A stretch of DNA of 64,000 nucleotides from NCBI GenBank assembly GCA_018296565.1, contig GCA_018296565.1_3935.1; one strand, 5' to 3'. Position 1 is the stretch's first letter. Every line of letters begins with the position of its first letter. The DNA comes from a phage. Made by a program: the position numbers and the translations under genes. The notes beneath the pieces are model-generated. The model worked only from the letters and a program-made list of their open reading frames with translations. It was not told the origin of the DNA and searched no databases. Shown here one piece after another: positions 1-64,000 of this stretch.

Positions 1-7919: not shown

Positions 7920-8419
7920 TGGCTGAAGTTATCTCTATTTCAAATGCTACACGAGTGCATTCGTATAGAGGTGTTCTTATCATCACTGACAAATTATCTG
8001 TAGAGGCTGGCTCAAGGGTCAGCCTTTCAGGTTATGCAAGTGATGGTGGAACCTCTGACGTTTTCACTATTTGTAGGTTACTTGATGCACCAATGAGTGG
8101 AAAACCGTTTATTTCAGGAAATTGTAGTGAAATTGTTAAAATTCCATTTGACAGTTCATGCCTTTTGGGTGTAAAGTTATATAACTGCGAGAATAAACGT
8201 ATCAATGTTAATAGCATTGAAGCCGCTTTCATTACCCTCGACACTGCATTTCAATCTCCAATGACAGTTAATAAAGAAACAAACAGACTTGAGTACATTT
8301 TTTCACAAAATGATTACAAAGTACTTGTCAAAGGTAAAGTATATGATATGATTGTAAATGTGGTAGATGAATCTGGTAACCATTCAACAGTCCTTAAACA
8401 AAAAGTAAGGTTTAATTAA
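7919..8419 (+). CDS. Hypothetical protein (head module)
   Basis: 166 aa ORF, start overlaps portal stop; no recognisable motif. Confidence 0.45.
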   Translation: MAEVISISNATRVHSYRGVLIITDKLSVEAGSRVSLSGYASDGGTSDVFTICRLLDAPMSGKPFISGNCSEIVKIPFDSSCLLGVKLYNCENKRINVNSIEAAFITLDTAFQSPMTVNKETNRLEYIFSQNDYKVLVKGKVYDMIVNVVDESGNHSTVLKQKVRFN

Positions 8420-8751
8420 TGGGAACATTAACTATTGATGGTAAGAATAAAATCCTCGCCACGCTAACCCCAACGACTATTATTTTACACAATGTAGACC
8501 CAACGGCAGACCCTACAGCAAATAAGGTTACTCAGCCAGTGGCTATTTATTTTTCTGAACCGGATAATGGCTTAATTGCCTCAGAAGATACAGTTAATAT
8601 TACTGTTCCAGCTTCTGCAACGGTCTCACACTATAGCTTGTGGGATGCTAACGATAAATGCGTGGCAACTGGTGCTCTTAGCAAACCTCAATTCTTTACT
8701 GAAGAAGGTATCTATGTTATCTCTTCAGTCTCTGTAGATTTAAACAAATAG
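8419..8751 (+). CDS. Hypothetical protein (head module)
   Basis: 110 aa ORF, ATG overlaps upstream stop. Confidence 0.45.
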   Translation: MGTLTIDGKNKILATLTPTTIILHNVDPTADPTANKVTQPVAIYFSEPDNGLIASEDTVNITVPASATVSHYSLWDANDKCVATGALSKPQFFTEEGIYVISSVSVDLNK

Positions 8752-8762
8752 GGTGAGTAAAA

Positions 8763-10109
8763 ATGAGTTCGAATATCTTCAGACTTGCTGATAGATTATT
8801 CAACCAACCTTTACTAGCCACTGAATCATTAGCTCACTCAGCAGCAACTTATGTGAATAACAGATTGCTGGGTGATGTCCAAGCAGCAGTAAACTTTGAT
8901 AAACCCAAAGGTGAAGCAAGAAGTCTTTTAAAAGTAAAAGATGACATTGCTATTATCCCTATTATGGGTGGTTTAACCCATCGTATGACATTCATTGATG
9001 CAATGTGTACAGGTGGATTAAGCTCTTATGAAGGTTTGCGTAGAGGCTTTGACGAAGCTTTAGCAGATGAGTCAATCAAGACTATTGTTCTGCATATTGA
9101 TTCCGGTGGTGGTGAAGCTTCAGGTTGCTTTGAATTAGCACGTCACATTATGGCTTCAAGAGGCCAAAAGAAAATTATTGCTTATGTAGATGAGTTCGCT
9201 TGTTCCGCTGCATACGCTCTTGCATCTTCTGCTGAAGAAATTATTGCATCACCAGATGCAGATGTTGGTTCTATTGGTGTAATTATGGTTCATCAGGAAT
9301 TAACTAAGGCATTTGAAAAGAATGGCGTAACAATTAACGTCATCAAAGCTGGTGAGTTTAAAGGTATGGGTTCACCATTCCAAGCACTCTCAGAAGAAAG
9401 CAAAGAAAGACTTCAAAAGAGAATTAATGATACATACGCAACCTTTACAGGTTTTGTAGCCGAATCTCGTAATCTCTCTGAAGAAGCTGTAAAGAATACT
9501 GAGGCGAATGTTTATTCTGCTCAGGAAGCTCTTGAACTTGGTTTAATTAACTCAATCATGTCTCAAGATGATTTCTTAAATTACTTACAAGGTTCTGAAG
9601 AGGCTCCTGTAAGTTTAAACGTTAACAATTCAGGTGAAGAAATGACTGAACAAGAAAAGCAAGAACTAGAAGCTTTGCGTCTTCAGGTTGCTCAAATGAA
9701 AGCTAAAGAACAGGAAGCTGCTTTGTCAGATTTGACTAATAAGATTTCTGCTTCTGCTGAAGCTTTTGGATTTGATGCAAAAGAAGCTGCAACGACTATT
9801 TTAGGTGCTGGTCTTGATAACCCTCTGAGTGTTCTGTTTATGAATGCTATGGAAGGTGCTAACCAGAAACTTAATGAAACTATCGCGTCCCATGCTTCTG
9901 CAATGGAAGAAAAAGAATCAGAAATTACCAAGCTGAAAGAAACTGCTGGTGCTGTTCTTGAACATTCCAACGCTATGGAAGAAATGGGTAATGACGGCGA
10001 AGCTGATTTGGTTGAAGAAGAAAAAGAACCAGCTAAGAATGCTTCCGAAGACACCGCTGAACAACGCAAACTGGCTCTCCAGAATGCTCTAAAATCTCTT
10101 ATCAAATAA
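8763..10109 (+). CDS. Prohead protease (S49/ClpP-fold) fused to scaffold-like C-terminal domain
   Basis: N-terminal region resembles SppA/ClpP-type serine peptidases (IIPIMGG, VLHIDSGGGEASG, FACSAAYALA); C-terminal about 150 aa is Ala/Glu-rich coiled coil. Sits between portal and capsid genes. Confidence 0.7.
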   Translation: MSSNIFRLADRLFNQPLLATESLAHSAATYVNNRLLGDVQAAVNFDKPKGEARSLLKVKDDIAIIPIMGGLTHRMTFIDAMCTGGLSSYEGLRRGFDEALADESIKTIVLHIDSGGGEASGCFELARHIMASRGQKKIIAYVDEFACSAAYALASSAEEIIASPDADVGSIGVIMVHQELTKAFEKNGVTINVIKAGEFKGMGSPFQALSEESKERLQKRINDTYATFTGFVAESRNLSEEAVKNTEANVYSAQEALELGLINSIMSQDDFLNYLQGSEEAPVSLNVNNSGEEMTEQEKQELEALRLQVAQMKAKEQEAALSDLTNKISASAEAFGFDAKEAATTILGAGLDNPLSVLFMNAMEGANQKLNETIASHASAMEEKESEITKLKETAGAVLEHSNAMEEMGNDGEADLVEEEKEPAKNASEDTAEQRKLALQNALKSLIK

Positions 10110-10120
10110 GGAACACAATA

Positions 10121-10498
10121 ATGGCATATCAAGGTTTTACTAAGTTAGGTAAAAGAGAACCTCTGAATGATATCATTCTTTGGGAACAGGTTACCCCAAC
10201 AGGCCACTCTCGTAAAGAGTACACTCCACAGGCATCTACAGAATACCGTGTAGGTGAGGTTCTGAAGGCAGACGGTACTAAAGTTACAGCAGGACAAGAA
10301 GCTCAGGCTGATTCGGTATGTATCGTTAACTTTTATGCAGACCTGCAACTGTCTTACCACGGTCAGTTGAAAGTTGTTGGTATTTACCGCGACGCAGAAC
10401 TAAAAGACCTGCTTACTCTTGAGTCAGGTGTTGATGCTGCCGCAGTCAAGACAGCTCTGGCTGCTAAAGGTATTGATTTCGTACCAACTGGTCTGTAA
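10121..10498 (+). CDS. Head decoration-like protein (by position)
   Basis: 125 aa ORF between protease/scaffold and major capsid genes, the position of lambda gpD; no motif-level support. Confidence 0.4.
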   Translation: MAYQGFTKLGKREPLNDIILWEQVTPTGHSRKEYTPQASTEYRVGEVLKADGTKVTAGQEAQADSVCIVNFYADLQLSYHGQLKVVGIYRDAELKDLLTLESGVDAAAVKTALAAKGIDFVPTGL

Positions 10499-10531
10499 TA
10501 ACAATAATAAGACATTCTGGAGAATTTTACA

Positions 10532-11638
10532 ATGTTGACTAATTCTGAAAAAAGCAGATTTTTCCTTGCTGACCTGACTGGTGAAGTCCAGTCTATCCCA
10601 AATACTTATGGGTATATTTCCAACTTAGGTCTATTCCGTTCAGCACCAATCACCCAAACTACTTTCCTGATGGACTTGACTGATTGGGATGTTAGCTTGC
10701 TTGATGCGGTAGACCGTGATAGCCGTAAAGCAGAGACTAGCGCACCTGAGCGTGTTCGTCAAATCAGCTTCCCAATGATGTACTTCAAAGAAGTTGAAAG
10801 CATTACTCCTGATGAGATTCAGGGTGTACGTCAGCCAGGCACTGCAAACGAACTGACTACTGAAGCTGTAGTACGTGCCAAGAAGCTGATGAAGATTCGT
10901 ACCAAGTTCGATATTACTCGTGAGTTCCTGTTTATGCAAGCTCTGAAGGGTAAAGTTGTTGATGCTCGTGGTACTCTGTACGCTGACCTGTACAAGCAGT
11001 TCGACGTTGAGAAGAAGACTATTTACTTCGACCTTGACAACCCTAATGCTGACATCGACGCTTCTATTGAAGAACTGCGTATGCACATGGAAGATGAAGC
11101 TAAGACTGGCACTGTAATCAACGGTGAAGAAATTCACGTAGTTGTTGACCGTGTGTTCTTCAGCAAGCTTACTAAACATCCTAAGATTCGTGACGCTTAT
11201 CTTGCACAGCAGACTCCGCTGGCTTGGCAACAGATTACTGGTTCTCTGAGAACTGGTGGTACTGACGGCGTTCAGGCTCACATGAACACTTTCTACTACG
11301 GTGGTGTTAAGTTTGTCCAGTACAACGGTAAGTTCAAAGATAAGCGTGGTAAGGTTCACACTCTGGTGAGTATTGATAGTGTAGCAGCAACTGTTGGTGT
11401 AGGTCATGCTTTCCCTAACGTTTCTATGCTGGGTGAAGCAAACAACATCTTCGAAGTGGCATATGGTCCATGTCCTAAGATGGGTTATGCAAATACACTT
11501 GGTCAGGAACTGTACGTATTCGAATACGAAAAAGACCGTGACGAAGGTATTGACTTTGAAGCTCACTCTTACATGCTGCCATACTGCACACGTCCTCAGT
11601 TGCTGGTAGACGTTCGTTCTGACGCTAAACCAGACTAA
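10532..11638 (+). CDS. Major capsid protein (putative)
   Basis: 368 aa, strongly biased high-expression codon usage (ctg, cgt, ggt, aac), downstream of protease/scaffold and decoration-like genes. Confidence 0.65.
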   Translation: MLTNSEKSRFFLADLTGEVQSIPNTYGYISNLGLFRSAPITQTTFLMDLTDWDVSLLDAVDRDSRKAETSAPERVRQISFPMMYFKEVESITPDEIQGVRQPGTANELTTEAVVRAKKLMKIRTKFDITREFLFMQALKGKVVDARGTLYADLYKQFDVEKKTIYFDLDNPNADIDASIEELRMHMEDEAKTGTVINGEEIHVVVDRVFFSKLTKHPKIRDAYLAQQTPLAWQQITGSLRTGGTDGVQAHMNTFYYGGVKFVQYNGKFKDKRGKVHTLVSIDSVAATVGVGHAFPNVSMLGEANNIFEVAYGPCPKMGYANTLGQELYVFEYEKDRDEGIDFEAHSYMLPYCTRPQLLVDVRSDAKPD

Positions 11639-11659
11639 TATTCTTAAGGAGGGTTATGA

Positions 11660-12109
11660 ATGTGTTATACAGGCGACCCAGCCAATAACCCTCTTGATAG
11701 AGTAAGAATCCTCTGCACAGACACCAATAATGATGAAATTCTTATTGAGCAGTCTGTGCTAGAGTGGTTCTATCTAGAATCTGGAAAGGATGAAAAGAAA
11801 GCAGCCATCAAAGCTCTTAAATATTTACTCTTTCAAGTAGCCAAGATGGGAGATGAGAAAGTTGGTGGTGTTTATTTACGTAACTCTTCCAGATTCAAAT
11901 CTCTGAAAGCTGTTTATGACGACCTTGTTAAAAGCTCTGTTTCAGGACTACCCTATGCAGGTGGTATTAATCAGTGTGATATTGACATGCGTCGTCAGAA
12001 TCCTTGCTCTGTCAAGAAATACACAGAATATGGTGATGCTGCCAGATACGAAGGCAGAGATTACTGCAACCGTGTTAATGGCGTATTTATTATCGAGCGA
12101 GATGAATAA
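11660..12109 (+). CDS. Hypothetical neck/head-completion protein
   Basis: 149 aa ORF after capsid gene with aaggaggg RBS. Confidence 0.4.
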   Translation: MCYTGDPANNPLDRVRILCTDTNNDEILIEQSVLEWFYLESGKDEKKAAIKALKYLLFQVAKMGDEKVGGVYLRNSSRFKSLKAVYDDLVKSSVSGLPYAGGINQCDIDMRRQNPCSVKKYTEYGDAARYEGRDYCNRVNGVFIIERDE

Positions 12110-12591
12110 TGGTTAAAAGGGTTATTCACCCCGCGAGAGCAAAATTAGTCGGGGCTATGAAGAACTTGCAAACGGCTAATGCTCAAGTTGGGTATTTTCA
12201 AGAACAAGGTCAACATAGCTCTGGTTTTTCTTATCCTGCTTTAATGTATTTACAAGAAGTTATTGGTGTTCCTTCAGCTTCTGGTAAAGTATATCGTAGG
12301 TTGTTTGAAATCACTATGATGCTAAACAAACAGACCTTGTTAGAGCAGACTAAGAAGAATCTATATAAGCAACTTAGCAGTCTCAATACAGACCCTTCAA
12401 ATACCTTAGAAGCATTTGCAAAGAATGCTCAGAAGGCAATTAAAAGAGGTTTTGGTAATTCTGCTATCCTCCCTCCTAACGCACCTTCCACAGTCAAGAA
12501 AAAAGGCTTTAATGCACCTCTTGTTGAGACAGGTGACTTAAGGGATAACCTTGCTTATAAAATTTCTACTAAGAAGGGTATTAAGAAATGA
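12109..12591 (+). CDS. Hypothetical neck/head-tail joining protein
   Basis: 160 aa ORF, ATG overlaps upstream stop. Confidence 0.4.
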   Translation: MVKRVIHPARAKLVGAMKNLQTANAQVGYFQEQGQHSSGFSYPALMYLQEVIGVPSASGKVYRRLFEITMMLNKQTLLEQTKKNLYKQLSSLNTDPSNTLEAFAKNAQKAIKRGFGNSAILPPNAPSTVKKKGFNAPLVETGDLRDNLAYKISTKKGIKK

Positions 12592-12989
12592 GACTCTTAA
12601 ACAGACACAGCTTTGTAGTAAAGCGTAAAGTCTCTGAAGACGGTTATTATAATGATGATGGTGATTGGGTAGCTTCACAAGATATTGTTGAGGTTAACTG
12701 TAAAGGTAATATCCAGCCATATATCAAAGGTTCTGTAAAGAATGGTACACAGATTGCTTTACCGGAGGGTATTAGACTTACCGATACAAGAATCCTGTAT
12801 ACCACATATAAACTTAGTACTTCAGACGATGTAGAGTGGAATGAGTCTGACATTGTTATGATTGATGGTCATGAGTATGAAGTATTTATGACTATGGATT
12901 GGTCACAGCAATTAGCCCATACATCCCATTATGAATATATCATTATTAGAAGGGATAAAATGAATGCAGTTAGAAACAGCAGAACTTGA
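12588..12989 (+). CDS. Hypothetical neck protein
   Basis: 133 aa ORF, overlapping start with upstream gene. Confidence 0.4.
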   Translation: MRLLNRHSFVVKRKVSEDGYYNDDGDWVASQDIVEVNCKGNIQPYIKGSVKNGTQIALPEGIRLTDTRILYTTYKLSTSDDVEWNESDIVMIDGHEYEVFMTMDWSQQLAHTSHYEYIIIRRDKMNAVRNSRT

Positions 12990-13563
12990 AAAAGGTCTAG
13001 TTAGAACCTTAGTGGATGTTATTGGTCACAGATTAGCTCGTGATAAAAATAATAGGCCAAACGTAATTAGAGCTTACCCTTCTGATAACTCAAATGACAA
13101 AGGTTTAAAACCTGACCAGCCATTTATTACCGTATATTGTCAAGATGCTGCAACACCTTATGGTTGGGTTCTTGATAAATTTGTTGAAGATGATGTAGTT
13201 TGCTACAGAATTGCTTTTCAGATTCCTGTATTGATTACGGTAAATGGTAAGGGTGCTCACAGTATCATGCTTGAGCTTAAACAACGATTAGAGATGAGTT
13301 CAGTCAGAGATTTAATCCTTGAAGAAACGGGGGCCACAGTACTAGATACTGGAGCAATCCCGAATGACTATACTTATCTCAATACAGATTTCGAAAATTC
13401 TGCACCTCTTGTTGTAACTCTTGTAAAAAATTCAGTCCTGAAAGATGAACGTGGAAGTATTATTGAGCGTGTCATTGCTGATGGTGAGTTAGTTTACGAA
13501 GAAGGACAAGAGCCACCAGAATATACTATCCATCTAGATGTAGACTCCAAAGGGGTAAAATAA
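12964..13563 (+). CDS. Hypothetical tail-completion protein
   Basis: 199 aa ORF directly upstream of the sheath-sized gene. Confidence 0.4.
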   Translation: MQLETAELEKGLVRTLVDVIGHRLARDKNNRPNVIRAYPSDNSNDKGLKPDQPFITVYCQDAATPYGWVLDKFVEDDVVCYRIAFQIPVLITVNGKGAHSIMLELKQRLEMSSVRDLILEETGATVLDTGAIPNDYTYLNTDFENSAPLVVTLVKNSVLKDERGSIIERVIADGELVYEEGQEPPEYTIHLDVDSKGVK

Positions 13564-14916
13564 ATGTGGAATCCAATTGTTAATGTAGATATTACATTGA
13601 ACACCGCAGGAACTACAAGAGAAGGTTTTGGCTTGCCACTATTCTTAGCTTCAACAGACAACTTTGAAGAAAGAGTGCGTGGCTACACTTCCTTAACTGA
13701 AGTTGCTGAAGATTTCGATGAAAACTCTGCTGCATATAAAGCTGCTAAACAACTTTGGAGTCAGACTCCTAAAGTAACTCAGCTTTATATTGGTAGACGT
13801 GCTATGCAGTACACTGTATCAATTCCTGATGCCGTTGCCGAAAGTACAGACTACTCAATTACTGTAGCTGCTGGCGGTGGAATTTCTCAACCATATCAGT
13901 ATACAGCAGTGGAATCAGATACTGCTGAGAAAGTTTTGCAACAGTTTAAAACACAGATTGAAGCTGACCCAACAATCAAAGACAAGGTTTCTGTGAACGT
14001 AACTGGTAGTGGTGGTTCTGCCACAATGGTTATCACCAAAGCTGGTGACAATGACTTTGTAAAAGTAACAACCACAGCACAGACTGTATATATTGCAAGT
14101 ACAACTGCCGATACAGCATCAACCGCTCTAGCAGCTATTGAAGCTTATTCAACTGACTGGTATTTCATTGCAGCAGAAGATAGAACTCAACAGTTTGTCT
14201 TAGCAATGGCTTCTGAGATTCAAGCTCGTAAGAAAATCTTCTTTACAGCTAACTCAGATGTAACAGCACTACAGGGCACAGAATTGGCTAGTGCAAATGA
14301 TGTTCCAGCACAGCTTGCTAAGAGCATGTACACTCGTACAGTTTGTTTGTGGCATCACACAGCAGCAGAAGACTATCCAGAAATGGCATACATTGCTTAT
14401 GGTGCTCCATATGATGCAGGGTCAATTGCTTGGGGTAATGCACAGCTCACTGGTGTAGCTGCTTCTCTACAACCAACTAATAAGAGACCACTAACAAGTA
14501 TTCAGAAATCTGCTTTAGATGCACGTCACTGTAACTTTATTGACCTTGATGGTGGTGTTCCAGTGGTTCGTAGAGGGATTACTTCTGGTGGGGAATGGAT
14601 TGATATCATCCGTGGTGTTGACTGGTTAGAATCAGACCTGAAAACTGCTCTGAGAGACTTGCTAATTAACCAGAAGGGTGGTAAGATTACTTATGATGAT
14701 ACTGGTATTACTCGTATTCGTCAAGTCATTGAAACCTCTCTGCAAAGAGCAGTCAACAGAAACTTCCTGTCATCTTACACAGTTAATGTTCCTAAAGCCT
14801 CTCAAGTTGCTTTGGCAGACAAGAAAGCTCGTATCCTGAAAGATATTACCTTCGCAGGTATCTTAGCAGGGGCTATCTTGGATGTTGACTTGAAAGGTAC
14901 AGTGGCTTACGAATAA
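13564..14916 (+). CDS. Tail sheath protein (putative)
   Basis: 450 aa ORF followed by a 148 aa tube-sized ORF, chaperone pair and tape measure: the canonical contractile-tail gene order. Confidence 0.55.
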   Translation: MWNPIVNVDITLNTAGTTREGFGLPLFLASTDNFEERVRGYTSLTEVAEDFDENSAAYKAAKQLWSQTPKVTQLYIGRRAMQYTVSIPDAVAESTDYSITVAAGGGISQPYQYTAVESDTAEKVLQQFKTQIEADPTIKDKVSVNVTGSGGSATMVITKAGDNDFVKVTTTAQTVYIASTTADTASTALAAIEAYSTDWYFIAAEDRTQQFVLAMASEIQARKKIFFTANSDVTALQGTELASANDVPAQLAKSMYTRTVCLWHHTAAEDYPEMAYIAYGAPYDAGSIAWGNAQLTGVAASLQPTNKRPLTSIQKSALDARHCNFIDLDGGVPVVRRGITSGGEWIDIIRGVDWLESDLKTALRDLLINQKGGKITYDDTGITRIRQVIETSLQRAVNRNFLSSYTVNVPKASQVALADKKARILKDITFAGILAGAILDVDLKGTVAYE

Positions 14917-14931
14917 TAGAGGTAAATTGGA

Positions 14932-15378
14932 ATGGCTATGTATCAGCAATATTCCCCTAAAGACGTTGTATGTAGCTGGAATGGTATTGCCATTGAAGGC
15001 TTTGCCCCAGACTCTTTCTTACGTCTACAGAGAACATCACCACTCGTGACACCAGTCGTTGGTGCAGGTGGTCAAGTTGCTCTGACAAGAAATGCAGACA
15101 AGACAGGTACTATTGAGATTGAGCTAATGCAGACTTCTCTCTCTAACCAGATGCTTTCTGCAATTCAAGCTAAACAAGACAATATGGAACTTGAAGAAGA
15201 TATCTCTTCTAACTTCGTAATCTACGACCCATCAGGCTCTGTTCTGGCAACTGGTATTAATGCTTGGTTGCAGGAATTACCACAGATTGAACTTGGTCGT
15301 GACCAGAACTCTAAAACTTGGATTTTTGGTTGTGAGAAGTTAGACTACACTTCTACAATTCCAGCGTCAAGTGTTTAA
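14932..15378 (+). CDS. Tail tube protein (putative)
   Basis: 148 aa ORF downstream of sheath, followed by a strong terminator. Confidence 0.5.
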   Translation: MAMYQQYSPKDVVCSWNGIAIEGFAPDSFLRLQRTSPLVTPVVGAGGQVALTRNADKTGTIEIELMQTSLSNQMLSAIQAKQDNMELEEDISSNFVIYDPSGSVLATGINAWLQELPQIELGRDQNSKTWIFGCEKLDYTSTIPASSV

Positions 15379-15389
15379 TAAATCCTATA

Positions 15390-15425
15390 AGGGGGAGACT
15401 TTAAAAGGTCTTCCCCTTTTTTGTT
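15390..15425 (+). terminator. Rho-independent terminator after tail tube gene
   Basis: GC-rich hairpin gggggagac...gtcttcccc followed by TTTTTT. Confidence 0.55.
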
Positions 15426-15451
15426 TCTTTTAAAAGTATTAAGGAATCACA

Positions 15452-15850
15452 ATGAAAACAGAATCTAGAGTAATTAATGGTAAGAAAGTAAATATCATTC
15501 TGCTTGGGGCAAGAGATGGTATTAAGATGTCTATGAAGTTGGGTAAGATTGTTGTCCCAACATTTGCACAGATGCTGTCAAGTCTGACTGATAAAGATAA
15601 GAAAGAAGCTCCAATGGTTCCATTTAAAGAACTTGTTGAAGCTTGTTTTGACAGAATTGAAGAAATTAACCTAGAAGAAATGGCTACATTACTATTTCAA
15701 GGGGCAACTGTTGATGACTTCCCACTTAATATTGATACGTACTTCCAAGCAAACTATGGTGAATTTATTGATTACTTAGCATTTGCTCTGGAGGCAAACT
15801 TCGGAAGTTTTTTCGAAGCAAGCATTTTCAAAAGCCTAACTTCTCAGTAA
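15452..15850 (+). CDS. Tail assembly chaperone (G-like)
   Basis: 132 aa acidic ORF immediately upstream of tape measure gene; contains slippery heptamer near 3' end. Confidence 0.5.
   Translation: MKTESRVINGKKVNIILLGARDGIKMSMKLGKIVVPTFAQMLSSLTDKDKKEAPMVPFKELVEACFDRIEEINLEEMATLLFQGATVDDFPLNIDTYFQANYGEFIDYLAFALEANFGSFFEASIFKSLTSQ
15808..15814 (+). other. Candidate -1 programmed ribosomal frameshift site T_TTT_TTC
   Basis: X_XXY_YYZ heptamer in the zero frame of the 15452 ORF. The -1 frame is open from here into the 15853-16092 ORF, giving a G/GT-type fusion. Confidence 0.45.
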
Positions 15851-15852
15851 AC

Positions 15853-16091
15853 ATGGGTAACACTCTACAGACACCACTAACTGATGCTGCTGTAGAGGCA
15901 ACCTATGAAGAAGCAGACGAGATGAAATTTGTGCTTGCTATTTATGGTATGGAAGGGTGTAAAGAAACACTTGACCAACTCTTTGCTATGACATTCTCTG
16001 ATTTATTATCATTGAGACAATTTCTTGAAATTCAGAGGTCGTATAAAGAGGAAATTGCTTACAACGAACTTAGAAGAGCAGGAAAAATGTA

Positions 16092-16092
<1 letters not shown>
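15853..16092 (+). CDS. Tail assembly chaperone frameshift extension (T-like)
   Basis: 79 aa ORF in -1 frame relative to upstream chaperone, ends at tape measure start. Confidence 0.45.
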
Positions 16093-24102
<8,010 letters not shown>

Positions 24103-24104
24103 TA

Positions 24105-25277
24105 ATGGCAGTAGGTGAAATTCAAATTAGTGCCTTGCCTCAAGCAGCCTTGCCAATTGACCTTAGTGATATCTTCCATCTTAAGCAGGGTATTGAGGAT
24201 AAAAGGTGTACTCTTGAGCAATTACTTGCTCCACACTCAAGCCTAAGAAATAACCCTCATGGTGTTACTAAAACACAAATTGGTTTAGATAATGTTATTA
24301 ATGCTCTTCAGTTAGTCGCTGCAAATAACTTATCAGATATTGTTAATGTAGCTGAGGCAAGAGCAAATCTACAGATTATGTCTTCAGAAGAGGTTAATAA
24401 CCTTGTCCAACAACACATCAAGGACAAGAGTAACCCACACAATACAACTAAGGCACAGGTTGGCTTAAGTAATGTTCAGAACTGGACAACATCTGACCTT
24501 TATAATGAAGATGCAAATAAGTATGCTACAGCAAGAGCAGTAAATAACTTGTACAAGGCTGTTCAGGCTTCTTATCCAGTAGGTACTATTCATCTTTCTA
24601 TGAACTCTGCAAACCCTTCTACATACTTAATTTGTGGGGGTACTTGGGAGCTAGTTTCAAAGGGTAGAGCATTGGTTGGCTATGACTCTGACACAAGACC
24701 AGCAGGTTCTGTATTTGGTGCTTCAACTGTTACTTTGTCAGTTAATAATATGCCTCAGCACTCCCACTCTGTGTCTCTTAGTGGTGGTGGTCACACTCAT
24801 AGTGCCACTGTGTCAATTTCAGCTTTTGACTATGGAACTAAGACTACCAATTCTTTTGACTATGGAACAAAGACTACTAATACAACTGGTAATCATACAC
24901 ACAGTGTGTCAGGTAACACAAGTACAAACGGTACTCATGACCATGATGTGTACCCTAGAGAAAATGATGGTACTGGTAATGCTGTAGCTGACTCTGATGG
25001 TGGTGGTGCAAGAAGGACGTCAAGGACATCTAGTGACGGTGCACACTCACACAGTTTTAGCGTTACATCTGGTGCATCTGGTAACCACAGCCACACAGTC
25101 GGTATTGGTGCTCACAGCCACACAGTCGGCATCGGCTCACATACACACAGTGGTTCTGTAACAGTTTCTTCTTCTGAGCATACACACAGTGGGAACACAA
25201 ATAGTGTTGGTAGTGGACAAGCTTTCAATATTGAACAGCCATCCTTCGTACTATATGTATGGCAGAGAACAGCTTAA
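24105..25277 (+). CDS. Tail fibre protein with His-rich HxH repeat tip
   Basis: 390 aa; C-terminal half has repeated HSHS, GHTHS, HTHSVSG, HSHTVGIG motifs and a tandem duplication SFDYGTKTTN x2; C-terminus shared with the next gene. Confidence 0.6.
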   Translation: MAVGEIQISALPQAALPIDLSDIFHLKQGIEDKRCTLEQLLAPHSSLRNNPHGVTKTQIGLDNVINALQLVAANNLSDIVNVAEARANLQIMSSEEVNNLVQQHIKDKSNPHNTTKAQVGLSNVQNWTTSDLYNEDANKYATARAVNNLYKAVQASYPVGTIHLSMNSANPSTYLICGGTWELVSKGRALVGYDSDTRPAGSVFGASTVTLSVNNMPQHSHSVSLSGGGHTHSATVSISAFDYGTKTTNSFDYGTKTTNTTGNHTHSVSGNTSTNGTHDHDVYPRENDGTGNAVADSDGGGARRTSRTSSDGAHSHSFSVTSGASGNHSHTVGIGAHSHTVGIGSHTHSGSVTVSSSEHTHSGNTNSVGSGQAFNIEQPSFVLYVWQRTA

Positions 25278-25286
25278 TTTCTTTAC

Positions 25287-25308
25287 AGGGACTTTGTAGT
25301 CCCTTTTT
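25287..25308 (+). terminator. Rho-independent terminator between the two fibre genes
   Basis: Hairpin agggact-ttgt-agtccct followed by TTTTT. Confidence 0.6.
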
Positions 25309-25323
25309 AGAGGAAAATTTATA

Positions 25324-27855
25324 ATGGCAGATTACAAGTTGAGTGAATTAAACTCAATCGATACAATCCGTTCAGATGACCTTCTCCATGTCAGGGTTAA
25401 AAAGAGACCTGAAATGCTTGGTGATGAAGACCGTCGAATGACCTATCAAGACTTCTTAGCATCTTTTAAACTTGAAAGATTTGTTCAGATTGCTGGTAGC
25501 ACTATGACGGGTGACTTAGGGATTGTTAAGTTACTTTATGGTGGTAAGGTAGTATTTAACCCAACAGGCTCTTCTGAGATTAATATTGGGGATGTTTTAA
25601 AGACTTTTAAAATCAATGCAAATGGCCTTAAACTAACTATTGCAGATGCTTCAAGGTCGGCAACCGTTTATCATACTCTGAATAAGCCAAGTCCTAATGA
25701 GCTTGGTATGAGAACTAATGAAGAGAATGATGCAAGATATGCAAGACTTGCTGTAAATAACACCTTTAGAGGCACTCAAGCTATCCTCTCTGACAATGAA
25801 GCACTCATTATCAAAAATATCACTCAAGGTGCTCCACTCTATCTTCGTGGTCAAGATGCAGATGGTACTAACAGATGGTATCTAGGTAATGATAATAGGG
25901 GTACACATAATCTTGTATTAAAGAATGTAAAGTCCGACGTTTCAATTGCTATTTTAGAGAATTTGGTGACAGTCAACAGGACTCTTCAAATTGCTGGTCA
26001 AGTTCAACCTTCAAGTTTTGCTAACTTAGATGCTAGATATTTTACCCAGACAGTAGCTAATCAGAGGTTTGCACAGTTAGCTGGTAATAACACATTTAGT
26101 GGCTCTAATATTTTCACTAATTTTGTTGTTAAGAAGAACGCTAATGCTATTACTCTGCAAAATGTAGATACAACTGCTGCTTTGTATATCCAAGCAAGAA
26201 AATCAGATGGAGCTAATAAGTGGTACATTGGTAATGACGGTGATGAGAACATTGTAAACATCTATAACTATTTAGCAAAAACACAAATCTCATTAGGCAA
26301 CACCATTACCATGAGCAGAACAGTCCAAATTGGTGGTCAAGTTCAACCTTCTGATTGGGCTAACATTGACTCTAGATACATTCCAGCAGCTACTTTGAGT
26401 AATCTTGCTAAAATTAATGTGGCAAACACTTTTACAAATGTGCAGACTATTGTATCTAACAATGAAGGTCTAGTATTAAGGAACTTAACACAGGGACAGC
26501 CACAATATATCCGTGGTGTTGATACTGAGAATGTTTCTAGGTGGTGGTTAGGTATCGGTGGTCCAAACTCTAATGTGGTAACACTGAACAACAACTATTC
26601 TGACACTAAAATCTCACTTGGTGGCTCATCAGTAATGACTAATAAGAGTTTAGCTATTACTGGTCAAGTTCAGCCTTCAGATTGGTCTAACTTGGATGCT
26701 AGATACTTCACTCAAAGTGCTAGTGACGAGAGATATTTAAGAATCAGAAGCACAGGATTTAATTTAGGAAACGGTGAAAAGTGGGTTAAAATTGCTACTG
26801 TTGTGATGCCGCAATCAGCATCAACGGCAGTTATTGAGGTTTTTGGTGGCGCAGGGTTTAATATCAATACGCCAAACCAAGCAGGGAAGTGTGAGATTGT
26901 TTTACGAACATCAAATGGCAACCCAAAAGGTTTAAATGCCGTAGCTTGGAAAATCGCTGAGAATAACATCGTCAATGATATTGGTTATGTGAATACGTCT
27001 GGTGACACTTATGATATTTACTGTCGAGTTGGTTCGTACCAAAACGGTACAACATCAAGAGTTCAATCTTCTAGCAATGCAAGTGTGCAGTTGTTTGAAG
27101 TCCCACAAACATCTGATGATGCTCCACAAGGTATTGTAAAGGGTACAATCGCAAAATACTACACTAGTTTGCAAAAACCAACCCCTTCAGATATTGGTGC
27201 ATACACTAAAGCAGAGACTGACCAGAAAATTGCAGAAGCAATTAGTGACTCTACAGACCTTAATAAAATCTATCCAGTAGGTATTGTAACGTGGTTTAAC
27301 AGCAATGTTGACCCTAATACAGCACTTCCTGGGTTAACTTGGACGTACCTTAACAACGGTGTTGGTAGAACTATCAGAATCGCAGCAGCAAACGGTTCAG
27401 ATGTTGCTACAACAGGCGGCTCAGATTCTGTGACGTTAGCTGTTGGTAACTTACCATCACATACCCATAGTTTCTCTGCTACCACTTCATCTTTTGATTA
27501 TGGTACGAAGAACACTAATGGTACTGGTGCACACACTCACTCAGTTAGTGGTACTGCTGCAACTTCTGGGCAACACGCACACAGAATTTCACAGGGTGAC
27601 AACGCTAACGTTTCATCAGGTAGAGTCGCGTCTTCAAACTCTAGACAGACCCATGTTGGTTGGACTGAAAATGATGGTGCGCACACTCACTCAGTCAGTG
27701 GTACTGCTGCATCTGCTGGCGACCATGCTCACTCTGTAGGTATTGGTGCTCACAGTCACACAGTTAGTGGTAACACTGGTGGCACAGGTTCTGGTTCAGC
27801 ATTTAGTGTCACTAACCAGTTCTACAAGTTGATGGCTTGGGTGAGAACTGCTTAA
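25324..27855 (+). CDS. Long tail fibre protein with His-rich HxH repeat tip
   Basis: 843 aa; internal repeats (TLQIAGQVQPSxFANLDARYFTQ recurring about 4 times); C-terminal region parallels that of the 24105 gene. Confidence 0.65.
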   Translation: MADYKLSELNSIDTIRSDDLLHVRVKKRPEMLGDEDRRMTYQDFLASFKLERFVQIAGSTMTGDLGIVKLLYGGKVVFNPTGSSEINIGDVLKTFKINANGLKLTIADASRSATVYHTLNKPSPNELGMRTNEENDARYARLAVNNTFRGTQAILSDNEALIIKNITQGAPLYLRGQDADGTNRWYLGNDNRGTHNLVLKNVKSDVSIAILENLVTVNRTLQIAGQVQPSSFANLDARYFTQTVANQRFAQLAGNNTFSGSNIFTNFVVKKNANAITLQNVDTTAALYIQARKSDGANKWYIGNDGDENIVNIYNYLAKTQISLGNTITMSRTVQIGGQVQPSDWANIDSRYIPAATLSNLAKINVANTFTNVQTIVSNNEGLVLRNLTQGQPQYIRGVDTENVSRWWLGIGGPNSNVVTLNNNYSDTKISLGGSSVMTNKSLAITGQVQPSDWSNLDARYFTQSASDERYLRIRSTGFNLGNGEKWVKIATVVMPQSASTAVIEVFGGAGFNINTPNQAGKCEIVLRTSNGNPKGLNAVAWKIAENNIVNDIGYVNTSGDTYDIYCRVGSYQNGTTSRVQSSSNASVQLFEVPQTSDDAPQGIVKGTIAKYYTSLQKPTPSDIGAYTKAETDQKIAEAISDSTDLNKIYPVGIVTWFNSNVDPNTALPGLTWTYLNNGVGRTIRIAAANGSDVATTGGSDSVTLAVGNLPSHTHSFSATTSSFDYGTKNTNGTGAHTHSVSGTAATSGQHAHRISQGDNANVSSGRVASSNSRQTHVGWTENDGAHTHSVSGTAASAGDHAHSVGIGAHSHTVSGNTGGTGSGSAFSVTNQFYKLMAWVRTA

Positions 27856-27862
27856 TCCCTTG

Positions 27863-27891
27863 TTGACTGATTGTTAAGATGGTGTTAATAT
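27863..27891 (+). promoter_or_regulatory. sigma70-like promoter TTGACT-N17-TAATAT upstream of small membrane protein genes
   Basis: ccTTGACTgattgttaagatggtgtTAATATtc; overlapped by a 9-bp inverted repeat aagatggtg...caccatctt. Confidence 0.45.
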
Positions 27892-27934
27892 TCTTTATGG
27901 GTATTCTCACCATCTTGGCTGATGAGGTGATTAA

Positions 27935-28129
27935 ATGCCTACAATCCTAGCAATTCTTCTAAAAAATCTAGGTAGCTTCTTCTGGAAACTCATTTTATCC
28001 CTTCTAAGTGAATACATGATTGAGAAAGTGTTCTTTAGGCTTGCAAGATACCTTGCGAGTAAAACAGACACACCTATTGATGATGAGTTCGTAGATAACT
28101 TAGAAAAAGCTTTTAAGGGGGAGAAATAA
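27935..28129 (+). CDS. Small membrane protein (holin-like candidate)
   Basis: 64 aa, one hydrophobic segment (ILAILLKNLGSFFWKLILSLL), charged C-terminus, gaggtga RBS; located after tail fibre genes. Confidence 0.4.
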   Translation: MPTILAILLKNLGSFFWKLILSLLSEYMIEKVFFRLARYLASKTDTPIDDEFVDNLEKAFKGEK

Positions 28130-28501
28130 ATGAGGTGGCTAGAGGAAGCTTTTAAAAATAATATTGGTGCAATTGTAGTTGGTATTTTTAGTGTTATTGG
28201 AATGTATACCACCATGCAAGTTTCGGATGGTAAGCAAGAGGTGTCTATCACAACAAAATTACAGCAGCTAGATAATTACAGTAAATCTAATTACTCAGCT
28301 ATTCGTGATTTACAGTCTGACATGAGATTGCTTCAGTTAGGGATGGAGAACCAGAAAGTTCAGTTAGAGAATGTTAAGGGTGAGAACGCAAAACTTACTA
28401 AAACTCTTGATAAATTCTCTGACAGTGTGAACAATCTGGCTCAATCGGTATCAGCCTTGCAAGCTATTACTGAAAAGAACACAAAGAATACTGGAAAATA
28501 A
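28130..28501 (+). CDS. Membrane-anchored coiled-coil protein (spanin-like candidate)
   Basis: 123 aa, N-terminal TM (IGAIVVGIFSVIGMY) then heptad-rich helical region. Confidence 0.35.
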   Translation: MRWLEEAFKNNIGAIVVGIFSVIGMYTTMQVSDGKQEVSITTKLQQLDNYSKSNYSAIRDLQSDMRLLQLGMENQKVQLENVKGENAKLTKTLDKFSDSVNNLAQSVSALQAITEKNTKNTGK

Positions 28502-28508
28502 AATTTAA

Positions 28509-28534
28509 GGCTCCCGTAAAAAGGAGCCTTTTTT
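28509..28534. terminator. Terminator at the late(+)/early(-) convergence point
   Basis: Hairpin ggctcc-cgtaaaaa-ggagcc flanked by T-run on + strand; sits between convergent genes. Confidence 0.6.
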
Positions 28535-28537
28535 GTT

Positions 28538-29437
28538 TTACTTACCTACTGATAAAGGTGCTTCAATCTTTCCTGCATGTTGGTAGTTGTTAATTCCACC
28601 GATAAAATCACTTGCAGTGAGATGTTTTAAGTCGCTTAAAGTATTAAGTGGTAAACCAATCTCAAAAGTTGGTGCATGGAACTCTTCATTGTTCATCAGT
28701 TCATAAACCTGCTTCATATGATTCTGATAAATCTGAGTATCTCCAAAGACACCTATCAAGTACCGTGGAGTATATCCAGTCATCTTACAAAGAACTTCCA
28801 GAATAAAACCATAAGACGCAATGTTAAATGGAAGTCCTAAAAAGGTGTCTACAGAACGCTGATACCATTGCAAATCTACTTCACCTTCGTTGGTGATATA
28901 AATCTGAAACAGAACATGACAAGGTGCTAAAGCCATCGAGTTTGCTGCAATATCTGCTGCATTCCAAGCATTAACAAGCATGTAACGGTCTGTAATATCA
29001 CCCTTCATCTTCGTTACTAAGGTTTCTAACTGGTCTACAACACAACCATTATGGCCTTCAAAGTTTCTCCACTGAACCCCATAGATTCTCCCACCTGCAT
29101 CTTCTAACCAATCTTGTTCAGAAGAATAATTAGAGCTTAACCAGCGTTTAAAATCATCTGACCAGATTGTCCAACGCTCTCCATCATTTTCACCCCAAGT
29201 GCGGTAACGAAGTTCGCCAAGTTTATTCTCACCATTCAGGAACCATAAAGCTTCCCCAATAACTTGCCGTGTAAACACCTGTTTAGATGTTAAAAGCGGG
29301 AAACCAGTTCGCATATCAAAGTGAAACTTAGGTGGAGCGAATGCAGAGATAACATCTCCAGTTCGTGTAGTACGCAGTTCACCAACGGATAAAACATGGT
29401 TCAGGATATTTTTGTAACTTGTATCTGCTTGCGACAT
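28538..29437 (-). CDS. thyA: Thymidylate synthase family enzyme (ThyA-like)
   Basis: 299 aa with ThyA signatures: ALWFL, GVQWR, active-site LAPCH, QRSVDTFLGLPFNIASY. A dUMP/dCMP hydroxymethylase cannot be excluded. Confidence 0.8.
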   Translation of the reverse strand: MSQADTSYKNILNHVLSVGELRTTRTGDVISAFAPPKFHFDMRTGFPLLTSKQVFTRQVIGEALWFLNGENKLGELRYRTWGENDGERWTIWSDDFKRWLSSNYSSEQDWLEDAGGRIYGVQWRNFEGHNGCVVDQLETLVTKMKGDITDRYMLVNAWNAADIAANSMALAPCHVLFQIYITNEGEVDLQWYQRSVDTFLGLPFNIASYGFILEVLCKMTGYTPRYLIGVFGDTQIYQNHMKQVYELMNNEEFHAPTFEIGLPLNTLSDLKHLTASDFIGGINNYQHAGKIEAPLSVGK

Positions 29438-29438
29438 A

Positions 29439-29984
29439 TCAAAAGTGTCCTTTTACTTGTGGAACATAAATTTCAAAGGTTGCTTTACCATCCTCTGATG
29501 GTTTCGACTGTACCTTTGTAAATACACGGCTATCATACAGTTTATCGAAGAAGTTTTCAAAAGGTAAATGCACAGTGGCCTCTTCAGTAACTCTATGGAA
29601 AACTGTATGGAAAACTACACCAGCATATGGTAAAGCATTGACAAGGACACCTGCACCACCAATTACAAAGACATCTTCATCAATAGAGCTATCAAGATAG
29701 TTCAAAAATGCTCCAAAGGATTCTTTACTGGCCTTAGCATACATTACATCATCTTTGCCAAAATCTATGCCTAAATATGGTACAGAATTTGTTAAGATTA
29801 GGTTTGCACGTTCTGGTAAAGGCTTACTCCCCAGAGTCTTGAAAGTCTCGTTACCCATCACTACTAAGTTGTTTTTAGTAAGTCTCTTAAACTCTTGCAT
29901 ATCCTGTTTATGTCGAGGCCACGGCATACCAGTTGGAGTACCAAATTCACCGTTTTCACCACTTGCGAATATTAGCTTAATCAT
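29439..29984 (-). CDS. folA: Dihydrofolate reductase
   Basis: 181 aa; DHFR motifs GMPW, LVVMGNETFKTLG, PLPER, VIGGAGV; adjacent to thyA. Confidence 0.8.
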   Translation of the reverse strand: MIKLIFASGENGEFGTPTGMPWPRHKQDMQEFKRLTKNNLVVMGNETFKTLGSKPLPERANLILTNSVPYLGIDFGKDDVMYAKASKESFGAFLNYLDSSIDEDVFVIGGAGVLVNALPYAGVVFHTVFHRVTEEATVHLPFENFFDKLYDSRVFTKVQSKPSEDGKATFEIYVPQVKGHF

Positions 29985-30241
29985 TTTGTAAACCCTTTCT
30001 TAATGAACCAGTTGATGACACTCTTCACAACTTTACTACGATGGTAGATAAAATGTGGAGAGGGTTGGTATGAACCATAAGCCCAGAAAGCGATAATTTC
30101 ATTACACCCTGTGCATCGGGTACTTTCTTCAGCAATATGACCGTTGACTATTTCACTCACCTCACCTTGTAAGTCTGTACATCCACAATGTGGACAACGG
30201 ATAGGTGTTCCATCAGACTCATAGCAGTGTTCAATTTTCAT
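29981..30241 (-). CDS. Zinc-ribbon protein (hypothetical)
   Basis: 86 aa with CPHCGC...CTGCN four-Cys arrangement. Confidence 0.45.
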   Translation of the reverse strand: MKIEHCYESDGTPIRCPHCGCTDLQGEVSEIVNGHIAEESTRCTGCNEIIAFWAYGSYQPSPHFIYHRSKVVKSVINWFIKKGFTK

Positions 30242-30757
30242 CTATTTAACCTCAAAAACTGGCTCAAGAACCAATATAAAGTCTACACAGTCATCTTCTT
30301 CATCCAGAATACCATCAAAGTTCTTAGGAACGAAGTCGAAGAGGCTCATAACAAAACAGTCAGAAGTAACCCTTATAGTGCCTCCCATATTCTCTACAGT
30401 CAACACTGTACGGCTTTCTTTTACCTCTCTCAGAAGATTACTCACAAAGTCATCTAAGAAGTACTTCATCAGTGACTTAAAACCTTTAGGGTAATCTGTA
30501 CCGGAGTATGTTTCAATCTGAGGAACAAGCTTAACATTTATACTAGTCTTTGTTAAGAACGTATTAGAGAACATACTATCAGGTAACTTGCAAACAGTCT
30601 TTCCAGTACCTTCATGTTCAATCTCAACAAAACCAGCTTCATCGCCACACGTAACTATTTTAAAAGATGCTTCATTCTCATACTGTGAAGCCATAAACTT
30701 TTTAAGCATTTCTTTAAGGAAATCTGCATGAGCATCTTGTAAGTAGATATCAATCAT
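30242..30757 (-). CDS. Hypothetical protein
   Basis: 171 aa acidic ORF, ATG start. Confidence 0.45.
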   Translation of the reverse strand: MIDIYLQDAHADFLKEMLKKFMASQYENEASFKIVTCGDEAGFVEIEHEGTGKTVCKLPDSMFSNTFLTKTSINVKLVPQIETYSGTDYPKGFKSLMKYFLDDFVSNLLREVKESRTVLTVENMGGTIRVTSDCFVMSLFDFVPKNFDGILDEEDDCVDFILVLEPVFEVK

Positions 30758-30770
30758 AGTTAATCACCTA

Positions 30771-31130
30771 TTATGGGAACAAGCACTTAATGTCATCATT
30801 TTTGAAAACAAAACTTGTGTAGTTATGACCATCAACATCCAGCCAAACAGCCTGAACATCTACACCATCAAGGTTGTGGTAAAGCTCTTTGATGAAGTGG
30901 TCTTTTACAATCTGGCTGCTAGTTGTTTCCAGCTTAATGTTTGAGATTGCTGAACCTACAGCCATATAGCCCATGACACGTTTCTTCTCAGTATGCTTAA
31001 TCTTACCATCTTTGTAAGCCATAATGAGATTGGAGAGAATCTTCACACCATAATACTTTTCAAGGTGAGTAGGTACACCATAAAAGCCTAATGCAAAGTT
31101 TTCAGAGTGGATAATGTTTTCACGTTTCAT
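30771..31130 (-). CDS. Hypothetical protein
   Basis: 119 aa ORF, ATG start. Confidence 0.45.
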   Translation of the reverse strand: MKRENIIHSENFALGFYGVPTHLEKYYGVKILSNLIMAYKDGKIKHTEKKRVMGYMAVGSAISNIKLETTSSQIVKDHFIKELYHNLDGVDVQAVWLDVDGHNYTSFVFKNDDIKCLFP

Positions 31131-31131
31131 A

Positions 31132-31431
31132 TTAATCTGCCAACCTTAAATTAAAATTAACACCAAATTTTTCACAGACACCCAACATATACTCAAGAGA
31201 GACATTCCCAGTGAGGTGGATTATGTTGGATACACGAGCTTGAGAGATACCACAAATTTTAGCAACTTGCTCTTGAGAAAGACCTCTGGATTTAATCTCT
31301 CTCTTAAAACGATGTGCAACGAAATCCCTCATCTCGTCTACATCCATTGGACAAATATAACTCTCCATTTCAGCCTCTCTATCAGCCTCCCAATCATCTT
31401 GTGGAGCATAAGGGTCAAAAACCTCATTCAT
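31132..31431 (-). CDS. HTH (XRE-type) DNA-binding regulator
   Basis: Track ORF starts at a TTG at 31461; ATG at 31431 follows a ggaag RBS. C-terminal helix-turn-helix LSQEQVAKICGISQARVSNI. Confidence 0.55.
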   Translation of the reverse strand: MNEVFDPYAPQDDWEADREAEMESYICPMDVDEMRDFVAHRFKREIKSRGLSQEQVAKICGISQARVSNIIHLTGNVSLEYMLGVCEKFGVNFNLRLAD

Positions 31432-31636
31432 CTTTCTTCTTCCGTTTACGTGAAGTATCAATTAATGAGTCTATGTTTGTAGCTCTGACCTTTTCACGTT
31501 CATCATTAAGATAATCGTCAAGAGCCTTTTCAATCTGTGAATCATCCTGACAGATGACTGTAAAGACTGTAAAGCCGTCTGTATCGTCAATTATCTTACC
31601 ATAACCGCTTCTGGGATGTAACTTTTTAAGAGCCAT
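31424..31636 (-). CDS. Hypothetical protein
   Basis: 70 aa ORF, ATG start, basic C-terminus. Confidence 0.4.
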   Translation of the reverse strand: MALKKLHPRSGYGKIIDDTDGFTVFTVICQDDSQIEKALDDYLNDEREKVRATNIDSLIDTSRKRKKKDE

Positions 31637-31637
31637 A

Positions 31638-32021
31638 TCAAATACCTGTGCAGCTTCTGTTTTCTAAGAAATACTCAACACCATACATAGCTTTTTGCAT
31701 CAAATCTTCTTTAAACTGGATACGATGATTGAGCATAGCCTGTACATCAATATCATCAGGGTGCTTCTCTTTAATATTTGCAGATTGCAGGAAATACTCT
31801 GCAAGAACACGATACTGATAGTCAGTTACCTTATCAGTCATCTCTGTTAAAGACTCTTCAGAGATTGGTTTAAGCAACTCACCTTTAGATAGAGCAACAC
31901 CTTTAACAATCTGGCAAGTGTCTTCTGGAACACCTGATAAGTCCACATTTGGAAGTTCTGTTGCATTGACTGGTAAATTCATTGCCATAACCGTTGCAGC
32001 AGCTAATAAAATCTTTTTCAT
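31638..32021 (-). CDS. Secreted/periplasmic protein (signal peptide)
   Basis: 127 aa; N-terminal signal peptide MKKILLAAATVMAMNLPVNA. Confidence 0.5.
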   Translation of the reverse strand: MKKILLAAATVMAMNLPVNATELPNVDLSGVPEDTCQIVKGVALSKGELLKPISEESLTEMTDKVTDYQYRVLAEYFLQSANIKEKHPDDIDVQAMLNHRIQFKEDLMQKAMYGVEYFLENRSCTGI

Positions 32022-32130
32022 AATGACCTCAAAGTTATATTAAATTTTGTATTACGTTGAGTATAAAAATAAGCTATAACACCTGACTTGTCAACAGATT
32101 TTATAGCTTATTTGGCAGATTTTTTATAAG

Positions 32131-32433
32131 GCTACTGCCATCCTTCCATACCAAACCGTTCCCAACCCAACCCTACAGCACCGAGCCAAACCCTACCGAA
32201 CCGTGCCTAACCTGACCTAACCGTACCTTACCAAACATCGCTTAAAAACCCTCTTAGAAGACGCTTAAGTGATGTAATCGAATTTTAATGTAGCTCCGAT
32301 TAACTACCCATACCTGACCTAACCTGACCTAACCGAACCGAACCAAACCCTACCCCGCCTCACTGTACCTCATTAAAAGACCCTGTTTAAAGACCTTTTA
32401 AAAAGGAGCCTCCGAAGAGGCTACCTAGTCAAC
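32131..32433. repeat. C/A-rich G-poor intergenic repeat region, copy 1
   Basis: About 300 bp noncoding, plus strand nearly devoid of G, short repeats (cctgacctaacc x2, ccgaaccgaacc). Contains 33-nt module ttaaaaaccctcttagaagacgcttaagtgatg, hairpin aatcg/cgatt, and module cattaaaagaccctgtttaaagaccttttaaaaagg. Confidence 0.6.
32395..32422 (-). terminator. Rho-independent terminator (minus strand) after the 32434-33464 cassette
   Basis: Minus strand reads hairpin agcctc-ttcg-gaggct followed by TTTTT. Confidence 0.5.
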
Positions 32434-32874
32434 TTAGAAAGGTTTTCTACGTTGCTTGTTAATGTTAGCTTTCATAGCAGCTAAATGGTTTTGCTGTTCA
32501 ATCAGTCGTGAGCGTTCTTGATGGCTAAGTGCCATAGTGTTCACATTCTCAATCGCTTGAGTGGCTTGCTTTAAAGCTCGACCAATCTTACCAGACATTT
32601 TACGTTTTGCAATAGTTGCTTGATGCTTAGGTTCAACCACACGATAACCAACACCCATTGAAGCAACCAGATAAATCTTCTCTTCTTTAAGAAGCTTCTC
32701 AATAAACTTCTCAAGTCGGTTTAGACGTGTAAGCGCATAAGCCTTCATTTCATCTTCGTACTTAACAATGTCACCTTGATAAGTTGGCTTCACAATACCT
32801 AAGAAGGTATCCATCTCAGAGTGTGATACAGTGTCACCGTAACTAAACTTTGCTGCTAATGCTTTTGTATTCAT
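32434..32874 (-). CDS. Hypothetical protein (cassette gene 2)
   Basis: 146 aa ORF, ATG start, helical and basic C-terminus. Confidence 0.5.
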   Translation of the reverse strand: MNTKALAAKFSYGDTVSHSEMDTFLGIVKPTYQGDIVKYEDEMKAYALTRLNRLEKFIEKLLKEEKIYLVASMGVGYRVVEPKHQATIAKRKMSGKIGRALKQATQAIENVNTMALSHQERSRLIEQQNHLAAMKANINKQRRKPF

Positions 32875-32876
32875 AA

Positions 32877-33900
<1,024 letters not shown>

Positions 33901-33909
33901 AACAACTTT

Positions 33910-35010
33910 TTATTCGTAATCTCGAATAACTAACCCAACAGGGAACTGTAAAGAACCCTTACGAGTCATCTTCTGGAACTGAACAGTTAAAGGTTTCCCG
34001 ATAAACTCTTCAGGATGTTCAGCAAGATACTGTTTCTTCTCATGAGTAGTCTTCCATGAGACATCTACAAAGACGTTAGGAAGAGTCTCTACGACGAACT
34101 TACCATGACCACGTTTATCAGTCTTTACACCAGTTACTTTAAACTCTTCAGTGTGCATCTTCTTGTGCTTAATCAAGAAGTATGAACGGTGACAACACTC
34201 ATAGAAGGAGTCTTCAGAGATTGAACGGTACATTGCACCTTCAAACTTAGCTTCAACCCACTTATCATGAGCTTCATCAAACTCTTCCCAAGAGTTAACA
34301 CGACGAGACTTAACAGGGACAACTTTACAGCCGTCTCTGAAGTCATTCAATGGTGAAGTCTCAATAATATCTCTACGCTCAGGCCACGTCTTAGCACTGT
34401 CACAGATATCATACCAGTAGAACTGGAGTAGATGTCGGTCTGGATTGTCAGCATTCTTAATCATAGACACAATATCTTCTAAGTCCCAACCATGAGCATA
34501 AATCTCACCATCAAAGTCTTCGACTTGTGGATGTAATTTAAGCAACAAAAGCAAATCTGGGATTAGTTCTACTGGGACGTTGTAAACAGTATTCTCACGA
34601 GAATAAGCCGTGAAGCTAACTGAATCAGCATCTCTTGAAATTCTACAACGAACACCATCAAGTTTTGGTTGAGCATCAGCAGGGAACTTCAGATACTTTG
34701 CATGACTAACCTTTGCAGCATCATGAGCAAGCTGTACACCTACCTTCTCAGTATTCTGTGCAGACTCTTTTGTGTAAGCATAACCTTTACGGTCAACTTG
34801 CTTTTTATACTTAGCAGCAACTTCAAAGAGAGCTTGCTGTTCAGCGTTACGCTCATTCTTTTTACCGATGTTTTTAGGTTCTGCTGTATACTCTTCAAAC
34901 ATCATCTTGCCATTTTCTTTACCATAGGTTGTAATAACTTTGTCACCTACAGCGACACATGACCAGACGTTAAAAGAGCCATCTTTATTTTGTTTGTATA
35001 GAATTGTCAT
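33910..35010 (-). CDS. ATP-dependent DNA ligase
   Basis: Track ORF trimmed to ATG at 35010 with gagg RBS. Adenylation motif I KLDGVR (AQPKLDGVRCRI); size typical of T7-type phage ligases. Confidence 0.75.
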   Translation of the reverse strand: MTILYKQNKDGSFNVWSCVAVGDKVITTYGKENGKMMFEEYTAEPKNIGKKNERNAEQQALFEVAAKYKKQVDRKGYAYTKESAQNTEKVGVQLAHDAAKVSHAKYLKFPADAQPKLDGVRCRISRDADSVSFTAYSRENTVYNVPVELIPDLLLLLKLHPQVEDFDGEIYAHGWDLEDIVSMIKNADNPDRHLLQFYWYDICDSAKTWPERRDIIETSPLNDFRDGCKVVPVKSRRVNSWEEFDEAHDKWVEAKFEGAMYRSISEDSFYECCHRSYFLIKHKKMHTEEFKVTGVKTDKRGHGKFVVETLPNVFVDVSWKTTHEKKQYLAEHPEEFIGKPLTVQFQKMTRKGSLQFPVGLVIRDYE

Positions 35011-35012
35011 TT

Positions 35013-35204
35013 TTATTCCTCTGAGTGATACCAAGTATTGCAAGCATTACATGCGTAAAGCTCTAAGTCATTTTTATCCGGTTTATGAAAGCAGTTTGCT
35101 CCGCAGTGGCAACGGAATGGCTTTCCATCAACTGTCAGGGTGAATGATTGAATCTTCCCATCAGGAGTTCGTACAGCATTTTTATGCTTGTCTTCTTTGT
35201 TCAT
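35013..35204 (-). CDS. Small zinc-binding protein (hypothetical)
   Basis: 63 aa with CHCGANCFH...CNACN cysteine/histidine cluster. Confidence 0.4.
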   Translation of the reverse strand: MNKEDKHKNAVRTPDGKIQSFTLTVDGKPFRCHCGANCFHKPDKNDLELYACNACNTWYHSEE

Positions 35205-35407
35205 TTTCTCTTACCACCAATCTCTACGTCAATAACTTGAACATCACCAGCAACATCAAACTTATGAATGATGTTTTCCACAGTGTAAGTCCAACCCTCA
35301 ATGCGAACCAATTCACCTTCTCGCGGTACGATTGGGTTACGTTGGGCCACGGTTGCAGTGGAATAAACAACATCGTAGCAGTAGATATAGTGTACTAAAA
35401 CTTGCAT
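35201..35407 (-). CDS. Hypothetical protein
   Basis: Track ORF 35201-35506 overlaps the lipoprotein gene in another frame; trimmed to internal ATG at 35407. Start choice is uncertain. Confidence 0.35.
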   Translation of the reverse strand: MQVLVHYIYCYDVVYSTATVAQRNPIVPREGELVRIEGWTYTVENIIHKFDVAGDVQVIDVEIGGKRK

Positions 35408-35414
35408 ATTAGTC

Positions 35415-35675
35415 TCATCCATCAATAACAGTAGTGTGTGATTGACCATTTTTGCCATATCTATAAGATGTTGTTGTTTGAGAGTTTGGGCATCTGACAA
35501 CAACAATATCCCTGCTTATAGCATCCCCATTGAGTTTGTAGATTTTGCAGTCTTGCATCTCTGGAGGGAGGCTGTAAGAGGCATCTTTGTTTTCATAAGA
35601 TGGGTTACAGCCAGCCAGAAAAATTACTCCAAGTGCAACCATTGCTTTCACACAACTCTTAACCTTATTGTTCAC
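35415..35675 (-). CDS. Lipoprotein
   Basis: 86 aa; signal peptide with lipobox (VIFLAGC). Start codon not verified by eye. Confidence 0.5.
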   Translation of the reverse strand: MNNKVKSCVKAMVALGVIFLAGCNPSYENKDASYSLPPEMQDCKIYKLNGDAISRDIVVVRCPNSQTTTSYRYGKNGQSHTTVIDG

Positions 35676-35807
35676 GATAATCTACCTCTCTGTATGTTTT
35701 TAAATAGTGAGTGATGAGTTCTGGTAATTCACTACGTTTAACGTTTGAACGAAGAAGTGTCCAGTCAAAACCTTTACCAACCCTCCCCCAGAGACTGTAC
35801 ATTTTCT

Positions 35808-36026
35808 TCATAGCAACTCCAGAATATCAATACGTTCACCTTTGAGTACTCCAGTACGGTCTTTTGCAATCTTACCTTCAACAATAAGAATGTGTGCAGA
35901 CCTTAAAGTGTCGCTGTTAAAGGTTTTTACGAACCTACTAGGCATGACTACAATGCACATCTCCTGAATCAGCTCTGGAGTATAGCAGTTATCATGAAGT
36001 TGCTGAATAACGTCTGCAAGTGTCAT
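35808..36026 (-). CDS. Hypothetical protein
   Basis: Track ORF starts at a TTG at 36041; internal ATG at 36026 follows a ggag RBS. Confidence 0.4.
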   Translation of the reverse strand: MTLADVIQQLHDNCYTPELIQEMCIVVMPSRFVKTFNSDTLRSAHILIVEGKIAKDRTGVLKGERIDILELL

Positions 36027-36232
36027 TTTTGATATCTCCAATATTCAATGTCTATAAGTTCTTGTGCAATGCTTTTAAGGTTACTTTTAAGGAAAACTTT
36101 CTCACCACCAGACAGGGAAGTGTTATCAATGAGTCTATTCATTCTCTCAAACAACTTTTGCTTACGATTCTTGATAGTCTCCTTTGAAGCACCTTTCATC
36201 ATTGCTGCATGAGTTCTTCCACGGTGGCTCAT
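36023..36232 (-). CDS. Hypothetical basic protein
   Basis: 69 aa, ATG with strong aggaggg RBS. Confidence 0.45.
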   Translation of the reverse strand: MSHRGRTHAAMMKGASKETIKNRKQKLFERMNRLIDNTSLSGGEKVFLKSNLKSIAQELIDIEYWRYQK

Positions 36233-36293
36233 AAGCCCTCCTATATAAGATACAGTATAAGGTACTCTTCCATGAGAACCTTGTCAATACTAA

Positions 36294-38993
36294 TCAGTGA
36301 ACCTCAAGCCAACTCTTTCCAACCTTACCTGTACCAGTTACAAGTGTTTCTTTCTTAAGACCTAAGTTCTTAGAAGCTTGCCCGTAATACCAATCAGTAA
36401 CTGCTTTTACTTCTGCCGTCATACTCTCTGGACATTCCCAGCTAGTCTCATCGTGATATGCGCACAATAAGCGAGCACCTATAGCTGGTTTACGCCCATT
36501 TAGCTTCATCAACCCTTCGTCAATCATGCGACGACAAGCAAGGTTAATTGCCTCATTTTGAATCTGGGCCTCTGAACCCATCAAAAGGTAGTTCAACAGT
36601 TTGTGTGGAGATTTACACCACAACCAAGCTCCAGCAACCTTTACAAAACCCCCTTTAGAGATTGCAGCAGTCTTACCAAACACCTCTTCAAGTGCCTTTT
36701 TAGTTGCTTTGTAGTCAGCTTCCAAGTCATCTAACAGCTTCTTAATTTTAGGCAAACGTATAAAGTAAGTCTGTTTAGTCAGCGCACCTTCCTGAGTAGT
36801 CGCAGCTTTAATCGTCTTAGCAAACTTCTCATCACCTGCACCGAACAGCAGTGCATAGATACCATTCTTAGCTTTCTTACGACCTTTGCTAATCTCATGA
36901 AGAAGATTCTCATCCTGAGTAGCTCGACAAGTCAAGATGTCCTGCTCATCATTCAAGCTAAAGTAAATACTGTTCAGTGTATGTGCATCAGTCCCTGAAT
37001 AGACAACGTACAGGTCATTCTCAGAGTCATAGCGAAGGTACTTATCAATCTCTGGGTTGAGGTACTCATCAAAGTGTTTGCAGTAATAGCGTCCATCTTC
37101 TTGACGAATGAACTCAATTTCTTCTTTACCTTGCGTTACCGCTTTGGTGAAGTCTTTATCACCCATAAAGTTACAAAGTAGAACTAGCTGGGCTGAGTTC
37201 ATATCTACAGAGACAACGTTAGTACCTTCCTCACAAATCCACACTGCCCTCATTGGTTCCCCATAGACAGCAGCACCAGACGGTACGTTTACAATACCAT
37301 ATTGTGTCATACGTCCAGTTGAAGTACCAAACACCATTGCACCAGCACTAAGGCGACCATCAGGACGAATCTGGTTCAACCAACCTTTTTCATCATCCTT
37401 TGAGTTCTCAATAGTTCTGCGTCGGTGCATCAAAGTATAGTACTTAGCAATCTTCTGTCCAAGCTCACCTTCAATCGTATCATAAGATGATTCAGTAAGT
37501 TTTGGTGAAGTACGGATTAAGCAAGGCTCAAGCAAATCTGTGTACTTCTTCACAGACCAGTTATGCTCAATGTACTGTACACCTTCATGTTCAACATAGC
37601 TCAAACCACACCGCTCAACCATTTCCTGCCACTTAGGATGTTTTGTAATCATCTTTTTATTGTCTTTGAAACGACAAACTTTGACAGGGCGACCGTCTGA
37701 GTCTTTCTTGTAGTTCCAGTCATCTGGAATCCAACCAACTGATTTCAAGTAGTCTTTTACCACTGCTACCTGAGTCATACGAGAAACTTCAAACTCAATT
37801 GGTGTATATGGTGCATCAATCAATCCTGTGTAGCGACTTGACTCAAGTTCAAAGTGGTTAACAACGTGGCTGTTATAGTACTTCACAGTTTTGACTGTTT
37901 TTACTGGCTTCCAGTCTTTGCATTTCTTACCAATCTTTGCATTCAACTCATTGCAAATTGCACGAGCATCCTTCATTGCTACAAAGCCTTCCTTGTACTC
38001 TTCACCAGTTACAGAGTTGGTTGGTGTATAGCAATTTCTCTTTTCAATGTTAAAAATCTTTGTAGTTGGCTTACCAAATGGTTTGATTTCATAAGTCTGC
38101 ATCTCACCATTACGCACCTGCTGACGATACTTCGTCTTAGGGTACTTGGTAATTCTTTTCAGTCCATCTGCATGACCAAATGCTTCAACATACTCATTCC
38201 AAGCTTTTGCAAACTCTTCTCCAGTGACTTTACCTTTGGTCTTAATAGTTGGAGGTAGATGTGGTTCAACCTCTGAAGCAAGCTCATTAGTCAACTTGTC
38301 AAGTTCCTTTACATGGAACTCCATAAGCTCTTTATCAGCTTTCCAACCATTGATAGCCTGTTGACTCATCCAGAAAGATGTCTCTTTAGCTCTCATGTAA
38401 GTTTCATAAGTGTCTATGCCACACTTCTTAAGCTTGAGATACTCGTTATCAAGTGCCCGTTTAGTTTTGGCGTTAATACGGATATCTTCTACAACACGAG
38501 TGAAGATTTCTGCATTCCACACACCCCAGTGTTCAATCTCTGGTTTACGAACACCAACACGAGCACCCCATGCAGCCAAACCATGAGCACCTTTATAACC
38601 CTTTGGAGTTGGTCTATCCATCCACTGAACACGAGACTGGATAAGAGAATCCTGAAAGAAATTACTCCACGGTTTACACTTTGGATTATCAAAGTTCCAT
38701 AAATCAGGTGCAATGTGATTGAAAACCCACCAGTCATAACCGAGACCGTTATGGATGCAAAGACGTTTTGCCTTTAACGCAAACTCAATACCTTCACGTA
38801 AGCCACCCTTAATATACTTGGTATACTTGTGACCGAGGATAGGCTCATCTGTAAAGACCCATACAGGCGGCTCTTCATCGTCAGATTTATAGTCTGCGAA
38901 AGCCATTACGTGCACTTTAGTGAACTCAAGGAGTAAACCATCAGTTTCTGTATCACCAACTAAATGTAAGTTTTTAAAATCTACGTTTTCCAT
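36294..38993 (-). CDS. DNA polymerase, family A, with 3'-5' exonuclease domain
   Basis: Start taken at internal ATG (38993) with gaggga RBS. Exo I motif GDTETDGL at N-terminus; about 900 aa; adjacent to ligase and near T7-type primase-helicase. Confidence 0.85.
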   Translation of the reverse strand: MENVDFKNLHLVGDTETDGLLLEFTKVHVMAFADYKSDDEEPPVWVFTDEPILGHKYTKYIKGGLREGIEFALKAKRLCIHNGLGYDWWVFNHIAPDLWNFDNPKCKPWSNFFQDSLIQSRVQWMDRPTPKGYKGAHGLAAWGARVGVRKPEIEHWGVWNAEIFTRVVEDIRINAKTKRALDNEYLKLKKCGIDTYETYMRAKETSFWMSQQAINGWKADKELMEFHVKELDKLTNELASEVEPHLPPTIKTKGKVTGEEFAKAWNEYVEAFGHADGLKRITKYPKTKYRQQVRNGEMQTYEIKPFGKPTTKIFNIEKRNCYTPTNSVTGEEYKEGFVAMKDARAICNELNAKIGKKCKDWKPVKTVKTVKYYNSHVVNHFELESSRYTGLIDAPYTPIEFEVSRMTQVAVVKDYLKSVGWIPDDWNYKKDSDGRPVKVCRFKDNKKMITKHPKWQEMVERCGLSYVEHEGVQYIEHNWSVKKYTDLLEPCLIRTSPKLTESSYDTIEGELGQKIAKYYTLMHRRRTIENSKDDEKGWLNQIRPDGRLSAGAMVFGTSTGRMTQYGIVNVPSGAAVYGEPMRAVWICEEGTNVVSVDMNSAQLVLLCNFMGDKDFTKAVTQGKEEIEFIRQEDGRYYCKHFDEYLNPEIDKYLRYDSENDLYVVYSGTDAHTLNSIYFSLNDEQDILTCRATQDENLLHEISKGRKKAKNGIYALLFGAGDEKFAKTIKAATTQEGALTKQTYFIRLPKIKKLLDDLEADYKATKKALEEVFGKTAAISKGGFVKVAGAWLWCKSPHKLLNYLLMGSEAQIQNEAINLACRRMIDEGLMKLNGRKPAIGARLLCAYHDETSWECPESMTAEVKAVTDWYYGQASKNLGLKKETLVTGTGKVGKSWLEVH

Positions 38994-39187
38994 TTTTACT
39001 CCCTCTAAAATCATTAACCTCATACATTACTGCAAAAAATTATAAAAAGCAAGTTGACAATGCACTTGACAAGGTGTTAATCTTTGCGAAGTGGGTTTTT
39101 ACTTAAAAGGTTACTTAACAGTTTAACTATACAGATACTTTAAAACTCTTAAAAGATTATTTAATAGCTTTTAAAAAGCTTTAAAGT

Positions 39188-39207
39188 ATAACGTATAGAA
39201 TACGTTA
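39188..39207. promoter_or_regulatory. Palindromic operator-like site in divergent control region
   Basis: Inverted repeat TAACGTAT-aga-ATACGTTA about 45 bp upstream of the 39251 ATG; nearby second palindrome AGCTTTTAAAAAGCT near 39166-39180. Confidence 0.35.
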
Positions 39208-39250
39208 AGATAAAAGATTAAAACTTAATAGTTACTTAAAAGAGGCTTAC

Positions 39251-39673
39251 ATGCAGAAAATGTTTGTTCACCCAGACATAGCTGACTTTGTTAGAGCTTT
39301 GCAGAAGTTGGAAGAACTTGACATTGCTGCTCAACGGGAATATGCTCACCATCACAGGAGAATGGTTGATATACAACATGAAATAGAGTTGTCTGAAAAC
39401 TATGAAGATGACTTAAAATGCTCTGTATTTGAGCATATGAAAGATGTTGCTACAGCGAGACGTAAAGCTAAAGACACAGTTGCTTTACTAGATTCTCTTA
39501 AAAAGAGGTTGCAAAGTGGTACAGACCTGTGTAATCTAGCGTCACTGATTAACGATGTTGAAACTTCTTGGGATAGGCACTATTATCCACGTTCTGAAAA
39601 GACACTTGACTTTTCTTCATCCGAAAACTTAAAATGTTCTAGAAAGAAACTTAACCAACTGAGAGAGAAATAA
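39251..39673 (+). CDS. Hypothetical protein
   Basis: 140 aa ORF, ATG start; first gene of the + strand replication block. Confidence 0.5.
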   Translation: MQKMFVHPDIADFVRALQKLEELDIAAQREYAHHHRRMVDIQHEIELSENYEDDLKCSVFEHMKDVATARRKAKDTVALLDSLKKRLQSGTDLCNLASLINDVETSWDRHYYPRSEKTLDFSSSENLKCSRKKLNQLREK

Positions 39674-39674
39674 T

Positions 39675-40475
39675 ATGAATATCGATGTAGAAAAGATGCT
39701 TGAAGAGAAAGGTGTTGATGAAGCATTCTTAATCAATGCCGTAGAAAGCATGGCTATGATTCTTCGTGGTAATAACTACACAGAACAGTTTATGCCTGCA
39801 AGCTATAACTTGCCTGAAGACAAGTCTGATAACGGTGCTTTTGCAGAACAGGTTAATATGATGTTGACAGACACTACACTTGCTCTGGCATCTATTGCGG
39901 TTGGTGTTGATGCACTTGCTGAGTTCATTTTTTATGAAATGCAAAAGAATGACTATATCAGGATGTCAGACGAAGATAAGGAACTGTTGCTGACTAAGGA
40001 CACTGATTTCATTATTGATACGCTTATCTCATCAACGAGTGCTGTTATGGCTGTTCTTGAGAAGCGTATGGAAGAGAAACTTTCACGATATGAAAAACTT
40101 GATTGGGGCGTAGAAGAATTAAACCCACGAATCAAAGAGATTATACAGCAAACTAAAGAGTCTTTGGAAGAAGCTGTTGAAAATGACTCTGTAGCTGATA
40201 TAGAACCACTTCAGGTGAAAGTTGCACTGATGATTCCAGCTATCTCCACGATGATGAATATCGTTGCACTAATCCAACTTTCACAGATGATGGGTGTGAG
40301 TATTGAGTTCATTGAGGAGATGACTGGTGGCGTTAGTATGCAAGCAATCAATGATGTTTTGGTGAACATTGGTGCTTCAATCATTGAAGAGAAACTACGC
40401 ATTAACTTCGGTGATGATTTTGTGAAGCAAATCTCAGCTATGGCTGAAAAAGAGTCTGCTGAGCAAATGCACTAA
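39675..40475 (+). CDS. Hypothetical acidic protein
   Basis: 266 aa, highly acidic, ATG start. Confidence 0.5.
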   Translation: MNIDVEKMLEEKGVDEAFLINAVESMAMILRGNNYTEQFMPASYNLPEDKSDNGAFAEQVNMMLTDTTLALASIAVGVDALAEFIFYEMQKNDYIRMSDEDKELLLTKDTDFIIDTLISSTSAVMAVLEKRMEEKLSRYEKLDWGVEELNPRIKEIIQQTKESLEEAVENDSVADIEPLQVKVALMIPAISTMMNIVALIQLSQMMGVSIEFIEEMTGGVSMQAINDVLVNIGASIIEEKLRINFGDDFVKQISAMAEKESAEQMH

Positions 40476-40493
40476 GTCTTTATAAATCTTACA

Positions 40494-40518
40494 AGCCTCC
40501 TTAGTTGGGGGCTTTTTA
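40494..40518 (+). terminator. Rho-independent terminator
   Basis: Hairpin agcctcc-ttagtt-gggggct followed by TTTTT. Confidence 0.5.
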
Positions 40519-40536
40519 GTAATTAATGGAGATAAA

Positions 40537-41280
40537 ATGAGTAATATTATCGCATTTACTGGAAAGGCACGTTCTGGAAAAGACACCTCATGTTCTATTG
40601 TGAAGAACATCTTAGAGGATGAGTATGGCTACAATGTTGCTGTAATGGCCTTTGCAGACAACCTTAAACTATCTGCATCAAAGATATTTGACTTGACTTG
40701 GAATGACCTGTACGGTGAAACTAAAGAGACTCCACAGGTTTTTGACTTATCATACCCTGAACTGATGTTTAAAGTTACGGAAGCTATGGAGTTCACCTTC
40801 AGAGATGAACGTTACCATATGGACTTCAAGCTTATGTCAGAGTTAACCGGACGATTAATCATGGAGCTTAAGAAGGTTGCTAAACCGACTCTATTGACAC
40901 GTCTGGGGTTTAGTAAAAAGTATAAATTCTCATCAAGACAAATTCAACAGATTTGGGGTACTGAAGTTGTCCGTAAAGTAATGGGCGACAAGTTCTGGTC
41001 TAAAGACCTTGAAAAAAGAATGGTTAGATTCCATGAAATGTGCTCACTTAGAAACCAATATGGTTTTGTCTTAATCAGTGATTTAAGATTTGACTCTGAA
41101 GCTGAATGGCTGAGTAGATTTGCACACCAAACTATTGAAGTAAAAAGAGACAATGTGGACAAAGTTTCATCACATGTTTCAGAAAATGGGATTTCTACAA
41201 AATATGAGCGTGACATTATTCATAATAATGGTACTCTTGCAGACCTTGAGAACAAGCTAAGAGCCATCATTAAAGTTTAA
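40537..41280 (+). CDS. Deoxynucleoside monophosphate kinase
   Basis: 247 aa; N-terminal P-loop IIAFTGKARSGKDT matches T4 gp1-type dNMP kinase pattern. Confidence 0.6.
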   Translation: MSNIIAFTGKARSGKDTSCSIVKNILEDEYGYNVAVMAFADNLKLSASKIFDLTWNDLYGETKETPQVFDLSYPELMFKVTEAMEFTFRDERYHMDFKLMSELTGRLIMELKKVAKPTLLTRLGFSKKYKFSSRQIQQIWGTEVVRKVMGDKFWSKDLEKRMVRFHEMCSLRNQYGFVLISDLRFDSEAEWLSRFAHQTIEVKRDNVDKVSSHVSENGISTKYERDIIHNNGTLADLENKLRAIIKV

Positions 41281-41288
41281 AAGAGAGA

Positions 41289-41489
41289 ATGAAGATGAGA
41301 GTAAAAGACAATTTTAAAGTTATTGACCACCGTTTAGTGGAACTCTCATCTCTTTCCAATGAGGTAATGATTGAACGTCTTAAGAGAGTTGAATCACGAA
41401 GGAAAGAGATTGCAGATGAAATTCATGAACTGGACAAGATTGAAAATGGATTGAAGGCAGAACTACAACGAAGAGGTGCTAATGTCTAA
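41289..41489 (+). CDS. Hypothetical coiled-coil protein
   Basis: 66 aa helical ORF; 3' end overlaps primase-helicase start. Confidence 0.4.
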   Translation: MKMRVKDNFKVIDHRLVELSSLSNEVMIERLKRVESRRKEIADEIHELDKIENGLKAELQRRGANV

Positions 41490-43467
41490 AGGTCGTAAAT
41501 TGAAAGAGGCTGGTCAGTTTGTTGGTCATTGCGCATGTCCACGTTGTGGTTCATCAGATGCTGGTTCAATCTATCATCATGACGATGGTTCTTATTCAAT
41601 GACTTGCTTTAGTTGTAACAAAGGTTTCCCAGAGTGGGATTTTGATAAAGGACAAATCGTGAGCACTTATTCTACTGGTTCAGACAATAAAAACCGTACT
41701 TTCCGTGGAATGGATTTAGACGATGTGAAAGAAAACCTTGAAGCAATGGACTTGAAAGACAGGAAGATTCCTGCAAAAGTTCTTGAGCGTTTGGGTATCA
41801 AGGTTGACATTGACAGTGATGGTGAAATTGACGCGCATTTCTACCCAACTTACAAACGCAATGAAGATGGCAAGCTAGAGCATGTTGGATACCGTGTTCG
41901 TCACCGTTACCCAGAAGACCATCCAAAAGAGCACCTACGAGGTAAGTTAAAAGACTTTTCTGGTGGTGTTGGAGACATTAAAGGTGAACTGGCAATGTTT
42001 GGTTCATGGATTGCTCCAGAAGGTGGGAATCGTCTGTTCATCTGGGAAGGTGAGATGGAATGTGCCACAGCAATCTATATGACTTCTTTGGCGATTAAAG
42101 ATAAGTCTCGTCGTAAGAATTACTGTCACGTATCTGTCCCATCAGGTGCAAACATTAAGTCTATCAAAGACAACTATCAGTACATCACATCATTTGATGA
42201 GATTTACTTGTGCTTTGATAACGATGAAGCAGGTGCTAAAGCTACCAAAGAGGCTGCTGGTATCTTACCTATTGAGAAGGTTCGCTTATTCCAGTATCCA
42301 GAAGGTGTAAAAGACCTTAACGAATGGTGGACAAAGTTTTATAAAGAGAAAGATACAGTTCTGGAAGGATTTAAACAGCGTATCTATAACGCACCTCGTT
42401 ACTGCCCTGCTGGTATCAAGAACTTTGCAGATGGTTTTGAGGCAATGAAGAATCGTGGTCAGATTCCATTGATACCTTTCCCAGAATCTTTCGGGGACTT
42501 GAACAGGCTAACTTACGGTGGTTACGGTTTAGGTGAGATTACAACTATTGCAGCACCATCTTCAGTAGGTAAGTCAGCTTACACTCGTGAGATGATTTAT
42601 TCAGCTTGGAAAGAAACTGATTATAATATCGGTGTAATTCCTGTAGAAGATACCTATGAAGAGTTGATGGAGATGCTCTGTGCAATCCACCTAAGCAAAC
42701 AGATTTCTGAGATTCCTTATGATGAACGAGATTGGGATGAACTAAAAGGGGCGCACGCCGAGCTTTCAAAAGGTCGCCGCATTCATATCGTTGACCATCA
42801 AGGGGCAATTGACCAAGATAACCTGCTGGAGTTTGTTGACTATCTTGTTAATAGTTTAGACTGTAAGATTATTATTCTTGACCCTATTACGTTGGCTCTG
42901 TCACGTTCTGATACGGATGAAGAGGAAGTGTTATCTGAACTACTGCGTCGTTGCAAACGCTACCAGTATGCACAGGTGAACGTCTGTCACGTTCGTAAGA
43001 GTGCAGGCGGTCAGAAAGCTAACTCTGAAGGCGGAGACATCTCTGAAGAGGATATTAAGGGTTCTGGTGCGTATTTCCAGATTTCCATGAACAACATTCT
43101 ACTAATGCGTAACAAGGTTGACCCAGACCCTGTTAAGAAAAACTTGACAAAAATCAAGTTAACTAAGTGTCGTCGTCATGGTAAGTCAACAGGTATTGCT
43201 GGCCATACTTGGTACAATCCAGACACAGGACGTCTTATCAAAGCTTCTGGATGTGGTGTTGACATTGATGGTGCAGCAGAAAATATTCGTCAACAGTTTG
43301 GTATTGGTGAAGCTGAAGACCATTATGACGACTCTTTACCTCATTATGAAGATGAAGTGTTTGACCGTGAGACTGGTGAAGTCTATACTGAAGAACAGCG
43401 TCAAAGCTCAACGATTCCACCTGTATTAAGTGAGGATGCAGATGACTGCCCGTTTGAAACTGAGTGA
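41482..43467 (+). CDS. DNA primase-helicase (T7 gp4-like)
   Basis: Track ORF starts at a GTG at 41476; ATG at 41482 follows an aagaggtg RBS. N-terminal zinc ribbon CACPRCGSSD...CFSCNKGF, C-terminal helicase Walker A AAPSSVGKSAYT. Confidence 0.85.
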   Translation: MSKGRKLKEAGQFVGHCACPRCGSSDAGSIYHHDDGSYSMTCFSCNKGFPEWDFDKGQIVSTYSTGSDNKNRTFRGMDLDDVKENLEAMDLKDRKIPAKVLERLGIKVDIDSDGEIDAHFYPTYKRNEDGKLEHVGYRVRHRYPEDHPKEHLRGKLKDFSGGVGDIKGELAMFGSWIAPEGGNRLFIWEGEMECATAIYMTSLAIKDKSRRKNYCHVSVPSGANIKSIKDNYQYITSFDEIYLCFDNDEAGAKATKEAAGILPIEKVRLFQYPEGVKDLNEWWTKFYKEKDTVLEGFKQRIYNAPRYCPAGIKNFADGFEAMKNRGQIPLIPFPESFGDLNRLTYGGYGLGEITTIAAPSSVGKSAYTREMIYSAWKETDYNIGVIPVEDTYEELMEMLCAIHLSKQISEIPYDERDWDELKGAHAELSKGRRIHIVDHQGAIDQDNLLEFVDYLVNSLDCKIIILDPITLALSRSDTDEEEVLSELLRRCKRYQYAQVNVCHVRKSAGGQKANSEGGDISEEDIKGSGAYFQISMNNILLMRNKVDPDPVKKNLTKIKLTKCRRHGKSTGIAGHTWYNPDTGRLIKASGCGVDIDGAAENIRQQFGIGEAEDHYDDSLPHYEDEVFDRETGEVYTEEQRQSSTIPPVLSEDADDCPFETE

Positions 43468-43537
43468 TAGTTATAAAAGAGAGGGGTTCATACCATTCTT
43501 TGAAGAAAAAAGTTTAAATGAATTTCAGGAAGAGTGT

Positions 43538-43566
43538 TTGACAAAGGTTGATAGGTTCTATAGAAT
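43538..43566 (+). promoter_or_regulatory. sigma70-like promoter TTGACA-N17-TAGAAT
   Basis: gtgTTTGACAaaggttgataggttctaTAGAATgc, just downstream of the primase-helicase stop. Confidence 0.45.
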
Positions 43567-43718
43567 GCTCTACATGAAATGTGATGGAGGCGTTGAGGTA
43601 GAAGAAAAGTTCCATCACAGCATAATCACAGTCACCATTACTATACCTAAACATAATATTGGTTGGCTCTTTATAATTAAAGAAAATGTGTTTGAATATC
43701 AAGTATATCGGAGAATAT

Positions 43719-43869
43719 CATGAAACACTCTAAAGCATTTGAACAAGTTTTTGGGGATTCCTTAAAAGCCACTGCTGGTAAACCAGCAAAATACTATGAA
43801 GAGAAGCGTGTAAGAACTGGAAAAACTGCACGTAAAGCAGCTTCTAAAGATAAGCACAACTTCCAGTAA
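43719..43869 (+). CDS. Small basic protein (unannotated ORF, 49 aa)
   Basis: ATG preceded by ggag RBS; lysine-rich; below the 60 aa track cutoff; flanked by two promoters. Confidence 0.35.
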
Positions 43870-43876
43870 TTAATGT

Positions 43877-43905
43877 TTGACAATAGAGTATCAACAAATT
43901 AGAAT
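43877..43905 (+). promoter_or_regulatory. sigma70-like promoter TTGACA-N17-TAGAAT upstream of SSB gene
   Basis: aatgTTTGACAatagagtatcaacaaatTAGAATtgg, about 35 bp upstream of the 43942 ATG. Confidence 0.5.
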
Positions 43906-43941
43906 TGGTACTCTTCATAAATTGAGATAGAGGTTTAAATA

Positions 43942-44799
43942 ATGTCTAAAGTTGTTAAAATGAAAGCTCCGGTAGAGAAGTACAATGGTACTGAACGTCA
44001 AACTCTGCGTTACCTTCTGAAAGATGTCTGGTTTTATTACCTGAACACTTCACCACGTCCGGGAAAAGGTAAATCTATTGATAAGAAATTCCCAGGAAAA
44101 GACTGTAACTACAGTGTTTCAATTCTGGCAGAAGATGGTAACAAGCTGTTTAAAGAGTTTACTAAGTCTAAGAAAAACCCAGAAGGTTGGGATAAAGTTA
44201 CTACTGAAGCAGTTGATGCAGATGACTTCGAAGAGAAGTTTGGTTGCAAACCACCATTTGAAGCAGACACTTACTACATCTTGAAAGTAAGTCGTGCAGC
44301 AGCTTATAAAGATGGTGCTGTGTGGACAGCTAAACAGTCATTCCCTGTAATGCTGATTGAAGAAGTAAATGGTAAGCGTGTAGCTGTTAAACAGCCGATG
44401 AAGAAAATCAAAGCTCAAGCATCTGACAAACATGAAGATGACAAGAACTATGATGTAATTCATCCAGATATTGCAGTTGGTAACGGTTCTTTTGGTAGTG
44501 TGATTCTTTCTACTCACTTCTACACTTTTGAGAACAATGTTCTGACAAAACCTATTCAGGAACAGTTTATCATTGATACCCTTGTACCTTACACTGGTGG
44601 TAACGGTGCTAACGGCGAACCTGAACTGGATGAAGATGAACTGGCTATGCTTGGTCTTGATGGTGTTGAAGATAATGGTGAAATCACTGAAGAAGACGCA
44701 ACAGACCACAAACCTTCGAATAATTCTGATGATGGTGACGATGAAGACTTGCCAGACCCAGATGACGAAGAAGATGAAGACTTCGATACAGAAGACTAA
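43942..44799 (+). CDS. Single-stranded DNA-binding protein (T7 gp2.5-like, putative)
   Basis: 285 aa with extremely acidic C-terminal tail (DDGDDEDLPDPDDEEDEDFDTED), characteristic of gp2.5-type SSBs; in replication block. Confidence 0.55.
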   Translation: MSKVVKMKAPVEKYNGTERQTLRYLLKDVWFYYLNTSPRPGKGKSIDKKFPGKDCNYSVSILAEDGNKLFKEFTKSKKNPEGWDKVTTEAVDADDFEEKFGCKPPFEADTYYILKVSRAAAYKDGAVWTAKQSFPVMLIEEVNGKRVAVKQPMKKIKAQASDKHEDDKNYDVIHPDIAVGNGSFGSVILSTHFYTFENNVLTKPIQEQFIIDTLVPYTGGNGANGEPELDEDELAMLGLDGVEDNGEITEEDATDHKPSNNSDDGDDEDLPDPDDEEDEDFDTED

Positions 44800-44816
44800 T
44801 CTCTAAAAGTTACTTT

Positions 44817-44845
44817 AAAGCCCTGTACTTAGTATGGGGCTTTTT
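44817..44845 (+). terminator. Rho-independent terminator after SSB gene
   Basis: Hairpin aaagccc-loop-gggcttt followed by TTTTT. Confidence 0.55.
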
Positions 44846-44861
44846 CATATGGAGAGTCACA

Positions 44862-45902
44862 ATGGAGAAGTACACATTAAAAAAACTTCCCGATTCAGTT
44901 ACACATGTCTTTATTGACTCTGACAGTATTGCCTATAAAGGTGCTTGTGTAGTTGAGAAAGCAAAATATAAATATGTCAATAAACTCACAGCAGAAGAAT
45001 CTGAACCATTTGATAATGCAAAAGATGCTGCAAGATGGTTAGCAGACCAGAGAATCCTTGTGGAAGAACTTGGCCTGACATTTGATGAAGATGAATGGGA
45101 AAGACAGACTTGGAAAGAAGCTAAGAGTGAAAAAGAAGCTATCATGGCTACTCAGCAGGTTCTTCAGGAATGGCTTAAGGTTGTTGGTAAAGAAAGAACT
45201 TGGGTAGGTTATTTAACAGAGAAGGGTGTACATAAACATAAAGACATTAAAGGTCTTGAGCACCAATATCAAGGTAACCGTAAAGAGGCTGTCACACCAA
45301 CACACTTAGTTGCTTGTCGTGAATATCTTCTATCAAGACCAGAGTTCAAGCTCTTAAAGGGAGGCTTCGAAGCCGATTCCATCGTAATTGCTAAAGCTGA
45401 AAAGATGGGTAAGAAGGCTGCTCTTATGAGTATTGACAAAGACCTTCGACAAGCTGAAGGGACTTATTGTATTGATATGACTTATGAAAAGTCACCACTA
45501 ATTTTTATTGCTGATAATAATGTTGGTGATATCTGGGATTGTCCTATCAAATCAAAACCAAAAGCTGCAAAAACTGTTGGTGTAGGTTTTAAATTTTTGT
45601 GTTATCAGGCTGTTGCTGGAGATAATGCAGACAACTACTTCGGCCTTAAAGGTGCTGGCAAAGTAGCTGTGATGAATGCTTTAGATGGTAAAGAGACCTA
45701 TAAAGAGTGTCTTGACGCTATCTATGAACTCTATGCTAAAAAAGAGTCTTACACCTATGTGTCATGGGATGGACAGACTGTCACAAAGACACCATTAGAA
45801 CTAATGGAACAGCATTTCTGGATAGCATATCAAGAGAGAAATCCAAAAGATAATTTCTCTTTTAAGAAATATAATTGGGAGCCGTGTATGAATGAAGATT
45901 AA
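44862..45902 (+). CDS. 5'-3' exonuclease / flap endonuclease
   Basis: 346 aa; N-terminal acidic cluster VFIDSDS and SIDKDL motif typical of FEN/5'-nuclease PIN-domain proteins. Confidence 0.6.
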   Translation: MEKYTLKKLPDSVTHVFIDSDSIAYKGACVVEKAKYKYVNKLTAEESEPFDNAKDAARWLADQRILVEELGLTFDEDEWERQTWKEAKSEKEAIMATQQVLQEWLKVVGKERTWVGYLTEKGVHKHKDIKGLEHQYQGNRKEAVTPTHLVACREYLLSRPEFKLLKGGFEADSIVIAKAEKMGKKAALMSIDKDLRQAEGTYCIDMTYEKSPLIFIADNNVGDIWDCPIKSKPKAAKTVGVGFKFLCYQAVAGDNADNYFGLKGAGKVAVMNALDGKETYKECLDAIYELYAKKESYTYVSWDGQTVTKTPLELMEQHFWIAYQERNPKDNFSFKKYNWEPCMNED

Positions 45903-46389
45903 AGGATTTGGCAATTGTCCCACCTATGGTCATTGGGTATCTTTATGTGGGGAAGTTGACCCCACTAAACATTTTGGTTTTGTCTATTTAGTACACTGTA
46001 AGAAAACCGGACAATACTATATTGGAAAGAAACAGCTTAATAGTGTGACCAAAAGAAAAGTTGCGGGTAAGACTCGGAAGAAGGTAGTCACTAAGGAAAG
46101 TGATTGGATGACTTATGAGACTTCTTCTGAGTATATTAAAAAAGATATTGAGAGTTTTGGAAAAGAGTTTTTTGACTTTTACATTATTCAAACCTACTAC
46201 ACAAAAGGTGGTCTAGTTTATGGTGAAGCAAACCTTCAACATAAATTCGATGTAATGACAAAAAGGATTGACTCTAAGCTCAGACTCTTCTACAATGCCA
46301 ATATTGCAGCAATTAAGTTCATTACTAAAGAAACTTATGAAGATGCTGAAAAAAGAATCCATAAGGTAATGAAAGCAAACTGTGCTTGA
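45892..46389 (+). CDS. GIY-YIG nuclease (homing endonuclease-like)
   Basis: 165 aa; GIY-YIG module FVYLVHCKKTGQYYIGKKQ; start overlaps 3' end of the exonuclease gene. Confidence 0.6.
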   Translation: MKIKGFGNCPTYGHWVSLCGEVDPTKHFGFVYLVHCKKTGQYYIGKKQLNSVTKRKVAGKTRKKVVTKESDWMTYETSSEYIKKDIESFGKEFFDFYIIQTYYTKGGLVYGEANLQHKFDVMTKRIDSKLRLFYNANIAAIKFITKETYEDAEKRIHKVMKANCA

Positions 46390-46410
46390 TAACTATTGAG
46401 AGAGAATAAA

Positions 46411-46641
46411 ATGTTTAACAAAAGTAAAGCTGTGAGTCATGTAGCAAAAGTTGACAGCAAGATTGAAGAACTTGAGCGCATTCTTGCAAATGCCAGAGAG
46501 TCAATAATTAAAGAGGTTGAAGCTGTTGAATCTCAAATGCAGCACCTAATGCTTAAACGTCAAGAGCTACGTGAGCATCTGGAATATATTGAAACACGAG
46601 AGCTAAAGGTTAACAGATTTTTAAGGAGTCCAAATGTTTAA
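46411..46641 (+). CDS. Hypothetical coiled-coil protein
   Basis: Track ORF starts at a TTG at 46396; internal ATG at 46411 taken as start; helical. Confidence 0.4.
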   Translation: MFNKSKAVSHVAKVDSKIEELERILANARESIIKEVEAVESQMQHLMLKRQELREHLEYIETRELKVNRFLRSPNV

Positions 46642-47389
46642 CTCAAGAGAAGCAGTAAAAAACTGGAATCTTCGTTGTGGAAACACTCAAAAGCAACCTT
46701 ACAGTGATGAGTATTGGGAATCTTTAAAATCCCAGTCTTTGTGTATGCTTGAAGAAGCAAAAGAGCTTGTAAAAGCAATTGAAGAGAAAGACCCCATTGA
46801 GACACTAGATGCTCAGGCAGATTTGCAATATGTTCTTGATGGTCTGATTTATCTGTCACAGCATGACCATAACGGTGCTATGAAAGCTGTTTGCCATAAT
46901 AATGACCTGAAGTACACAGACGACTATGAAGAAGCTTTAAAACGTCTTGCAGATATTGAGAAGCGTACTGGTCAAGAGTGTATCATCAGAATGTCAGTAG
47001 TTGATGGCAAAGAATGGTATGCAATTGTTCGTGCAGCCGATGGGAAGATTATGAAGCAATCTAATCTCCCTAAAGTTCAGCTTGGTGAATACATTGTAGA
47101 ACTTGAAAGCCAAGAACTTTTTGTGGTAGTATCTGAGACATGCGTTATCTGCAAAGGTATTGTATGTAGCTTAAAGGATTTGGGTGTAGATGGTTTTGTA
47201 GAAGTTAATCCAATTACCTCTAAAGCAGATAAAGATTTCTGTAAAGAGAATGGACTATGGATTGCAGATATTGTCTACTATGATGGTGAGCAGTTCCATG
47301 TAACCTCATACCCAAAACTGAATTATGATGCTAATAACCTGAAGTGCTGGTTAAAAGGGGTTGGTTATAATGGATTCACAGAACATTAA
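46634..47389 (+). CDS. MazG-like NTP pyrophosphohydrolase domain protein with unknown C-terminal domain
   Basis: 251 aa; N-terminal region has the all-alpha MazG-type acidic pattern (EEAKELVKAIEEKD...DAQADLQYVLDGLIYL); C-terminal 130 aa Cys-containing, unknown. Confidence 0.45.
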   Translation: MFNSREAVKNWNLRCGNTQKQPYSDEYWESLKSQSLCMLEEAKELVKAIEEKDPIETLDAQADLQYVLDGLIYLSQHDHNGAMKAVCHNNDLKYTDDYEEALKRLADIEKRTGQECIIRMSVVDGKEWYAIVRAADGKIMKQSNLPKVQLGEYIVELESQELFVVVSETCVICKGIVCSLKDLGVDGFVEVNPITSKADKDFCKENGLWIADIVYYDGEQFHVTSYPKLNYDANNLKCWLKGVGYNGFTEH

Positions 47390-47693
47390 TAAAGAAGGTG
47401 TGGCTCAGAAGAGCCACTTCTCAAACTACAATATCTCTATGACGGTGTTTATGAATGACCCGTTACTTGAGAAGTATGGTGAGACTCCAGATACACTTCT
47501 GGATAATGAACAAGTTTTAAAAGCAGTTCTGTACAAATACGGGATTGATATTGAAAAAGAGTATTCTTTTGAAATTTGCCAACATAGAAATACTTTTGGT
47601 AAAGTTGTAGTCGCCCCCCTATTCATGGGTGTAGAAAGAACTGACTATGGTTGGTTGTATCTAAAAAGAAACTTGGAGAAATACCGTGTCTAA
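47370..47693 (+). CDS. Hypothetical protein
   Basis: Track ORF starts at a TTG at 47361; internal ATG at 47370 taken as start. Confidence 0.4.
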   Translation: MDSQNINKEGVAQKSHFSNYNISMTVFMNDPLLEKYGETPDTLLDNEQVLKAVLYKYGIDIEKEYSFEICQHRNTFGKVVVAPLFMGVERTDYGWLYLKRNLEKYRV

Positions 47694-48021
47694 AACAAAA
47701 AAGCTATCTTATGATGACATCATCTCAGGTGCTAAGTTAGGTGTTGACAGTATTGGACAAGATATCAAGCACGGGGACACAGTGATGTACTGTGATGACC
47801 GAAGAGGAAGAAGTGCAATCTTGTTTGGAAGAATTGTTTGCAAGATGCGAGGTAATTACGTTGTTGCAGACATGGATGAGAACACTACACAAGAGCTTGA
47901 AGCAATTATGAATGGCAACACCTCATCGTGGTTCCTGAATTGTATGCACACTGCTTCAGTCACAAAGGTAAGTGATAAGTTTTACGACATGTGGCAGAAT
48001 GAGCAAATTTTCAAGATTTAA
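47686..48021 (+). CDS. Hypothetical protein
   Basis: 111 aa ORF, apparent GTG start with ggag RBS. Confidence 0.4.
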   Translation: MSKTKKLSYDDIISGAKLGVDSIGQDIKHGDTVMYCDDRRGRSAILFGRIVCKMRGNYVVADMDENTTQELEAIMNGNTSSWFLNCMHTASVTKVSDKFYDMWQNEQIFKI

Positions 48022-48026
48022 ACTAG

Positions 48027-48049
48027 GGAGCCTCTTCGGAGGCTCTTTT
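48027..48049 (+). terminator. Rho-independent terminator
   Basis: Hairpin gagcctc-ttcg-gaggctc followed by TTTT. Confidence 0.6.
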
Positions 48050-48067
48050 CATCTGTAGGATTTAAAA

Positions 48068-50302
48068 ATGATTAAGACAATTAAAAAATCAAACGGTACA
48101 GTAGTAAGCTTTGACCCAGAAAGACTGAATAAGTGGGCATCATGGGCAGATAAACGTGGAATTATCTGGTCAGAAGTCACTATGGAAGCTATGAAACGTG
48201 TCTATGAAGGTTGCACTACAAAAGAGATGCACCAAGCCATGATTGATGTTTGTGTTGATAAACAAACTCAAGAGTACTCAGATATGGCTGGACGGCTACT
48301 TCTGGGGATTATCTACAAAGAAGCCTTTGGAGGCTTTACTAAGGTTCCTACGCTGATTACCTTCGTTAAAAATATGGAGAGAGCAGGACTTTGGGAGAAG
48401 ATGGACTATTCACAGGAAGAGCTTGAATACCTGCAAGGTTACATCGTGCACTCAAAAGATATCTCCTACGGTTATGCAGTCTTGAAACAGTTCAGAGACA
48501 AGTATGGCATCCGTGATATTAAAACGGGAAGACTTTTTGAGTCACCACAATTTATGTTCATGGGTATGGCTATGAAAGCCTTTGAGAAGCAACCAAAGCA
48601 CCGTAGACTGCAAGATGTTATCAAGCTGTACACTTACCTATCTGACCTAAAGATTAACGCCCCTACACCTTATTTAAACGGTTTAAGAGCTACTAAATCA
48701 GGTTATGCGTCATGTTGTTTGATTAAGGCGAACGATACTGCCGAATCACTTGGTATTGCTGCAAAGGTTGCTTATGACATGACTACAAAGCAAGCTGGTA
48801 TCGGGATGCTGATGGAGACTCGCACTATTGGTGATGGTATCCGTCAAAACACGATTGAGCACATGGGTAAGCTGCCTTATTATAAGCTTGTACGTTCATC
48901 TGTAGAGGCAAACAAACAGAAGAGTCGTGGCGGTTCAGCTAATAACTTCTACACTGCTCTAGACCCGCAGATTGAAGATTTACTGCGTTTGAAGCACCCG
49001 ACAACGGTTCCTTCTAAACGTATTAATGAGATGGACTACTCATTCGGCACAAACGATTATTTCTGGCAGTGTGTTCAGTATGATACAGACTGGTTGCTAT
49101 TCTCTTACAAAGATGCACCAAAACTCTATGACATGTTCTACACAGCATCTGCTGATGAGTTTGCTATGGCAGTTGGTCACGCAGTACATTCAGGAGTCAA
49201 GCACAGACGAGTCAAGGCTCGTGAAATTGCTAAGCTGTTTATTCAACAGCGTTATGCTACAGGTCGTGTGTATCCATTCTTCACTAACAATGCAAACACA
49301 CATACACCATTTAAAGAACCATTGAAGATGTCAAATCTTTGCATGGAAATTGTGTTGCCAGTGTATGGTTTTGAGAAAGAGACAGACCTTTACAGAGATG
49401 ATGCTGTGAAAGAGGATGGTGAGGTGGCTCTTTGCTTCCTAGCTAGTTTGGTTGCAGGGAGAATTTCAGAAGATGAATACGCTGACGTTGCTTATTATGC
49501 TCTTGCAATGGTTGACTCCGTTATTGACCTTATGGATTATCCGTATCCGTCGATGCGTAACCATGTTCAGAAGCGTCGTTCTGTTGGGATTGGCCTTACA
49601 AATGTGGCTCATTACCTTGCGAAGAACTACGTGAACTACTCTTCACGAGCAGGTAAGACAAAGCTTCATGAGCTTGCTGAAATGCACTCTTACTATCTGC
49701 ATGAAGCCTCTCTGAGACTTGCTAAAGAGCGTGGAGTTCCAGAGTACATGAAGTTCACTAAGTACCCTGAAGGCTGGGTTCCTCCAAAGACAGCTAACAA
49801 GAAGATTGATGAAAAGCATGATGCAAAACTACGATATGATTGGGATAACTTAGCACAACGTATCAAAGAAAATGGTGGAATCCGAAACTCTGTATTAGAA
49901 GCTTACATGCCTAATGAGAGTTCTTCACTAGCAACTAATACGACAAATGGTTTGTACCCAATTCGTGACTTTATTTTAACTAAAAAGTCTGCAACTGGTA
50001 ACGTACTGTTTATTGTTCCAGATTATGAAGAGTTGAAGTATGTCTATGAAATTGCTTGGGATATCGACACCTTTGATATGATTGACTGTTATGCAATTGT
50101 TCAAAAGTTCACTGGTCAAGCTATCTCTTCAGACTTCTATGTTGACTATGCAAAGTCTAAGAAGGTATCATTGGCTCAAGCTCTGAAGTACATGATTTAT
50201 GCCAACTCGGTAGGTATGAAAACCATGTACTATCTGAACAGCCGTATCGGTGTAGGTAAATCTGCACTGCAAGATGCTTATTGCGAGGGTTGTGGTGTTT
50301 AG
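48068..50302 (+). CDS. nrdA: Ribonucleotide reductase class I large subunit
   Basis: 744 aa; catalytic signature SNLCMEI and C-terminal Cys pair (CEGCGV); followed by small subunit gene. Confidence 0.9.
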   Translation: MIKTIKKSNGTVVSFDPERLNKWASWADKRGIIWSEVTMEAMKRVYEGCTTKEMHQAMIDVCVDKQTQEYSDMAGRLLLGIIYKEAFGGFTKVPTLITFVKNMERAGLWEKMDYSQEELEYLQGYIVHSKDISYGYAVLKQFRDKYGIRDIKTGRLFESPQFMFMGMAMKAFEKQPKHRRLQDVIKLYTYLSDLKINAPTPYLNGLRATKSGYASCCLIKANDTAESLGIAAKVAYDMTTKQAGIGMLMETRTIGDGIRQNTIEHMGKLPYYKLVRSSVEANKQKSRGGSANNFYTALDPQIEDLLRLKHPTTVPSKRINEMDYSFGTNDYFWQCVQYDTDWLLFSYKDAPKLYDMFYTASADEFAMAVGHAVHSGVKHRRVKAREIAKLFIQQRYATGRVYPFFTNNANTHTPFKEPLKMSNLCMEIVLPVYGFEKETDLYRDDAVKEDGEVALCFLASLVAGRISEDEYADVAYYALAMVDSVIDLMDYPYPSMRNHVQKRRSVGIGLTNVAHYLAKNYVNYSSRAGKTKLHELAEMHSYYLHEASLRLAKERGVPEYMKFTKYPEGWVPPKTANKKIDEKHDAKLRYDWDNLAQRIKENGGIRNSVLEAYMPNESSSLATNTTNGLYPIRDFILTKKSATGNVLFIVPDYEELKYVYEIAWDIDTFDMIDCYAIVQKFTGQAISSDFYVDYAKSKKVSLAQALKYMIYANSVGMKTMYYLNSRIGVGKSALQDAYCEGCGV

Positions 50303-50357
50303 TTTTAACAACTATGAGGGTCGTAAAAGACCCTCTAAAAATAACTTTGGAGAGAGT

Positions 50358-50615
50358 ATGAAGGACTTAATAGCAAATCATGAGTGGCCAATTTATCTGC
50401 TCTACAAACCTCGGAAAACGTTGTACTATGTAAGTAGTACAGATATGATGATAAAACAAAATGATGACTCATGGGTCGATGGTGTGTCATACATCTCTAC
50501 AGCAGATGGTAAAATCTATGCAAGACCATATGAGATGTTCAATGAAGAAAATTGGGAAGTTCTAGACCGAAAACAAGCCTTAGAAATGATAAAGAAAGGA
50601 GAAATCACACTATGA
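50358..50615 (+). CDS. Hypothetical protein between nrdA and nrdB
   Basis: Track ORF 50274-50615 overlaps nrdA; trimmed to ATG at 50358 with ggagag RBS. Confidence 0.4.
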   Translation: MKDLIANHEWPIYLLYKPRKTLYYVSSTDMMIKQNDDSWVDGVSYISTADGKIYARPYEMFNEENWEVLDRKQALEMIKKGEITL

Positions 50616-51685
50616 TTAACCAACACCCAATCTTTTTAGGTGGTGAGAGAAAGACATTTGACTCACTTAATAAACACTACCCAAAAATCTTTGAGCTTTA
50701 TAAACAACAAAAAGCACAAGATTGGTCAGAAGATGAGTTCCCTTTTGAACAATCACGTCTTGATTTTGAGAGTGTCCCAGCATCAATGTCAGGTGTAATG
50801 CTTGAGATTCTTAAGTGGCAGTGGGAAGCAGATACCCAAGTTGCTAAGAGCTTGGCATTCGCCTTTGCACCATTCATCTCTGATGACATCTATGCAACTG
50901 CAATTATGAAGCAGTCTGAGATTGAAAACCTACATGCTCTTACTTACTCAGAGATTGTAAGGCAATGTATTAAAAACCCTGAAACAATTTTAGATGAGAT
51001 TAACCAGAATGTTGCTGTACAAGACCGATTAAAAACTGTGAATCGTGTTCTTGAAGAATTACTGGATGAAGGTATAAACTACCGCCTGAGTTATGTCCGT
51101 GATTCACTTCTGGACAAAGACCATTTACACTTCCATAAAGTGATTCTGAAAGGGCTGTTTGCAGTGACTGCACTTGAAGGCATTTCCTTCATGGCATCCT
51201 TTGCATGTACCTTTGCACTTGATGCTCAGGATAAATTTCAGGGTATTGCTCAAGCTGTCCAGAAAATTATGCTTGATGAAATCCTTCACACCAAAATTGA
51301 TATTGAAGTTTTAAAAGAAACTTTAAGAGATGATGAGTGGCAGAAAGCTTTTCAACAAATTCTTCCAGAGATTAAAGTAATCTTAGATGAAGTAGTTGAA
51401 AGTGAAGAGAAATGGTCGTATTATATCTTCTCCGAAGGACGTGCTGTAGTTGGCTTAAACACAAAACTTCTTCATGAGTGGGTTTACTATAATGCTGCCC
51501 CACTGTATGATATGTTTGGCATTCCCAGAGATTTTGTAGCTCCTAAAGAACCACCTTTGAAGTATATGATTAAGAAGATGGAAATTGATAAAGAGCAGAA
51601 TGCTAATCAGGAGCAACAGAACGGTGCGTACCTGTTGAATACTGTTGTAGATGATTTGAATAGTGGATTTTTAGAGGTTCCTTAA
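50612..51685 (+). CDS. nrdB: Ribonucleotide reductase class I small subunit
   Basis: Track ORF trimmed to ATG at 50612 with aaggag RBS; about 357 aa; position after nrdA. Confidence 0.8.
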   Translation: MINQHPIFLGGERKTFDSLNKHYPKIFELYKQQKAQDWSEDEFPFEQSRLDFESVPASMSGVMLEILKWQWEADTQVAKSLAFAFAPFISDDIYATAIMKQSEIENLHALTYSEIVRQCIKNPETILDEINQNVAVQDRLKTVNRVLEELLDEGINYRLSYVRDSLLDKDHLHFHKVILKGLFAVTALEGISFMASFACTFALDAQDKFQGIAQAVQKIMLDEILHTKIDIEVLKETLRDDEWQKAFQQILPEIKVILDEVVESEEKWSYYIFSEGRAVVGLNTKLLHEWVYYNAAPLYDMFGIPRDFVAPKEPPLKYMIKKMEIDKEQNANQEQQNGAYLLNTVVDDLNSGFLEVP

Positions 51686-51927
51686 TGACTTATGTGATTT
51701 ACTCCAAAACTGGATGCCCTCAGTGTGAGACTGCAAAGAATTTTGCAAAAGCTCGTGGTATTGACCATGTTGTGAGAATGTTAGGGCAGGATTATGAACT
51801 GTCAGACCTGATGGATATTGCACAGATGCCAGTTCGTCAGATGCCATTCATCATGAAAACTGATGGACAAAACCTAAAACCTGTTGGAACGCTACAGAAT
51901 TTTATGGCAGAGGTGAATAATGCTTAA
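51685..51927 (+). CDS. Glutaredoxin-like protein (NrdH/Grx family)
   Basis: 80 aa with CPQC redox motif near N-terminus (YSKTGCPQCETAK), immediately after nrdB. Confidence 0.6.
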   Translation: MTYVIYSKTGCPQCETAKNFAKARGIDHVVRMLGQDYELSDLMDIAQMPVRQMPFIMKTDGQNLKPVGTLQNFMAEVNNA

Positions 51928-52126
51928 ACGCCTTTGGGAAGGTCTGGTTGTTGATGCACCAGCCATTGTGATTGGTATGCTGATTGTTAACCTATTTACT
52001 GATTTTGAACAAGGTTCATTGTTTGGGGCCATGTTACTATGGGTTATCTTTGAAATATTAGAGATACAGTTAGGCATCACTGAAAAACTAAGAAAACTCG
52101 TTTCGAAGTTTTCTAAAAAGATTTAA
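51920..52126 (+). CDS. Small hydrophobic protein
   Basis: 68 aa, two hydrophobic segments, gaggtga RBS. Confidence 0.4.
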   Translation: MLKRLWEGLVVDAPAIVIGMLIVNLFTDFEQGSLFGAMLLWVIFEILEIQLGITEKLRKLVSKFSKKI

Positions 52127-52132
52127 AATGAA

Positions 52133-52155
52133 AGGGTCTCTTCGGAGACCTTTTT
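52133..52155 (+). terminator. Rho-independent terminator
   Basis: Hairpin gggtctc-ttcg-gagacc followed by TTTTT. Confidence 0.6.
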
Positions 52156-52174
52156 AGCATGTAAAGGGGCAATA

Positions 52175-54319
52175 ATGAACAAAGTACAGATTATTAAAAA
52201 GAATGGCTCACTCGAAGAACCTGATATCAAAAAAGTTTTAGCAGCAGTCACAAAGTCAGCTAATAGGGTTGGGTATAAAGAACTCCCACCAGATGTTACT
52301 CAAGCTCTTGAGTCAGCATTTATGAGGATTCTGGTAAAATCTACTAAACAGAATAATTTACTAATTTCGGTAAACGATATTCACAGTATTGTTGAAGGTG
52401 CTTTGGCAGAGGTCAATCACGAGATTTATGAGTCTTACTCAACATACAGAAATTACCGTAAAGAGGTTGCTCAAAATTGGGATGAACTTTACCAAAAGAC
52501 TAGAGACACACTCTTCTTAGGTGACCGTGAAAATGCTAACTTTGACAGCAGTTTAATTTCTACGAAAGGTTCAATTATCCGTGGTTACCTGACTAAAGAA
52601 ATCTTTAAACAGTATCATCTAACACCAGAGGAACTTGAAGCCATTGAGAAAGGCTTTATCTATATCCACGATTTGAGAGACCTGATTTTTGGTGGTATTA
52701 ACTGTTGCCTGTTTGACATTGGTAAAGTACTAAAAGGCGGCTTTGAAATGTCCGGCATTGAGTACTGTGAACCTAAATCTGTACTGTCAGCGTTGCAGGT
52801 TATTGGTGACGTAGTACTTTCAGCAACTGCACAGCAATTTGGTGGTTTTACTTTAGCAGAGATTGATAAGGTACTTGTACCGTATGCTAAGAAGTCTCTA
52901 CGCTATCATGCTGAGAAAGCATCATCTTATGGTATTCCTAAAGAGCATTACCACAATTATGTAATGGAGCAGTTACAAATTGAACTGACTCAAGGTTTTC
53001 AGTCACTTGAGATGAAACTAAATACCGTACCTTGTAGCCGTGGTGATTTTGCATTCACAACTTTAACATTTGGTTTACTTGACTCAGATATGTCTAATGA
53101 GGATAATCGACTACAATACATGATTGCAAGTACTCTCCTAGATGTTCGTATGAATGGACAAGGCAAGAGCAAAAAACCTGTTGTATTCCCTAAACTGGTT
53201 TATATTTATGACCAGAAGAGACATGATGAAAATATCTGTCAAGGTCACCTGTACAGTAAAGCTATTGAGTGTTGCTCTAAAGCAATGTACCCAGATTTCT
53301 TAAGTGTGTCTGGTCATGGTGCTGTAGCAGAGGCTTTTGAGCGTTCTGGTAAGGTAATTTCACCGATGGGTTGCAGAGCCTTTTTATCTCCATATCTTAA
53401 TGAGGGTGGAGAAGAGTTCTACGTTGGTCGTGCTAACATTGGTGCTGTATCTTTGAACTTACCAATGATTTACCAGTATTCTAAAGAGAATGGCTTAGAT
53501 TTCTGGAAAGAGCTTGATAAGTACCTAGAGATGATTCGTAGTTTCCATAAGAAACGCTACGAAATGATTGCTAATATGCCAGCAAGCTCTAACCCTCTTG
53601 CATTCACACAAGGTGGTCTGTACAAAGGAACTAAGAAACCTACTGACAAGGTTGGTTGGGATATTGTGAAGTCCTTCACAGCTTCTTTTGGTGTTACTGC
53701 GCTTGATGAGTTGTCTGTTCTTGCTGAAGGTAAACGACTGCATGAAGTTGGAAGCTATAGTTTTGCATATGATGTTCTGGCATACATTAACATGAAAACC
53801 GAAGAGTTTAAAAATGAAGATGGCTTCTTATATGCCGTCTATGGTACTCCAGCAGAATCACTTTGCGGAACTCAACTAAAACAGTTCAGAGATATGTTTG
53901 GCGTTATCAAAGGCGTTTCTGACAAGGAATACTTTACAAACAGTTTCCATATGAATGTTGCAGCAGACATCTCACCATTTGAGAAGCAGGACTTAGAAGA
54001 ACCATTCTTCCATATCTGTGGAGGCGGTAGAATCCAGTATGTAAGAGTAGCTAACCCAGAAAACTTATCAGCACTTAAGAGCTGTATTACAAGAGGGATG
54101 TTGAAAGGTTTCTATCAGGGACTTAACTTTGACTTAGCAATCTGTGAGCATTGTGGTAACAGACCAAAATCAGATGTTGAAGAGTGTGAAGTTTGTCACT
54201 CACATGATATCTCTGTGATTAACAGGGTGTGTGGGTATCTTGGATGGACTAAGATTAAAGGTGAATCCCGAATGAACGATGCAAAAATCGCTGAGATTCG
54301 TGACAGAGTTTCTATGTAA
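52175..54319 (+). CDS. nrdD: Anaerobic ribonucleoside-triphosphate reductase (class III)
   Basis: 714 aa; C-terminal zinc ribbon CEHCGN...CEVCHSHD and glycyl-radical motif RVCGYLG. Confidence 0.85.
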   Translation: MNKVQIIKKNGSLEEPDIKKVLAAVTKSANRVGYKELPPDVTQALESAFMRILVKSTKQNNLLISVNDIHSIVEGALAEVNHEIYESYSTYRNYRKEVAQNWDELYQKTRDTLFLGDRENANFDSSLISTKGSIIRGYLTKEIFKQYHLTPEELEAIEKGFIYIHDLRDLIFGGINCCLFDIGKVLKGGFEMSGIEYCEPKSVLSALQVIGDVVLSATAQQFGGFTLAEIDKVLVPYAKKSLRYHAEKASSYGIPKEHYHNYVMEQLQIELTQGFQSLEMKLNTVPCSRGDFAFTTLTFGLLDSDMSNEDNRLQYMIASTLLDVRMNGQGKSKKPVVFPKLVYIYDQKRHDENICQGHLYSKAIECCSKAMYPDFLSVSGHGAVAEAFERSGKVISPMGCRAFLSPYLNEGGEEFYVGRANIGAVSLNLPMIYQYSKENGLDFWKELDKYLEMIRSFHKKRYEMIANMPASSNPLAFTQGGLYKGTKKPTDKVGWDIVKSFTASFGVTALDELSVLAEGKRLHEVGSYSFAYDVLAYINMKTEEFKNEDGFLYAVYGTPAESLCGTQLKQFRDMFGVIKGVSDKEYFTNSFHMNVAADISPFEKQDLEEPFFHICGGGRIQYVRVANPENLSALKSCITRGMLKGFYQGLNFDLAICEHCGNRPKSDVEECEVCHSHDISVINRVCGYLGWTKIKGESRMNDAKIAEIRDRVSM

Positions 54320-54329
54320 AACTTGACAT

Positions 54330-54370
54330 GGTGGTGTGAGTCTTGATAGGCTTACATCACCTTTTTTATT
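54330..54370 (+). terminator. Strong rho-independent terminator after nrdD
   Basis: 11-bp stem ggtggtgtgag/cttacatcacc (with G-U pairs) followed by TTTTTT. Confidence 0.6.
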
Positions 54371-54381
54371 GGAGTTGTATC

Positions 54382-54726
54382 ATGGACTTGTGGCTTTATG
54401 TAGCAGTTTGTGGCCTTGCATGTCTCATCATATTAATCATTATCGGTGTCATGCGTTTTAAAGACATTATTTGCTCAGATTTTTGGCCTGAGTTTATCTT
54501 TAAAGCTATGGTAGTGGTATTCCTTATATTTTGTGCTTTTGTTGTATATGATTCGTATAAGGTAATGGCATGGATGGATGCAAACAATTGTGTAAAAACC
54601 TCTCAAAACCGTGAGGTCACTTATTTTGTGAGCGTGCTTAGTGGGAGTACCACTATACTTGTTCCACAAACTTCTGTAGAATATCTTTACACATGTGATA
54701 ATGGGAAAACTATATGGTGGAATTAA
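54382..54726 (+). CDS. Membrane protein (hypothetical)
   Basis: Track start at 54343 lies in the terminator hairpin; ATG at 54382 with ggag RBS used. Two hydrophobic segments. Confidence 0.4.
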   Translation: MDLWLYVAVCGLACLIILIIIGVMRFKDIICSDFWPEFIFKAMVVVFLIFCAFVVYDSYKVMAWMDANNCVKTSQNREVTYFVSVLSGSTTILVPQTSVEYLYTCDNGKTIWWN

Positions 54727-54728
54727 TT

Positions 54729-54929
54729 ATGTCTAAGCTTTTAAAGGTGTCGATACCCATACTGCATATAGCGGTATTCTTCATTGGGGTTAGTGTCACA
54801 GTATGGGGTTTCTCAGACCCACAATGGGAGTTTTCATATCAGGGTCAGATGGATTTGTGGTCATGCTTCAAACCATTTTTAGGGTTAACTATTGCATTTT
54901 CTGCAATACCAACTAAGGTCAAATTATGA
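54729..54929 (+). CDS. Small membrane protein (hypothetical)
   Basis: Internal ATG of track ORF 54714-54929; hydrophobic; start choice uncertain. Confidence 0.35.
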   Translation: MSKLLKVSIPILHIAVFFIGVSVTVWGFSDPQWEFSYQGQMDLWSCFKPFLGLTIAFSAIPTKVKL

Positions 54930-55321
54930 TTAAGTTAAGCCAAAAACAATTAGAGTGGATTAAAGATTACGCCTCAGAGTGTGGCTCTTGCGAAAAGAAT
55001 CACGTAAAATACTCAACATTTCATACGACCTTCACATTGTATGTTGGTGACAACGTTCTAAGTGATTCCGTAGAAGATGGTGTAGCTTTGCCTAATGAAT
55101 TACTTGACAAATTAGCTGTAGTCACTGGAACTTGGTCTGAAGAAGATGGTCACGAGCTATCTGACGATGTTGTCTTCTACAGTCTTGAAAATATTATGAA
55201 TCCAGAGTACATTATGCTAATGACTTGTGCACAAGACTGTGTGCCATTACAAAACTTCATTAAAGAGCACTGCGAAGAGTTTATTACTAAACAGGTTCCT
55301 TGTCAGGTGGTGTTTGAATGA
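54926..55321 (+). CDS. Hypothetical Cys-containing protein
   Basis: 131 aa ORF with overlapping start/stop. Confidence 0.45.
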   Translation: MIKLSQKQLEWIKDYASECGSCEKNHVKYSTFHTTFTLYVGDNVLSDSVEDGVALPNELLDKLAVVTGTWSEEDGHELSDDVVFYSLENIMNPEYIMLMTCAQDCVPLQNFIKEHCEEFITKQVPCQVVFE

Positions 55322-55617
55322 GTAAAACAATTCGAAGAAAAGGTTTGAAGAACGTTCATGGACTCTATGAGTGGAGAAATGAGGTACGTAACAGAGAAAA
55401 TGCTTCAGATGTCTACTTCCATTCTGATATGATGTCCAGAAAAGGTGGCTCTTATGACTTCACAAGCCAGCCTTGTAGAGAGATTAAGGAGGCTACTAAA
55501 CGTCTTACAAGAACACAAATCAGGCAGCTTTCTAAGACATCCTTCTTAGATGAAGACTTTGACATTGATAGTAAGTCTCCAAAGAAAGCCGCTAAGAACA
55601 CTTATATGTATTGGTGA
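55318..55617 (+). CDS. Hypothetical protein
   Basis: 99 aa basic ORF, translationally coupled. Confidence 0.45.
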   Translation: MSKTIRRKGLKNVHGLYEWRNEVRNRENASDVYFHSDMMSRKGGSYDFTSQPCREIKEATKRLTRTQIRQLSKTSFLDEDFDIDSKSPKKAAKNTYMYW

Positions 55618-55626
55618 GGTAACTAG

Positions 55627-56112
55627 ATGAATTACATGGAGATTCGACCATTTGACACAGCTAATGGTGAAGGGGTTCGTGTAAGCCTCTTCGTAGCTGG
55701 TTGTAAGCATCACTGTGAAGGCTGCTTTAACAGGGAGTCTTGGAAGTTTAATGCCGGTAAAGTGTTTACTTATGCAAACCTCTACGGCATCATTAAGTTA
55801 ATGGATGATAATGCCATCAGTGGGCTGTCAATACTTGGTGGAGAACCTCTGGATGATAGAAACATTCAAGAGGTTACCAACATATGCAAACGTATTAAAA
55901 CCGTTTACCCAGAAAAATCTATCTGGCTCTGGACAGGTTTTCAGTTACATGAAAAAATTCACCTTGATGTGATGAAATATGTTGACGTGGTGATTGATGG
56001 TAAGTATGATTCATCTAAACCAACAGTTAAACCATATCGTGGTTCTGATAACCAAAACCTCTGGAGAAAAGAGTATGGGTGGCAAGGTGATTGCCAATGG
56101 CGAGCAGAATGA
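55627..56112 (+). CDS. nrdG: Anaerobic RNR activating enzyme (radical SAM)
   Basis: 161 aa; radical-SAM cysteine motif CKHHCEGC near N-terminus; downstream of nrdD. Confidence 0.8.
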   Translation: MNYMEIRPFDTANGEGVRVSLFVAGCKHHCEGCFNRESWKFNAGKVFTYANLYGIIKLMDDNAISGLSILGGEPLDDRNIQEVTNICKRIKTVYPEKSIWLWTGFQLHEKIHLDVMKYVDVVIDGKYDSSKPTVKPYRGSDNQNLWRKEYGWQGDCQWRAE

Positions 56113-56208
56113 TTATTCTGGCAAATGGATTAAGGTATAACTCCAATTGGTATCACTGAAGAAGAACTTCATAAGTTCTGCATTAAACTTTAATGAGAGA
56201 GACTAAAA

Positions 56209-56475
56209 ATGGGAATTTTAGGTAATATGAAAGCCGGATTCTTGAAGGCACTGGCAAAAGCAGCAGCAATTGTTTCTATGACTGGAAAGCAGGTCGGTGT
56301 AGATGCTTCAGCGGTTGCACAGGTTCTTACAAGCCAAATTGAACAGCAGCCTTACATCTATGTAGGCCGTGGCAAAGGTGGTAAGAAACAAGCCCACCGT
56401 CCGTCTGGTGCAGCAGCTATTAAACGAGCAGCTAAGAAAGCTCGTAACCGTAAACGTAATAAGAAGGCTAAATAA
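56209..56475 (+). CDS. Small basic protein with Lys/Arg-rich tail
   Basis: 88 aa; amphipathic N-terminus, C-terminus AAIKRAAKKARNRKRNKKAK. Confidence 0.45.
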   Translation: MGILGNMKAGFLKALAKAAAIVSMTGKQVGVDASAVAQVLTSQIEQQPYIYVGRGKGGKKQAHRPSGAAAIKRAAKKARNRKRNKKAK

Positions 56476-56477
56476 TC

Positions 56478-56798
56478 ATGAGCAAAGTTTATAACACTCG
56501 TAAATTACAGATTTTCTTACTGTGCCAGTTTATGGCTAGAGAGCATAACTCCTACTATTGTGGTACAGGATTCATTAGTGATAATGATGGCTCATATCTC
56601 CCATTCAAAGAGGCTGTAAAACTCTTCAATGAAGAGAAAAGCTCTGAGAAAGATATTGAAAAGGTTAAATTAACCTATAGCAAGAAAGATAAGAAGATTA
56701 TCTGCCTAGATAACTTTGTGAAAGTTACCAAAGAAACTAAAGAGTCAATGGAAGAAAGTGAAATTCCATTCACAAGAATCTTGAAAGTAACTCAGTAA
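56478..56798 (+). CDS. Hypothetical protein
   Basis: 106 aa ORF, ATG start. Confidence 0.45.
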   Translation: MSKVYNTRKLQIFLLCQFMAREHNSYYCGTGFISDNDGSYLPFKEAVKLFNEEKSSEKDIEKVKLTYSKKDKKIICLDNFVKVTKETKESMEESEIPFTRILKVTQ

Positions 56799-56810
56799 GC
56801 AGATACTATA

Positions 56811-56840
56811 AGGGAACTGTAAAGGTTCCCTTTTTATTTT
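56811..56840 (+). terminator. Rho-independent terminator
   Basis: Hairpin agggaac-tgtaaa-ggttccc followed by TTTTT. Confidence 0.6.
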
Positions 56841-56849
56841 GGAGATAAT

Positions 56850-57365
56850 ATGTATCTGTCAAATCTGAAACGTTCTGCTGCAATGTCAGTGTTAAGACTC
56901 AGTTTTGAGGAACGTCAAGAGTTCATTGACTCCCACCAATACGACCCTTCCAACTCCAATCACATGATTCTCTGGAATCGTGAGAGTACTCGTGAAAGAG
57001 CATTATTTCGATATTACCCACACTACACCATAGACAACCTGTATGAATGCTTTGTTGTGAAGAACACCATTACAGTACTCAATAAACTTTGCAGATACAC
57101 AGGCAGTCAATCCTTCACATTAGGCCACCACAAACCTGTTACAAAAGGTGGTGAACATCACTGTACAAACTGGTTTATTCAGACTAAAGCTGATAACCAG
57201 AAGCAAGGAGATAGTCTTTTAAGTACCCCTAAGATGACCTATGAAGAGCAAGAGAGATATATCAAAAATAATATGCCAGATGTGCTTGACAACAACTATA
57301 CAGATTTGGCAATATCTCTCCTGTTGAAGTTCGAGATAGTTTATAGGGCAACTTACAATGGCTAA
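56850..57365 (+). CDS. HNH endonuclease
   Basis: 171 aa; HNH core LGHHKPVTKGGEHHCTNWFIQTKADNQKQGD. Confidence 0.6.
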   Translation: MYLSNLKRSAAMSVLRLSFEERQEFIDSHQYDPSNSNHMILWNRESTRERALFRYYPHYTIDNLYECFVVKNTITVLNKLCRYTGSQSFTLGHHKPVTKGGEHHCTNWFIQTKADNQKQGDSLLSTPKMTYEEQERYIKNNMPDVLDNNYTDLAISLLLKFEIVYRATYNG

Positions 57366-57636
57366 AGAAAAGTGGGAGATTTTATCATTAGTCAGTGAAG
57401 GTGGTAATGGTTGTGAAATGTACATGATACGTGGTCATGTCCCAGAGCCAATTGCACTTGAGATGGTAAATAATTATACAGATGGTTCTTACAAAGACTT
57501 AGGAGAACCAACTGTCAAACAGCAATGGGTAAAGCCTGTGCCAGATAGTACAGGAAACTGTAGTGTACTTTATCACGTTGTAGACCCTGTGAAATGCAAG
57601 TCTGCAATGGCAGTAACTAACGTAACTTTTGATTGA
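57358..57636 (+). CDS. Hypothetical protein
   Basis: 92 aa ORF, overlapping start with HNH gene stop. Confidence 0.45.
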   Translation: MAKEKWEILSLVSEGGNGCEMYMIRGHVPEPIALEMVNNYTDGSYKDLGEPTVKQQWVKPVPDSTGNCSVLYHVVDPVKCKSAMAVTNVTFD

Positions 57637-57647
57637 GAGAGAAAATT

Positions 57648-58529
57648 ATGAAAACATCTATACGTGTTACAGTTCATTCACCAACTAAAGGAACTCATGA
57701 AGAAGAGTTTAACATCATCCAATTTCCTTCTGGTGAGATTGGTGGACACTTTTCACCAGAGTTTGTTGATTTTACTGCTTATGCTGCATCATCCATCAAC
57801 AATGTGATTATGATTGTAAAAGGTTATGATAAAGACACATTGTTTGCTGTAGCACTTGCTAAAGAAGCAATTGATGATTTAATTCCTCATGATTATGCTT
57901 TAAAGACTGTCATCTTTTACTACTTACCAAATGCACGATATGACCGTCACATGTTTAAAGGCGATGCAGCAGCTTTGAAGGTTTTTGCTAAACAGGTTAA
58001 TGCAATGGGGTTTGGTGCAGTCTGTGCAGTTGACCCTCACAGTTACGTTCCAGATAACCTGTTTAACTGCTTCCAGAGTATTCCTCAAAAGGAGATTGCA
58101 GTCCACTATGCAAATGACCCACTGGTTGATTACTTAGTGGCCCCAGATGCAGGTGCTGCTAAGAAGGTTGCAGAAACCGCTAAAGAGGTGGATAAACCAT
58201 ATATCACAATGTCTAAAGTACGCAACCTCAAGACTGGTGAAATCACTGGTATGCGAATCCTTGACGATGTTGATTTGACAGATAAAACCGTCATGATTCT
58301 GGATGATATTTGTGATGGAGGACGAACCTTCATAGAAGCAGCTAAACATCTTCGTGAAGCAGGTGCAAAACGAGTGGAACTCTATGTAACACATGGTATC
58401 TTCTCTAAAGATGTTGAAAACCTTCTTGACAATGGTATTGACCATATCTACACTACAAACTCTTTAGGGGAAGCTAAAGACCGTGGCTTAACACATTATA
58501 GCCAAGTTACTGTAGCAAACCTTGATTAA
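57648..58529 (+). CDS. prs: Ribose-phosphate pyrophosphokinase (PRPP synthetase)
   Basis: Track ORF starts at a TTG at 57633; ATG at 57648 follows a gagaga RBS. PRPP-binding motif VMILDDICDGGRTF. Confidence 0.7.
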   Translation: MKTSIRVTVHSPTKGTHEEEFNIIQFPSGEIGGHFSPEFVDFTAYAASSINNVIMIVKGYDKDTLFAVALAKEAIDDLIPHDYALKTVIFYYLPNARYDRHMFKGDAAALKVFAKQVNAMGFGAVCAVDPHSYVPDNLFNCFQSIPQKEIAVHYANDPLVDYLVAPDAGAAKKVAETAKEVDKPYITMSKVRNLKTGEITGMRILDDVDLTDKTVMILDDICDGGRTFIEAAKHLREAGAKRVELYVTHGIFSKDVENLLDNGIDHIYTTNSLGEAKDRGLTHYSQVTVANLD

Positions 58530-58537
58530 AACTTTAT

Positions 58538-58560
58538 AGGGGCTTCCAAGCCCCATTTTA
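58538..58560 (+). terminator. Weak hairpin terminator between prs and nampt
   Basis: Hairpin ggggc-ttccaa-gcccc followed by a short T-rich tract. Confidence 0.35.
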
Positions 58561-58574
58561 AGAGAGATTAAAAG

Positions 58575-60356
58575 ATGACTAAATCACTTTATGCAGTACC
58601 AGCAGGTTTAAATGCAGATGCTTACAAATCTGGTCATGTTTACCAGTATCCTAGCGCAACAGAGTACTTGATGTTCAACCTGACACCACGTAGTGATAAA
58701 TGGTTTAACAGCCCTTTAGCAATTGACGGTGTAGTGGCTTTTGGTATTCAACGTTTTGTTAAAGATTACTTGATAGACCACTGGAATGCCACTTTCTTTG
58801 AACGTGATAAAAAAGAAGCAATTGACGAAATCTTAGAAGTCATGCATGGTGTTCTTGGTAAAGATGCTATCGGTCGAGAGCATTGGGAAGCACTTCACGA
58901 CTTAGGTTATCTACCAGTTGAAGTCTACGCTGTAGAAGAAGGCACAGTTGTCCCTATGCGTGTCCCAATGATTGTTTTCCAGAACACTGTTTCAGGTTTC
59001 CATTGGGTAGCAGGTTATCTGGAAGATGCTTTCTCTGCTGAGATTTGGAAGGCTTGTACCATTGCAACTATTGCATTGCACTACAAACGTATCTGTAAGA
59101 GGTGGGCTGACCTTACTTGTGATAACGACTTGCATTTGCCTTATCAGTGCCATGACTTTGCTATGCGTGGTATGTCCGGCTTTACTGATGACGCATTTAA
59201 TGCTGTAGGCCACTTGACCAGCTTTAAAGGAACTGATAGCTTCCCTGCCGTATATACAGCTAAACGCATCTACGGACAGTCTTACCCAGTCTCTGATATT
59301 GGTAGCTCTGTACCAGCCACTGAGCACTCTGTAATGTGTGCAAACATTGCTTGGGAAGGTGGTAACGAATTGATTGAAGAAGAAAGACGCTTTAAAGGTG
59401 AATTACAAACCTTCCGTCGTTTCTTAACAGAAACTTACCCAACGGGTATTGCAAGTATTGTTTCAGATACTTATAACTTCTGGAGAACTGTATCAGTGAT
59501 ACTGCCAGAACTCCGTAAAGAGATTATGGAACGTGACGGCAAGCTGGTAATTCGTCCTGACTCTGGAGACCCTGTGCATATTGTCACAGGTTATAAAGCA
59601 ATCCACTTAGAATGTGCTAAGAAGGCTTATTATGAACATCTTAGCAAGCTGGAAGCTAGTGATACAATGCTGAAATCTGTTCTGAACATGAAGCTTGAAA
59701 ACATCAACTATGGTATTGCTGGATGGCTACTGTCAGAAGGCTACGAAATGGTTGTTGACCGAGAAGACTTTGAAGTTGCTGATACAGTACTGCTGAAGAA
59801 TGCTTATATGGTTGGTTCTGCAAACGTTGTAACACGTCCTGTAGCAGAGATTGATGGAGCTATTAAGACCCTGTATAACATCTTCGGAGGGACTATCAAC
59901 TCCAAAGGTTTTAAAGTACTGGATGAGCACATCGGACTTATTTATGGTGACTCTATCACGTTGGAACGTGCAAACGAAATATTGAAGCGTTTGTATGAAA
60001 TGGGTTTTGCAAGCTCTAACGTAGTGTTTGGTGTAGGCTCTTACACTTACCAGTACATGACTCGTGACACCTTTGCATTTGCTGTCAAAGCAACTCTTGC
60101 AAGCATTGGTGGTAAGGAGATTATGCTTGCAAAAGACCCTAAAACAGATAGTGGTGTGAAGAAGTCTGCCTTTGGTGGTGTAGCGCCTATGTGGGATGGT
60201 GATAAATTGAAAGCTGTAGATGGCTATGGATTCCAGAGCTTTGCAGATGCACTTGAACATCCAGCTTGTGCTTTACGTTTAGTCTTTAGCGACTCTGAGC
60301 AGTTTGGCTACACAACTCTTGGCGATATTCGAAATAATATTGACAAGCAGCTTTAA
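58575..60356 (+). CDS. nadV: Nicotinamide phosphoribosyltransferase (Nampt/NadV)
   Basis: 593 aa; matches remembered Nampt blocks: DAYKSGH, HDFAMRGMS...KGTDS, SIVSDTYNFW, IRPDSGDP. Confidence 0.8.
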   Translation: MTKSLYAVPAGLNADAYKSGHVYQYPSATEYLMFNLTPRSDKWFNSPLAIDGVVAFGIQRFVKDYLIDHWNATFFERDKKEAIDEILEVMHGVLGKDAIGREHWEALHDLGYLPVEVYAVEEGTVVPMRVPMIVFQNTVSGFHWVAGYLEDAFSAEIWKACTIATIALHYKRICKRWADLTCDNDLHLPYQCHDFAMRGMSGFTDDAFNAVGHLTSFKGTDSFPAVYTAKRIYGQSYPVSDIGSSVPATEHSVMCANIAWEGGNELIEEERRFKGELQTFRRFLTETYPTGIASIVSDTYNFWRTVSVILPELRKEIMERDGKLVIRPDSGDPVHIVTGYKAIHLECAKKAYYEHLSKLEASDTMLKSVLNMKLENINYGIAGWLLSEGYEMVVDREDFEVADTVLLKNAYMVGSANVVTRPVAEIDGAIKTLYNIFGGTINSKGFKVLDEHIGLIYGDSITLERANEILKRLYEMGFASSNVVFGVGSYTYQYMTRDTFAFAVKATLASIGGKEIMLAKDPKTDSGVKKSAFGGVAPMWDGDKLKAVDGYGFQSFADALEHPACALRLVFSDSEQFGYTTLGDIRNNIDKQL

Positions 60357-60370
60357 AAGTATATGATAAG

Positions 60371-60392
60371 AGGCTCCTACGGGAGCCTTTTT
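60371..60392 (+). terminator. Rho-independent terminator after nampt
   Basis: Hairpin aggctcc-tacg-ggagcct followed by TTTT. Confidence 0.6.
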
Positions 60393-60409
60393 AATTTCTG
60401 GAGAAGACT

Positions 60410-60745
60410 ATGAAAATCAAAGAAATGAACATCAACATTATCTTAGAAGAACGTTGGGAGAACATCAAGAAGCCTGAAGATGGCCATAAGTTCCTCAACA
60501 AAATTTTAGTAGCAGCTAAAGAAGAACTGACTGGAAAGGTTGCAGCAGCAATCACAATAAAGGTTTGTGTAAAAGGTCTTCCACAACATCACCAGTTTGC
60601 ACTTGACGAGTTTAAAGAAAGCTTCTACAATCCAAACAAACAGATGCTTGAAAGTAACTTTGCAGTATCTACAAGTATCGTTCATGACAGAAGCTTTATC
60701 CTTTACAAAAATATGAGAGGTGAGTCATGCAAGCATATTGGATAG
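60410..60745 (+). CDS. Hypothetical protein
   Basis: 111 aa ORF, ATG start. Confidence 0.45.
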   Translation: MKIKEMNINIILEERWENIKKPEDGHKFLNKILVAAKEELTGKVAAAITIKVCVKGLPQHHQFALDEFKESFYNPNKQMLESNFAVSTSIVHDRSFILYKNMRGESCKHIG

Positions 60746-60903
60746 AAATTTTACTGTCACTTGGTAGTGTAGCAGTGTTCGTTTACCTTCTTTGCAAGTA
60801 CTATGCAGAACACAAAAAATGTGACTTCTGTAATGGGGAAGGTTATACAAGAGCAGGTTGTTGCCCTATGTGTGGCGGTTCTGGTAAAATGTTTAATAAG
60901 TGA
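60728..60903 (+). CDS. Small membrane protein with zinc-ribbon (unannotated ORF, 58 aa)
   Basis: ATG with agaggtgag RBS; N-terminal TM (ILLSLGSVAVFVYLL) then CDFCNGEG...CPMCGGSG; below the track cutoff. Confidence 0.35.
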
Positions 60904-60931
60904 TTTAACAGTAAACTAAGAGGAAAGTATT

Positions 60932-63298
60932 ATGCGCATGGTAAATGACCACGCAGAAGTGATTAAGAGTTCAACTTCTTTAGAGACGTCTCAAGCACAG
61001 ATTACAATGACACCTGAGATGTTCAGCCTTTTGAGTTCTGGTGTATACACCTTTAAAGAAAGGGCAGTGATTCGTGAACTGTCATGTAACGCAGTGGATG
61101 CTCAGAAAGAAGCTGGAAAAGAGAACATCCCATTCCATGTGCATTTACCTACTCGTTTTGAGCCTTACTTCGAAGTTCGTGATTTTGGAACTGGATTGAC
61201 TCATGATAAAGTTATGAGTCTGTACCTAAACTATGGAGCTTCTACGAAGAACGACTCTAATGACTACATTGGTGCAATGGGTATCGGCTCAAAGTCACCA
61301 TTTGCAATTGCTCAGTCATTCACAGTATCTAGTTATGTTGACGGTGTTGTTAATAAGTACTCTGTTTATCTTGAGAATGGTATCCCTCAAGTAACTAAGC
61401 TGACAACTAACCCAACAAAAGAACCTAATGGTTTAGCTGTACGTGTGGCAGTTGCTGACCACCGTATCTCAAAGTTCTTTGAAGAAGCTGGGAATGTGTA
61501 CTCATACTTCACTGTAAAACCAGAAAGTAATATTGAGTACAACGATGTATTAGCAGATATGAACGTCATTGCCCGTGAAGAAGGTGTTTATGATGCCATG
61601 ATTCATAAGCACAGCTGGCGTTCTAGTGATAACAGGACAGAGTTTAATGTGGTGATGGGTAACATTGCCTACCCTGTTAATATGGAAGCATTACTTGGCG
61701 ATGATTTCTTCAAAGTATTGCCAGAGTTTTTCCGTAGGAGCGTAGACCTTGTAAACATCTACATGCCTATTGGTTCAGTTGCTATTGCAGCTTCTCGTGA
61801 AGCATTGCAGATGAATGACACGACAAAAAATGTTATCATTGAGGCTACTAAAAAGATAACTGAAGCCATTACAAAGGATGTTATCAAAAAGATTAACAAT
61901 CAGCCCACACTCATGGATGCTGCACAGGCTTATGCTGAGTTGCGTTTGAACTCACGAGAAATGTTTAATGCTGTGTGTCCAAAGCTAGAGTGGGGAGGCG
62001 TTAAGCTTGATTCTCTGGAAGAAGAGTTGCTAAACATTCGTCGCGGGATTATCTACGCAGAAGACGGCTCAGTCATTTATGAGCGTGACGGTAAAGGTAA
62101 TATTAAGGTTGATAGGAACGGAAACAACATCCCTAAAGTAGATTACCTTTATGACCCAGTTGCTTATGTCAAGTTCAACTCTTTAGAGAGTAAGATTCGT
62201 GCAACAGCACTTTCCTACACTCAAGAGGCAAGTATGTTCAATATCTTTGGTGCAATGCGTAAAAGCCAAATTGAACAGTTTTTGTTCGTGATTAATGACC
62301 GTCGCAATAAAAATGGCACTGAGAAGACTGTAGGACGAAATCAAATCTTGCGTGGTGCATGTCGAGACTACGCTAACGAGTCAGGCCTGTTCCACAGATA
62401 CAATGGTATTGTGTTTGTATTCTCGACTGAAAAAGAGTTAGATGATTTAATCAATCTACACAAACTTGATAAAAGCTTGTTAAAGATTGTGAAAATGTCT
62501 GATAAGGAGCATCATTATCAGCGTAAAGAGGCTGTGAGAGGTGTTGTAAAACTATGGAAAGCTGTTCCAGCAGAATCTGTAGCTTCATACAAAGAGGTGT
62601 CAGAAGACTTAGACACAATTGAAGAACCTCAGCTTTATATTAAGGCAGTTGGTGACACAGTTGATGGTAGATGTTTTTGCTCATCTCCAGAAGATGTAGC
62701 TAAGTCAGTTGCTAATGTTATTGGAAAGACAGTTTATGTTTTCCGAAAAGCAAATTGGAAAAAGATACCAGAAGACTGGATTGAAGTAGATGAGAAGCTC
62801 TTGAACGACAGCTTAACTGATGTTCATTGGATTAATCATAACAGGTATATGACACGCATCTACATGAATGGTGTTCTTGACCTTACAAGTAGCTGGATTA
62901 TTGCCAGAAACTTTACATTCAATAACAGGAAGATTTCTCGTGGCTATTGCTATTCACGAGACACAAACAAAACTATCTTCTTAGAAGGCAATGAAGACGC
63001 TGTTGAGGCAATGTTTGGTAAAATCCAATACGTTGCTGCACCGTTTGCATACACTTACACTATTAGTAGATTGCAAACTTTGAAAGACTGCCTTGACAAC
63101 GATACAAAGCTGTACAAGAAAATTAAGAAAGCTGGTGACCGTATGGTCATTAAGGTGACAAACTACCTTTCAAAAAGAAAACAAGAAAACTTCTTGCTTT
63201 CTCATTTAGATTGGAATAAAGTGTCACCCATCGAAGTGAGTAAGTTCTTAGGCTTTGATGTGAAGTGTGTTCCAGAAGGGACTACAATTTACGATTAA
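60932..63298 (+). CDS. rIIA: rIIA-like protein
   Basis: 788 aa; N-terminal region matches remembered T4 rIIA blocks (RAVIRELSCNAVDA, VRDFGTGL, NDYIGAMGIGSKSPF), a GHKL ATPase-like fold. Confidence 0.75.
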   Translation: MRMVNDHAEVIKSSTSLETSQAQITMTPEMFSLLSSGVYTFKERAVIRELSCNAVDAQKEAGKENIPFHVHLPTRFEPYFEVRDFGTGLTHDKVMSLYLNYGASTKNDSNDYIGAMGIGSKSPFAIAQSFTVSSYVDGVVNKYSVYLENGIPQVTKLTTNPTKEPNGLAVRVAVADHRISKFFEEAGNVYSYFTVKPESNIEYNDVLADMNVIAREEGVYDAMIHKHSWRSSDNRTEFNVVMGNIAYPVNMEALLGDDFFKVLPEFFRRSVDLVNIYMPIGSVAIAASREALQMNDTTKNVIIEATKKITEAITKDVIKKINNQPTLMDAAQAYAELRLNSREMFNAVCPKLEWGGVKLDSLEEELLNIRRGIIYAEDGSVIYERDGKGNIKVDRNGNNIPKVDYLYDPVAYVKFNSLESKIRATALSYTQEASMFNIFGAMRKSQIEQFLFVINDRRNKNGTEKTVGRNQILRGACRDYANESGLFHRYNGIVFVFSTEKELDDLINLHKLDKSLLKIVKMSDKEHHYQRKEAVRGVVKLWKAVPAESVASYKEVSEDLDTIEEPQLYIKAVGDTVDGRCFCSSPEDVAKSVANVIGKTVYVFRKANWKKIPEDWIEVDEKLLNDSLTDVHWINHNRYMTRIYMNGVLDLTSSWIIARNFTFNNRKISRGYCYSRDTNKTIFLEGNEDAVEAMFGKIQYVAAPFAYTYTISRLQTLKDCLDNDTKLYKKIKKAGDRMVIKVTNYLSKRKQENFLLSHLDWNKVSPIEVSKFLGFDVKCVPEGTTIYD

Positions 63299-63304
63299 AG
63301 TGTT

Positions 63305-63334
63305 TGACAAGGGGCTTTTAAGCCCCTTAGAATA
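63305..63334 (+). promoter_or_regulatory. sigma70-like promoter TTGACA-N18-TAGAAT with palindromic spacer, between rIIA and rIIB
   Basis: gtgtTTGACAaggggcttttaagcccctTAGAATagcc; the spacer is an inverted repeat aggggc/gcccct. Confidence 0.45.
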
Positions 63335-63377
63335 GCCTTACAAAATGATTTATTAACTAACAAGAGAGAGTAATAAG

Positions 63378-64000
63378 ATGACTACTAAAACTAAAGCACA
63401 GATTGACGCAGAAATTTACGAACTGGTTAAAGAAGGTAAGCTGACTAAAACAGCTATTGCACAGAAGTTCAATACTTCAACCCGTTCAGTTGGTCGTGCT
63501 GTAGAGCGTCATGAAGCAACCTTAAAAGGTAAGAAGAAGGTGACTTCTACACCAGCTAAGAAGACCTTAAAGCAAGTTGCTAAGTCAGTTAAAAAGAAAG
63601 CTGGCAAACCAGTTGAAAAGGTTGTTAAAGAGGCTGTACAGAAAGCTCCAGTAAATAAACTGCATGAAGCTATGCAGAAAGATGACAAGATTGAGTACAT
63701 GATTACTGGTGATTCTGTAATTATGACTTATGGTTCAGAATCTGAAATTGTTGAGTCTACTCATCCGAACTATCAAGAGATTGTAGTTCATGTTGTGAAA
63801 GGTGAGTCCAAGAAAGCATTTGAACTGATGAACATTCGTAAGTCTATCGAAAACTTCACTCAGGGTGCTATCACAATCAAAGGCGACAAGCTATTCTACG
63901 GTGCTGTTGAGATGCGTTCTACTCTGGTTGACCGTATTCTTCACATGATGAAAACTGGCGATAAAGGTTTTGAACGACTTGTAATGTTCTTCGAAAAACT
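63378..64000 (+). CDS. rIIB: rIIB-like protein (3' end outside window)
   Basis: Open to the window edge; region NYQEIVVHVV...KGDKLFYGAVEMRSTLVDRILHMMKTGD parallels remembered T4 rIIB (LFYQNIELRSGLVDRILDSMEKGE); directly downstream of rIIA. Confidence 0.7.
   Translation, partial: MTTKTKAQIDAEIYELVKEGKLTKTAIAQKFNTSTRSVGRAVERHEATLKGKKKVTSTPAKKTLKQVAKSVKKKAGKPVEKVVKEAVQKAPVNKLHEAMQKDDKIEYMITGDSVIMTYGSESEIVESTHPNYQEIVVHVVKGESKKAFELMNIRKSIENFTQGAITIKGDKLFYGAVEMRSTLVDRILHMMKTGDKGFERLVMFFEK

Follow-up and report, generated by a model that had tools for sequence, protein, structure and literature searches.

A conserved terminator hairpin with promoter-like boxes precedes a variable set of small genes between nrdD and nrdG of a Felix O1-type phage

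In Escherichia coli the genes of the anaerobic ribonucleotide reductase, nrdD, and of its activase, nrdG, are adjacent and co-transcribed. The phage DNA analysed here (contig GCA_018296565.1_3935.1 of GenBank assembly GCA_018296565.1; the stretch of 64,000 nucleotides is called the window below) encodes the same pair of glycyl-radical reductase and radical-SAM activase as E. coli nrdDG, but its two genes lie 1.3 kb apart with a terminator in between. This raises the question of how nrdG is transcribed, and whether the genes in the gap have any part in the reductase. The window belongs to a Felixounavirus, i.e., a Felix O1-type phage, and on its plus strand nrdD is followed by a 14-bp hairpin with a U-run (54330-54367), four small ORFs (54382-55617; ORF-A to ORF-D) and nrdG:

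52135-52155, plus strand: short intrinsic terminator 5' of nrdD, GGTCTC-TTCG-GAGACC and TTTTT; Felix O1 t116 (Table 2, PMC3185647)
52175-54319, plus strand: nrdD, 714 aa, class III (anaerobic) ribonucleotide reductase catalytic subunit, uninterrupted in the window
54382-54726, plus strand: ORF-A, 114 aa, hydrophobic N-terminal (membrane) region and a tail of ~55 aa; phrog_8826
54729-54929, plus strand: ORF-B, small membrane protein of 66 aa; phrog_11929; Felix O1 p221
54926-55321, plus strand: ORF-C, 131 aa, acidic (pI 4.4), soluble; phrog_4382; Felix O1 ORF120
55318-55617, plus strand: ORF-D, 99 aa, basic (pI 9.8), soluble; phrog_1774
55627-56112, plus strand: nrdG, radical-SAM activase of NrdD
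56209-56798, plus strand: two small ORFs past nrdG, 88 aa and 106 aa (DUF7390), proposed to share the transcription unit of nrdG

Both proteins display the characters of a class III reductase. NrdD matches the Pfam domains NRDD (E=5.7e-114), ATP-cone (7.5e-12) and Gly_radical (1.5e-4), while NrdG matches Fer4_12 (E=4.2e-43) and Radical_SAM (8.4e-7) and carries the cluster motif CKHHCEGC, which is of the radical-SAM type CxxxCxxC. Neighbouring genes among ORFs A-D are spaced by 2 nt or overlap at ATGA, and 9 nt separate ORF-D from nrdG. The terminator and the four ORFs are all located where the original prediction, made from the letters of the window, had placed them, and its division into two membrane and two soluble proteins agrees with hydropathy, as ORF-A and ORF-B possess strongly hydrophobic segments and ORF-C and ORF-D are soluble. 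Repeats within 54300-55650 are short, chance-level matches only, and Rfam returned no match at E <= 1 for positions 51800-57000.

The premise that nrdD and nrdG are usually adjacent does not describe the rule in phages, because in T4 (nrdD - mobC - nrdG - 55.8 - nrdH) the two genes are likewise separated, by mobC. This HNH homing endonuclease gene resembles the HNH gene of the Si3-type Felixounaviruses discussed below, and the T4 region also has, close by, a glutaredoxin and a small protein predicted to lie in the membrane. The T4 gap differs from that of the window in consisting of one mobile endonuclease gene, with neither a terminator/promoter cassette nor four ORFans, and in T4 a group I intron is present in nrdD. 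For the Felix O1-type group the split arrangement is ordinary: more than 250 phage records already show the layout of nrdD, small ORFs and nrdG in their annotation. The original prediction was to be given up if related phages showed these genes in an ordinary arrangement with known functions. The layout in related phages is indeed the same and long annotated, whereas family searches assigned no function to any of the four small genes. In Felix O1 itself the locus corresponds to ORF117-ORF121, with the same element after nrdD and homologues of ORF-B and ORF-C, but a membrane ORF118 of 41-54 aa takes the place of ORF-A, and ORF-D is reduced to a remnant of 17 codons.

The 45-nt element after nrdD and the sequence from there to the first small gene contain the following signals:

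54323-54328, plus strand: proposed -35 box TTGACA, beginning 3 nt beyond the TAA stop of nrdD and 1 nt upstream of the stem
54330-54367, plus strand: intrinsic terminator, hairpin 54330-54361 followed by TTTTTT at 54362-54367
54344-54352, plus strand: proposed extended -10 box TGaTAGGCT, spanning the hairpin loop and the upper end of the descending arm
54371-54374, plus strand: Shine-Dalgarno sequence GGAG, 7 nt before the ATG of ORF-A at 54382

The hairpin consists of 14 pairs (6 G-C, 3 G.U) with a loop of 4 nt. It contains G+C and is directly followed by the U-run, as is characteristic of intrinsic terminators, and a terminator is annotated at the same place in the phages Meda and Michonne. 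The structure is more than chance: the hairpin in its 71-nt context folds with -22.9 kcal/mol against -13.2 +/- 3.1 for shuffled sequences (z = -3.15), and among 14 distinct relatives 99% of the pair cells are standard, compared with 33-54% when the partner is slid. Two pairs are altered on both sides, both in one lineage, and the covariation score, behind which stand few independent events, was reached by 20 of 500 shuffles. Substitutions turn G.U into A-U or G-C, plus one double change from G-C to A-U, and they keep the RNA pairing. Since the substituted G.U states pair in plus-strand RNA only, we interpret this pattern as an indication of selection at the RNA level.

The boxes that frame the hairpin are likewise conserved. 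TTGACA is an exact -35 consensus and is separated by a spacer of 18 nt from TAGGCT, which agrees with the -10 consensus at 3 of 6 positions and is preceded by a TG extension. All but one of 26 distinct variants contain TTGACA (TTGACG in L009), and TCTTGATAGGCTT is invariant in 26/26 variants from three genera. These patterns suggest a promoter, although TAGGCT may owe part of its invariance to its place in the hairpin. In the window as a whole, TTGACA-N16-18-TAnnnT occurs 15 times against an expectation of 4.4 +/- 2.3. A literature search for Felixounavirus transcript-end data found none. Seven 20-mer matches from a viral sequence collection (L043, L044, L048, L054, L069, L071 and similar) are without the context of TTGACA and U-run and were discarded.

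The synteny comparison that the original prediction had called for was run on 38 related nrdD-nrdG loci, and it found the element constant and the genes downstream of it variable. In cross-genus pairs the 45-nt element is 91-93% identical, while the same pairs reach 71-79% over the final 300 nt of nrdD and 81-85% at the start of nrdG; where the element is 89-98% identical, its flanks can be as low as ~50%. Just past the U-run the sequences of many loci are unrelated (~50% identity), with at least five alternative first genes, and at least nine gene-content variants behind the element were counted in 37 loci. The upstream side changes as well. In four loci (L010, L011, L023, L031) and in the Si3-type phages the nrdD stop codon is parted from the element by an HNH endonuclease gene, inserted precisely where the two meet, with ATGTAAAAC repeated at the junction; in the four loci it is this gene, and not nrdD, that lies upstream of the element. 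The Si3-type phages (among them Si3, Mushroom, FG1m and VSe11) have none of ORFs A-D; their element (L036), a variant with GGCGGTG, abuts the ribosome-binding site of nrdG, and both nrdD and nrdG are intact. As these alignments show, the element is the constant feature of the locus and the genes behind it are interchangeable cargo.

A comparable combination of signals is known as the PeSL, the promoter-early stem-loop of the T4-type phages RB49, phi1, PST and nt-1 (Arbiol et al. 2010, PMC2839356; Comeau et al. 2014, PMC4122927), and nrdD has been named as a PeSL-associated gene (PMC2839356). Like a PeSL, the Felixounavirus element leads from a stop codon through sigma-70-like boxes and a stem-loop with G-T pairs over the -10 box to a Shine-Dalgarno sequence and a start codon. 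Small ORFans likewise follow it as a block, and it lies where unrelated sequences join in related phages. Four marks of the PeSL (boxes after the stop codon, stem-loop over the -10, GGAG/ATG at the 3' end and a hyperplastic setting) are found here. Differences concern the host phage, which belongs to the Ounavirinae and is not T4-like, the weak -10 box (TAGGCT with TG), and the copy number. In RB49 and phi1 about 50 related PeSL copies are present, but the exact hairpin sequence of the element occurs once in the window when up to 3 mismatches are allowed (~23 kb of the genome lie outside the window). We consider it probable that the nrdD-nrdG interval is a small hyperplastic (gene-swapping) region headed by such a composite terminator/promoter cassette, which suggests that PeSL-style cassettes and the shuffling of ORFans operate also in the unrelated Ounavirinae.

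Transcripts that run through nrdD would, under this explanation, fold the hairpin with its U-run and mostly stop there. The host sigma-70 RNA polymerase would also initiate within the same 45 nt (TTGACA, 18 nt, TGaTAGGCT), with a start site near 54359. As this position lies inside the descending arm, the new transcripts would miss the 5' arm, the terminator could not form, and elongation would presumably continue. The resulting RNA would have a short leader with GGAG, followed by the translationally coupled ORFs A-B-C-D, nrdG and the two small ORFs, and would extend to 56781-56837. A new start within the terminator would thus uncouple nrdG from the transcription of nrdD. Separate transcription of nrdG, one of the two consequences drawn in the original prediction, thereby gains comparative support from a putative promoter within the terminator that is invariant across three genera, and is plausible. 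The element probably serves nrdG, as it is kept directly before this gene in the Si3-type phages, which lack all four ORFs.

The proposed unit would end at another composite element:

56781-56837, plus strand: second composite element, TTGAAA, 17 nt, TACTAT, then hairpin 56810-56832 and a T-run; Felix O1 t124

In 20 variants of this element TTGAAA is invariant and the spacing is fixed at 17 nt, with TACTAT or TATGAT, in one case TATGCT, as the -10 box. We propose that it terminates the nrdG unit and restarts transcription. Further promoter-on-hairpin sites lie at 60340-60396 and 63304-63333, so that three sites besides the one after nrdD share the layout, with hairpin sequences different from 54330-54361. 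No promoter was seen to overlap the terminator at 52135-52155. Promoters placed on terminators are a candidate answer, here and at one or more other loci, to the question of how transcription in Felix O1 passes its many terminators. The published terminator table of Felix O1 omits the hairpin after nrdD, and the promoter list omits the TTGACA site (PMC3185647). RT-PCR maxima were reported at 25 min for ORF120 and at 60 min for both nrdD and nrdG (Table 3, PMC3185647); this timing does not obviously fit a single transcript from ORF-C to nrdG, the assay being coarse.

Alternatively, the element might be an intrinsic terminator or attenuator and nothing else, with nrdG and the small ORFs expressed from promoters further upstream by partial read-through and TTGACA/TAGGCT incidental. 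Such a reading draws on the unambiguous hairpin and U-run, on the weak -10 match (3/6), on the late RT-PCR maximum that nrdD and nrdG share in Felix O1, and on the fact that the Felix O1 authors left the choice between read-through and secondary promoters undecided (PMC3185647). A terminator, however, has no need of an invariant hexamer 1 nt before its stem or of an invariant loop, and both persist in three genera whose adjacent coding DNA is 20-30% diverged. The -35 consensus is exact and stands at the right distance from TGnTAnnnT, the layout of a promoter on a hairpin is seen again at three other sites, and the element is retained right before nrdG where all else has been deleted. We therefore regard a mere terminator as unlikely, while still giving it some weight.

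Very unlikely, in our opinion, is that the element is kept mainly as a DNA site, i.e., as a target or homology arm of the free-standing HNH homing endonuclease or as a recombination hotspot, rather than as a transcription signal. The insertion of the HNH gene exactly at the boundary of nrdD stop codon and element, with its repeated ATGTAAAAC, and the joining of unrelated sequences to the element on both sides would accord with such a role. Homing sites lie in conserved sequence, but homing is itself no cause of conservation, and the substitution pattern of the hairpin points to selection on RNA. Moreover, such a DNA site is compatible with the PeSL model and not truly an alternative to it, since a PeSL cassette would act as a signal and as the point of crossover alike.

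The other consequence considered in the original prediction was an accessory function for the four small ORFs. This is not borne out by their distribution. ORFs A, B, C and D are present in 82, 188, 232 and 95 of ~256 phage records, respectively, and none of them shows the strict co-occurrence with NrdD and NrdG expected of an obligate accessory. ORF-D has been deleted at least twice, the Si3-type phages retain intact nrdD and nrdG without any of the four genes, and ORF-C has a homologue in a phage that lacks ribonucleotide reductase. The homology search suggested for the four proteins returned relatives and PHROGs, and no function from any: Pfam, PHROGs, NCBIfam and PADLOC yielded PHROGs of unknown function and matches at noise level.

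Among the four, ORF-C has the widest conservation (Felixounavirus, Mooglevirus and Suspvirus) and overlaps the start codon of nrdG in Mooglevirus and Suspvirus. Its AF2 model is confident (pLDDT 91.6), yet Foldseek found no match in the PDB at E <= 1e-3; the structural matches in BFVD are uncharacterised phage proteins throughout, and a word-indexed protein search detected relatives in Ounavirinae only. A homologue is gp27 of the T7-like phage Pipis (hhalign probability 98%, E = 7e-14), located between genes 5.7 and 6. A metal site (CxxC, CxxxC) linked to the activase was considered for ORF-C and ruled out because the cysteines of these motifs are not conserved; C116 is the sole invariant cysteine in an alignment of 21 sequences.

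If one or more of the proteins encoded in the gap, ORF-C being the likeliest, were partners of the anaerobic reductase, acting in cluster assembly or reduction of NrdG or in activation of NrdD, the place of ORF-C just upstream of nrdG would be explained. Its occurrence in three genera, always between nrdD and nrdG, and its confident fold without a solved relative are in line with this. Against it stand the Si3-type phages, Pectobacterium phage Arno18, which has nrdD and nrdG and no detectable ORF-C, the occurrence of the homologue in Pipis, which has no ribonucleotide reductase, the poor conservation of the candidate metal-binding cysteines, and the sporadic presence of ORFs A, B and D. We judge a reductase partner very unlikely. 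It is similarly unlikely that ORF-C is an unrecognised modulator of anaerobic nucleotide supply, coupled to nrdG translation in three genera. Were this true, it might be a partner or regulator of the NrdG activase, or of some host target that phages of the Felix O1 and T7 types share, and the self-insulating promoter-in-terminator would serve to set the doses of ORF-C and NrdG separately from that of NrdD.

As the best overall explanation we favour that ORFs A-D are dispensable passengers and not reductase parts, which recombination behind the cassette adds and removes. They should accordingly not be labelled as reductase components in annotations. Our understanding of anaerobic ribonucleotide reduction is unchanged by these results, and their practical value is modest: the stretch from the cassette to nrdG represents a naturally tolerated site for insertions and deletions in a genus widely used for biocontrol of Salmonella and E. 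coli. ORF-A is sporadic, with at most 79% identity to the allele of the window, and ORF-B is confined to Felixounavirus. No usable structure model was obtained for ORF-D (pLDDT 49.5, shallow alignment), and an assignment to DUF5499 was rejected, as the match of 23.1 bits is below the cut-off of 27. ORF-D likewise occurs sporadically, and remnants left by its deletion are seen in Felix O1 and other phages; its independent deletions differ from each other, and one of them took place between the repeats AAGAACGTTCAT and AAGAACACTTAT. In phage PJNS034 a homologue of ORF-D adjoins a DNA polymerase gene.

The interval between nrdD and nrdG, which encode the anaerobic ribonucleotide reductase subunit and its activase, is organised as listed below.

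Features of the nrdD-nrdG region (all on the plus strand)
upstream of the 52135-52155 terminator, +, nrdB, glutaredoxin and a 68-aa membrane ORF
52135-52155, +, short terminator between the 68-aa membrane ORF and nrdD
52175-54319, +, nrdD
54330-54361, +, hairpin terminator followed by six T, between nrdD and ORF-A
54382-54726, +, ORF-A
54729-54929, +, ORF-B
54926-55321, +, ORF-C
55318-55617, +, ORF-D
55627-56112, +, nrdG, starting 9 nt after ORF-D
between nrdG and the 56810-56832 terminator, +, two more small ORFs
56810-56832, +, another terminator, after these two small ORFs

The terminator and the four small ORFs of the original prediction are all present at these positions, two ORFs being membrane proteins (A and B, strongly hydrophobic) and two soluble (C acidic, D basic), with just 2 nt or an ATGA overlap between neighbours. 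The hairpin has 14 pairs, including three G.U, and a 4-nt loop, and folds far below shuffled controls (z = -3.15). The usual adjacency of nrdD and nrdG, a premise of that prediction, applies to bacteria but does not extend to phages: in T4 too the pair is split, there by mobC, an HNH homing endonuclease gene. Positions 52000-56300 match 256 records of the phage collection, 176 of them over at least 80% of the length; almost all belong to Felixounavirus or to other Ounavirinae. Felix O1 has nrdD (ORF117), small membrane ORFs 118 and 119, an ORF-C homologue (ORF120) and nrdG (ORF121), and in the Meda and Michonne records this hairpin already carries a terminator annotation. As far as the arrangement goes, what had seemed unusual is known at annotation level and is ordinary for Ounavirinae.

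The notable part is, judging from sequence, a conserved terminator with a predicted promoter rather than the four genes. The comparison took in 38 loci: 29 from IMG/VR contigs, the others from annotated GenBank records and the window itself. A 45-nt element following the nrdD stop, TTGACA-N-GGTGGTGTGAGTCTTGATAGGCTTACATCACC-TTTTTT, is shared by all loci from Felixounavirus, Mooglevirus and Suspvirus and is absent only from Pectobacterium phage Arno18. Identity across genera is 91-93% for this element, 71-79% for the last 300 nt of nrdD and 81-85% for the first 150 nt of nrdG. Among 26 distinct variants TTGACA is constant except for one TTGACG, and TCTTGATAGGCTT is unchanged in all 26. Variation is confined to the stem and preserves RNA pairing, mostly as G.U to A-U or G-C changes; in one lineage (loci L025 and L033) both sides of a stem pair changed from G-C to A-U. 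Standard pairs fill 99% of pair cells, versus 33-54% with the 3' partner slid by 1-3 columns. The covariation events are modest in number, but their pattern fits a hairpin in plus-strand RNA.

TTGACA matches the -35 consensus exactly, and TGaTAGGCT, 18 nt downstream, can be read as the extended -10 of a candidate promoter, in which the critical T-A...T positions are present. This -10 is weak, and its invariance could stem partly from its place in the hairpin. A plain terminator requires neither a constant hexamer just 5' of the stem nor a constant loop. We interpret the element as a putative promoter plus terminator because of the -35/-10 match, this invariance beyond the needs of a terminator, the recurrence of the layout and its likeness to the promoter-early stem-loop cassettes (PeSLs) of T4-type phages; both activities are predicted. 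The predicted start site, some 7 nt past the -10, would fall around 54359 within the descending arm of the hairpin, so that RNAs begun there would be unable to form it; their leader, about 24 nt long, would include a GGAG ribosome-binding site.

PeSLs combine strong sigma-70-like promoters with stem-loops, which are mostly placed between the two boxes or over the -10 and contain G-T pairs; they are bounded by an upstream stop codon and a downstream Shine-Dalgarno and start codon, and cluster ahead of ORFans in hyperplastic regions (PMC2839356; PMC4122927). An association with nrdD has been remarked on (PMC2839356). The element shares this anatomy and would belong to this known type of regulatory cassette. 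A similar layout is seen at three further composite sites in the window.

Similar composite sites
56781-56837, TTGAAA, 17 nt, TACTAT abutting the next hairpin
60340-60396, TTGACA, 16 nt, TATGAT, and 4 nt later a GGCTCC/GGAGCC hairpin and T-run
63304-63333, TTGACA and TAGAAT, hairpin AGGGGCTTTTAAGCCCCT occupying the spacer, no T-run

In 20 sequence variants of the 56781-56837 site the -35 and the spacing are fixed and the -10 reads TACTAT or TATGAT, with a single TATGCT, while the surrounding coding sequence falls into two quite different alleles. TTGACA-N16-18-TAnnnT occurs 15 times in the window versus 4.4 +/- 2.3 expected, a count reached by no shuffle. The exact hairpin sequence after nrdD is single-copy in the window, so that PeSL-style recombination between dispersed copies is hypothetical here. 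Five strong sigma-70-like promoter matches cluster around short ORFs at 43259-43905 (TTGACA, 17 nt, TAGAAT at 43538 and again at 43877), a possible further stretch of regulatory or hyperplastic character. A 171-aa ORF after the 56781-56837 site (56850-57365) weakly matches an HNH endonuclease PHROG (phrog_2214, E = 6.9e-5), and the 106-aa ORF (DUF7390) preceding it is named 'endonuclease' in some records.

Gene content downstream of the element is interchangeable. From nrdD to nrdG the distance is 551-1668 bp in Felixounavirus, Mooglevirus and Suspvirus and 4029 bp in Arno18, with at least nine gene-content variants between element and nrdG.

Gene content between the element and nrdG (ORF118-type, Felix O1 41-54-aa membrane ORF in the place of ORF-A)
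ORF118-type, B, C: 10 loci
ORF118-type, B, C, D: 10 loci
A, B, C, D (the window's type): 4 loci
A, B, C: 1 locus
ORF118-type, B, C, D and an extra 36-aa membrane ORF: fjerdesal
Mooglevirus and Suspvirus versions: several loci
nothing: Si3-type

Directly 3' of the U-run identity drops to about 50% from one type to another, and the first gene is of at least five unrelated kinds. ORF-D has been lost on two or more occasions: in Felix O1 and L022 its first 42 nt are fused to its last 15 nt through a deletion bounded by the repeats AAGAACGTTCAT (55348-55359) and AAGAACACTTAT (55594-55605), and four other loci (L009, L010, L011, L018) keep a different, shorter remnant. Record counts in the phage collection point the same way, with 256 for the region against 82 for ORF-A, 188 for ORF-B, 232 for ORF-C and 95 for ORF-D. 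The fjerdesal ORF (L002:4866-4985, MYRVIGAFVIFLMVAFVYTLVASVIGLPNPLIWRLN), hydrophobic and unannotated, lies between ORF-D and nrdG and is a further small membrane-peptide insertion at this locus. ORF-A of the window has at most 79% protein identity to any of 50,697 deposited phage records, the surrounding region being about 92-96% identical to such records; some records (e.g. heid) begin ORF-A at an upstream TTG inside the hairpin, probably wrongly.

In Si3-type phages (Salmonella phage Si3, Mushroom, FG1m, FM4b, VSe11, VSe102 and the GEC phages) nrdD is followed by an HNH homing endonuclease gene and the conserved element fused to the nrdG ribosome-binding site; ORFs A-D are all missing and the junction lies at an ATTGG repeat. 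Retention of the cassette where all four ORFs are lost fits a role in nrdG expression. The endonuclease gene (202 aa) lies exactly at the nrdD stop codon in five loci (L010, L011, L023, L031 and L036; L011:4600-5208, and L036:5318-5926 in Si3), the ATGTAAAAC junction being repeated downstream of it, and in the Si3-type its insertion coincides with the loss of all ORFs between cassette and nrdG. In many relatives an HNH endonuclease gene interrupts nrdD itself, which is then annotated as a joined CDS (Meda, L001:1676-4562; nataliec, pSJ21, UAB_Phi87); that of the window is uninterrupted.

An accessory function of the inserted genes, which the original prediction had offered, is not supported, given the absence of all four from the Si3-type, the repeated loss of ORF-D and an ORF-C homologue in a phage without reductase. 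Protein family searches gave no known function for any of the four. ORF-C, the best conserved, overlaps the nrdG start in Mooglevirus and Suspvirus; its AlphaFold model (21-sequence alignment) is a confident alpha/beta fold (pLDDT 91.6) that matches nothing in the PDB at E <= 1e-3 and, in BFVD, only uncharacterised phage proteins. Profile comparison also finds it a relative in the T7-like phage Pipis, gp27 (probability 98%, E = 7e-14), which is encoded between genes 5.7 and 6 in a genome without ribonucleotide reductase. Its CxxC and CxxxC motifs are not conserved among homologues. Homologues of ORF-D (39-42% identity), whose structure model is too poor for use, lie in the nrdD-nrdG gap of Arno18 and beside a DNA polymerase gene in phage PJNS034. 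The Pipis homologue, the non-conserved cysteines and the ORF-D contexts argue against a dedicated reductase-accessory role, which for ORF-C is left as a residual possibility.

The Felix O1 paper lists neither the hairpin downstream of nrdD nor the TTGACA promoter, and leaves undecided whether terminators are passed via read-through or secondary promoters (PMC3185647). By RT-PCR, ORF120 peaks at 25 min and nrdD and nrdG both at 60 min (PMC3185647); as the assay is coarse, these classes neither fit the promoter/terminator model neatly nor refute it. In the window nrdD has terminators on both sides and the one at 52135-52155 lacks an overlapping consensus promoter, so nrdD expression may depend on read-through past it; the predicted P117 of Felix O1 lies upstream of the matching terminator.

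ORF-C homologues are labelled 'tail tube protein' and an ORF-D neighbour 'baseplate distal hub subunit' in some records (JLBYU28/32, HMD-P8, vB_CbrM_HP1, SP22), which look like annotation errors because the genes lie in a nucleotide-metabolism block and no match supports the names. Near-identical Felixounavirus sequence under unrelated host names (GU169904 'Staphylococcus phage SA1', MG065668 'Campylobacter phage A126' and likewise P0087 'Methanobrevibacter gottschalkii') points to contamination or mislabelling of these entries.

Follow-up and report, generated by a model that had tools for sequence, protein, structure and literature searches.

A Felixounavirus gene pair of the Prs and Nampt families is very probably a close copy of the Bas63 NAD+ reconstitution (NARP1) operon

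Two adjoining genes in a 64,000-nucleotide stretch of phage DNA (the window) encode a Prs-like and a Nampt-like protein, and the question they raise is whether these products make PRPP and then NMN, as the initial annotation proposed, or rebuild NAD+ by another route. Judged by its sequence, the window is a Felixounavirus genome, matched by ~260 related phage records (DNA identity mostly 90–95%); it covers ~64 kb of a ~87-kb genome, the last ~23 kb of which lie outside it. An ORF check of the window confirmed the adjacency noted at the outset, the two genes being intact, neighbouring ORFs on the + strand between 57633 and 60356, with a 45-bp spacer between them:

57648..58529, + strand: putative Adps (ADPR-pyrophosphate synthetase), the Prs-like first NARP1 enzyme, 293 aa, by homology to Bas63 gp79 and the EC6 and SpbetaL1 Adps proteins
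58575..60356, + strand: putative Namat (nicotinamide ADPR-transferase), the Nampt-like second NARP1 enzyme, 593 aa, matching Bas63 gp80 and SpbetaL1 Namat

The mechanically called ORF of the first gene begins with a TTG at 57633 that overlaps the preceding gene's stop codon. The ATG at 57648 is the likelier start, because the homologous Bas63 gp79 has 293 aa and starts MKT, and because a purine-rich GAGAGAG lies just upstream of this ATG.

The gene pair is very probably a Felixounavirus NARP1 (NAD+ reconstitution pathway 1) operon, with activities as in its characterised homologues. NARP1 (Adps plus Namat) was discovered in Felixounavirus Bas63 (bioRxiv 10.1101/2024.02.11.579819), and the locus, a close copy of the operon in which that discovery was made, is in this sense already known. 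The pathway is an important and recently described means of phage escape from NAD+-depleting immunity (Thoeris, DSR1/2, SIR2-HerA, SEFIR, Kongming). Under the proposed mechanism, host defence (SIR2-HerA/Nezha, type I Thoeris, DSR1/2, SEFIR, Kongming and similar systems) would cleave NAD+ to ADP-ribose and nicotinamide; Adps would then form ADPR-PP by an ATP-dependent pyrophosphorylation of ADPR at its terminal ribose, and Namat would exchange the pyrophosphate of ADPR-PP for nicotinamide, yielding NAD+ in one step, its preference for ADPR-PP over PRPP being conferred by an adenine-binding clamp made of a loop (SCL) and a helix (SCH). This two-step route would need neither PRPP, NMN nor an NMN adenylyltransferase, and the final step that had been supposed to be host-supplied or encoded elsewhere is therefore not missing.

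Osterman et al. themselves began with the annotation-based PRPP/NMN prediction for the Bas63 operon and then disproved it (bioRxiv 10.1101/2024.02.11.579819). In Bas63-infected cells ADPR-PP was detected only when a defence system was present and in an operon-dependent manner; knockout of the operon lowered plating on SIR2-HerA about 20-fold, a defect specific relative to the no-system control, and the operon partly restored NAD+ independently of host pncC/nadR (bioRxiv 10.1101/2024.02.11.579819). Purified SpbetaL1 Adps pyrophosphorylated ADPR and gave no measurable product in a PRPP-synthetase test, while SpbetaL1 Namat preferred ADPR-PP, from which it made NAD+ directly, and formed only NAD+ when both donors were supplied (bioRxiv 10.1101/2024.02.11.579819). 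In vitro activities are reported for the SpbetaL1, P. foliorum and DyoEdafos enzymes, the evidence for Bas63, whose protein ‘did not purify well’ (bioRxiv 10.1101/2024.02.11.579819), being the ADPR-PP found in vivo; crystal structures of SpbetaL1 Namat (9W5W/9W5X) have also been published (PMC12774641). Against these Bas63 and SpbetaL1 data, the claim that Prs makes PRPP and Nampt makes NMN was wrong, Adps yielding ADPR-PP and Namat NAD+ directly. The suggested role in NAD+ counter-defence was right, as the Bas63 knockout data indicate, and for the window's operon we infer the same role from the 98% and 78% identity of its proteins to those of Bas63. The same two activities are likewise predicted for the proteins encoded in the window, the divergent Adps allele and the insert-bearing Namat alike.

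Profile searches bore out the Prs/Nampt naming at the level of protein family, in Pfam, NCBIfam and PHROG alike. The first protein matched Pfam Pribosyltran (8e-12) and Pribosyl_synth (4e-10) and PHROG 619 (9e-97), and it passed the broad subfamily model TIGR01251 ribP_PPkin (124.5 bits vs a cut-off of 113); it fell far under the cut-off of every equivalog-level Prs model (for example 104.8 vs 296 and 64.4 vs 438), and the Pribosyltran_N domain was not detected in the Pfam search, so that the two-domain Prs architecture was not found. It was identical to Bas63 gp79 at 229/293 residues (78%) and to the Adps of phage EC6 at 291/293, the EC6 entry being flagged as Namat-associated in Table S1 of Osterman et al. 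and belonging to the 67 entries of the published Adps table with the window-type N-terminus. The window protein scored 100 bits with SpbetaL1 Adps (36% identity) and 62 bits with E. coli Prs, and no Prs in the PDB exceeded 69 bits. The catalytic lysine of SpbetaL1 Adps, K162 (equivalent to B. subtilis Prs K197), has its counterpart in K190, which occupies an invariant column of the Adps alignment within the motif SKVRNLKTGEI. The window and SpbetaL1 Adps proteins also have in common the motifs PDAGAAK, K-x-RN-x-x-TGEI and PHS, which E. coli Prs lacks. Taken by proxies rather than a tree (EC6 identity, bit scores and Adps-only motifs), these features assign the protein to the phage-specific Adps clade and not to cellular Prs. 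The window protein and E. coli Prs have superfamily, fold and PRT-type nucleotide-binding loop in common, yet they are 29% identical over 195 aa and differ in their flexible-loop and substrate-loop motifs.

The second protein matched Pfam NAPRTase (2e-34) and NAMPT_N, PHROG 448 (4e-201) and NCBIfam NF006629 (468 bits, cut-off 405). It is identical to Bas63 gp80 at 580/593 residues (98%), and proteins near-identical to it are tagged ‘Adps-associated’ in Table S2 of Osterman et al. The best PDB sequence match was SpbetaL1 Namat 9W5W/9W5X (E 2e-128), and the AF2 model (pLDDT 93) likewise matched 9W5X/9W5W best (TM 0.95), so that by both sequence and fold bacterial NadV and human NAMPT ranked behind SpbetaL1 Namat. 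The catalytic residues are kept (D15, Y17, F195, R198, D221, A248, H251, R327, D329 and G458-D459), where the reference core in SpbetaL1 numbering is D13, Y15, F189, R192, D215, the catalytic His, R306 and D308. These residues, the fold and the superfamily are common to cellular Nampt/NadV, which lacks the Namat clamp; both parts of the clamp are recognisable in the window protein:

58692..58721, + strand: selectivity-clamp loop (SCL), aa 40–49, SDKWFNSPLA, identical to Bas63, from the alignment with SpbetaL1 Namat
60036..60068, + strand: selectivity-clamp helix (SCH) motif, aa 488–498, GSYTYQYMTRD, from the alignment

The third residue of the SCL is Arg, Lys or Tyr, and after a Lys or Tyr stacking falls to the fourth residue, as in Bas63 (PMC12774641). 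The window loop (S40-D41-K42-W43) is a case of Lys followed by the next residue, K42-W43 supplying the predicted adenine-stacking residue, whereas SpbetaL1 Namat stacks the adenine with Arg40. The SCH signature is GS-X-Phi1-X-Phi2-X-Phi3-TRD, in which the aromatics at motif positions 3 and 7 stack on the adenine (PMC12774641), and in the window these are Y490 and Y494. SpbetaL1 Namat aligns at this site with GSFTYQYNTRD, KVP40-like Nampt with GGGLLQQLDRD and human NAMPT with GSGGGLLQKLTRD, the latter two being without the SCH aromatic residues in the alignment. Because of this adenine clamp and the Adps-type motifs, we read the window proteins as NARP1 and not as Prs/Nampt salvage. NARP1 is recognised by an Adps-clade gene no more than 10 genes away from a Namat homologue, and here the two lie side by side on one strand. 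Comparison with Bas63 shows purifying selection on both genes (omega 0.04–0.17).

The closest known system is that of Bas63 (Escherichia phage JohannRWettstein, bas63_0079-0080), of the same genus and with the same gene order and neighbours (NrdG-gp77-gp78-Adps-Namat-rIIA). Its Namat, 98% identical, has both inserts described below, the SCL and the SCH, and the two operons also agree in the stem of the intergenic hairpin and in their downstream context. It differs in its Adps, which is 78% identical and whose first ~150 codons have 66–77% DNA identity, and in bas63_0081, a small gene 3' of the Bas63 Namat gene that is absent from the window. The NARP1 of Bacillus phage SpbetaL1 (Adps WIT26982, Namat WIT26983) is more distant (Adps 36%, Namat 47% identical), although its Namat has a fold like that of the window protein (TM 0.95).

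Classical salvage, in which a phage Prs would make PRPP, Nampt would make NMN and a host NMN adenylyltransferase/deamidase (NadR, PncC/NadD) would finish NAD+, fits the Pfam, NCBIfam and PHROG names, and a host step would be required for it, no phage NMNAT having been found. SpbetaL1 Namat keeps PRPP-to-NMN activity in vitro, so some NMN production is possible. Yet the operon-dependent metabolite in Bas63 was ADPR-PP and not a PRPP/NMN signature, no product of SpbetaL1 Adps could be measured in the PRPP test, the Namat of that phage made only NAD+ when given both donors, the window Namat has an adenine clamp that is absent from Nampt, and the window Adps lies far under the equivalog Prs thresholds with Pribosyltran_N undetected. 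For the Bas63 operon this explanation is largely refuted, and for the window we regard it as very improbable.

A general auxiliary metabolic module, which would supply phage replication with more NAD+ or nucleotide precursors in hosts with and without a defence system alike, is suggested by the neighbourhood, which includes the nucleotide-metabolism genes NrdA/B/D/G, thymidylate synthase, DHFR and dNMP kinase. The plating defect of the Bas63 knockout was specific to SIR2-HerA, however, ADPR-PP appeared only with a defence system, and the substrate ADPR is abundant only after NADase activity, which together leave such a module with hardly any probability. That a true Nampt works here with a phage NMN adenylyltransferase encoded outside the window, as in KVP40, can practically be dismissed: the window, at ~64 kb, falls short of the full ~87-kb genome and phage Nampt homologues without Adps do work so, but the window Namat is about 28% identical to KVP40-like Nampt vs 47% to SpbetaL1 Namat and has the SCH motif, an Adps gene adjoins it while NARP2-clade proteins are found in phages without Adps (bioRxiv 10.1101/2024.02.11.579819), and the complete, collinear Bas63 genome has no annotated NMNAT or Nudix gene.

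The KVP40 NARP2 system (NadV-NatV of a Vibrio phage; Nampt plus bifunctional Nmnat) resembles NARP1 in using a Nampt-superfamily enzyme, restoring NAD+ and countering NAD+-depleting defence, but it proceeds from PRPP to NMN and then through Nmnat, and has no Adps partner. The earlier remark that no NMNAT is recognisable in the window held: among 20 ORFs scanned beyond the NARP1 pair there was no NMNAT (CTP_transf_like), Nudix, Macro/Adpp or RyR/RyDEP domain, and the annotation of the whole Bas63 genome likewise lists none of them. The lack of an NMNAT is consistent with the two-step NARP1 pathway, and a nonexistent missing NMNAT step had been inferred because the public gene names mislead; ‘ribose-phosphate pyrophosphokinase’ and ‘nicotinamide phosphoribosyltransferase’ are misleading names for about 260 Felixounavirus records. 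As a close copy of the operon of the original discovery, the locus adds no new biology, and its practical value lies in annotation.

Two extended forms of NARP1 have the core Adps and Namat in common with the window, namely NARP1-AP (Adps, the Macro-domain phosphatase Adpp and Namat; Vibrio phage Gary) and the RyDEP-associated NARP1 of mycobacteriophage DyoEdafos. Unlike these, the window operon has no Macro- or RyR-domain protein within or beside it. NARP1-AP is recognised by a Macro-domain protein within two genes of the NARP1 genes, and no Macro domain (PF14519, PF01661, PF20016) was found in the flanking ORFs of 88, 106, 171, 92, 111 and 58 aa, most of which are too short to hold one. The operon is therefore the basic two-gene NARP1, and it is predicted to be unable to use ADPR-1P from aRES systems.

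Between the window Adps and the Bas63 Adps tested in vivo, 22% of residues are different, most of them in the N-terminal half, where the gene contains:

57648..58100, + strand: divergent allelic segment, the N-terminal ~150 codons of Adps, 66–77% DNA identity to Bas63

The flanks of this segment have 90–97% DNA identity to Bas63, and within it dN is 0.245 and dS 2.4 (saturated), giving an omega of about 0.1. Segment identity is bimodal across phage records, and recombinant alleles, such as that of SBA-1781, are present in the published table. The saturated dS, the low omega and these recombinants point to the window Adps being the second of two old alleles that have been exchanged by recombination among Felixounaviruses. 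Positive selection for the divergent N-terminal half was rejected, dS being saturated (2.4) and omega about 0.1.

The ~100 extra residues noticed in the Nampt-like protein are real (593 aa vs 491 in SpbetaL1 Namat, 491 in human NAMPT and 497 in KVP40-like Nampt) and are mainly accounted for by two inserts:

59343..59390, + strand: insert 1, aa ~257–272, IAWEGGNELIEEERRF, net about +15 aa vs SpbetaL1 Namat in the alignments
59592..59855, + strand: insert 2, aa 340–427 (88 aa), net about +76 aa, a compact alpha/beta subdomain

The site of insert 1 is length-variable across the family. Insert 2 is a confidently folded, integrated subdomain in the AF2 model (omega 0.10), and no structural relative of it was detected. 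Both are common to Bas63 and a clade of 580–610-aa phage Namats, under purifying selection, and both are missing from every Namat or Nampt so far purified or crystallised, SpbetaL1 Namat (491 aa, without the ~76-aa subdomain and ~15-aa insert) included. Insert 2 was rejected as an intein or mobile-element remnant on account of its integrated fold and purifying selection; at 88 aa it is also too short for an intein, and on a reading of its sequence it lacks intein-like boundary residues. That the subdomain at aa 340–427 and the ~15-aa insert form a functional module rather than neutral decoration is a tentative proposal that we consider rather unlikely. Such a module could possibly let Adps dock onto Namat and so channel the labile ADPR-PP, or act as a regulatory or anti-inhibitor element; no stable complex is formed by the insert-free Adps and Namat of SpbetaL1. 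An insert-mediated interaction might co-vary with the two old N-terminal alleles of Adps.

Several further features frame the operon on the + strand:

56810..56832, + strand: terminator-like hairpin, 9-pair stem then T-run, dG -14.4 kcal/mol, z -2.7
56850..57365, + strand: 171-aa ORF, Bas63 gp77 homologue, in the same terminator-bounded block, PHROG 3500 (1e-90)
57358..57636, + strand: 92-aa ORF, Bas63 gp78 homologue, directly 5' of Adps, PHROG 4726 (1e-59)
58539..58559, + strand: intergenic hairpin between Adps and Namat, GGGGCU-UCCA-AGCCCC then AUUUU, dG -12.5, z -1.95
60368..60391, + strand: intrinsic-terminator-like hairpin, 12 nt past the Namat stop, 10-pair stem then T-run, dG -16.6 kcal/mol

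The first hairpin lies 5' of a four-gene block ending with NARP1 and may bound the transcription unit on that side; the last hairpin (z -3.4; 0/200 shuffles fold as well) likely marks the unit's end. The 171-aa ORF has a weak PHROG HNH-like match and a sub-threshold Pfam DUF7167 match (dN/dS 0.08 vs Bas63), and the 92-aa ORF (dN/dS 0.045 vs Bas63) had no Pfam match in the profile search; both are treated as block neighbours of NARP1, without membership in NARP1 being implied. A PADLOC scan was not meaningful, producing only weak ShosT/PsyrT matches through the generic PRT fold. The intergenic hairpin was not supported as a true terminator, the terminator scan making no call and the fold z being only -1.95; it is weak in that capacity, and its role may lie in transcription attenuation or RNA stability. 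Its stem is kept in Bas63 with a different loop, and in some relatives the Adps-Namat spacer holds an HNH endonuclease gene.

Two open reading frames lie side by side on the + strand and fill the interval 57633–60356 exactly, as expected from the initial annotation, which had placed two adjacent genes there for a PRPP synthetase (Prs) and a nicotinamide phosphoribosyltransferase (Nampt):

57648–58529, + strand: Adps, 293 aa (mechanical ORF from TTG 57633, likely start ATG 57648)
58575–60356, + strand: Namat, 593 aa

The first gene is likely to span 57648–58529, since its orthologue in the Felixounavirus Bas63 (Escherichia phage JohannRWettstein) has 293 aa beginning MKT, and a purine-rich GAGAGAG precedes the ATG at 57648. 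Profile searches matched the first protein to Pribosyltran, Pribosyl_synth, TIGR01251 and PHROG 619 and the second to NAPRTase, NAMPT_N, NF006629 and PHROG 448, so that both families named earlier hold at superfamily level. NrdG is encoded upstream of the pair and rIIA downstream.

The Bas63 counterparts, genes 79–80 of genome record MZ501086, were the starting point of Osterman et al., ‘Phages reconstitute NAD+ to counter bacterial immunity’ (bioRxiv 10.1101/2024.02.11.579819). The annotation-based expectation in that study was that Prs makes PRPP and Nampt makes NMN, with host salvage completing the pathway, and this was then disproved. Deletion of genes 79–80 lowered plating on SIR2-HerA cells about 20-fold and worsened NAD+ depletion, and a new metabolite, ADPR-pyrophosphate (ADPR-PP), builds up in infected SIR2-HerA cells. 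The purified homologue of gene 79 from Bacillus phage SpbetaL1 gave no measurable product in a PRPP-synthetase test and pyrophosphorylated ADPR, while the homologue of gene 80 converted ADPR-PP and nicotinamide to NAD+, which was the only product when PRPP and ADPR-PP were supplied together. The names Adps, Namat and NARP1 were coined in the same work, which reported NARP1 in 859 phage genomes. The biological role proposed for the window pair, NAD+ counter-defence, is very probably right, and the proposed chemistry (PRPP, then NMN) very probably wrong, the same expectation having been disproved for the Bas63 operon in favour of the ADPR-PP route.

The window pair is a close copy of this founding NARP1 example, and the locus is already known. 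About 260 phage records match the region, nearly all of them Felixounavirus (FelixO1-like; hosts Escherichia, Salmonella and Shigella), with DNA identity reaching about 95% in the best match, and the names in these records are ‘ribose-phosphate pyrophosphokinase’ and ‘nicotinamide phosphoribosyltransferase’. The window Namat is identical to Bas63 gp80 at 580 of 593 positions without gaps, and near-identical Namats (fjerdesal, KhF3, Bas63) carry the label ‘Adps-associated’ in the Osterman et al. listing. The window Adps shares 229 of 293 residues with Bas63 gp79 and 291 of 293 with a protein of phage EC6, an entry given as Namat-associated in the published Adps table, where 67 entries have the window-type N-terminus. 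The window and Bas63 are collinear in gene order and in the flanking DNA. Bas63 has an additional 345-bp gene, bas63_0081, directly after Namat (6838–7184 of L002, the Bas63 locus), which is absent from the window (60408–60412). From this degree of similarity, the proteins of the window phage very probably behave like their Bas63 and SpbetaL1 counterparts.

Residue-level comparison separated the window Adps from Prs. The window and SpbetaL1 Adps proteins have in common the motifs PDAGAAK, K-x-RN-x-x-TGEI and (D/E)PHS, for which PDIGGVVR, DKRRPRANVS and DLHA stand in E. coli Prs. The catalytic K162 of SpbetaL1 Adps corresponds in the alignment to K190 of the window protein. Bit scores of the window Adps were 100 against SpbetaL1 Adps and 62 against E. 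coli Prs, and no Prs entry in the PDB gave more than 69; the protein missed every equivalog-level Prs threshold widely, and the profile search detected no Pribosyltran_N domain in it.

For Namat, structures of the SpbetaL1 enzyme with nicotinamide (9W5X) and with NAD+ (9W5W) were reported by Lan et al. (NAR 2026, PMC12774641), who also set out criteria distinguishing Namat from Nampt, the second being a variable clamp loop that adds one more stacking residue. The window Namat has GSYTYQYMTRD at aa 488–498 and the clamp loop S40-D41-K42-W43, both as in Bas63, together with all catalytic-core residues; in the alignment, the aromatic residues are missing from a KVP40-like Nampt and from human NAMPT (used as an outgroup only). 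Entries 9W5W/9W5X were the best PDB sequence match (E 2e-128) and also the best superposition (TM 0.95) of a confident AF2 model (pLDDT 93, pTM 0.91), with H. ducreyi NadV and human NAMPT behind.

The initial annotation had also reported no recognisable NMN adenylyltransferase (NMNAT), and this was borne out: a Pfam scan of 20 ORFs beyond the NARP1 pair, which took in mid-size ORFs without annotation and every small neighbour of the pair, detected neither an NMNAT domain of the cytidylyltransferase-like kind nor a Nudix, Macro or RyR domain in any of the 20, and none of these is listed in the full annotation of the collinear Bas63. Absence of NMNAT is what the two-step NARP1 pathway predicts. 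As no Macro or RyR domain was found in the scanned ORFs, the operon is assigned to the basic NARP1 form, distinct from NARP1-AP, which has the Macro phosphatase Adpp, and from the RyDEP-associated kind.

The roughly 100 extra residues noticed earlier in Namat are real and fall into two main inserts, the remainder being small additions to the clamp loop and close to the ends of the protein:

aa 340–427 of Namat: larger insert, net about +76 aa
aa ~257–272 of Namat: smaller insert, net about +15 aa

Both inserts are present in Bas63 Namat and are therefore compatible with function in vivo. Length varies across the family at both sites: forms of about 495 aa (SpbetaL1, enterobacterial chromosomal homologues) have neither insert, some homologues have 10–40 aa inserted, and the full subdomain formed by the larger insert occurs in a clade of phage proteins of 580–610 aa whose identity falls as low as about 45%. 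Four chromosomal homologues of about 496 aa (P0068, P0071, P0072 and P0084; Klebsiella, Cronobacter, Erwinia and Kluyvera) are 46–48% identical, are annotated as nicotinate phosphoribosyltransferase and carry the Namat-type clamp motif GSYTYQYNTRD or GSFTYQYNTRD; they may be bacterial NARP1 copies like those reported in Paenibacillus foliorum.

Divergence of Adps from its Bas63 counterpart is concentrated in codons ~1–150 (the first ~450–500 bp), a mosaic segment where window 57600–58100 shows 66–77% DNA identity against 90–97% in the flanks. Synonymous sites in this segment are saturated relative to Bas63 with omega about 0.1, identities across phage records are bimodal, and recombinant combinations occur in the published Adps table; two old N-terminal alleles are therefore circulating and recombining among Felixounaviruses (window type, ~155 records; Bas63 type, ~90). 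Recent adaptive change is rejected, given the saturated dS, the low omega and the recombinants.

The pair lies in a four-gene block (56810–60391) bounded by two hairpins:

56810–56832: terminator-like hairpin, upstream edge
60368–60391: terminator-like hairpin, downstream edge

Within it, a 171-aa ORF (PHROG 3500, weakly HNH-like) and a 92-aa ORF (PHROG 4726) precede Adps and Namat; both are conserved in Bas63 as gp77 and gp78, which the published deletion of genes 79–80 left in place (bioRxiv 10.1101/2024.02.11.579819). A shorter hairpin in the Adps–Namat spacer (58539–58559) keeps its stem in Bas63 with a different loop. In Salmonella phages Si3 and ST11, this spacer holds a 492-bp HNH homing endonuclease gene (loci L007, 1206–1697, and L008, 863–1354); in ST11, Adps is truncated and the Namat annotation is split into two CDS, and either decay or a sequencing error may lie behind this.

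Elsewhere in the window, the product of ORF 40537–41277 is a deoxynucleotide monophosphate kinase (PF21448, 5e-21). Kongming, an NADase defence, is switched on by a deoxynucleotide kinase of viral origin, and co-expression of SpbetaL1 NARP1 in E. coli neutralised it (PMC12774641); the window phage may therefore carry both trigger and antidote. A 251-aa ORF (46634–47386) has a MazG-like PRA-PH pyrophosphohydrolase domain (PF01503, 9e-6), and the adjoining 165-aa ORF (45892–46386) encodes a SegE-type GIY-YIG homing endonuclease (PF19835, 9e-28).

Follow-up and report, generated by a model that had tools for sequence, protein, structure and literature searches.

The closest described counterpart of the gene examined here is gene 131 of phage Felix O1, which lies at 85876-86052, just ahead of the genome end and rIIA, and was published in 2010 (Whichard 2010 supplement) as "CHP, membrane protein (1 TMD)"; phage JSE is given there as a 39% match. 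Homology to RB49-like phages has also been noted already in the annotations of Felix O1 and phiEa21-4. For the genes on either side there are functional data from related phages: SUSP1 rIIA and rIIB counter RexAB, and Bas63 genes 79-80 encode the NARP1 NAD+-reconstitution anti-defence enzymes, a function that has been proven experimentally. In a knockdown screen the SUSP1 homolog of gene 131, agp080, was scored 'Not Fit' (fitness 1.05, 7 guides), although this is weak evidence as the screen also missed lysis genes. We searched the literature on DnaJ-like or CxxCxGxG zinc fingers in phage membrane proteins and on Felixounavirus transcriptomics and found no study of the gene 131 protein.

The window analyzed here is a stretch of 64,000 nucleotides from a phage that belongs to Felixounavirus. 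The original prediction, made from the letters of this window, placed an ORF for an unannotated 58-residue protein at 60728-60903. The ORF is real and does end at 60903, but its ATG is at 60727, a 1-nt offset from the position first given. At the level of the family the word "unannotated" has to be withdrawn, as the gene is already known and is annotated in most related GenBank records, where its labels run from hypothetical to membrane or even "heat shock" protein. The zinc-knuckle character of the product is absent from explicit annotation, the exception being the label 'heat shock protein' that EcoM2 and Mushroom carry from automated annotation.

Identity and setting of the 58-residue gene

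The features of the locus upstream of and around the gene are as follows.

60340..60367, + strand: putative sigma-70-like promoter, TTGACA-16 nt-TATGAT, which agrees with the consensus at 11/12 positions and falls within the final codons of the Namat/nadV gene
60368..60391, + strand: terminator-like hairpin, GAGGCTCC-TACG-GGAGCCTT and a T-run, beginning right after the -10 hexamer
60410..60745, + strand: 111-residue ORF (Felix O1 gene 130, PHROG 4262; match to PHROG 4262 with E 1.6e-68)
60717..60723, + strand: Shine-Dalgarno sequence GAGGTGA of the 58-residue gene, embedded in the 111-residue ORF, as read from the sequence
60727..60903, + strand: 58-residue gene (Felix O1 gene 131 family, PHROG 3931), from the ATG at 60727 to the TGA that ends at 60903
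60932..63298, + strand: rIIA, 788 residues, the next gene on the same strand, from the ORF list and the annotation of relatives

The translated product, MQAYWIEILLSLGSVAVFVYLLCKYYAEHKKCDFCNGEGYTRAGCCPMCGGSGKMFNK, matches the PHROG 3931 profile over its full length (E 2.4e-33; residues 1-58 align with positions 1-59 of the 59-position profile), which identifies the gene, by sequence, as Felix O1 gene 131 (Felix01p243, NP_945023) of the subfamily Ounavirinae. Its named counterparts are Bas63_0083 and SUSP1 AVU07_agp080, and the order of PHROG 4262 gene, 58-residue gene and rIIA recurs in EcoM2, KhF1, Moogle, SUSP1, SUSP2, EcSzw_1 and Bas63. Felixounavirus proteins are 89-100% identical to the product, while the Mooglevirus and Suspvirus homologs share 45-55% identity at the same genomic position, and Kolesnikvirus phiEa21-4 has a homolog there as well (hhalign 97%, E 8e-11). 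The position before rIIA is thus kept in four Ounavirinae genera.

Altogether the gene was found in 262 phage records, and its ORF is intact in 29/29 IMG/VR Ounavirinae loci. Across 20 distinct alleles, 30/43 variable sites fall at codon position 3, and dN/dS is 0.077 in frame versus 2.0 and 0.9 in the other frames, a value which indicates strong purifying selection. The conservation of the frame in relatives, which had been put forward as a check on the ORF, therefore came out in its favor, and 60727-60903 is a genuine, conserved phage gene.

Word-indexed protein searches returned nothing beyond close relatives and the RB49-like versions. An exhaustive profile search gave 1254 matches, of which those outside the family are DnaJ-type multi-repeat proteins found via the motif alone and are uninformative on function. 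Ten distant IMG/VR 'relatives' (L036, L038-L042, L044-L047) were rejected as homologs because they are motif-only matches; among them are DnaJ proteins of phages and large proteins with knuckles at the C terminus. With Pfam, NCBIfam and PADLOC, the product gave nothing over cut-off: DUF5351 (PF17302) reached 18.5 bits against a cut-off of 27 and the Lar restriction-alleviation protein (PF14354) 16.1 against 28.6, and the best match among the PADLOC defence-system profiles (E 0.065) was motif-level only.

The ribosome-binding site that had been described is present: the GAGG core of the Shine-Dalgarno sequence ends 6 nt 5' of the ATG, and Moogle has an annotated ribosome-binding site at the corresponding location. 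The start of the gene and the 3' end of the 111-residue ORF have 19 nt in common (60727-60745), in line with the overlap that had been described, and the retention of these 19 nt in Felixounavirus, Mooglevirus and Suspvirus supports the predicted coupling of the gene to its upstream neighbor. The two genes co-occur in the same 258 phage records. In phiEa21-4 the upstream gene, gp116, has no detectable homology to the 111-residue protein, and the link between the two genes is therefore not universal.

The 111-residue protein is soluble with a predicted beta-alpha-beta-alpha-beta fold (AF2 pLDDT 75.5), and Foldseek with this model returned only weak IF3-C-like matches (best E 0.05, TM 0.4-0.5), none significant in the PDB. 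A degenerate thioredoxin or glutaredoxin at this position would bring together the contexts of both lineages, Ounavirinae and RB49-like; we considered this identity for the 111-residue protein and rejected it, since a CxxC motif is absent and no match has a thioredoxin fold. In Felix O1, gene 130 was positive by RT-PCR with its maximum at 25 min; genes 130 and 1 both peak at that time, and terminator t2 lies past rIIB.

A conserved promoter/terminator cassette opens a block made up of the 111-residue gene, the 58-residue gene and then rIIA. The sequence TTGACA-16-TAT(G/T)AT recurs at this location in EcoM2, Bas63, Moogle, SUSP1 and SUSP2, and this conservation, together with the consensus match, suggests that it functions as a promoter. 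The hairpin, near-identical in Felixounavirus, Mooglevirus and Suspvirus, may stop read-through out of the upstream NARP1 genes, while transcripts from the putative promoter would begin within the 5' arm of the hairpin and so escape termination, in the manner of an insulator. At the other end, rIIA starts 28 nt past the stop of the 58-residue gene, which places the gene just upstream of rIIA as predicted; this gap holds only a ribosome-binding site, no terminator-like site is present in 60903-60932, and the two genes are probably co-transcribed.

The region had been thought likely to be devoted to membrane and exclusion functions. It is not purely of that kind: the two genes directly preceding the block are the counterparts of the NARP1 genes of Bas63, and downstream lie rIIA and rIIB, which counter RexAB. 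The neighborhood is better described as a counter-defence and accessory region.

Predicted membrane anchor and zinc knuckles

The 58-residue product has one N-terminal hydrophobic helix and, after it, a C-terminal tail of 27 residues that bears two CxxCxGxG knuckles. It is predicted to be a bitopic membrane protein whose C-terminal part forms a Cys4 zinc knuckle. An AF2 model (pLDDT 77) has a helix at residues 3-27 with the knuckles after it. Its elements map to the window as follows.

60739..60795, + strand: predicted transmembrane helix (WIEILLSLGSVAVFVYLLC), approximately residues 5-23, from Kyte-Doolittle hydropathy and AF2
60820..60843, + strand: first CxxCxGxG knuckle, CDFCNGEG, residues 32-39, with C32, C35, G37 and G39 invariant; aligns to the repeats of the DnaJ cysteine-rich domain
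60862..60885, + strand: second CxxCxGxG knuckle, CPMCGGSG, residues 46-53, with C46, C49, G51 and G53 invariant

The N-terminal transmembrane helix of the original prediction is supported by a 17-residue Kyte-Doolittle mean of 2.26 over residues 6-22, and the same measure lies between 2.0 and 3.2 in 9/9 homologs. No homolog (0/9) has a Lys or Arg before the helix, whereas all nine have one within 8 residues past it. Because positive charges are missing ahead of the helix and follow soon after, we predict that it inserts into the inner membrane with its N terminus out and its C terminus in. In Moogle and SUSP2 the C-tail has no net positive charge, being neutral or negative overall, and given this the topology call takes the Lys/Arg count as its sole basis.

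The proposed DnaJ-like zinc-finger arrangement is borne out by the two exact motifs, by a profile match to the E. coli DnaJ domain 1exk (E 9.4e-12) and by Foldseek, where the top PDB matches to the AF2 model are anti-TRAP, then DnaJ and BSD2. By sequence profile and predicted fold the knuckles are of the DnaJ cysteine-rich-domain/anti-TRAP type, and conservation in the product is strictest at their four Cys and four Gly. Six-frame translation of the window yields three matches to CxxCxGxG, two in the 58-residue gene and a third that spans a stop codon. As shuffled windows average 0.19 matches (100 shuffles), the two motifs are beyond chance. The four cysteines probably bind one Zn2+, to judge from the conservation of the motifs and the fold match; with the N-out/C-in topology they would stay reduced in the cytoplasm, and the resulting rigid knuckle would be separated from the membrane's inner face by a few residues.

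Proposed role and alternatives

We tentatively propose, at somewhat less than an even chance, that the product has an accessory role and spans the inner membrane N-out/C-in, with a zinc knuckle on the cytoplasmic side that binds to a partner protein. To our knowledge, every characterized protein with the CxxCxGxG module (DnaJ, anti-TRAP, BSD2) contacts other proteins through it, and for this reason a membrane-tethered protein-binding adaptor is the likeliest mechanism. Such an adaptor would capture, hold or block its partner on the cytoplasmic side of the membrane, the candidates being the co-translated 111-residue protein, RIIA/RIIB or a host membrane-associated protein. The role is most likely an accessory one, in host interaction or counter-defence, and not one in replication or morphogenesis, since NARP1 lies on one side of the gene and rIIA/rIIB on the other, and the SUSP1 homolog scored 'Not Fit' on a laboratory strain.

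The case for counter-defence in particular is one of guilt by association. A more specific version, which we regard as unlikely, takes NARP1 - gp130 - gp131 - rIIA - rIIB as a counter-defence island in which the membrane-tethered knuckle would be a factor devoted to this task. As a small membrane subunit it might position RIIA/RIIB, which have no transmembrane segment of their own, at the inner membrane; the rIIA product has no transmembrane segment by hydropathy (best 19-residue Kyte-Doolittle mean 1.29). Alternatively, the product could inhibit in the style of anti-TRAP, as a plug on the cytoplasmic face of an abortive-infection effector that acts at the membrane.

It is equally doubtful that the Cys-rich tail is not a static zinc knuckle but a redox-active module, either as a substrate or partner of glutaredoxin or as a membrane thiol-disulfide oxidoreductase. 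Activity of this kind is reported for the zinc-finger domain of DnaJ as well as for LQY1 and CYO1, two DnaJ-like plant proteins anchored in membranes. In four diverged T4-type versions, Whisky (RB49-like), L051, L052 and L053, the gene overlaps the 3' end of a ~90-residue glutaredoxin/NrdH gene, an assignment taken from record annotation for the Whisky group and from a faint Pfam match for L051 and L053, the 91-residue upstream gene of L052 having no Pfam match on record. A fifth Cys (C45), directly ahead of the second knuckle and nearly invariant (10/11 aligned sequences), would also suit such a module, but is replaced by Pro in P0011, P0058 and P0110. The upstream partner in the Ounavirinae has neither a CxxC motif nor a thioredoxin-like match, and the glutaredoxin of Felixounavirus is ~9 kb off and paired with a different small membrane ORF. 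Start/stop overlap and close packing are moreover common in phage genomes, so that shared function need not follow from them.

Many small phage membrane proteins act via their transmembrane helix as host-takeover or exclusion factors. The product might do the same, as an Imm-like superinfection-exclusion factor or as an inhibitor of some host membrane machine, for instance the divisome or a transporter, with the knuckle as a mere stabilizing cap. Two polar residues of the helix, Glu7 and Ser11, do not vary in an 11-sequence alignment and lie on one face of the helix in both the Ounavirinae and the RB49-like versions, and the conservation of residues 7-13 falls outside the 19-nt overlap. As the knuckle Cys and Gly residues are nonetheless conserved more strictly than any others, the tail appears to be functional and not decorative, and we consider this alternative improbable.

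That the gene encodes a lysis timing protein, the missing holin or antiholin of the Felix O1-like phages placed beside the 'lysis inhibitor' genes rIIA and rIIB, is very unlikely. Felix O1 has no recognizable holin, and a small membrane protein with a single transmembrane domain would fit; the SUSP1 screen is compatible too, in that annotated lysis genes were likewise 'Not Fit'. The gene is, however, outside the lysis cassette and, in Bas63, adjacent to neither spanins nor endolysin, the spanins lying six genes past rIIB, and its RB49-like homolog is far from the RB49-like lysis genes. RB49-like phages, as T4 relatives, are expected to have their own holin T, and we know of no holin with a zinc knuckle.

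Finally, the idea that the ORF arose by chance or is a relic that has lost its function, to which frameshifted alleles in a few database entries (P0003-P0007, NJ12, phiWec174) might point, has next to no probability, being effectively refuted by the selection analysis and by the retention of frame and motifs across genera at 45-55% identity. The two indels examined are single-base changes in homopolymers (A6 and G4) with the codons downstream intact; as such indels are typical of sequencing or slippage errors, we rejected the frameshifted alleles as a sign of dispensability.

As it stands, gene 131 matters little, being already listed as a hypothetical membrane protein in a well-sequenced genus. 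What is added here is a sharper description, that of a Pf3-coat-like N-out/C-in anchor joined to an anti-TRAP-like single zinc knuckle, both predicted, and the promoter-bounded block that the gene shares with rIIA right after the experimentally proven NARP1 genes. This makes it a cheap and well-defined candidate for deletion and defence-panel testing. Were the product to cooperate with RIIA/RIIB, this would bear on the old question of how the rII proteins act at the membrane, and would provide a first function for the many small zinc-knuckle ORFs scattered in phage genomes.

Comparison with known proteins

There is no substantive difference between the 58-residue gene and Felix O1 gene 131/PHROG 3931, Bas63_0083 or SUSP1 AVU07_agp080. 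The 52-residue RB49-like (Krischvirus) version, RB49p046/EpJSE_00047, is 41-44% identical and has the same plan of a transmembrane helix, CxxCxGxG, 5 residues and CCxxCxGxGK, but is without the N-terminal MQxYW motif. It overlaps the nrdH glutaredoxin gene and precedes a DUF7570 gene, far from rII; as this homolog adjoins nrdH and not rII, the rII link of the 58-residue gene is not universal.

The plant proteins BSD2, LQY1, CYO1/SCO2 and OR also have a DnaJ-type zinc finger with no J domain, and several are tethered by a transmembrane segment like the 58-residue product. These proteins serve as holdases, assembly factors or disulfide isomerases. BSD2 is a weak Foldseek match (6ekc, E 7.6). BSD2, LQY1, CYO1 and OR are, however, much larger, eukaryotic and organellar, with four repeats and two zinc centers, and past the shared motif we found no support for common descent.

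In the comparison with the DnaJ cysteine-rich domain (PF00684), the family profile aligns to both halves of the E. coli domain 1exk, the CxxCxGxG knuckle sequence is identical, and 1exk and DnaJA2 are among the Foldseek matches. The score of the product against PF00684 is 14.9 bits versus a cut-off of 32.7. DnaJ has four repeats and two zinc centers, whereas the 58-residue product has two repeats and at most one center, is membrane-anchored, and is without the J domain, the G/F region and the C-terminal substrate-binding domains; no J domain was matched in Pfam or NCBIfam, and the protein is too short for one. It is therefore a relative of the DnaJ cysteine-rich module, not a DnaJ.

Anti-TRAP (RtpA) of Bacillus (53 residues; PDB 2bx9, 3lcz, 3ld0) is of similar size and forms one Cys4 center from two knuckles. 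Its scores with the product are below cut-off at the family level (PF15777, 9.2 bits versus 32; NCBIfam NF058604, 10.5 versus 65), but the profile alignment to 3lcz (E 0.0019) pairs query residues 30-53 with chain residues 10-33 and is ungapped, and the spacing of the cysteines is thus the same. Anti-TRAP is also the best structural match to the AF2 model, with a Foldseek rmsd of 1.0 Å over 24 residues, 42% identity and a Foldseek probability of 0.97. The two proteins differ in that anti-TRAP is soluble with its knuckle ahead of a helix, while in the 58-residue product the knuckle comes after the transmembrane helix. The C-terminal helix of anti-TRAP, used for trimer and dodecamer assembly, is missing from the phage protein, which ends 5 residues past the second knuckle. 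In anti-TRAP the shared module is used to bind and block another protein.

A conserved gene overlapping its upstream neighbour

The window region shares 96–97% identity with genomes of Felixounavirus, the Felix O1-like phages of subfamily Ounavirinae, and the small gene lies in it between a 111-aa gene (60410–60745) and rIIA (from 60932).

Features of the region
57633–58529 and 58575–60356: two genes upstream of the promoter cassette, homologs of Bas63 genes 79–80
60340–60367: promoter-like site TTGACA-16-TATGAT (sigma-70-like), at the end of the upstream gene
60368–60391: GC-rich terminator-like hairpin with T-run, abutting the promoter-like site
60717–60723 (+): Shine-Dalgarno sequence GAGGTGA of the small gene
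60727–60903 (+): small gene, ATG to the end of the stop codon, 58 aa

The original prediction had placed the start at 60728, one nucleotide off, but the features it read from the sequence (Shine-Dalgarno, overlap, hydrophobic helix and two CxxCxGxG motifs) are all present. The first 19 nt of the gene are the end of the 111-aa ORF, its stop is separated from the rIIA start by 28 nt, and the product is hydrophobic from about residue 5 to residue 23 (Kyte-Doolittle mean of 2.26 over 17 residues) and has two exact motifs, CDFCNGEG and CPMCGGSG. Six-frame translation of the whole window gave three CxxCxGxG matches, two in this gene and a third spanning a stop codon, against 0.19 per window in shuffled sequence, so the two are genuine rather than chance occurrences.

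The description "unannotated" does not hold for the family. The match to PHROG 3931 covers the whole protein (E 2.4e-33), and the upstream ORF matches PHROG 4262; by tblastn the gene is present in 262 phage records, with protein identities of 89–100% within Felixounavirus and 45–54% in Mooglevirus and Suspvirus. Labels in relatives vary from "hypothetical protein" to "putative membrane protein" (e.g. Bas63_0083, and KhF1, whose note refers to Felix01p243) and "heat shock protein" (EcoM2 and Mushroom). In the Felix O1 genome paper it already appears as gene 131, "CHP, membrane protein (1 TMD)", 58 aa and 39% identical to JSE EpJSE_00047 (PMC3185647 supplement). It is therefore not an overlooked ORF: in Felix O1-like phages it has long been annotated as a hypothetical membrane protein, and its novelty is low. 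The records of Campylobacter phages A132 and A126 and Staphylococcus phage SA1 also carry the Felixounavirus region at ~96% identity and are probably contaminated or mislabelled.

Among 20 distinct Felixounavirus alleles, drawn from the window and 22 IMG/VR loci, the annotated frame has a dN/dS of 0.077 and the two other frames have values of 2.0 and 0.9, codon position 3 holds 30 of the 43 variable sites, and the ORF is intact in all 29 Ounavirinae loci from IMG/VR. These alignments indicate a gene that is conserved and under selection. A few database alleles are frameshifted; the two aligned carry single-base indels in an A6 run (60814–60819) and a G4 run (60835–60838), with the remaining frame intact. 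Such alleles are probably sequencing or slippage artefacts and were therefore not counted as evidence of decay. Over the 3′ half of the gene the +1 frame runs for 38 codons without a stop (60803–60919), so indels in A6 or G4 (NJ12, phiWec174) give split or C-terminally altered products; phiWec174 has an altered 63-aa product annotated, a length repeated in frameshifted database entries P0003 and P0005–P0007. No purifying selection is seen in this frame (dN/dS at least 0.9).

The predicted coupling to the upstream gene is borne out by the 19-nt overlap, which is kept with the gene pair in Moogle, SUSP1, SUSP2 and EcSzw_1, an arrangement that argues strongly for translational coupling. In Erwinia phage phiEa21-4 (Kolesnikvirus) a 54-aa homolog (hhalign 97%, E 8e-11) takes the corresponding place downstream of nadV, and the 113-aa gene upstream of it has no detectable relationship to the 111-aa gene.

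A predicted helix and zinc knuckle

Across the Ounavirinae and RB49-like versions, C32, C35, G37, G39, C46, C49, G51 and G53 are invariant, as are two helix residues, E7 and S11; C45 and K54 are almost so. The family profile matches the cysteine-rich domain of E. coli DnaJ (1exk, E 9.4e-12), human DNAJA3 (2e-6) and anti-TRAP (0.0019), and since the alignment is ungapped the Cys spacing is the same as in anti-TRAP. The AF2 model (pLDDT 77) has a helix at residues 3–27 and then a small knuckle hairpin; in a Foldseek search of solved structures its best match is anti-TRAP (24 residues superposed at an r.m.s.d. of 1.0 Å, 42% identity, probability 0.97, E 0.14), then come DnaJ and a weak match to BSD2. 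Predicted viral structures returned only uncharacterised or "DnaJ-like" small phage proteins, including the Sf18, RB49 and phiEa21-4 homologs. Profile and model thus agree with the original call of a DnaJ-like zinc finger and firmly support a predicted helix plus DnaJ/anti-TRAP-type knuckle, the tail being a two-repeat, presumably single-zinc, version. Curated families were not reached (PF00684 14.9 bits versus 32.7; DUF5351 18.5 versus 27; anti-TRAP 9.2 versus 32), and NCBIfam and PADLOC gave no match above cut-off.

Several large, unrelated phage proteins (retrieved loci L038, L040 and L045; also L039, L046 and L044) likewise end, or nearly end, in a lone CxxCxGxG-x(5-8)-CxxCxGxG pair, which many small phage ORFs contain too (BFVD matches). 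The single-zinc knuckle seems, from these motifs, to be a widely reused, uncharacterised phage module.

In 9/9 homologs the N-terminal flank of the helix has no K or R, usually with an acidic residue present, and K or R follows within 8 residues of the helix. By the positive-inside rule the protein would insert N-out/C-in, which is also the orientation of small coat proteins such as Pf3, and the four Cys would therefore lie in the reducing cytoplasm. Zinc binding by knuckle Cys requires a reducing environment.

A probable transcription unit, and a gene between counter-defence modules

The cassette 60340–60391 is almost nucleotide-identical in Felixounavirus, Mooglevirus and Suspvirus, while the flanking coding DNA has diverged. 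It looks like an insulator that would end the NARP1 transcript and start the rII-containing one; transcripts from the promoter would begin within the 5′ arm of the hairpin. No terminator-like site was found between the small gene and rIIA. The next terminator listed for Felix O1, t2, comes after rIIB, and in that phage gene 130 and gene 1 (rIIA) alike reach their maximum at 25 min. The small gene is probably in one unit with rIIA, and the full unit is likely (variable small gene)-130-131-rIIA-rIIB. The variable slot separates the Namat gene from the 111-aa gene (60357–60409 in the window; 11651–11995, 2473–2694 and 1972–2187 in loci L055, L003 and L048). It holds a 114-aa gene in Bas63, a 73-aa gene in Moogle, a 71-aa gene in SUSP1 (DUF7279 match in L054) and none in the window. 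This stretch downstream of the promoter cassette has the look of a local accessory-gene hotspot.

The Bas63 homologs of the two genes upstream, Adps and Namat, have been shown by experiment to make up NARP1, an anti-defence pathway that reconstitutes NAD+ (bioRxiv 10.1101/2024.02.11.579819), so the common database names, ribose-phosphate pyrophosphokinase and nicotinamide phosphoribosyltransferase, are misleading. Downstream, the rIIA/rIIB pair acts against RexAB in several phages, SUSP1 among them (PMC11879866); the small gene is thus flanked by two counter-defence modules. A 116-aa metagenomic protein (P0168) joins an Adps-like N-terminus to the C-terminal half of the 111-aa protein, implying an apparent natural deletion of most of NARP1 in some Felixounavirus-like genome. 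In the transcriptome-wide SUSP1 CRISPRi-ART screen, which also missed lysis genes according to its authors, the homolog AVU07_agp080 scored a fitness of 1.05 (7 guides, "Not Fit"), agp079 −0.49 ("Not Fit") and rIIA "Semi-Fit"; this shows that the small gene is not strongly required on a laboratory strain, and little more.

Candidate functions and known systems

We propose that the protein would insert N-out/C-in, bind one Zn2+ through its four Cys and, by analogy with every characterised use of the knuckle module, bind protein close to the membrane in an accessory role, probably counter-defence or host-interaction. The structural part of this reading is near-certain and the functional part weak; the whole, from gene to role, falls just short of probable.

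A version of 52–59 aa with the same architecture is found in RB49-like T4-type phages, both Krischvirus and diverged metagenomic relatives, and overlaps the 3′ end of a ~90-aa upstream gene in all four contexts read. In three of them the overlapped gene is assigned to glutaredoxin/NrdH, from the annotation of the record (Whisky group) or a faint Pfam match (L051, L053); its counterpart in L052 has no Pfam match. The gene that follows the small one is a DUF7570 gene wherever its product is identified. Because the conserved neighbour differs between lineages, obligatory partnership with the 111-aa protein or rII is weakened and a thiol/redox role is kept alive as a rival; a redox partner of glutaredoxin is unlikely. 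The order of glutaredoxin/NrdH gene, TM zinc-knuckle gene and DUF7570 gene is kept (L051 3742–4486; L053 125–852; L005 2736–3462), with 8–11-nt overlaps between the first two genes even in clearly diverged versions. A helix-mediated takeover or exclusion factor is slightly less likely again, a holin or antiholin improbable, and a non-functional ORF can be dismissed. The residual interest of the gene is as a well-defined candidate adjoining rII and NARP1.

Elsewhere in the window, a phage glutaredoxin (51685–51927, CPQC, 80 aa) overlaps by 8 nt a 68-aa ORF with two hydrophobic stretches (51920–52126), echoing the RB49-like pair, although this ORF has no zinc knuckle. DnaJ has four repeats and a J domain, whereas the 58-aa protein has two of the four and no J domain, which rules it out as a DnaJ; with anti-TRAP, its top structural match, it has the Cys spacing in common.

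Follow-up and report, generated by a model that had tools for sequence, protein, structure and literature searches.

What does an rIIA/rIIB gene pair, best known from phage T4, do in a phage that carries a family A DNA polymerase, and does so mixed a gene content set this phage apart? We addressed this question in a phage sequence of 64,000 nucleotides (contig GCA_018296565.1_3935.1), the whole of which is referred to below as the window. The results indicate that its right-hand end very probably belongs to a Felix O1-like myophage and carries its rIIA-rIIB operon for counter-defence, in which rIIA would be an ATP-driven clamp or chaperone and rIIB its partner. The features of the locus are as follows.

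60918-60927: Shine-Dalgarno-like ribosome-binding site, AAGAGGAAAG, 5 nt upstream of the rIIA ATG
60932..63298, + strand: rIIA, complete, 788 aa plus stop codon (ORF list, phrog_612, T4 rIIA homology)
61013..61906, + strand: rIIA residues ~28-325, predicted GHKL (Bergerat-fold) ATPase domain and transducer-like second domain
61907..63295, + strand: rIIA residues ~326-788, lineage-specific C-terminal half
63302..63333, + strand: rIIA-rIIB intergenic element, sigma-70-like TTGACA-N18-TAGAAT whose spacer contains a G+C-rich hairpin (GGGGCTT / AAGCCCC)
63378..64000, + strand: rIIB, 5' part, 207 of ~369 codons, the gene being cut by the window end (phrog_609, phrog_3803, T4 rIIB homology)
63393..63530, + strand: rIIB residues 6-51, predicted three-helix helix-turn-helix domain
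63537..63644, + strand: rIIB residues 54-89, lysine-rich linker, predicted to be disordered (lysine count, pLDDT)
63657..63998, + strand: rIIB residues 94-207, first part of the conserved core, which continues past the window end (T4 rIIB alignment)

The identity of the two ORFs was examined by profile and pairwise searches. The PHROG profile 'RIIA lysis inhibitor' (phrog_612) matched residues 1-770 of rIIA with an E value of 2.1e-189, and in a BLASTP comparison T4 rIIA aligned with the N-terminal ~300 residues (32% identity, 307 aligned positions, E 5e-37). The rIIB fragment was matched by phrog_609 (E 5.5e-31), by phrog_3803 (E 1.4e-15) and by T4 rIIB (30% identity by BLASTP, E 6e-18). The first-pass annotation, made from the sequence alone, had read these ORFs as rIIA and rIIB and had left the homology to be decided by HMM searches, which upheld it. 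As expected for the family, rIIA has a GHKL ATPase domain with intact nucleotide-binding motifs at its N-terminus followed by a variable C-terminal region, and it adjoins a co-oriented rIIB gene that starts 79 nt past the rIIA stop codon. In the Pfam search, rIIA gave only a sub-threshold match to HATPase_c (E 0.12); the GHKL assignment therefore rests on alignment motifs, NCBIfam matches and the fold search. As a query against PDB sequences rIIA gave no match, and the C-terminal 460 residues had no match of their own among the fold-search matches listed. Taken from sequence and model, rIIA is predicted to combine a transducer-like domain with a GHKL-type ATPase in which every nucleotide-binding and catalytic motif is intact. 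Iyer et al. (2021; PMC7824862) described rIIA likewise, as an N-terminal GHKL ATPase with a variable C-terminal region.

Full-length orthologues of rIIB have 368-373 codons. RIIB of phage vB_EcoM_E9, which is 97% identical to the fragment in the window, matched T4 rIIB at 43% identity over 215 aa when its full length was used (E 3e-60). The fragment has 16 lysines within residues 46-100, and residues 54-89 showed a pLDDT below 50 in the model of an orthologue that is 95% identical (P0134). The part of the core within the window pairs with T4 rIIB residues ~100-181, and the occupancy of the rIIB alignment is ~0.99 from residue 121 onward. The invariant motifs of the family (C-x-x-G-L-H ... D ... 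K-x-R) lie at residues 211-328, past codon 207 at which the window stops; they are present in P0134, together with the precomputed Pfam assignment PF26926. Our Pfam search found no family over the rIIB core, and Foldseek against the PDB gave no significant match for it. Homologues were collected with a full-length orthologue (P0123) as the query, the 207-aa fragment having returned four proteins. In a profile search of 1.84 billion representatives the matches listed were strong members of the family, with no remote relatives among them. Among these matches, most of the best-scoring members start at the core and lack the helix-turn-helix domain and the linker; the helix-turn-helix domain therefore cannot be essential to the basic activity of the family. 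On sequence and model evidence, rIIB would consist of a helix-turn-helix domain that a flexible lysine-rich linker connects to a conserved core, in which certain Cys, His and Asp residues are invariant. Iyer et al. (PMC7824862) treated rIIB as a helix-turn-helix protein resembling a transcription factor.

We then placed the phage and its gene content. Many records of the genus Felixounavirus, from phages of E. coli and Salmonella, matched the window at 94-98% nucleotide identity and 97-100% coverage, in a comparison that covered positions 1-25000 and 39001-64000 and the rII region (60400-64000). The best matches were E. coli phages, namely EcoM2 (98.3% for 1-25000) and KhF1 (95.7% for the rII region). 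On this evidence the window is assigned to Felixounavirus (Ounavirinae, Andersonviridae), as an ordinary Felix O1-like coliphage. Three further ORFs are relevant to the replisome that had been proposed.

36294-39023, - strand: DNA polymerase of family A (Pfam DNA_pol_A, E 5e-15)
41476-43467: primase-helicase with Toprim and DnaB_C domains (phrog_239, E 2e-184)
43942-44799: likely candidate ORF for the proposed single-stranded DNA-binding protein (SSB), ending in an acidic tail (...EDEDFDTED) and flanked by the genes for the primase-helicase and the exonuclease

The first two, together with T4-style genes of nucleotide metabolism (thymidylate synthase, DHFR, dNMP kinase, NrdA/B and NrdD), are as the first-pass annotation had supposed. 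Its claim of a gp2.5-like SSB was not confirmed, as the candidate ORF gave no match in Pfam, NCBIfam or PDB sequence searches and its best E value against T7 gp2.5 was 0.019 (BLASTP); only its acidic tail and its position speak for the claim. The proposal of a lambda-like head with a contractile tail held in part: the capsid protein was assigned to the family of lambda gpE (Phage_cap_E, E 2e-78), an S49 protease is present, and sheath, tape measure and baseplate genes follow these two. The portal is of the Mu type and the large terminase of the T4 type, and the head module is therefore not simply lambda-like. The rII genes had also been called T4-like hallmarks, which does not agree with the presence of rIIA in 2,926 of 50,697 phage records searched by tblastn; these include N4-like podophages, Vequintavirus, and phages of Streptomyces, Caulobacter and Vibrio. 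Nor does the mosaic call for a new taxonomic placement, given the genus assignment above and the report by Whichard et al. (2010; PMC3185647) of RIIAB genes alongside a polymerase and primase/helicase whose greatest similarity was to the T7-like podovirus proteins. Felix O1 phages, by the layout published in 2010, normally combine rII with a family A polymerase, a T7 gp4-like primase-helicase, nucleotide metabolism of the T4 style and a capsid of the lambda gpE type.

The surroundings of the two genes are conserved as well, the order PRPP synthetase, Nampt, two small ORFs, rIIA and rIIB being the same in E9, Bas63 and SUSP1. Directly upstream of rIIA, all Ounavirinae examined have a gene for a small transmembrane zinc-finger protein, and in relatives an i-spanin gene lies ~3 kb downstream of rII. 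ORFs on the strand opposite the rII region are all of 63 aa or less, and no Rfam family was found in that region. The intergenic element occurs once in the window. A promoter scan gave its TTGACA-N18-TAGAAT 11 of 12 consensus matches, and its hairpin has an invariant stem and a variable loop among the window, E9 and Bas63. From the sequence, we infer that the sigma-70-like site and hairpin may be functional. As an intrinsic terminator the hairpin was not convincing, having no 3' T-run and an RNA fold z-score of only -1.76. A promoter-like site at 60905-60933 was ruled out as the rIIA promoter, since its second hexamer runs into the start codon of rIIA.

Experiments on orthologues point to a role against host defences. 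In phage Bas63, deletion of g84 or g85 lowered plating on QatABCD by 10^4-10^5-fold and complementation restored it, and the rII deletions were viable (preprint, 10.1101/2024.10.10.617714). Knockdown of the rII pair of SUSP1 sensitised this phage to lambda RexAB, and rII knockdown in five phages had no effect on hosts without Rex (PMC11879866). In the literature, rII acts against RexAB in SUSP1, T4 and N4 and against QatABCD in Bas63. By analogy, the pair in the window would become essential where the host carries a cognate abortive-infection system (RexAB, QatABCD), and only there. The earlier suggestion that the pair determines interaction with exclusion or defence systems accords, to the extent that the analogy holds, with these published experiments on near-identical or related orthologues.

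How the pair might achieve this can be read in several ways. We favour a reading in which rIIA and rIIB, two early proteins, act jointly and are dispensable on defence-free hosts, being needed in cells with certain abortive-infection systems. The presumed clamp or chaperone and its partner would prevent or remodel an infection-specific signal, probably a nucleoprotein intermediate, that switches on the defence sensor. The rII proteins themselves would plug no membrane channel, and if they associate with the membrane at all they would do so peripherally, for example via the basic linker of rIIB. RexA binds DNA, in keeping with a trigger linked to nucleic acid; exclusion is lost both in RexA mutants with enhanced DNA binding and in those with none, so that binding and triggering are not plainly linked (PMC11077077). 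It is also possible, albeit with considerable doubt, that rIIA and rIIB work at the inner membrane, downstream of sensing, where they would directly counter the effector that depolarises the membrane (RexB, possibly QatB) or keep the energised membrane stable. In classical T4 work both proteins were found in membrane fractions, from which the label 'membrane integrity protector' derives, and databases annotate the Bas63 proteins in this way. RexAB acts via membrane depolarisation and rII counteracts it (PMC11879866; 10.1101/2025.11.20.689424), the lysine-rich linker of rIIB could bind acidic phospholipids, and the transmembrane zinc-finger protein encoded next to rIIA would suit a membrane site of action. 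The authors of PhageMaP proposed the same logic for QatB, although depolarisation by QatB is a hypothesis of that preprint and not a result (10.1101/2024.10.10.617714). However, no transmembrane helix was predicted in rIIA or in the rIIB fragment, rIIA is predicted to fold like soluble clamps and chaperones driven by ATP, and the helix-turn-helix domain of rIIB is of the DNA-binding type.

Two other proposals assign rIIB a catalytic function. We consider it unlikely that the rII family is a nucleic-acid-directed machine and not a membrane protector, with rIIA as an active clamp of the GHKL ATPase type and rIIB as an enzyme tethered by its helix-turn-helix domain, the invariant Cys-His-Asp core of which is a very divergent ADP-ribosyltransferase-like or other catalytic domain, and that the two jointly erase or mask the infection signal sensed by RexA and QatABCD; if true, this would explain the toxicity of RIIB alone and its triggering of a CARD/gasdermin system. 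Distinctly unlikely, in our estimate, is that the C-terminal core of rIIB, mostly past the window end, is a divergent ADP-ribosyltransferase-like or other catalytic domain that modifies some component of the host or of the defence, and that rIIA regulates it in an ATP-dependent way. Least probable of all, and hardly credible to us, is that the pair is a 'lysis inhibitor' controlling the timing of holin and endolysin, a reading that draws on the PHROG and GenBank product names ('RIIA/RIIB lysis inhibitor') and on the i-spanin gene downstream in relatives. The rapid-lysis phenotype of T4 rII was reportedly argued by Paddison et al. in 1998 to be an indirect effect of prophage-encoded functions. 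The lack of effect of rII knockdown in five phages on Rex-free hosts (PMC11879866) and the viability of the Bas63 deletions (10.1101/2024.10.10.617714) also speak against control of lysis. We rejected 'lysis inhibitor' as a functional description and regard it as an inherited annotation name.

The window itself matters little, being one further Felixounavirus: its rII pair and mixed gene content were already known, having been described in 2010, and the pair has been deletion-tested in a near-identical phage, a 97%-identical relative. Benzer's rII work dates back about 70 years, and phages of the Felix O1 type, being small, able to grow on K-12 and now covered by deletion libraries, offer a convenient second rII system beside T4. 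Predictions accessible to point mutation are the intact GHKL active site of rIIA and, in rIIB, the helix-turn-helix domain, the basic linker and the invariant Cys/His/Asp core.

Finally, we compared the locus with known systems. The ATPase and transducer-like arrangement of rIIA resembles that in Hsp90/TRAP1, MutL, MORC and type II topoisomerase modules, at an identity of only 11-15%, and the Toprim, CW, endonuclease and Hsp90 C-terminal dimerisation domains of these GHKL relatives are absent; the likeness is one at superfamily level and not membership of the Hsp90/TRAP1, MORC, MutL or type II topoisomerase families. In T4, rIIA and rIIB are adjacent, co-oriented counter-defence genes that are dispensable on naive hosts, as are the orthologues of the window pair, and T4 rIIB is homologous in its helix-turn-helix domain and core. 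However, the C-terminal half of T4 rIIA cannot be aligned with that of the window, the lysine-rich linker faces a gap of 19 residues in T4 rIIB (312 aa), T4 belongs to Straboviridae whereas the window phage has a family A polymerase, and the defence tested was RexAB for T4 and QatABCD for the Felixounavirus orthologue in Bas63. Phage phiSUSP1 (KT454805; Ounavirinae) shares the subfamily and local gene order with the window, with an rIIA that is 63% identical over its full length and 73% identity to the rIIB fragment; it is placed in another genus, which taxonomy releases give as either Suspvirus or Mooglevirus, and has a homing endonuclease inserted between the PRPP synthetase and Nampt genes. 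Bas63 (Escherichia phage JohannRWettstein, MZ501086) agrees with the window in genus, gene order and protein lengths. Its gp84 is 97% identical to rIIA over all 788 residues (23 substitutions) and its gp85 is 91% identical to the rIIB fragment; it has one additional small ORF (bas63_0081) upstream of the rII locus, and the two pairs are not known, nor expected, to differ in function. Felix O1, a Salmonella phage and the type phage of the genus, was compared through its published description (PMC3185647). Its genome map opens at the rIIA homologue, and like the window it combines RIIAB and Nrd genes with a T7-like polymerase and primase/helicase, PRPP synthetase and nicotinamide phosphoribosyltransferase.

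Two genes at the 3΄ end of the window constitute a rIIA/rIIB pair, as the first-pass annotation had proposed:

60932..63298, + strand, rIIA, complete ORF of 788 codons
63378 (ATG) to window end, + strand, 5΄ part of rIIB, 207 codons, open at the window end

Both genes are present within 60932-64000, although rIIB is incomplete in the window. They are separated by a spacer of 79 nt, and each is preceded by a Shine-Dalgarno-like sequence; the opposite strand contains only short ORFs (≤63 aa), and no Rfam families were found in the rII region. Profile searches, whose failure the annotation had named as refuting, confirmed both homologies: rIIA matched PHROG 612 'RIIA lysis inhibitor' over residues 1-770 (E 2.1e-189), and the rIIB fragment matched the RIIB PHROGs 609 (E 5.5e-31) and 3803 (E 1.4e-15). 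BLASTP against the T4 proteins agreed, with 32% identity over 307 aligned positions for rIIA (E 5e-37) and 30% identity for the rIIB fragment (E 6e-18); for vB_EcoM_E9, a close relative, the complete rIIB showed 43% identity to T4 rIIB over 215 residues (E 3e-60). 'Lysis inhibitor' was not adopted as a function; in these phages it is an inherited product name rather than an established function. The rII feature is real, correctly identified and located in a known genus; it is also already known, with the annotation published and the genetics published on near-identical orthologues.

Megablast searches (queries 60400-64000, 1-25000 and 39001-64000) returned >200 phage records with 94-98% identity and near-full coverage, namely Felixounavirus phages of Escherichia, Salmonella, Shigella and Citrobacter. 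On this nucleotide identity, the window is assigned to the genus Felixounavirus, directly beneath which the taxonomy lists 101 taxa. Its gene content agrees, and it has the tRNA cluster with interspersed small ORFs that is typical of Felix O1-like phages. In Bas63 (Escherichia phage JohannRWettstein, a Felixounavirus; MZ501086, here L007), the annotation of nrdD joins two pieces, and a homing-endonuclease gene lies inside the span (L007 6631-9517), whereas that of the window is unbroken:

2-4389, + strand, cluster of 20 tRNA genes with small ORFs interspersed
52175-54319, + strand, uninterrupted nrdD

Tail genes encode sheath, tape measure, baseplate and tail fibre. A minus-strand block carries thymidylate synthase, DHFR, ATP-dependent ligase and family A DNA polymerase; further genes encode a Toprim + DnaB_C primase-helicase, an exonuclease, a MazG-like protein, NrdA/B and NrdD/G. 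The head described as lambda-like is not simply so: the capsid protein is of the lambda gpE family, the portal Mu-type and the large terminase T4-type, and an S49 protease is also encoded. Because this content matches Felixounavirus and Whichard et al. (2010, PMC3185647) described Felix O1, with RIIAB genes and with a polymerase and primase/helicase closest to T7-like podovirus counterparts, the gene mix presented as a mosaic in need of taxonomic placing does exist but is the already published layout that defines a genus of many members.

The 'gp2.5-like SSB' was not confirmed. The likely ORF lies between the primase-helicase and exonuclease genes:

43942-44799, + strand, 285-aa protein, phrog_3877 (unknown function)

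Its strongly acidic C-terminal tail ends in EDEDFDTED, and it is plausibly the phage SSB; it had no match in Pfam, NCBIfam or PDB sequences, and BLASTP against T7 gp2.5 gave only E 0.019. Sequence-level homology was found to none of these.

The proposal that the rII pair determines interaction with exclusion systems is borne out by genetics of orthologues, and the suggested deletion experiment has in essence been published. The Bas63 proteins bas63_0084 and bas63_0085 (g84 and g85) are 97% (765/788 residues) and 91% identical to window rIIA and the rIIB fragment, respectively. According to the PhageMaP preprint (10.1101/2024.10.10.617714), deletion of g84 or g85 lowered plating 10^4-10^5-fold on QatABCD-expressing cells, complementation restored it, and the two behave as co-essential partners. 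The same text gives them >80% homology with T4 RIIA/B, which is contradicted by our BLASTP values of 32% identity over 306 and 36% over 322 residues (L007 16381-19933). In T4, MM02, EdH4, SUSP1 and N4, knockdown of RIIA or RIIB was neutral without Rex and reduced plating on lambda RexAB (CRISPRi-ART, PMC11879866); SUSP1, from another genus of Ounavirinae, shares 63% (rIIA) and 73% (rIIB fragment) identity with the window. T6 RIIB is toxic alone, and a CARD/gasdermin defence system senses it as the trigger (10.1101/2023.05.28.542683). We consider the identity and counter-defence role of the pair well supported and hold them with high confidence.

The surroundings of the locus include the following features:

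57633-58529, + strand, PRPP-synthetase-like gene
58575-60356, + strand, nicotinamide phosphoribosyltransferase (Nampt) gene
60340-60367, second promoter-like site, followed directly by a terminator-like hairpin (60368-60391) after the Nampt gene
60727-60903, + strand, 58-aa protein (phrog_3931) directly upstream of rIIA, overlapping the end of ORF 60410-60745
63302-63333, + strand, promoter-like TTGACA-N18-TAGAAT between rIIA and rIIB, with a G+C-rich hairpin in the spacer

By position and annotation, the first two correspond to Bas63 g79 and g80, co-essential counters of Sir2-HerA defence in the PhageMaP text; since they lie shortly upstream of the rII pair, the final 6 kb of sequence form a counter-defence gene cluster. 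The intergenic element, in whose hairpin the stem is invariant and the loop variable among three phages, may combine attenuation of rIIA transcripts with a rIIB promoter.

Among 53 aligned homologues, rIIA residues E49, N53 and D56 (N-box), D84 and G86 (G1 box; G88 near-invariant), G114, G117, G119 and K121 (G2 box) and R289-E290 were invariant; conservation of residues ~326-788 was limited to Ounavirinae-like homologues. The AlphaFold model is confident (mean pLDDT 87.5), and motifs and model agree with the description of Iyer et al. (PMC7824862). rIIB, modelled on a full-length orthologue (P0134) 95% identical to the window fragment, has a predicted disordered linker (residues 54-89; 16 Lys in 46-100), opposite which T4 rIIB shows a 19-residue gap. 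Its core, with invariant N211, K241, R270, C281, G284-L285-H286, Y292, P308, D310, K322, R324 and Y328, had no significant match among solved structures. We infer that rIIA would be an ATP-driven GHKL clamp or chaperone whose HTH-bearing partner is rIIB, and that together they would prevent activation of abortive-infection sensors, probably without acting as a membrane component themselves. A membrane-level model of rII action is a serious rival. No transmembrane helices were predicted in rIIA or the rIIB fragment; the 58-aa protein combines a transmembrane helix at its N terminus with two CxxCxGxG motifs of the DnaJ zinc-finger type. It keeps its position in E9, SUSP1 and Bas63, where it is named 'putative membrane protein', and might serve the pair as a membrane partner, but as counters of QatABCD the PhageMaP text names g84 and g85 alone. 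For the biochemical mechanism of the rII family, the motif and fold results point to residues suited to mutation.

The pair had been called a T4-like hallmark; rII is not restricted to T4-like phages: tblastn with window rIIA found homologues in 2,926 of 50,697 phage records, among them N4-like podophages, Vequintavirus, and Streptomyces, Caulobacter and Vibrio phages. In the representative library, 9,136 clusters at 50% identity matched the rIIB profile. Most top-scoring representatives begin at about profile position 65, that is, without HTH and linker; judged from these alignments, the DNA-binding-type head counts as an accessory that is optional in the rIIB family, carried by rIIB of T4 and Ounavirinae but not by most of the best-scoring representatives.
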